Shown here one piece after another: positions 1 through 64,000 of a stretch of 64,000 bases of DNA. A program made the position numbers and the translations under genes. The notes under the pieces are model-generated. The model searched no databases, had not been told where the DNA came from, and was given only the letters and a program-made list of their open reading frames with translations. This DNA is from Octopus vulgaris (Eukaryota). How positions within the stretch are numbered: position 1 is the first letter of the stretch; the number at the start of each line of letters is the position of its first letter. The stretch is from the NCBI GenBank assembly GCA_951406725.2, contig OX597823.1:115258001-115322000 (forward strand), written 5' to 3'.

Positions 1-336
1 CAGCTCGCCTAATTATCGTTAAAAGCCCTACTAAAGAGATTATTAAAATCAATTTCACTCGTCAAAAATTAATCACTAATATAGAAATTCCGGCTCGCAC
101 TTACTTCTGTATAAGGATATGGATACAGGGACCAGTAGTACTTCTTCCCTTAACATATAGTTCAATGAGATCCCAGATAATCTCATTCATTTAGAGAACG
201 CTAAACTGCCAATTTCATAACATTGAAGTAAGAGCAACTTAACTAATTGCCACAAGTCATTTTTGCCTTATTTATTTTATCTAGCAATTTACCAGTTCTT
301 ACATCCGGAAACAATAGTAATAATTTTATTTCTAAA

Positions 337-718
337 CTAGCACTATCGCCTGGCGTTGCTCGGGTTTGTTTCGACCCTTTAGAATTGGAATTTTTGAGAA
401 GTAAAAATTTTGCATTATGTAGCTTATTCTCTGAACATTTTTCTGGTTGAAATACACCGAAAAATGGCGACACAGCAGTCAAAAAATCGTAAAAAATAGG
501 GGTTTTCATAGAAAAAAAAGCACCTTTTTGATGTAAATAATTTTTGGTGTTAACATGGTCCGATTTGAATTTTTTCTTCTACGGAATGAAGAGTAAGCCT
601 TCTTCTATCATACTCTCAATTTTGGTCAACTTGCGCCGCAGGGTCTAGGAGGTGATAGTGTTAGTTGAAGGCTACTAAACCTGCCATACACAGACAACTT
701 CAGTTTTGTATAGAGAGA
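337..718 (-). mobile_element. Non-autonomous Helitron-like element
   Basis: Minus strand starts A|TCTCTCTATACAAAA (5' TC). It ends with a GC-rich subterminal hairpin-like segment (CCCGAGCAACGCCAGGCG) followed by CTAG|T. Insertion is between A and T with no TSD. Confidence 0.7.
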
Positions 719-994
719 TTAAACACAAATTTAGAAAATTTAAGGCGGATGAGGGTGGTTTATATCAATTACAATACTTGGTTTGTACACTGCATTGTAC
801 TGAACTTGTAGAGTTGAGGAAAACTTGATCTCGGCGATTTGATGTCAGAACCTACAAGCTAGAATACCCCACCTCTCTCTCTCACACACACACTATGTGC
901 AGTACATATATCACACAAACTTCATGCATATTCCCAAGCAAGAACGAAGTGACTTGACTTGATAAAATACGGTATTGATAGATAACGGTGCACT

Positions 995-1180
995 TTTCAA
1001 CCGGTGTTGGTTTGTTTACGTCCCTGATTTTTCAGCGTTTTTGGCAAAAAGACACCGATGGAACAAATACCAGGTTAGGTAAAAAGTATCGGGGCCGATT
1101 TGTTCGATTAAAACCCATCGAGGCGATGTTCCAGCATGGCCGCAGTCTAATGACCGAAACAAGTAAATGGTAAAAGATAA
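995..1180 (+). mobile_element. 3' part of tRNA-SINE family A (degenerate)
   Basis: GTTTACGTCCC...CCAGCATGGCCGCAGTCTAATGACCGAAACAAGTAAA matches the tails of the fuller copies at 44280-44675 and 46391-46770. Confidence 0.6.
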
Positions 1181-1911
1181 GTCAACTCTCAAACTCACAT
1201 CGTAAAGGGAGGTAACTAAATACCAAGAATCATTGTTCAGCCCAATTTCTGTTAATATTTCGATGCTTCTGTTCAACCCAAATCAACACCAATCTCTAGC
1301 TGCCATTTATCTTAATGACATCAAAAGAAAGGCAAAGTTGACCCTGTCCAAATTTGAACTCAGATTAAAATAAAATGCTCAAAAGTTGTTGTTATGTTCT
1401 TCTGGCTATAACAACATGACTTTTAATAAAAACATTTTTCACAGCTGAACCATTTAGCTATGTGATAATAATTGCTACATCTTGTCAGATGATAGTTATT
1501 TCACAGATAGTGAAACATCTGCACATCATTGGATTTAGGTGACAAAAGCTTGTACAACACTTGTGATCCTCCTTTGGTCACCACAGTAGGTTCTGGTGAT
1601 TGCAAGATGCAGCACCAGTCACTGTAACGTGGTTGGTACTATTTCAACCGAAAGTTTTGTCAGAGTATCTTTCTCTTAGAAGAACTGCTTTGATGACGGC
1701 TTTATCAAAAATAACAAGAGCTTCCTCTAGCCCTGGGAAATCCATTTAACCCGTTCATGGGGCCCTGATAGGAACTACCATTCTGGATCAGAAGAGATGT
1801 AGGAGCAATGGTATTTAAGCGGGTAACTCCACCCCACCACTGGGTGCTGTTTAATGTTATACCCATATATAAGTACATACAAACACATGACAACATAAAT
1901 ATGTACATGTG

Positions 1912-1943
<32 letters not shown>

Positions 1944-2160
1944 TATTCATGCATAAATATATACACAGAAGTGTTAAGAAAACAAACACAGCACATTTTA
2001 CCAACTCATTCAACCACAAATAAATGAGTGAAATTAATTAGCAGCTGGTCACACTTGTCCAGCAATGCCACTCTTAAAACTGACATAGTGATATTCCCTT
2101 CCTAGAAGGATTCACAGACAAACTGGCGATATTAGGAATTGTAAGTGAATACACACACAT

Positions 2161-2192
<32 letters not shown>

Positions 2193-3294
2193 CACACACA
2201 TGCACGAACAAAATACAAACAGATGTGTGCACAGATGAGCACTTGTGTGTGTATGTACATATATACGTACATATGTATGTATACAAGTGTGTGAGAGTGT
2301 ACGTGGACACATGAGACAAAGATAGATGGGAACTGATAACAATATATACAAATATAAAAATGACACATCTATAATGTATATACATATGCAAAAATCTTAT
2401 ATACATATATAAAACTTGTTTATAAGCACTTTTACATTATACATATACATAAAAAGACGTAATCTCACCAACATATACAAATTTACAAAAATACAAATCA
2501 ACTACCTTCATACACACATAAGATATTTACATACATGTCTGTATATACACATGTATTTCATATTTTTTTTACTTGTTTGAATCAATTGACTGCAGCTATG
2601 CTGGGGCACACAAAATATTTATATACATGCATGTATATAAACATAGACATATGTTCACACATGCTAAAGAAGTGTGTGTGTGTGTGTGTCCAGTTCTGTG
2701 ATATTGAATAAGAACTGACTTAGTAATGATCCTATGTTTCCAATGCCTGCATAAAAAAATGAGGATGCATGCATTCCATATTTTACAATATAAATATTCA
2801 TACCATAACTATCAACGTTTTATTATAGAAAGCTTGAATTTGTCTTCTTGGTGAGGTTCTGTTAACTCCTTTTAAGTAGCAGTGAAATTTTGTCAAATGC
2901 TTCCATCAGGAACAGAGCTCTGACGTGACACAATTTGAGCATTTCAGCAAGGAAATTGGCTTCCTAAAGATATGATGAACCAGTGTAATAAAGGTGAGAT
3001 GCTAGAATTATTATGGCTTGTTTCTGTAATCAATATTTTATAAGTACAGTGAATTTGCTAAGGGGGAGAGGAAAATATAACATTTTCGGCAGAGTTCATC
3101 ATCAGGGAAAAATTGAAAGATGGACTCTCTCCGAAAGAAGATTTTCCACTCACAACAGCAAGTTCATTGCACTCCTTTAATCGATTTTACTATAAGTCTA
3201 GCGGACACAGACCAACACCAGCCACTTTCAAGTTTGTATACCAACATCAACTGGACCTATATTCCTTTTGAGACACCAATTAACTGAGACAACA

Positions 3295-6200
3295 ATTTTG
3301 ACAAGTATCACATTTTATTAGTAACATACGAATTTAGTTTGACCTTTTTTCTTTTTTTAAATCATTTTGCATTTGTTTACAGACCATATTTTCATATTCA
3401 CTCTCCAGTGACCTAGCATATTTGTGCAACCATCATTTGCTTAAATTTATTCACTCGAAATATCAATCTGGTTTCGGTGGATAATTTTTTTTTTCTTTTT
3501 CTTCTTTCAACAAAATAGAGTCCAGGTAAATGGTAATGGCTGTTTGCTATTTTGCAGAAACAAAAAAATGTTTAGTTAAATAAAAAAAAAAAAAAAAGTG
3601 GGGAAAAAATCATCTGAGATTAAAAAAAAAAAAAATTTCAAAAAAAAAAAAAAAACTGAAATTATGCAACTGATAATAAATGCAATAAAATAGGAAAGAA
3701 AAAAGAAAAGAAAAAAACAAAACAAAAAGAAAAGATCAGCAACAACCAAAGGTCGAAGAAAAATTGTTTATTGAACTTTTAGTAGTGGACAGTCTATATA
3801 AGGGAATGTCTTGAGGAAAACTGACAACTGCATGACTTCAATGTTGAAAATTACCCTTTGTTTTTGTGCTCTTAATAGCAAGGGTCCTATATGGATTACA
3901 GCCATTTCAGTTTTTTTCTTTTTCTTCTGACTTTATAAGATACAAGCAAGCAAGTATTAAACTGAGAACCTTAAACCTAGAAATATTCATTACATACAAC
4001 ACATGCATACATAAATTACATTCATACTTAGGGTGTTTACTCCTCTCAGCATAATGTAGGTTAACCTTTCTTGCTTTGAACTTTATCAGATGATAAAAAA
4101 AAAAAAAACCAAACTAATTTTGTATCTCATCTGAATATCCATTTATCTTAACCCTTTTACATACGCATCACGCTGTTATAGTTAGAAATTTCATTTTTTT
4201 TTTTTTTAATCTAGAAGACCGAAGCGGTGTAACTAGCTACAGCAACACCAATAAATACTTCTGTTTTCTCAAACACAAAACATACCTTCCTGATGTTTAC
4301 ATTTTACTTCAGATTTTCCAGGTTTAACTTAGCAATGTTCGAATTTCGAACGTTTCCCACTCACCCTTCTGGCAGAAACAAAAACAATTGCACTGGGAAA
4401 AAAGATTGAACCAAGAGACTGGAAGAAAAAAAAAAAAAAGATTGAAAAAAAAGACTAAAAAGATTTTCCTCTGACTACTACTGTGTTGAAACTCTATTTA
4501 AATATAGTGAGTAAGCAAGTGTAAGCAAATAACAAGACATTAAAACTGATGGTTGCTAATTTCAAATAAGATATTTTAAATTGGAAAGTGAAAAGTGATT
4601 AAAAAGACAAACTCAATAGGTTTCCCAGCCAGTGTGGCAAATGATCTTTTATAACTGCCATCTTACCAAGAACATGCATTGAAGTTACAAAACTGCCAAC
4701 ACTCATCCCACTGTACTCTTAATGATGTTATGCTAATGGCTTTAGAGATTAACATAGCTTGCTTCTTCCTTACTTATAATTGCTAAACCATCTTAATCTA
4801 ACACAACCATGGGTGCTTTGCATATCCAGCGATGTAAATGCAGACGAATGATGATATATAAAATAGATGAACCATTTGCTTTTTTTTTTTTTCTTCCACC
4901 TTAAATTTTGTTAATCTTTATGCTTATACACAGATTTTTAAAAAAATGTTTGCAGTTCCTATATATTTTTGTTCAGCTATAAATTTCACTTAGTTTTGAT
5001 ACATCCGTCTGAAGCGTATACACAATATTTTCTATAAATACCTCCAGTGATTAACAAAATAGACTCTTGCAATGCAGAACTCCCCTAGTAAATATACTCT
5101 TGTATCGCATACTTACTTTACAGGACTCCCCCAAGCAAATAGCTTAGTGAACCAATAACTAATTCCCCAACAGATTGTTTTTTTTCTTTCTTTTTAAGCT
5201 TAATATTCATTTTTAAGACATAACGGACGAAATAAAGACTTTAAATGTTTGGTCTCTGGTAGGTAGCACAAAACAACATGCAAAATTGAGGCAATATATA
5301 GCTTACAGGGACTGGTTTAAAGCTTTGGCAACAAACGACAAACGTCAACAGATAAAACTTCCAATATTAAAATATTCATATGAAAACCACTAACAATTGC
5401 TGGCATAATACCAGTTGTTTTACAACATTACATAAATATTTAAACATACAATGGCGTAACAGTTATTTCAGATCAGAAAAAGGTGGGCAGTTAACTAATT
5501 GTAAATTTAGTAAGAAAAATTACGATATATGTCAAGTGCCATACAAATATATATAAGTTGAGAGGCACTATATTTTCTCAAGAGGATTTAATAGAAAAAA
5601 AAAAAAAAAGAAAGAAAAATAACTTTCAAGTTGGTACCAATTTATAATTCAGATATTCAACATTTATCTATCATGATACCCAACACGTAATCGCATCAGT
5701 CACTAGATCACATGTCCAAATGTTTGCAGCTCATGAACAACTCAGGAAAATAAAATTTTCGCAATATTTCATTTTAACAATAACAGCTAAATTGTTCAAG
5801 AGCGCCAGTTAAATATGATTTTAATAAACTGTAAAATTTCAGATTTCATAACCTAAAATAGAAGATAAAGGAGAGTTTTCTTGTGACTAGAACAAATGTA
5901 GTTTTAAAACAAAGAAATACATTTTTAAGTCTTTGATAATGAATATCAACAAATACAGACTTAGATGTACTTTTTCGGGTTTCAAGCAGTCATCTTAAAA
6001 AATATTTTGAAACCATCTGTAACGTCCTTCTGGAAATATTTTGACTTAACACTTCACATAAGATAAAGTGAAGAGTTAGCCAGCATGGATCCATCGAGCA
6101 GGCAAGTATTTTAAACAATCCATTTGATGTGTGAGCACTTAAGTCAGCAGTAAAAATCTGGGATTTTAATTAGAGGAGATTAAACTTAAGGCTAATGTAG

Positions 6201-9200
6201 ACATTGCCTAAACAAGAGGCGATAAGATCAATAAACCTGCCTCAACAATAAAGATAACATGGAAAAGTTTCTTGTAATACTTGCTCAAAGTCTTACTAGC
6301 ACTAGTGGTCTTGGAATAATTATTTTTGTGCAAACTGTAGATTAACGAATATGATAATGATTTATATTTTCGCTCAGATGATTCTTTAAAAATTAACTGA
6401 ATTCCACTTAATATCTCTACAAGTAATTAATAGAAAGAAATGTAAAACACTAAGTAATTATAGATCTAGTGCTCTAGCATTTTGTTACCACGTAAAAATC
6501 TAATAGTGTCACTAATGAAATGGAACAGAGAAATAACGAATAGTAGTAGCAGTGCAAATAGTAACATTAGTAGCATCAGCTACAGTTATGGCAGAAGAAA
6601 AGAAAAACAAGAATCTGAGAGTTGAAACTGTCTCTGGAAAAGGCAGTTTGCAACAACAACAACAACAACAAGAACAACAACAGGAAACTGATGTCAATGG
6701 ATGAGAACATTTGATAGCAATGATATCGAAGAAATGTTATGAGAATGAGAAATAGTTCAATCCACTACCTGATTAAATAGAAATAAAACAGCAAAACATC
6801 TCATTCTTCTCTATTCAATACACTACATGGTATAAAATGGTTCAGAAAAGATCAGCAGTTTATAAACAGCAAGTCTTGAAGACTGCAGTTAAACTTTCAA
6901 GACTATGTTTCTGCAGGAACAAAGCCCTGAATATAGTAATTTTTTTTCCTCTTCTTCTTCATGGCAAGGTTTTATTCGGCAGTGGTTCTAGCACCCTTAG
7001 TCTGCGACAGTTATTAAAAACAAGTTTTATAAATTGGACTCCAGTCAATGTAACTATCTGTTCTGACTGGTCTTATCGCATACATTACATAGACCGAAAC
7101 ACCTTTTCGGTATTATGTCTAATGTTGAATAACAATGAAATAACTTGCAACCAATAATGGCCAACACTGAACTAAAAGAATGATTTAACAAACATGGAAT
7201 CTTTAAAATGTAGCATATAAAGAATTTGAAACATTCATATTGTCTGTTGATATCTAGATAGTACAAGTAGACAATTAGTCAAAGGTTTGCCAAAGAGTCC
7301 AATACACAGAAAGAAATTTATAGTTCCACATATCACTAATTTACCGCTTATATGGCAGAAATATCAATTAGCATTGAAAAGATAAATCCTTTTTGTCCAG
7401 AATTCAGTAACTAAACGAGAAGTATTTTGACGTTTTACAGAAACTTTCCAGTAGGCAATGAAACTAGCTCAAGTGCAGATTGAAAGTGAAGAAATAAACA
7501 AGTAAAACTAACTAATACAGAGTGACTAGAGAGAAAATGGAGAAGAAAGTATCTTCCAGAGTCAGAATAGGTAGGAGAAAATAAAGATAAAATAGAGTTG
7601 GTTGGATAAGGATATATTCGATAGTATCTTAAATGATACCTACCCGTATGTATTAATCTGAATCATTATGAAGGATAGGAATTCATGTTAATTTAGGGGT
7701 TTGTATGTCAAATATTTTAACAATAAATCCTCCACCATATTGTGAGGTAGTTGAATTATCTCTCATAATCTAGAGTTGTTCAAATTTTGTACTTATAAGT
7801 ACAATTCAGAAGTGGACGTGGTATATCAAATTTTTATATTCTTTTAAGAACTAAGCTATCGCACCCTACGACAAGAAAGAATATCCTCTCCTCATAATAC
7901 TTGACATAATTACAGCAGCTATATAAACAGATTTCAAATAGAATTCTAAAGTATTTCAGTATCTTGTTCGAATATGCAGAGAGAAAGGAACAATGAATAA
8001 TAAGGAAAGCAGAAAAATTAAATTAAATACAATGAAGGTTCGTTTGATTAGGTGGTACAGCAATTTTAGAATATTAATATTCGGCTGGTTACTTCTATAA
8101 AATACCATCAATTTTTCTTTTTGCTAAGTCTTTTTAACTACTAGTACACTTATGAGGAAGATTCAATAGTATCCAGAAAAACAGTTAAATATCATGAATA
8201 AATTTTAACCGTTCAGAATAGAAAGAATGCAATTTCCATCACAAATTCAAGAAACCTGGTACAGGCTAGCAAAAATTCTTAGTTTACAATACATGATAAA
8301 AAAAAAAAGAAAAGAAAAAGAATTCCTATTCAAACAGACTTTTAATACTTTCCTCCTAAAAATGAACCATTGTCACATAATTCTTTATAAATTAAGAGAT
8401 GAATCTACATCTCAAAATATAAGAAAACTCCTTATATCAATACTGAATATCGTTGTTGTAGAAATTCAAGAAATGTCTACCCCAATTTATTGATGGAGAA
8501 GCTGAATGAACATTTTTTTTCCAGTGTCTTTTAACTTTAAATAACAAACACTGTAAAAATTTCACTTAGAGAAGAACCAGCACACTTTGCTAAAATTTTT
8601 AATTTTCTATCATCAGATAGAAAACTATTTTCTCTCCTCATTGCAAAACTGAAATCCATTTGTGCAGTAAAAAGAAAAATCTTTGAAAGTTTTTGTTCAA
8701 TGCCTCAAAGGTGATTTCTGTTTATATTATTTTTTGTATGCGTTTCTGTTTTTTTTTTTTTTAAATTTATTTTCGTCTGAAAATTTTCAGTTATGAAAGT
8801 GTCACTATTATCAAGTGAAACATAGGCATTTGAAGCCTGAATGCATTGACAAAAAGACTTTATAATACTTCAGCTTCACCACTAGAATTATGACAGGTAT
8901 TAGGTAAACAAACTAAGATTCCAGGCAGGAAATCTGACCGACATGGCCTCATTACCAAGGCAACAGAGACATCTTAGAAGAGATGATACATTAAGCCATC
9001 TTTAAAAGGAAGATGATTGATTTCAGGGATGTTCAAATAATTCATTGTTGAGGGTTAAAATATTAATACTAAGATAGAGGATTGTAAAATGTTATCTTGA
9101 ATAAATGAAGTGGATGGAGGTAAGTTTTAATGATCTTTCTGATGGCAGTCATGAAATTATTTTATGTACAAGAACTTCTGAAAATTCTTAAGCCTATAAA

Positions 9201-12200
9201 AAAATCCATGACAAGATGAATAGCAAAATATAGATATTTTTTCTTGCCAATTGATAGTTTAGAAAAATTTTAAAATGCATAACTTTCAATAGTTCAATAG
9301 CCAAATATTGAAAAACTGTTGGCAAACTATTGCAAGTTTTTATTCAGCAAGAATAAATTACTTTTGATTCTCAATAAATTGCATAGATATTCCCCCAGTA
9401 ACACACAAGTGGCTAAAAATACCAGTCTAACAACATACTCAAATTTATTATATTTATATTAAAGTGGGCATTATTCAGTAATTAAAATTAGATGTGTATA
9501 GAAATTATGAAAATTGATTAATCTAATAAACTAACTAAATTGATTATCTAAAAATGAATAATTTCTATAAATTCTTAGTATCTTATTAAATAATTTTTCA
9601 ATAAAGATAACAGTTATTGCTACAACAGGAAATAATTACGTAACTACTTTTCATTTTACTCCAATATAAATAAACCTACAATATTCCTAACTGCCAATAC
9701 AAATTGTAAAAATATTGAGTTCAATTCTGTTAAAATCTTTACTCCAGAATTTAATATAATGGCTCATTAAAAGCCAAATAGTATTTTTTTCTGTTAGAAT
9801 TTTACAAATACATCTCACGATTTGCTGAGATCATGTCAGCAGCATACTTTACAAAACTTTTATTGAAGTGTCTTTTTCATTCTTTTTTGTTTTTCTTTGC
9901 ACACAACCAACATTTTCAAGCAGCAGCTCTATACACCTTCAAGTGAAATGGTGTCGTCATACAAGACATTTCTAAATCACAATCTCAAAACATTTAACAA
10001 CTGAACACTGAACCAATGTTCCGCAAGCATTAGTTTAATATAAATAATTGGTCCCGAAATATCAAATATTGGAAGGCATTAATATAATTTTATTATATGT
10101 ACTCATAAATATGCTACATTGAAATTTGACAATAACTATGCAAAAATCACATAGTTTGAGGAAGTCTATAGGTATATATACACCATTAATTTTCAAGAGA
10201 AGCGACTGTAAAAGCAGCTAAAGTAAGATTCTTAGTAATTATACTATTCAGCCTAAAATCTGACATCCAGCAAGTAAATTTAACTTGAATGTTTAGACAA
10301 CTGAACTTTGTAGAAGCTGGGTTTTCTTTCAAGAAGACAAGACAAGGAATTTTTTTAAATAGAAAAAGGCAAAGAATGTATCAAAAATAGAAAATGGTAT
10401 TTTTTTCAATTAAATATTTTATTGGTTTCAAAAAATTGCCTGCAAAATTTAATTATGGCTCATTAACGGATAAGCAACCTGAATACAATTCATTTTTTTT
10501 CTCAACCAATCTATTGTCTGCCACTTAAAACTGAAACATTGGAACCCTGAAACATGATGTTCAGGTAAAATTTGTATTGCACAATGTTTTAGTCAGTATA
10601 AAGTATCTAAAAGATGTTGAAATATTTAAAAAAAATGGCAAGTGGGGAAAATATTTGGAATGTATGTTCTCATATAAATCAGCTGTTTATGGGATTAAAG
10701 AAACAATACTTCTAATTTATTTTAACCACAATTATACCCAACAAAAACTAAACATTTTTAAAATGTGCAAATGGATTTGGAATGTTTATAGGTTGGTGAA
10801 TAAATAAAAAGTGAAAAGGAAAAAAAAGTTGTAATACATCGCTGGAATAACAATTTTCCCCATGACTGAGTTTTATGTTCCCGTTAGCCAACTTATAGAA
10901 ATCAATCAACAGTTTGAGGCCACAAAGTGGGGCAAATTTGGTAGTGCAAATGCTCATAACAGAGTGTTATCCAGCATTCGATACTTATGTTTCCTTCACA
11001 ATAACCTTCTGGCAGAAGCAACTGCAGATAAAATAAGTGTAATTAAGAAGCAATTAATCTATTGAGTCAGATTTCAAAAAAAAAAAAAAAGAAAAAAAAA
11101 AGGAAAGAAAAAAGTTTCTATCATTAGTGAGAAAACATTCCACACTTCAAAATAAACAGCAAAAAGGAAAAAAAAAAAAAAAAAAAAAAAAGAAAAAAGT
11201 GGATTCAAAAATAAAGTAAAAAATAGAAACCAACAATTAACTTTTGTATTATAATTCATATTTGAAATGAAAAATAGTCTTAGTAAATTATCAATATTTA
11301 AACTTTCAAGAAATTACAAACAAATTATAGCTTCAACAATTGTGAACAATCAGAAGTTAATCTAGTCATATGTTTGCTAAGTGGCAGTCGTTCTGGATAC
11401 TGTCCATAAGAAATCACTTTGTAATTTTAGTCTGCTTGCTTGTAGCTAGAAAGAAGGTCAACTGTGAAGTATGAAAAACGACAGAAACATACAGGTTTGT
11501 TACAGTAATGTCTTATTTGAGGCCCACAATGTCACGATCAAATATGTATTGCATAAAGACATCTGAGCAATGTTTTCTTCTTTTAAATAGCCAAGCCTCT
11601 TGGAGGACTTACACAGCAGTAAGATGATCATCAGAAATATGAAAATGTTGACTTTTTCAAAGTAACACTGGTAAGGGAAAACCATCCATTCTCATGCATT
11701 GATTACCTGACACGTTAGTGCAAACTAACTTTGAATGCAGAAATTTTATTGCATAATTTGACATGTAGAAAATACAAAAACAGCAATACAACCAAAACTA
11801 CAAGTAAGGAAATAACAGCCAGCTGCTCCAACTAAAATAATTACTTGGGGTTGAAGTTAAATGATTTTCCCCAAGATAAATCACAAAGTAGAAGAAAAAC
11901 GCAAAAGTAAGAACAAGACAACATGAAGCAAATTCATACAGAAGAGTAAATGGTCAGGATCTAAAATTTCCTGGACAAACTTTCCCCAACTGTAAAACTT
12001 AACTAATTCAAAAACAATTCAAATACCACAAGTTTGTTTACTTTACCTAAACTGGAATGAAATTGTAAAAGACAAAATCCAAAGTCTTGAAAAACATTGA
12101 AATCAGAAACATGTTGTAATAATAATGATAATAATAATAATAATAATGATAATAATAATAATACTAAATACACAATTTTAAGACGGTGGGACCTTGAAAA

Positions 12201-15003
12201 TTTGTTTACTTCAATACAAAAATGCAACAAATATCAAATAATTAAAACTGATTTACTGAATCTCTTAAAAACTGTATGGTATGGAGTAATATTAATTAAA
12301 GATGTTGCAGACAACACGTAACAGCACTGGGTATGATAGCAGCAGCTGTTGTGTGCAGCTGAGTAACGAACAAATGTCAGCATTTTGTTGAGGTTTTTTT
12401 GGGATTTTTATTTTCTTTAACAAATTGAGATCACTTTCAGCACAGTTTCTCCGCATTAAAAAGGAGATTTGCATATCTTTTTCTTTTTCTTTTTTTAAAA
12501 ATCTTGTAGAACATTTGATCAAAAGTTTTTGGGGTTTTTTTTAGGGAATAGGGGGATTGGGTGTAACGAACACCAATGCCTGAATTGTGGCTCATAAAAT
12601 AGAACAATACACAATTCAACATCAGACCAACAATTTGTTTTGCGAAAACTCGTGCTCTCCAAAAGTGAGCAAATATATTCTCCAAACATATATTCAATTA
12701 TGTATAAAAAACTTTACAAACTGGAATTACGTTCATCAAATATTTTAAGGTAATTTTACAGTTTTTTTTTTTGTTCCCTTTTAAAGCAGAATATTTCCTT
12801 TAGAATATTAACCTCTGAAGACCAGTCATATATACAAAGAGGCTCATTAGCTGAGCACGGTCAAGTGCAATCAGTTTAAATTCTATTCCAGGAATGTTTG
12901 GATCTTTACAGGAAAATTTGTAACAGCAGATTTCCATAATGGATATAGTGTGCAACAAATTCATTCCACCCTTTGTTAACTCAATTTCGCCTGATCTGTG
13001 TATATATTTACATTCATGTTGACCTCATTAAAATTGAATAGGATGTAAAAATCATCATTTGAAATGGAAGATCTTTGGTTGTTTTGCCCATGTGAATTTG
13101 ACAAACCTTTGAGTTGTTCTTTCACCCTTCATACAGCTCCCATAAAGCCAACCATGCCAAAAAAACATGCTGTTAGGGCAGCAGTTGGAATTAACTGCAA
13201 CGTTTAAATGTTTAGCATCACTAAAAAAAAAAAAAAAAATTTTTTTATAAATAAAAAGCTGAACCAGTCTTCACTCACGATTGGCTAACAAAGGGCTTGT
13301 CTGCTGGTTATTCTTCGCCTTATGCATATAATTCCCCAGGAAAGTTTCGAAGATATAGTGCTGATATGTTGAATTAAAACAATAAGATTTTAGGAGATAA
13401 ACAGTCAAACTTACAATCAAAGCAGGCTTCTTTTTTCTTTCTTTTTTTTTTATATAACCTTTTTTTGTGACTTTTTAAAATTTTAAATAGGTCTCTATTG
13501 ATAGAGAAAATTATAAGATAAAACTGGTCAGGATCAAAAACAAGTCATTAACACTAAGTGAATTAGAGCTGAATATAATAAAGAAGTGTTCTGTGCATTG
13601 CAAAGTATTTCAAATGTTTCTATAGAAAATGATGTATGGCATAAAATAACATTTATAAAAGATTGCTTTACACAAATTTGTAGAAAGCAAAGGAATCAAG
13701 ATTTAAAATCAAATTATTCCAATTGGTATTGTAGTAAAGGATTCTTTAAACTTTTGCTACATATATAATTATTGAATTTATAGAAAAATACTGTCAGTAG
13801 ATGCTTGATCAAATAGAAGCTATTGAATTGCATAAGCAAGAGGACATATCAGGCAGATCTTTGAAGGCATGAAACATTTACCACTGATTTGGGAATATAA
13901 ATTACTTTTTCTTTCAAGTTATTAACAAGAATTCAATCTATTCATTTTAATTTACATTAAAAAAAAAAAAAGAAAAAAGTAAAAATTTTAGTTGATGACT
14001 GAACATTAATAACTAATGAAAGTACTGCTCAACAGGACACTAGAAATGTTTAAAGAGCATTATTAGATCAGTCTAATTGGGTCTAAAAAAGGAATAAATG
14101 AATACCCACAGTGAAACATGTCAAATTTAGATAACAGTGAAATATCTTCAACTGAGATAACACAGTAAATTATTAAATAAGTTTTAACCAATGCCAAATT
14201 TTCAGTCTAATTTTAAAGATTATATTAAATAGCATCTGCAAAGTTAAATTACCATAGTACTAACATACTAATATTTACTGAAAGTGAATTGAAGAAATTG
14301 CAAGTTAAAGCATTTGAATCAAATTCCTTTGAAAATCTTAATTTAGATTATTTTCCTAAGGAAAAGTTTGCCTGTTTAAAAATAAAAGAAACTGTATATT
14401 TTTAACTGCAAAGCAATGTAATAAGTAGAACTTAGAAAAATGATATTAATATAATAATGCAAAGAGTTAACCTAATTTTGAACACTTCAAGAAGCCAAAA
14501 GATTCAAATTTTTTGTCTTTAAAATTAGAATCAAAACCATTTTAGATAAGAAAGAAACACTATTCTCATCAGCAAGTAGAAGGGAAGTAGTCCTGTTTAG
14601 ATGGGAAATTTGTTTTTGAAAACATTAACACCAGTCTTTTGAAAAGGAAACTGACTGTATAGCAGTCGTTTGTTTTAATGCTAGATTTTACTAGAATGGG
14701 ACAACCAATTCCCTGAGTGATAGTTCTTAACTCAAAAATACATATTCAAAATATTTTTTTCACCCTTAAAAGTTTATCATTTGTAACGATTTGTAATAGA
14801 ACATTTACAGAATATAACCAGAAATATAACCGGTTCTTCAAATATAAATCTTAATTTAAATATTGCAGAAAATACTTGGAATGAAATATTACGTATGTAG
14901 ATAGGAAGGAAAGGAAAGAGATTAGAGAGAAAGAATACAAGTATTGTCCTGCAGTATAACAAAACTTTCCTCTGTGTATCAAGTGAATATATATACACAT
15001 TTA

Positions 15004-15035
<32 letters not shown>

Positions 15036-16544
15036 AATGTGTGTATATATATATATATACCTCTAGAATACTCAAGGATTTTTGAGAAGTTGAAAAGGGA
15101 GGGGAAAAATGTATCCATCCAAATTTGAGAGTCAGTCAAAGCCGCTAGAGCTGAGATTCAATAGCTAAGGCATTAGATATGGTGTAGAATATAATTAAGA
15201 ATGAATTTTCATGAGCATCTCAGACAAAATACCCACCCGTCCACCCACCAAGTGTTAGTCAAAGATGAACATCAGTAGAGTATCAAAATAGTCTTAGTAT
15301 GGGAAGAATGAACTAATGAACACGTTTTATAAATCACAGTGTAAATATAATTTCAGGGAAAAATCCCCACAGGAGGAGAATTAAACTACCAAACTTTATA
15401 TACGTGTCCTCATGTCTCCTATGAAAGACAATTTTCATAAATTGACAGTCATCCAAAAAGAATTTTTCTCTTCAGAAGTTCTTATGGACGGATGCCAGAT
15501 GATAGCTTTAAATGGGAATATCCTGATAAATTAGATAACTAGAGGAGCAGAACAATACTTCCCAACAGGTTTCTTGCTTTCATGTTCAGTTTCTCTGTAA
15601 TTTTGGTTGAGCCCTCTTGAAGTTCTTAGTTGAGCTAATGGAGAAGTAAAATGCTAAAAAGATTAATATCAAGTTATGTCATGGTAGCAGCTGTATTGTT
15701 TTATGTCATGCATCATTTTCATGAAGATGAAATAGAGATTTTAAAATTATAATAAAATGTCACTGGATGTGGTCAGCCAGTAAAGATAATGAGATCACAT
15801 TTTGCACATTGAGGGGAAGGGAAGAAATTCAGTATAAATAATTAGTAAACTTATATGGACTGTCACACAGTTCACTCAATTTGAAAGTAGAAATTACTAC
15901 ACAAATAACAGATGTAAAAGTACAGATTAAACTAAAAGACAGAATTACTAAAGCAAACTATTTCTTTTACAACGTTATTTTTTTTTTAATTTAAAAAGAA
16001 AAAAAAGAAAGCAGCTTTACTAAGAAATAAATAAAATGGCAAACAAACTATTAGTGAAAAAGCAGCATGCAATGAAAAAAAAAAAGCAACAAACCAGACA
16101 AAATAATGAAAAAAATTTAATAACGATAAATTAGTGAGCCACAAAATAAACAAAGAAAGACAGAAAAAAAAAATATTAACAGAATGAAACTGTAATACTG
16201 ACAACTAATGATGCAATACTTTGGAAAACAATAAATAATGCAAAAGAAAATAAACAAACAAAAAATACCAATTTCTGCCCGTTTGCTTGACTAAGTTAAA
16301 CTATGGGACAAAGTGTCATTAAATAAGTCAAAATAATATATACCAGAATTAAATAAATTATGCTGATATGAACACAAATGGCTTTCACTTCCAATATACT
16401 TTGGTGTTTTGATTTAAATCTGATATGCCTTATATGGCGGATGACTGTAGGCCATATGGCATGGAATACACCAGCAAAAAAGTCCGCATCTATGACCACA
16501 TCTCTGACTAGGAGTCCATCAGGATATTTTTTCTCCTTCATGTC
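3295..16544 (-). other. Putative extended 3' UTR of the ELAV gene (up to about 13 kb)
   Basis: Follows the stop codon. No credible ORFs and no recognisable interspersed repeats; many long U-tracts on the sense strand; ends near an AATAAA plus GU-rich signal. The extent is inferred. Confidence 0.45.
3314..3319 (-). terminator. Candidate distal polyadenylation signal
   Basis: AATAAA on minus followed by ATGTGATACTTGTCAAAATTGTTGTCTCAG (GU-rich downstream), at the boundary where repeat-like sequence resumes. Confidence 0.3.
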
Positions 16545-16961
<417 letters not shown>

Positions 16962-17019
16962 TTATATAAAAACCTTCAAAAAAAGCTATATTGAACAATT
17001 GTTATCAAGTTCTACCAAC

Positions 17020-17251
17020 CTGAATCTTCCAGCAGCATGATGAATTGGACCAAAGATTCTCCTACTTGGTGATAAATATGAAGCTGCTAAAGCTAGAGGT
17101 ACAGCATTTTTATTTGAGCTTGGAGAGTTAGCAAACTTTACAGTAATAGGTTCAGTTGCTCCTTCAGGAATGGTACCGTGTAATTTTTGGATAGCTCTTT
17201 CAGCTTCGATTCGTTGATCAAATCGGATGAAGCCAACACCTTTGGATAAGC
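17020..17251 (-). CDS. elav: ELAV-like exon: RRM2 C-half plus hinge
   Basis: tag|GC...TTC AG|gttggt; 232 nt, phase 1 to 2. Translates (G)[76 protein letters not shown](R). Confidence 0.96.
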
Positions 17252-19837
17252 CTAAATAGAATTGAAAAGGGATATCAAACTATGTGGTAATCAATATGTA
17301 CAACGCTCACACACACACATACACACAGATTCTACAAAGTTCAAATTCAGCCCATTATCAAATTCAATCAACCAAATTTCAATGAAAAATAAATGATTTT
17401 AAAGAAGTTAAAGACTATGTATGAAACTTGATAACATTTTAGAGCTACTGATAGAGTTTAGTACAGAACTGGGGCCAAAAGTAAAAAGTTTGTAGTTTAT
17501 ACTTCTTCCTGTTTTCTTCAGTCTAAAAATTGTAGTAATTTAGTTTCGGGCACTTCAAAATGACATGTACATAAATTTCAAATACAGAATATGTCATCCC
17601 CCAATTTAGGTTTATGTGGGGAGCAATATATAAACAATGTTGTTAAAATAGTCTCAAAGACTATATTGAAATTCTTGCAGATTTCATAAAGTTAATTATT
17701 GATAAAAACATTTTTCTGTTGGTCATTTTTGTTATTTCATTCCAATGAAAATATATTTGGAATATCAGAAGTATATACTAACTCAAACTGTAATGATATC
17801 AAAGAACAGTATGTTCTAAAACAACCTTAAAATATCTCACAAAGATTGTTTAGCTATCTAACTTGACTTTAGACATACAGGTTAGTAGCACTAATAAAGG
17901 AAATACAACATTAATTAAATGTGTTTGATTATTCATTATAGAGATTTAAGCCACTTTGCTTTGTATTTTATTGCCTCTTCAAGTTAAGAATCAACAGAAG
18001 CAATATTTATTTATTGAAGGTGAATTAAAAGAAAAAAAAAGGGGGGGATACACTTCTTGATGTTAAGAGGAATACACTTCTATAAAACTGCCAACATATT
18101 CTAGAGCAATTGAAGGAGCTCATTATTGATAATTATGGAGATTAACATATGCAATATACTAAGACAACCATTTCATATACAATAAATGTATAAAGGTGTA
18201 CAGACAAGGAGGAGTAAGGAAAGAGAAAGAGAGAAAGAGTGGAACAAAGCAGTGAGAGGAGAGGACAAGATAAGAGCTAGAAGAATTACAAGAAAAAACA
18301 GAGAGAATGAGAAAATCAGTGGAAAAATTGAAGGTAGAGTGAGTAATATAACTAGAAGATGGGGGTAGAATAGAAACAGTTTGTCTGCCCTTCAGTACAT
18401 GTTAGAAAATAAATAGAAATTACATAATAAAAAAAAAACAACTGAAATACAAACATAAAACATTTTATATGCAAAGAAAACTCTTTTACTGGATAATTTT
18501 GAAAATATTCAACTTGAAAATAAAATATAAATAATTCTGAATAGAAAGAAAGTTTCCTAATATTAAATTTACATAAAACTTGAAAGCAGTTTGCTTTCAC
18601 AGAGATACCCCACGGAAACTGAAAAGAGGTAATATACACATATGTGTAAACAAAGTTTGTTTTTGTTGCCTTTATTTTTAATAAGGGAAAAATAAGGTAA
18701 ATGAAAATAAAAATGAAATAAACCTCTGTCAAAAAATCCAGTTTATAATAAGTGAGTTTTTTTTTTCTGGGGACCAAACTAAAACCCATGAGAACTTACA
18801 CCTTTTTAAAATCAACTTTTCTAAAAATAAACACTATAAAAAATATGAAATTTTGAAAAGTCAATTTCAACAGAGCAAATAGATTTCCAAAAACAAAACC
18901 AATGACCCAACTAATAGAAACTGAAAAAAGGGTACACATAACTGAAGAGCAATATTTGCTACATATTTCCAATTTTAGAACAATAATTATTTAGAAGAAA
19001 ATTGGGAATCTTCTCAGTCTACTTTAACGTAAACAATGTCTTAATTAATAGCCATAAATGTAAGTACTGAAGCAATGGTTTTTTTTATTGAATCTTTATC
19101 AATTAACATAACAGTTAATTAACAAAAGACATGTCTTCAACTGATTTAACTTTTACAAAGTAAATACAGGCTACGTACATCTCATTTAAAATGATAAACC
19201 CTAAACCCCATAATTAAAGACAATAATTCTATATTTTATGGAAATTGAAAGACCAAAGAGAAAATAAAAACAAGTAAATAACTCTAATATATTTTGAAAA
19301 ATAAGAACCAGTCATCCTCAATAATACAAAATAGAGTTTGACATAATGGAAAGAGAAAAAATCCATAAATACATTTAGTGCATGATCATTTAATTAGCAA
19401 GGGTCAGATCACAAACATTCACTGTTACCATTTGACAGAAGACATGCTCATGGTTTTGCAGAGTATGAAAAGCCAGTATTTCGTAAGGCAATATCCAACA
19501 GCTGGATCTGAATTTAAAGCAAAGCAAAACAGCTTAATCATATGTGCCAAAGATAGACATCTTAAGAATAGTCTACCAATAACCAATAGAGAAGTTTGAA
19601 ACCCATCGTTTTTGGCCAATATAATCATGCTCCGAAATCTTCCACATTCAAATTGTAAACTAAATAAAAATTCCATGCAGCTTGATTATGAACAGTGTGT
19701 TCATAGAGCTAGAATATAGATAATAATAATAATAAATAAAAAGGAAAAAAAGAAAAGCAATGAAATGACAAAAATAAAATCATCAGTGCATGTTGGAACT
19801 GAAATTGAAGCAAGCAGAGGACAAATTTAAAACTCTA

Positions 19838-19993
<156 letters not shown>

Positions 19994-20019
19994 CTAAAAA
20001 TAATTAGTGAAGGTGGTTA

Positions 20020-20199
<180 letters not shown>

Positions 20200-20447
20200 T
20201 TAACAAAGAATCTTAAAAATATAAAAACAACAAAAGAGAAAAATAGAGAAATAAAAGATAACAAAATAAATTATTTAGCAGCAATATTAATTATATTTCA
20301 AGCATAACAAATTAAAATAATCAAAATTTTAAAAATTTATATTAGCCAACTAATTGGACTTGGAGTGCAAAACTTAGATTTCAAAGTAGTTCAGAATTGT
20401 AATAAATCAGAAAACAGAACCAAAAAAATATCAATTCTAAGGGGTTA

Positions 20448-20648
<201 letters not shown>

Positions 20649-21961
20649 TTAGTAATGATGATGATTATATCTGTATGTAATGTAAATAACAAAAAATACA
20701 CCAACAAAACTTGAATTCACATTAACAAATATATTGTAACATTGAACCTGACATTAAAAGCTAACTGAGGAAATACCTCGAGAGAAATAAAATATAGTTA
20801 AGCCATTAACTGGTAAAGAATATTCTGAGAATTTAAAATTCTAAGAACTTGTACATGAGGAAAAGCCCCACATCTAGTCTTCATATATACAGCAAAAAAT
20901 TGTGATGATCTTTGTTTTTTAATTCCTTTTAAGACCTGCACTAGAAATATATGTCATCACATTAATATAAATTCAGACATTGATATAATCTAATATTTTT
21001 ACACTCTGAGACATTTTAAAAATTGAATTTAACAATGTATAACTTGTTAAACAGTTGTAATGATATCTAAACCACTGAAGTATGCAATCCAAGTTTTATA
21101 TCACATACAAGATATTTAATTCATTAAATTTAGTTTCACAAAACATCTAATAAATACAAAAGCAAAACAAAAAAAAAAATAACTCCTACAACTGTAACAT
21201 AAATGAAAATACACAAATTTATGTACAAAAACAGCTGATTCCTAACTAGGAAAATGCAGAAATTAAATCACCAAATGAATATTATCTAGTGTAATAAATT
21301 CAGTGTAAGTTCCTATTGAGAAACATATTGAGACATTTCCTGTTAAAAAGCTTCATTAATTTTGAAGTTTTAAACTCAATTTAGGAGCAGCGAAATATAC
21401 TTCCATTCACTAAATAATTCACATTAAAATGTGTATAGCAGTAATTTAATGAATACTTTTGTAAATGTTACTACAACAAGGTCAGCCAATGGTAATACTG
21501 ATAAATCTAATCCATAAAATTGTAAAATTAGTCATTAACAATTTTCAAATATCCAAAAATGTTATTTGAACCCAGGAAATAAATTTATGAAATGAAAAAA
21601 AATAAAATATTTTAATACAAAGTCAGTGATTACTCAAATCGCATTTTTTTTTTTTTTGTAAGATCTTTTTTTTTTTTTTTTTGTAAGTTATTCAAAATGG
21701 ACTGAATCGCTGACAGAAAAGGAAAAAAATCCACATTTCAAGAAATTATTCTGCTTCAGTATAAAGCCAAAAATATTTAGTTTAAAAAAAAAAAAAACGA
21801 AAAAAAAAGAAAATCCTCTTTTTAACGAATTCTTTCTTTTGATACTGTGCAAATAAATGGTAGAAACATACCAGTTCAAAGTCTTACTATACATATAATA
21901 ACAAGCAAGCAAATATTTAAAAAAAACTTTAATTAATAATGTACCCACTTCCAATTGATAC

Positions 21962-21991
21962 CTGTTAATTGTGAGGAAGATAATGAAGAAA
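21962..21991 (-). CDS. elav: Candidate 30-nt cassette microexon in the RRM1 loop
   Basis: ttttacttaaactag|TT TCT TCA TTA TCT TCC TCA CAA TTA ACA G|gtatca; symmetric phase 1, stop-free (xSSLSSSQLT). Confidence 0.45.
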
Positions 21992-22071
21992 CTAGTTTAA
22001 GTAAAAGGTAAATAAATATATGGTAGAAAAGATCAGTAAACGGTAAGGAAAAAAAACCATTAGTTTCTTAC

Positions 22072-22086
22072 TGCAGTAAGGAGAGC
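22072..22086 (-). CDS. elav: Candidate 15-nt microexon in the RRM1 loop
   Basis: tgcttaaatttgctgtttgcctttatctag|GC TCT CCT TAC TGC A|gtaaga; strong donor, TGC-rich pyrimidine tract, symmetric phase 1 (xSPYC). Confidence 0.55.
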
Positions 22087-23734
22087 CTAGATAAAGGCAA
22101 ACAGCAAATTTAAGCAAAGTGTAAAACATAATCATTGTAATTCTTAAGTAGAGTAACATGCATACTATTAAAAGGTTAATGTCTGCCTCTACACGCATAT
22201 ACTGTATATTTGTACACAAAAAAAACACATGATTAGATTGTGTAGCACATGTTCACATTATTCAAAGGTGTTCCAAAAGCTTCTACCCATTCAAAATTGC
22301 ATCAGAAAATGTTTAAAATGAATAAAAACCATTGAAAACACTAAGTAAATAATAAAAAGACATCACACAATCAGCATGTATTTCTCCACTATGTCACTCA
22401 GCCAGATTTTATCACAAAAATATAAGGATTCAATCAGAGTTATCAATGCTGCTAGTAGATGCCAAGGAAAGAAACCTGAATGAATTAGTAATTTTATAAC
22501 CAGTTTGACATGCTGTTAACACAAGAATGTAAAGGTTAGAGGTTAAAGGTTCAACTCTAGTTAAAGTATTCTTTTCTGTATCATTTCTGTAATGGGTGGA
22601 TTTTTCTGAGTGAAAATTTTGTGGAACAGATTATTATTGATCATAGGAGCTGAGGTTTTGCATGTAAATGAACACTATGATTTAAGTGAGTGTATATGAT
22701 AACTTACACTGAGAACTAAATAGCAGAGTTTGTGCTGAATGGGCAAGAGCAGTAACCATTATTGAGAGTCAAACATGCCATGCCAATGTCTTTTTTAGGA
22801 CAACTACAATTGTATAGTTGAGAATATTTAATGTGTTTGCCATTCTTCAAGATTGTTCCATTAGCATCTATATCTTGCAATAATTTGCCATATTTTCTGT
22901 CCTAATATTAGCTTAAAGAAGTTCAGACAAAACATCAAACACATCAACTCTAAGCTCTCCTTATAGGCTTCTTTAGGATGTAAATTAAAAATGGTATAAG
23001 TATTGCAGTTCCTTCTTGTATTATTAATGGACTTTAAAGTTCTCTATTACTAAAATGGCAAAGTCTGTAGTTTAACAATTAACATGCAGTTGATACATTC
23101 AATAAATGACTTGTTTAATTCATGCTGGAGTTAATCATAAGACTTATTATTATTATTATTATGATTATGAGGTGCATAAATATACCTTTGGACTATTTCT
23201 ATTAGTGAGACAAATAGATATCCAAAATTTAGTTAGTACAACAGGAAGAAACTAGAAATGGGTACTTTACCAACAAAAATTTAAAACGTTCATCCTATCA
23301 AGACAGAAATTTATTCAATTATCAAATAAGTGTGTTTTTTTTTTTTTAATCATTGCATTTTTTTTTTTTTCTTTGGCCTGTCTTATTGGGAAATGTATAA
23401 AGTTTGATAATCCAGAGTAGCAAATGAACTAAACTAAGTTTTATTTGCCAAGTATAAGAGCCAACACCAAAATAAAGTTAATATCTTTCATTTCAAAATT
23501 CCTTCAATAAAGATTATCCTTTAATTCTTAAGTAGTTTCCAAATTAAAAATTAAGAAAAAATAAAAAGATACGCCATTGTTTTACAATAAGATGCTTGTT
23601 ACAAGAAAGAATATATGAACTGAACTAATAAACCAATTCTTTGTAATAAAAAAAAATGTGAATTCTTTTCCAGTGACATTTGAAAATTTTATTGATTTTT
23701 TTAGTTATTTATTATGGATAGCAATAATACACAC

Positions 23735-23800
23735 ATTTTTCCGCATCGGTTGATGCATTTCGTGCTGCCGGAAGCAGGTCACAGTGAAAGTCAGTGTTAG
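23735..23800 (-). CDS. elav: Candidate 66-nt cassette exon in the RRM1 loop
   Basis: GC-rich island in an AT-rich intron. ctttttttccataatag|CT AAC...GAA AAA T|gtgtgt; symmetric phase 1; (A)NTDFHCDLLPAARNASTDAEK. Confidence 0.7.
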
Positions 23801-24849
23801 CTATTATGGAAAAAAAGAGGAACACTTGCATAAAATATCTACAGGTACATGTCAAAACCTTACGGCATTAATGGCAAGGCATCAGGTTTGATGTTAAATT
23901 TAATGATCTAATCTATTATGACTATTTACATGCAAACTATTTTATACAAGTTGTAAGTACAAAAGAAAAAAATTTCTTGAAATGTAGATTTTTCTTTGAA
24001 ATCAATTCAAGCTATTTTTCAAAATATCTTCAATACTTCTTTTCTAAATTTTTACAAATGAGTAGTTAAAACCCTTAAAGCAATACATAGGTGTTATGTA
24101 TGATTTATTTATATAGACACATTTTAATAAATAATTAAGTATGAACATGTATGCTTTACACTAACCAATAAACCCATCACAATAAAGTTAAATAATCTTA
24201 GATACAATCTTGAGAACAATTAATGTTTTTGATAATAGATTGAAGTGGAATGCTGACCAAAATGAACTAATTTAAATACAGGTGAAATATTTGTGTTCAA
24301 ACATCACTTTAATGATTTACAAAAGTAGGTATAACAATGAAATGCTAAATAGCCATTTATATCTAAATTAATATTTTGTGGTTTGAAATCAAATTTTTAG
24401 AGCTTCAGTTCAAAGTGAGCTTTAAATCATTTATCCAAACAGAACACTCATACTAAAACATTTCATAATCCAAAATGTTTCTCAGTAAATCTTAAATGAG
24501 ATTACAGTTACCAGATAGGTGATGGAATCATTTGCTTAAAAATTTATTAATATCCTTTAAAGCATATTTTGTTCAGGGCATTTTGATAGCTTAGTGAATA
24601 ATTTTTATATGGACTAAAGAAATCAAAATAAGTAAAAGAAAAAAAAAATCAATATCTTTCCATACTCAAGAATTTTAGAAGATCTAAGGGAAAGGAAATT
24701 TAAAACTGAGGTATGAGATTGCTATAGAAACTATACAATACGAAATTAGGCAACAATTTAAAAACTTGTTTTCAAATACTTTATGAAAAGAAATTTATTA
24801 AAAATCAAAATCAAAGAAATATCAAAACATGAACAAGTCAGAAAATATC

Positions 24850-24893
<44 letters not shown>

Positions 24894-24934
24894 TATATAA
24901 GTATATATATATATATATATATATATATAAGTAT

Positions 24935-24969
<35 letters not shown>

Positions 24970-25369
24970 AATTATAAAAATAAACAAAATTAAAATTTAG
25001 ACAAAATAATGTTCAAAACTGGGATTATGTTAAATATCATAATTCATAATACAATTACGCAAATTAAAAAACTAAAATACTGAAAATTTTTCAATGCTTT
25101 GAATTTAATCAAAAAAATGTTGATGAAACATTGAATACTTCAATGGCTGGCATATTAACTAATGATTTAAATTCACAATTTGAAAGAAATGCAATTGTAA
25201 GCCAAAGAGGCAGTGAAACTAAATATATATTAAAAGTTATAGGTTGAATATTGTAACAATTTTTTAAATATCCTATAATGGTGTGAGTACATAAATGTGA
25301 GACTTGAAAACAATCTATGAGCCACTTAAGGTGTTTCTACTACAATAACTACAACTAGTAATAATAATG

Positions 25370-26160
25370 GTTTCTAATTTGAGTATAAGGCCAACGATTT
25401 AAGTTGGCACTTTCAACCTCAGTGCTTAGCTGGTACTTTATTTTATCAACCCTGAAAGGATGAAAGGCAATGCCGGCCTTAGCAAGATTTGAACTCACAA
25501 TATAAAGAGTCAGAAGAAATGATAAAATGCAATTCTTCCAACATTTTAATAACTCAGCCAGCTTACCACCTTGATAATCATAACTGCTTTCTTAACAGTC
25601 ACAGGCCAAGAAATTTGGTGGAGGGGTTATTTGATTATATCGTTCTTAGTATTTAATTGCTTAGTATTTAGTGAGCTGAAAGGTAAAGATCTTGGCGGGA
25701 TTTGATCACAGGACGTAAGTGGCAGGAAGAAATACTCCAATATTTCATCCGATGTTTTAATGATTCAGATAATATATAACCTTTAATAGTTTCTAATATG
25801 GCTACAAGGCCAAAAATTAAATGGTCTTTCAATATATGATTGGTACTATATAATAATAAAGTCTGGAAGGATGAAAAGCAAAGCTGAGGGTGGCAGGATT
25901 TAAATTTAGACTGTAAAATGCCAGAACAAATACAGAAAGGCATTTTCTCAATGCTTGACTGATTCTGCTACTCCATCATCCTTAACAATAATACAATTTT
26001 CTAAGATTGGTACAAGGACACATAATTAGGTGAAGTCATGAGTGCTGTTTACTTCACCAATCTGGAAGATAAAAGGCAAAGTATATCCTGCTGGCATTTG
26101 AACTCAGAATGTGAAAAAACAAAATGGAACTGACTATTCACAAGCATTTTGTCTGCCATT
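25370..26160 (-). mobile_element. Cluster of about three degenerate tRNA-SINE family B copies
   Basis: Repeated decayed AAAGGATGAAAGGCAA...GATTTGAACTCAGAA segments, the reverse complement of the 38157-38410 element. Confidence 0.55.
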
Positions 26161-26607
26161 CAGCGCAACATAAAAAGAAAATGAGAGTGTACTTCTGTAG
26201 GACAGTATATCCTCAATATGTTTAATGTTGAAATCTAGTGTTACTACTGACAGTAAAGAGACATCCTATGAGCTTCATGGATAGAATAATTTCAAATTTT
26301 GTTAAAATAAAATCATAAATATGAAAGAAATGCATTAACATATATTAGTTAGATATAGCTAAACTTTTCTACAATTTAAATAGACAAAAAAATTGAAAAT
26401 ATATTTTTAAAAATCATGATAAACAGGAGTCTACCTAGACTCTGGAAGAATTTCACTACACAAAAGTATAAAATGTAATTAGGAGTATGATATATATTAA
26501 TCTATCAAAAAAAACCTTCATTCCTATACAATATATGTTTAAATTTATGTCTTACTTAGAAGCTAAATTGTTTTCTATTTCTGTGAATATTAAGATAGAT
26601 CAAATAC

Positions 26608-26658
26608 CTGTTTCCGGCAGTCCTTGATCTAAATCATTCTGTCTCAGTGTGTTCATTG
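26608..26658 (-). CDS. elav: Candidate 51-nt cassette exon in the RRM1 loop
   Basis: Long U-rich tract, then ctgcag|CA ATG AAC...GAA ACA G|gtattt; symmetric phase 1; (A)MNTLRQNDLDQGLPET. Confidence 0.75.

Positions 26659-64000: not shown

Follow-up and report, generated by a model that had tools for sequence, protein, structure and literature searches.

How many proteins does an octopus ELAV/Hu gene make, and do they differ in the RNA that they recognise? The question arises in a 64,000-nt stretch of Octopus vulgaris DNA (the window), for which a sequence-only reading had placed four cassette exons in the intron just before the exon encoding GQSLGYGFV. These were taken to enlarge the loop between beta2 and beta3 of RRM1 and, together with an alternative RRM2 exon pair, to give 16 to 32 variants that make up a modular RNA-recognition code. 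We compare this proposal with proteins, transcript contigs, splice-signal statistics and a structure prediction.

The identity of the gene was claimed correctly. Six-frame motif scans and the sequence itself mark the minus-strand gene as ELAV/Hu, the RRM matches agree, and an AlphaFold2 model with its secondary structure shows three RRMs, the last two joined by a hinge; matches are to HuD, HuC, HuR and the RRM3 of fly ELAV. The protein is identical to entries labelled as Octopus species, among which the O. vulgaris entries possibly come from the same genome and do not count as independent support. The first-half RRM1 exon is absent from the 64,000-nt window; an RRM search of the species' own genome placed it about 20 kb past the window end. 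It finishes with ...RDKPT plus one base, at a donor at G000:C10:115341735 whose next letters are GTAAGC, and the intron from there to the GQSLGYGFV exon is 63,108 nt long. The exon thus ends in phase 1, as the sequence-only reading had named beforehand as a check on its scheme, and the insert position in the RRM1 beta2-beta3 loop also proved right. The octopus gene therefore has the conserved phase-1 junction before RNP1 of RRM1 that is defined as J2 in the available part of Samson 2008 (PMC2529313). Features are collected in Table 1.

Table 1. Exons and candidate exons of the octopus ELAV/Hu gene (positions in the window unless a genome coordinate is given)
Feature	Position	Strand	Basis or remark
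First-half RRM1 exon, 226 nt	G000:C10:115341735-115341960	-	Outside the window; RRM search of own genome
E51, 51-nt coding exon, 17 residues	26608..26658	-	Proteins and transcript contigs
E66, 66-nt cassette exon, 22 residues	23735..23800	-	Proteins and transcript contigs
E15, 15-nt candidate microexon	22072..22086	-	Splice signals only
E30, 30-nt candidate, weakest of the four	21962..21991	-	Splice signals only
Constitutive exon, second half of RRM1 (RNP1, LGYGFV)	20523..20626	-	Acceptor is family junction J2
RRM2 first-half exon A, 154 nt	20040..20193	-	Spliced on both sides in 4/4 runs
RRM2 first-half exon B, 154 nt	19840..19993	-	Downstream joint in 3/4 runs, upstream joint in 2/4
Rest of RRM2 and hinge exon	17019..17250	-	
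Last exon, coding part (RRM3 and stop)	16545..16866	-	

All four AG..GT segments of 51, 66, 15 and 30 nt are present on the minus strand where they were placed. All 16 of their 16 combinations keep the frame open, and inclusion of all four adds 54 residues, again as claimed. Taken alone, however, these properties do not go beyond chance: in this intron 2,235 AG..GT segments of 9-99 nt are stop-free and have a length divisible by three, 175 of them within 20627-27000, and the antisense count is 2,441.

Evidence of use came from two sources. The proteins comprised 254 fetched entries, 14 of them octopod proteins informative for the insert, with 15 of the 19 members of the main protein cluster included; searching with the upstream exon returned 691 relatives, of which the best 120 were read. 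The transcript contigs come from 4 of 24 listed runs, spanning four studies and two organism labels. They cover the region 16400-21600 only, where joints among the upstream candidates are not directly visible; since introns are missing from them, with the breaks at splice sites, we treat them as RNA. Metagenome contigs were also scanned for cephalopod DNA or cDNA with two patterns; one gave 0 matches, and the other gave 21, none of which carried ELAV RNP motifs.

E66 is a real, alternatively used cassette exon. It is found in 10 of the 14 octopod proteins and is absent from the other 4, is identical in O. vulgaris, O. bimaculoides, O. sinensis and Argonauta hians, and was seen in octopods only. 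The contigs join it to the GQSLGY exon in all four runs, and one run (X1) has the E66-skipped form as well, with E51 joined to the GQSLGY exon. Among 14 of the 15 loose contig ends at acceptor 20626, E66 (4/4 runs) and E51 (X1) account for everything recognised, and the upstream exon joined straight to the GQSLGY exon finds no match. The donor of E66 is weak (AAT/GTGTGT), which would explain why the exon is partly skipped; its inclusion changes the Gly preceding QSLGY to Cys. A genome search finds E66 in single copy. As for its origin, searches for a repeat source of E66 or of the E15/E30 region returned self matches only (a weak check, simple repeats being skipped by the search), and derivation from E51 was ruled out by sequence comparison.

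E51 is a real exon, common to octopods and squid and apparently constitutive. It occurs in 18 of 18 coleoid proteins that pass J2 (fetched proteins, including cluster members), four of which, O. sinensis models, begin at a Met within E51. The E51-skipped form was seen neither among these 18 proteins nor at the contig junctions of the four runs. Loose ends of 147 nt in runs X11 and X13 equal 66 + 51 + 30 and are consistent with E51 inclusion by length only, their first 30 letters being visible. Thus the sequence-only reading ranked its candidates well, since proteins and contigs bear out the two exons that it found most convincing; of its four cassettes, E66 stands as a cassette and E51 as an exon never seen skipped. 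Four independent cassettes were rejected, there being no E15 or E30 product and no form without E51.

For E15 and E30 the record is empty. Their peptides occur in none of the 254 fetched proteins, of which the 14 octopod ones are informative (0 of 14), these being gene models and not independent counts, and neither segment matches 14 of the 15 contig loose ends of the four runs, in contigs that drop rare variants. Shorter proteins were searched for fragments with other inserts, and the best 120 of 148 contained none of the four peptides; many long inserts among them resemble intron read-through and were not counted. Most likely, E15 and E30 are unused or rarely used splice-site pairs.

Their splice signals nevertheless exceed a shuffled background, and one alternative, which we hold to be unlikely while leaving it an appreciable chance, is that E15, E30 and perhaps a 27-nt candidate at 22708-22734 belong to a larger microexon array, included at low level or in few neuron types. 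There would then be more than four forms, still acting as loop tuners. E15 has the donor GCA/GTAAGA, a 54-nt AG-free zone and three TGC within its last 40 upstream nucleotides; E30 has the donor CAG/GTATCA and a 73-nt AG-free zone, with no TGC and a G+C of 0.30 as in its flanks. The 27-nt segment combines TGC with a long AG-free zone, and it and E15 share in this the TGC and AG-exclusion features of eMIC targets, as these are described in the available sections of PMC8797185. By comparison, E51 has one TGC near its acceptor and a 45-nt AG-free zone, and E66 has one TGC and a short zone of 22 nt.

The statistics point both ways. When splice signals were filtered more strictly (YAG, pyrimidine fraction, good donor, at least 40 nt free of AG), 5 segments remained in the last 6.4 kb of the intron, against 0.17-0.18 in local dinucleotide shuffles with two block sizes (0/400 reach 4) and 0.45 expected from the remaining 56.7 kb (P = 0.001 without E51). 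Site pairs in these 6.4 kb fall 5:1:1 by length modulo 3, and same-species variants of 1-9 residues are found at J2 in Daphnia and other relatives. The filter, however, was tuned to admit E15 and E30, gives P = 0.076 when they are left out, and misses the true exon E66. A rough splice-site weight matrix ranks E66 8th, E51 28th, E15 16th and E30 127th among the 2,235 segments. Segments scoring at least as well as E15 number 16, and those scoring at least as well as E30 number 127; on the antisense strand the corresponding counts are 9 and 63. Sequence by itself cannot decide whether E15 and E30 are exons, and they appear in no protein or visible junction.

A second choice is made in RRM2, where the proposed exon pair is confirmed as mutually exclusive by contig joints. 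Exons A and B share 120 of 154 nt and 44 of 51 residues (7 differ) and are separated by an intron of 46 nt; including both shifts the frame into stops, and an A-B joint is listed in none of the contigs of the four runs. Exclusion probably works through the short intron together with decay of the frameshifted form. With E66 in or out and RRM2 A or B, the forms on record are 2 x 2 = 4, all of them annotated in both O. bimaculoides and O. sinensis, and the forecast of 16 to 32 variants gives way to these four. Where an exon array encodes a recognition code combinatorially, as in Dscam, many independent exon choices go with isoform-specific binding specificity. The octopus transcripts show two binary choices.

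The structural effect of the inserts was predicted with AlphaFold2, as the sequence-only reading had suggested, and in the model the RRM1 core is preserved, while the insert forms a loop of low confidence. All three RRMs are confident, as are beta2 (57-64) and beta3 (110-118); the insert (67-107) lies below pLDDT 50, which may reflect thin coverage rather than disorder, few of the 39 rows of the alignment covering it. The best match in both fold and sequence is HuD (1FXL), and the inserts leave RNP1 and RNP2 unchanged. The 39-residue insert has 7 acidic and 3 basic residues. An insert of 17 or 39 residues is predicted to form a flexible loop of net acidic charge next to an RNA-binding sheet that stays intact, and from such an arrangement a role as spacer or electrostatic damper would follow. 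On balance we favour, with reasonable though not strong confidence, the reading that E51 is apparently always included and E66 optional, and that the loop tunes binding strength or partner access, not base choice.

That the inserts change base specificity appears quite improbable. The fuller proposal, in which combinatorial inclusion alters RNA specificity and one gene makes proteins with different targets, we regard as very improbable. The beta2-beta3 loop does contribute to specificity in some RRMs, and the octopus inserts are strongly conserved in an almost invariant protein. The available part of PMC2529313 also suggests that RNA contacts can be altered by changes upstream of RNP1, and describes fly ELAV with a swapped RRM1 as largely non-functional. 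Against this stand an insert predicted to lack stable structure and the unrelated inserts tolerated across protostomes; the modular code itself finds no support, as only four forms are found and RNP1 and RNP2 are untouched.

The proposed loop tuning by E51 and E66 can also be viewed across the family. Of 114 non-coleoid relatives, 60 have an insert at J2 and 54 lack one; these 114 are the 118 parsed among the best 120 minus 4 coleoid proteins, and some inserts may be gene-model errors. The inserts are unrelated in sequence, and both states occur within Daphnia pulex, Gigantopelta aegis, Adelges cooleyi, Atheta coriaria and other species, which fits a tolerant loop. A search with the loop region matched only four coleoid clusters and revealed no insert resembling E51 beyond the coleoids.

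Within coleoids, E51 is identical at 16 of 17 residues between octopus and squid. In Doryteuthis pealeii and three further proteins it is followed by a second 17-residue unit, identical to the first at 13 of 17 positions and unrelated to E66 (homology of the two was ruled out, 1,676 of 2,000 shuffles scoring as well). A decayed second copy of E51 was not found in the octopus intron, where the best non-self score is 25 vs 102. On the simplest reading, E51 would have been gained before the octopod-squid split and later fixed, and the second additions would be separate: in octopods a new exon and in squid, judging from the proteins, a tandem copy of the 17-residue unit.

Could the inserts be near-neutral passengers, exonised pieces of intron that the loop tolerates and that persist through overlapping splicing signals or slow change? 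The free variation of J2 inserts in length and sequence between lineages would suit such an origin, as would the weak donor of E66. Yet E66 does not vary among the four octopod species and E51 hardly varies as far as squid, the neighbouring intron, unlike the exons, has diverged in organism B by 38 substitutions, besides gaps, over 967 nt, and squid has kept two copies of the unit. We find this explanation scarcely credible. The invariance of E66 and near-invariance of E51 also indicates that sequence and not length alone matters, a point that weighs against our own reading of the loop as a tuner.

Much of this is not new. Public gene models already include E51, E66 and the RRM2 pair, and J2 was described as a hotspot of the family in 2008, with functional variation there already proposed in print (PMC2529313). 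No publication on these exons turned up in a literature search on ELAV splicing in cephalopods or molluscs, subscription journals being mostly outside its coverage. The finding is largely ordinary because inserts at J2 are common in the family; it is a clear added case of a known trend, the variation of ELAV/Hu proteins at conserved exon junctions beside RNA-binding motifs. What remains attractive is the parallel growth of a loop in an almost invariant protein and a small chance of further microexons. The boldest version, in which the last 6 kb is a true array (E51, E66, a 27-nt exon, E15 and E30) read per neuron type and octopods and squids independently enlarged the RRM1 loop towards different RNA targets, has a very slim prospect of being right. 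The coleoids do offer a clean natural experiment, since the octopus and squid proteins are identical at 336 of 337 positions beyond the loop and each has enlarged the loop differently, with 17- and 39-residue forms in octopus; the loop-insert proposal of Samson 2008 becomes testable with two proteins.

Several known systems resemble this one in part. HuD, HuC and HuR RRM1-2 (PDB 1FXL, 1FNX and 4ED5) are the closest solved relatives in sequence and fold, with RNP1 and RNP2 conserved; their loop is short and free of insert, whereas the octopus loop carries one, and a loop insert is present in none of the 16 structure matches.

Drosophila ELAV presumably has a fixed insertion at the same RRM1 position. 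In fly fne a mini-exon splits J2, and the available part of PMC2529313, which calls the J2 region variable and surveys 11 species, none of them a cephalopod, suggests that such junctions are places where function can change. As far as described there, fne and the octopus gene are alike in that a small in-frame exon interrupts J2 and leaves its acceptor in place (E51 and E66 in octopus). Octopus differs in having two exons, one of them alternative, with up to 39 residues of different sequence.

The neural microexon programme, in the available sections of PMC8797185, needs the eMIC domain of Srrm234 and uses UGC near the 3' splice site and a long AG-exclusion zone as signals. E51, E15 and the 27-nt candidate resemble the eMIC microexons so described in having TGC close to the acceptor and a long stretch free of AG; unlike these, E66 is longer with a short AG-free zone, and E51 is not seen skipped. 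Further background comes from the accessible parts of PMC2275111, PMC9839350 and PMC3708524. Finally, the available part of Ustaoglu 2021 (PMC8553928) describes 40 forms of honeybee elavl2, made through RRM2-loop and hinge exons, and cites 24 in cricket. In that account the bee gene, like the octopus gene, diversifies its ELAV proteins through alternative exons that fall in the beta2-beta3 loop of an RRM; the bee places its loop exons in RRM2 and adds the hinge, whereas octopus uses the loop of RRM1 and a duplicated, mutually exclusive RRM2 exon, with four forms.

Contigs confirm that the RRM2 exons are duplicated and mutually exclusive (window 19840-20193, minus strand). In two sequencing runs, X1 and X13, contigs that cover the GQSLGY exon continue into the intron 5′ of it (window 20597-21600), which fits either pre-mRNA or slow removal of that intron.

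Further small-exon candidates in the RRM1 intron are listed in the table. Judged by its sequence features, the 27-nt segment is a microexon candidate on a par with E15, the unproven 15-nt one; it was overlooked in the sequence-only reading. Among the contig junctions shown (four runs, contigs on 16400-21600), none supports the 27-nt or the 21-nt segment.

Candidate small exons of the RRM1 intron (ranks by weight-matrix score among AG..GT, frame-preserving, stop-free segments of 9-99 nt) and a second ELAV-like gene in the octopus's own assembly (G000)
Feature	Location	Strand	Remarks
27-nt frame-preserving candidate segment	22708-22734	-	donor GTAAGT, 53-nt AG-free zone, two TGC; rank 4/2,235
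21-nt candidate segment, a short way 3′ of E51	26435-26455	-	strict filter passed
Putative 30-nt short form of E66, in frame, via internal acceptor	23735-23764	-	rank 15/2,235
Second ELAV-like gene	G000:C21:16944010-16944906	-	a single 314-residue open frame holds three RRM matches

The second ELAV-like gene has no introns across this interval, and its RRM3 is 51% identical. Elsewhere in the window, a frame at about 63750-63900 (plus strand) resembles the terminal part of a mariner-type transposase in decay.

All four Octopus sinensis models (P0124, P0126, P0127 and P0131) start at the Met within exon E51 (26608-26658, minus strand) and are without RNP2 of RRM1. The 57-kb intron upstream has probably led the annotation to these starts; possibly, the models reflect a true internal start in E51.

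The squid-type proteins P0133, P0134, P0004 and P0002 carry a 17-residue loop unit in tandem duplicate. P0002 has 11 additional codons ahead of the duplicate, which look as if the upstream exon had been spliced from an alternative donor. In protein sequence comparison, types resembling RRM2 exon A or exon B are also found among bivalve and gastropod proteins (e.g. P0010 versus P0012), and the exon pair may therefore be mollusc-wide.
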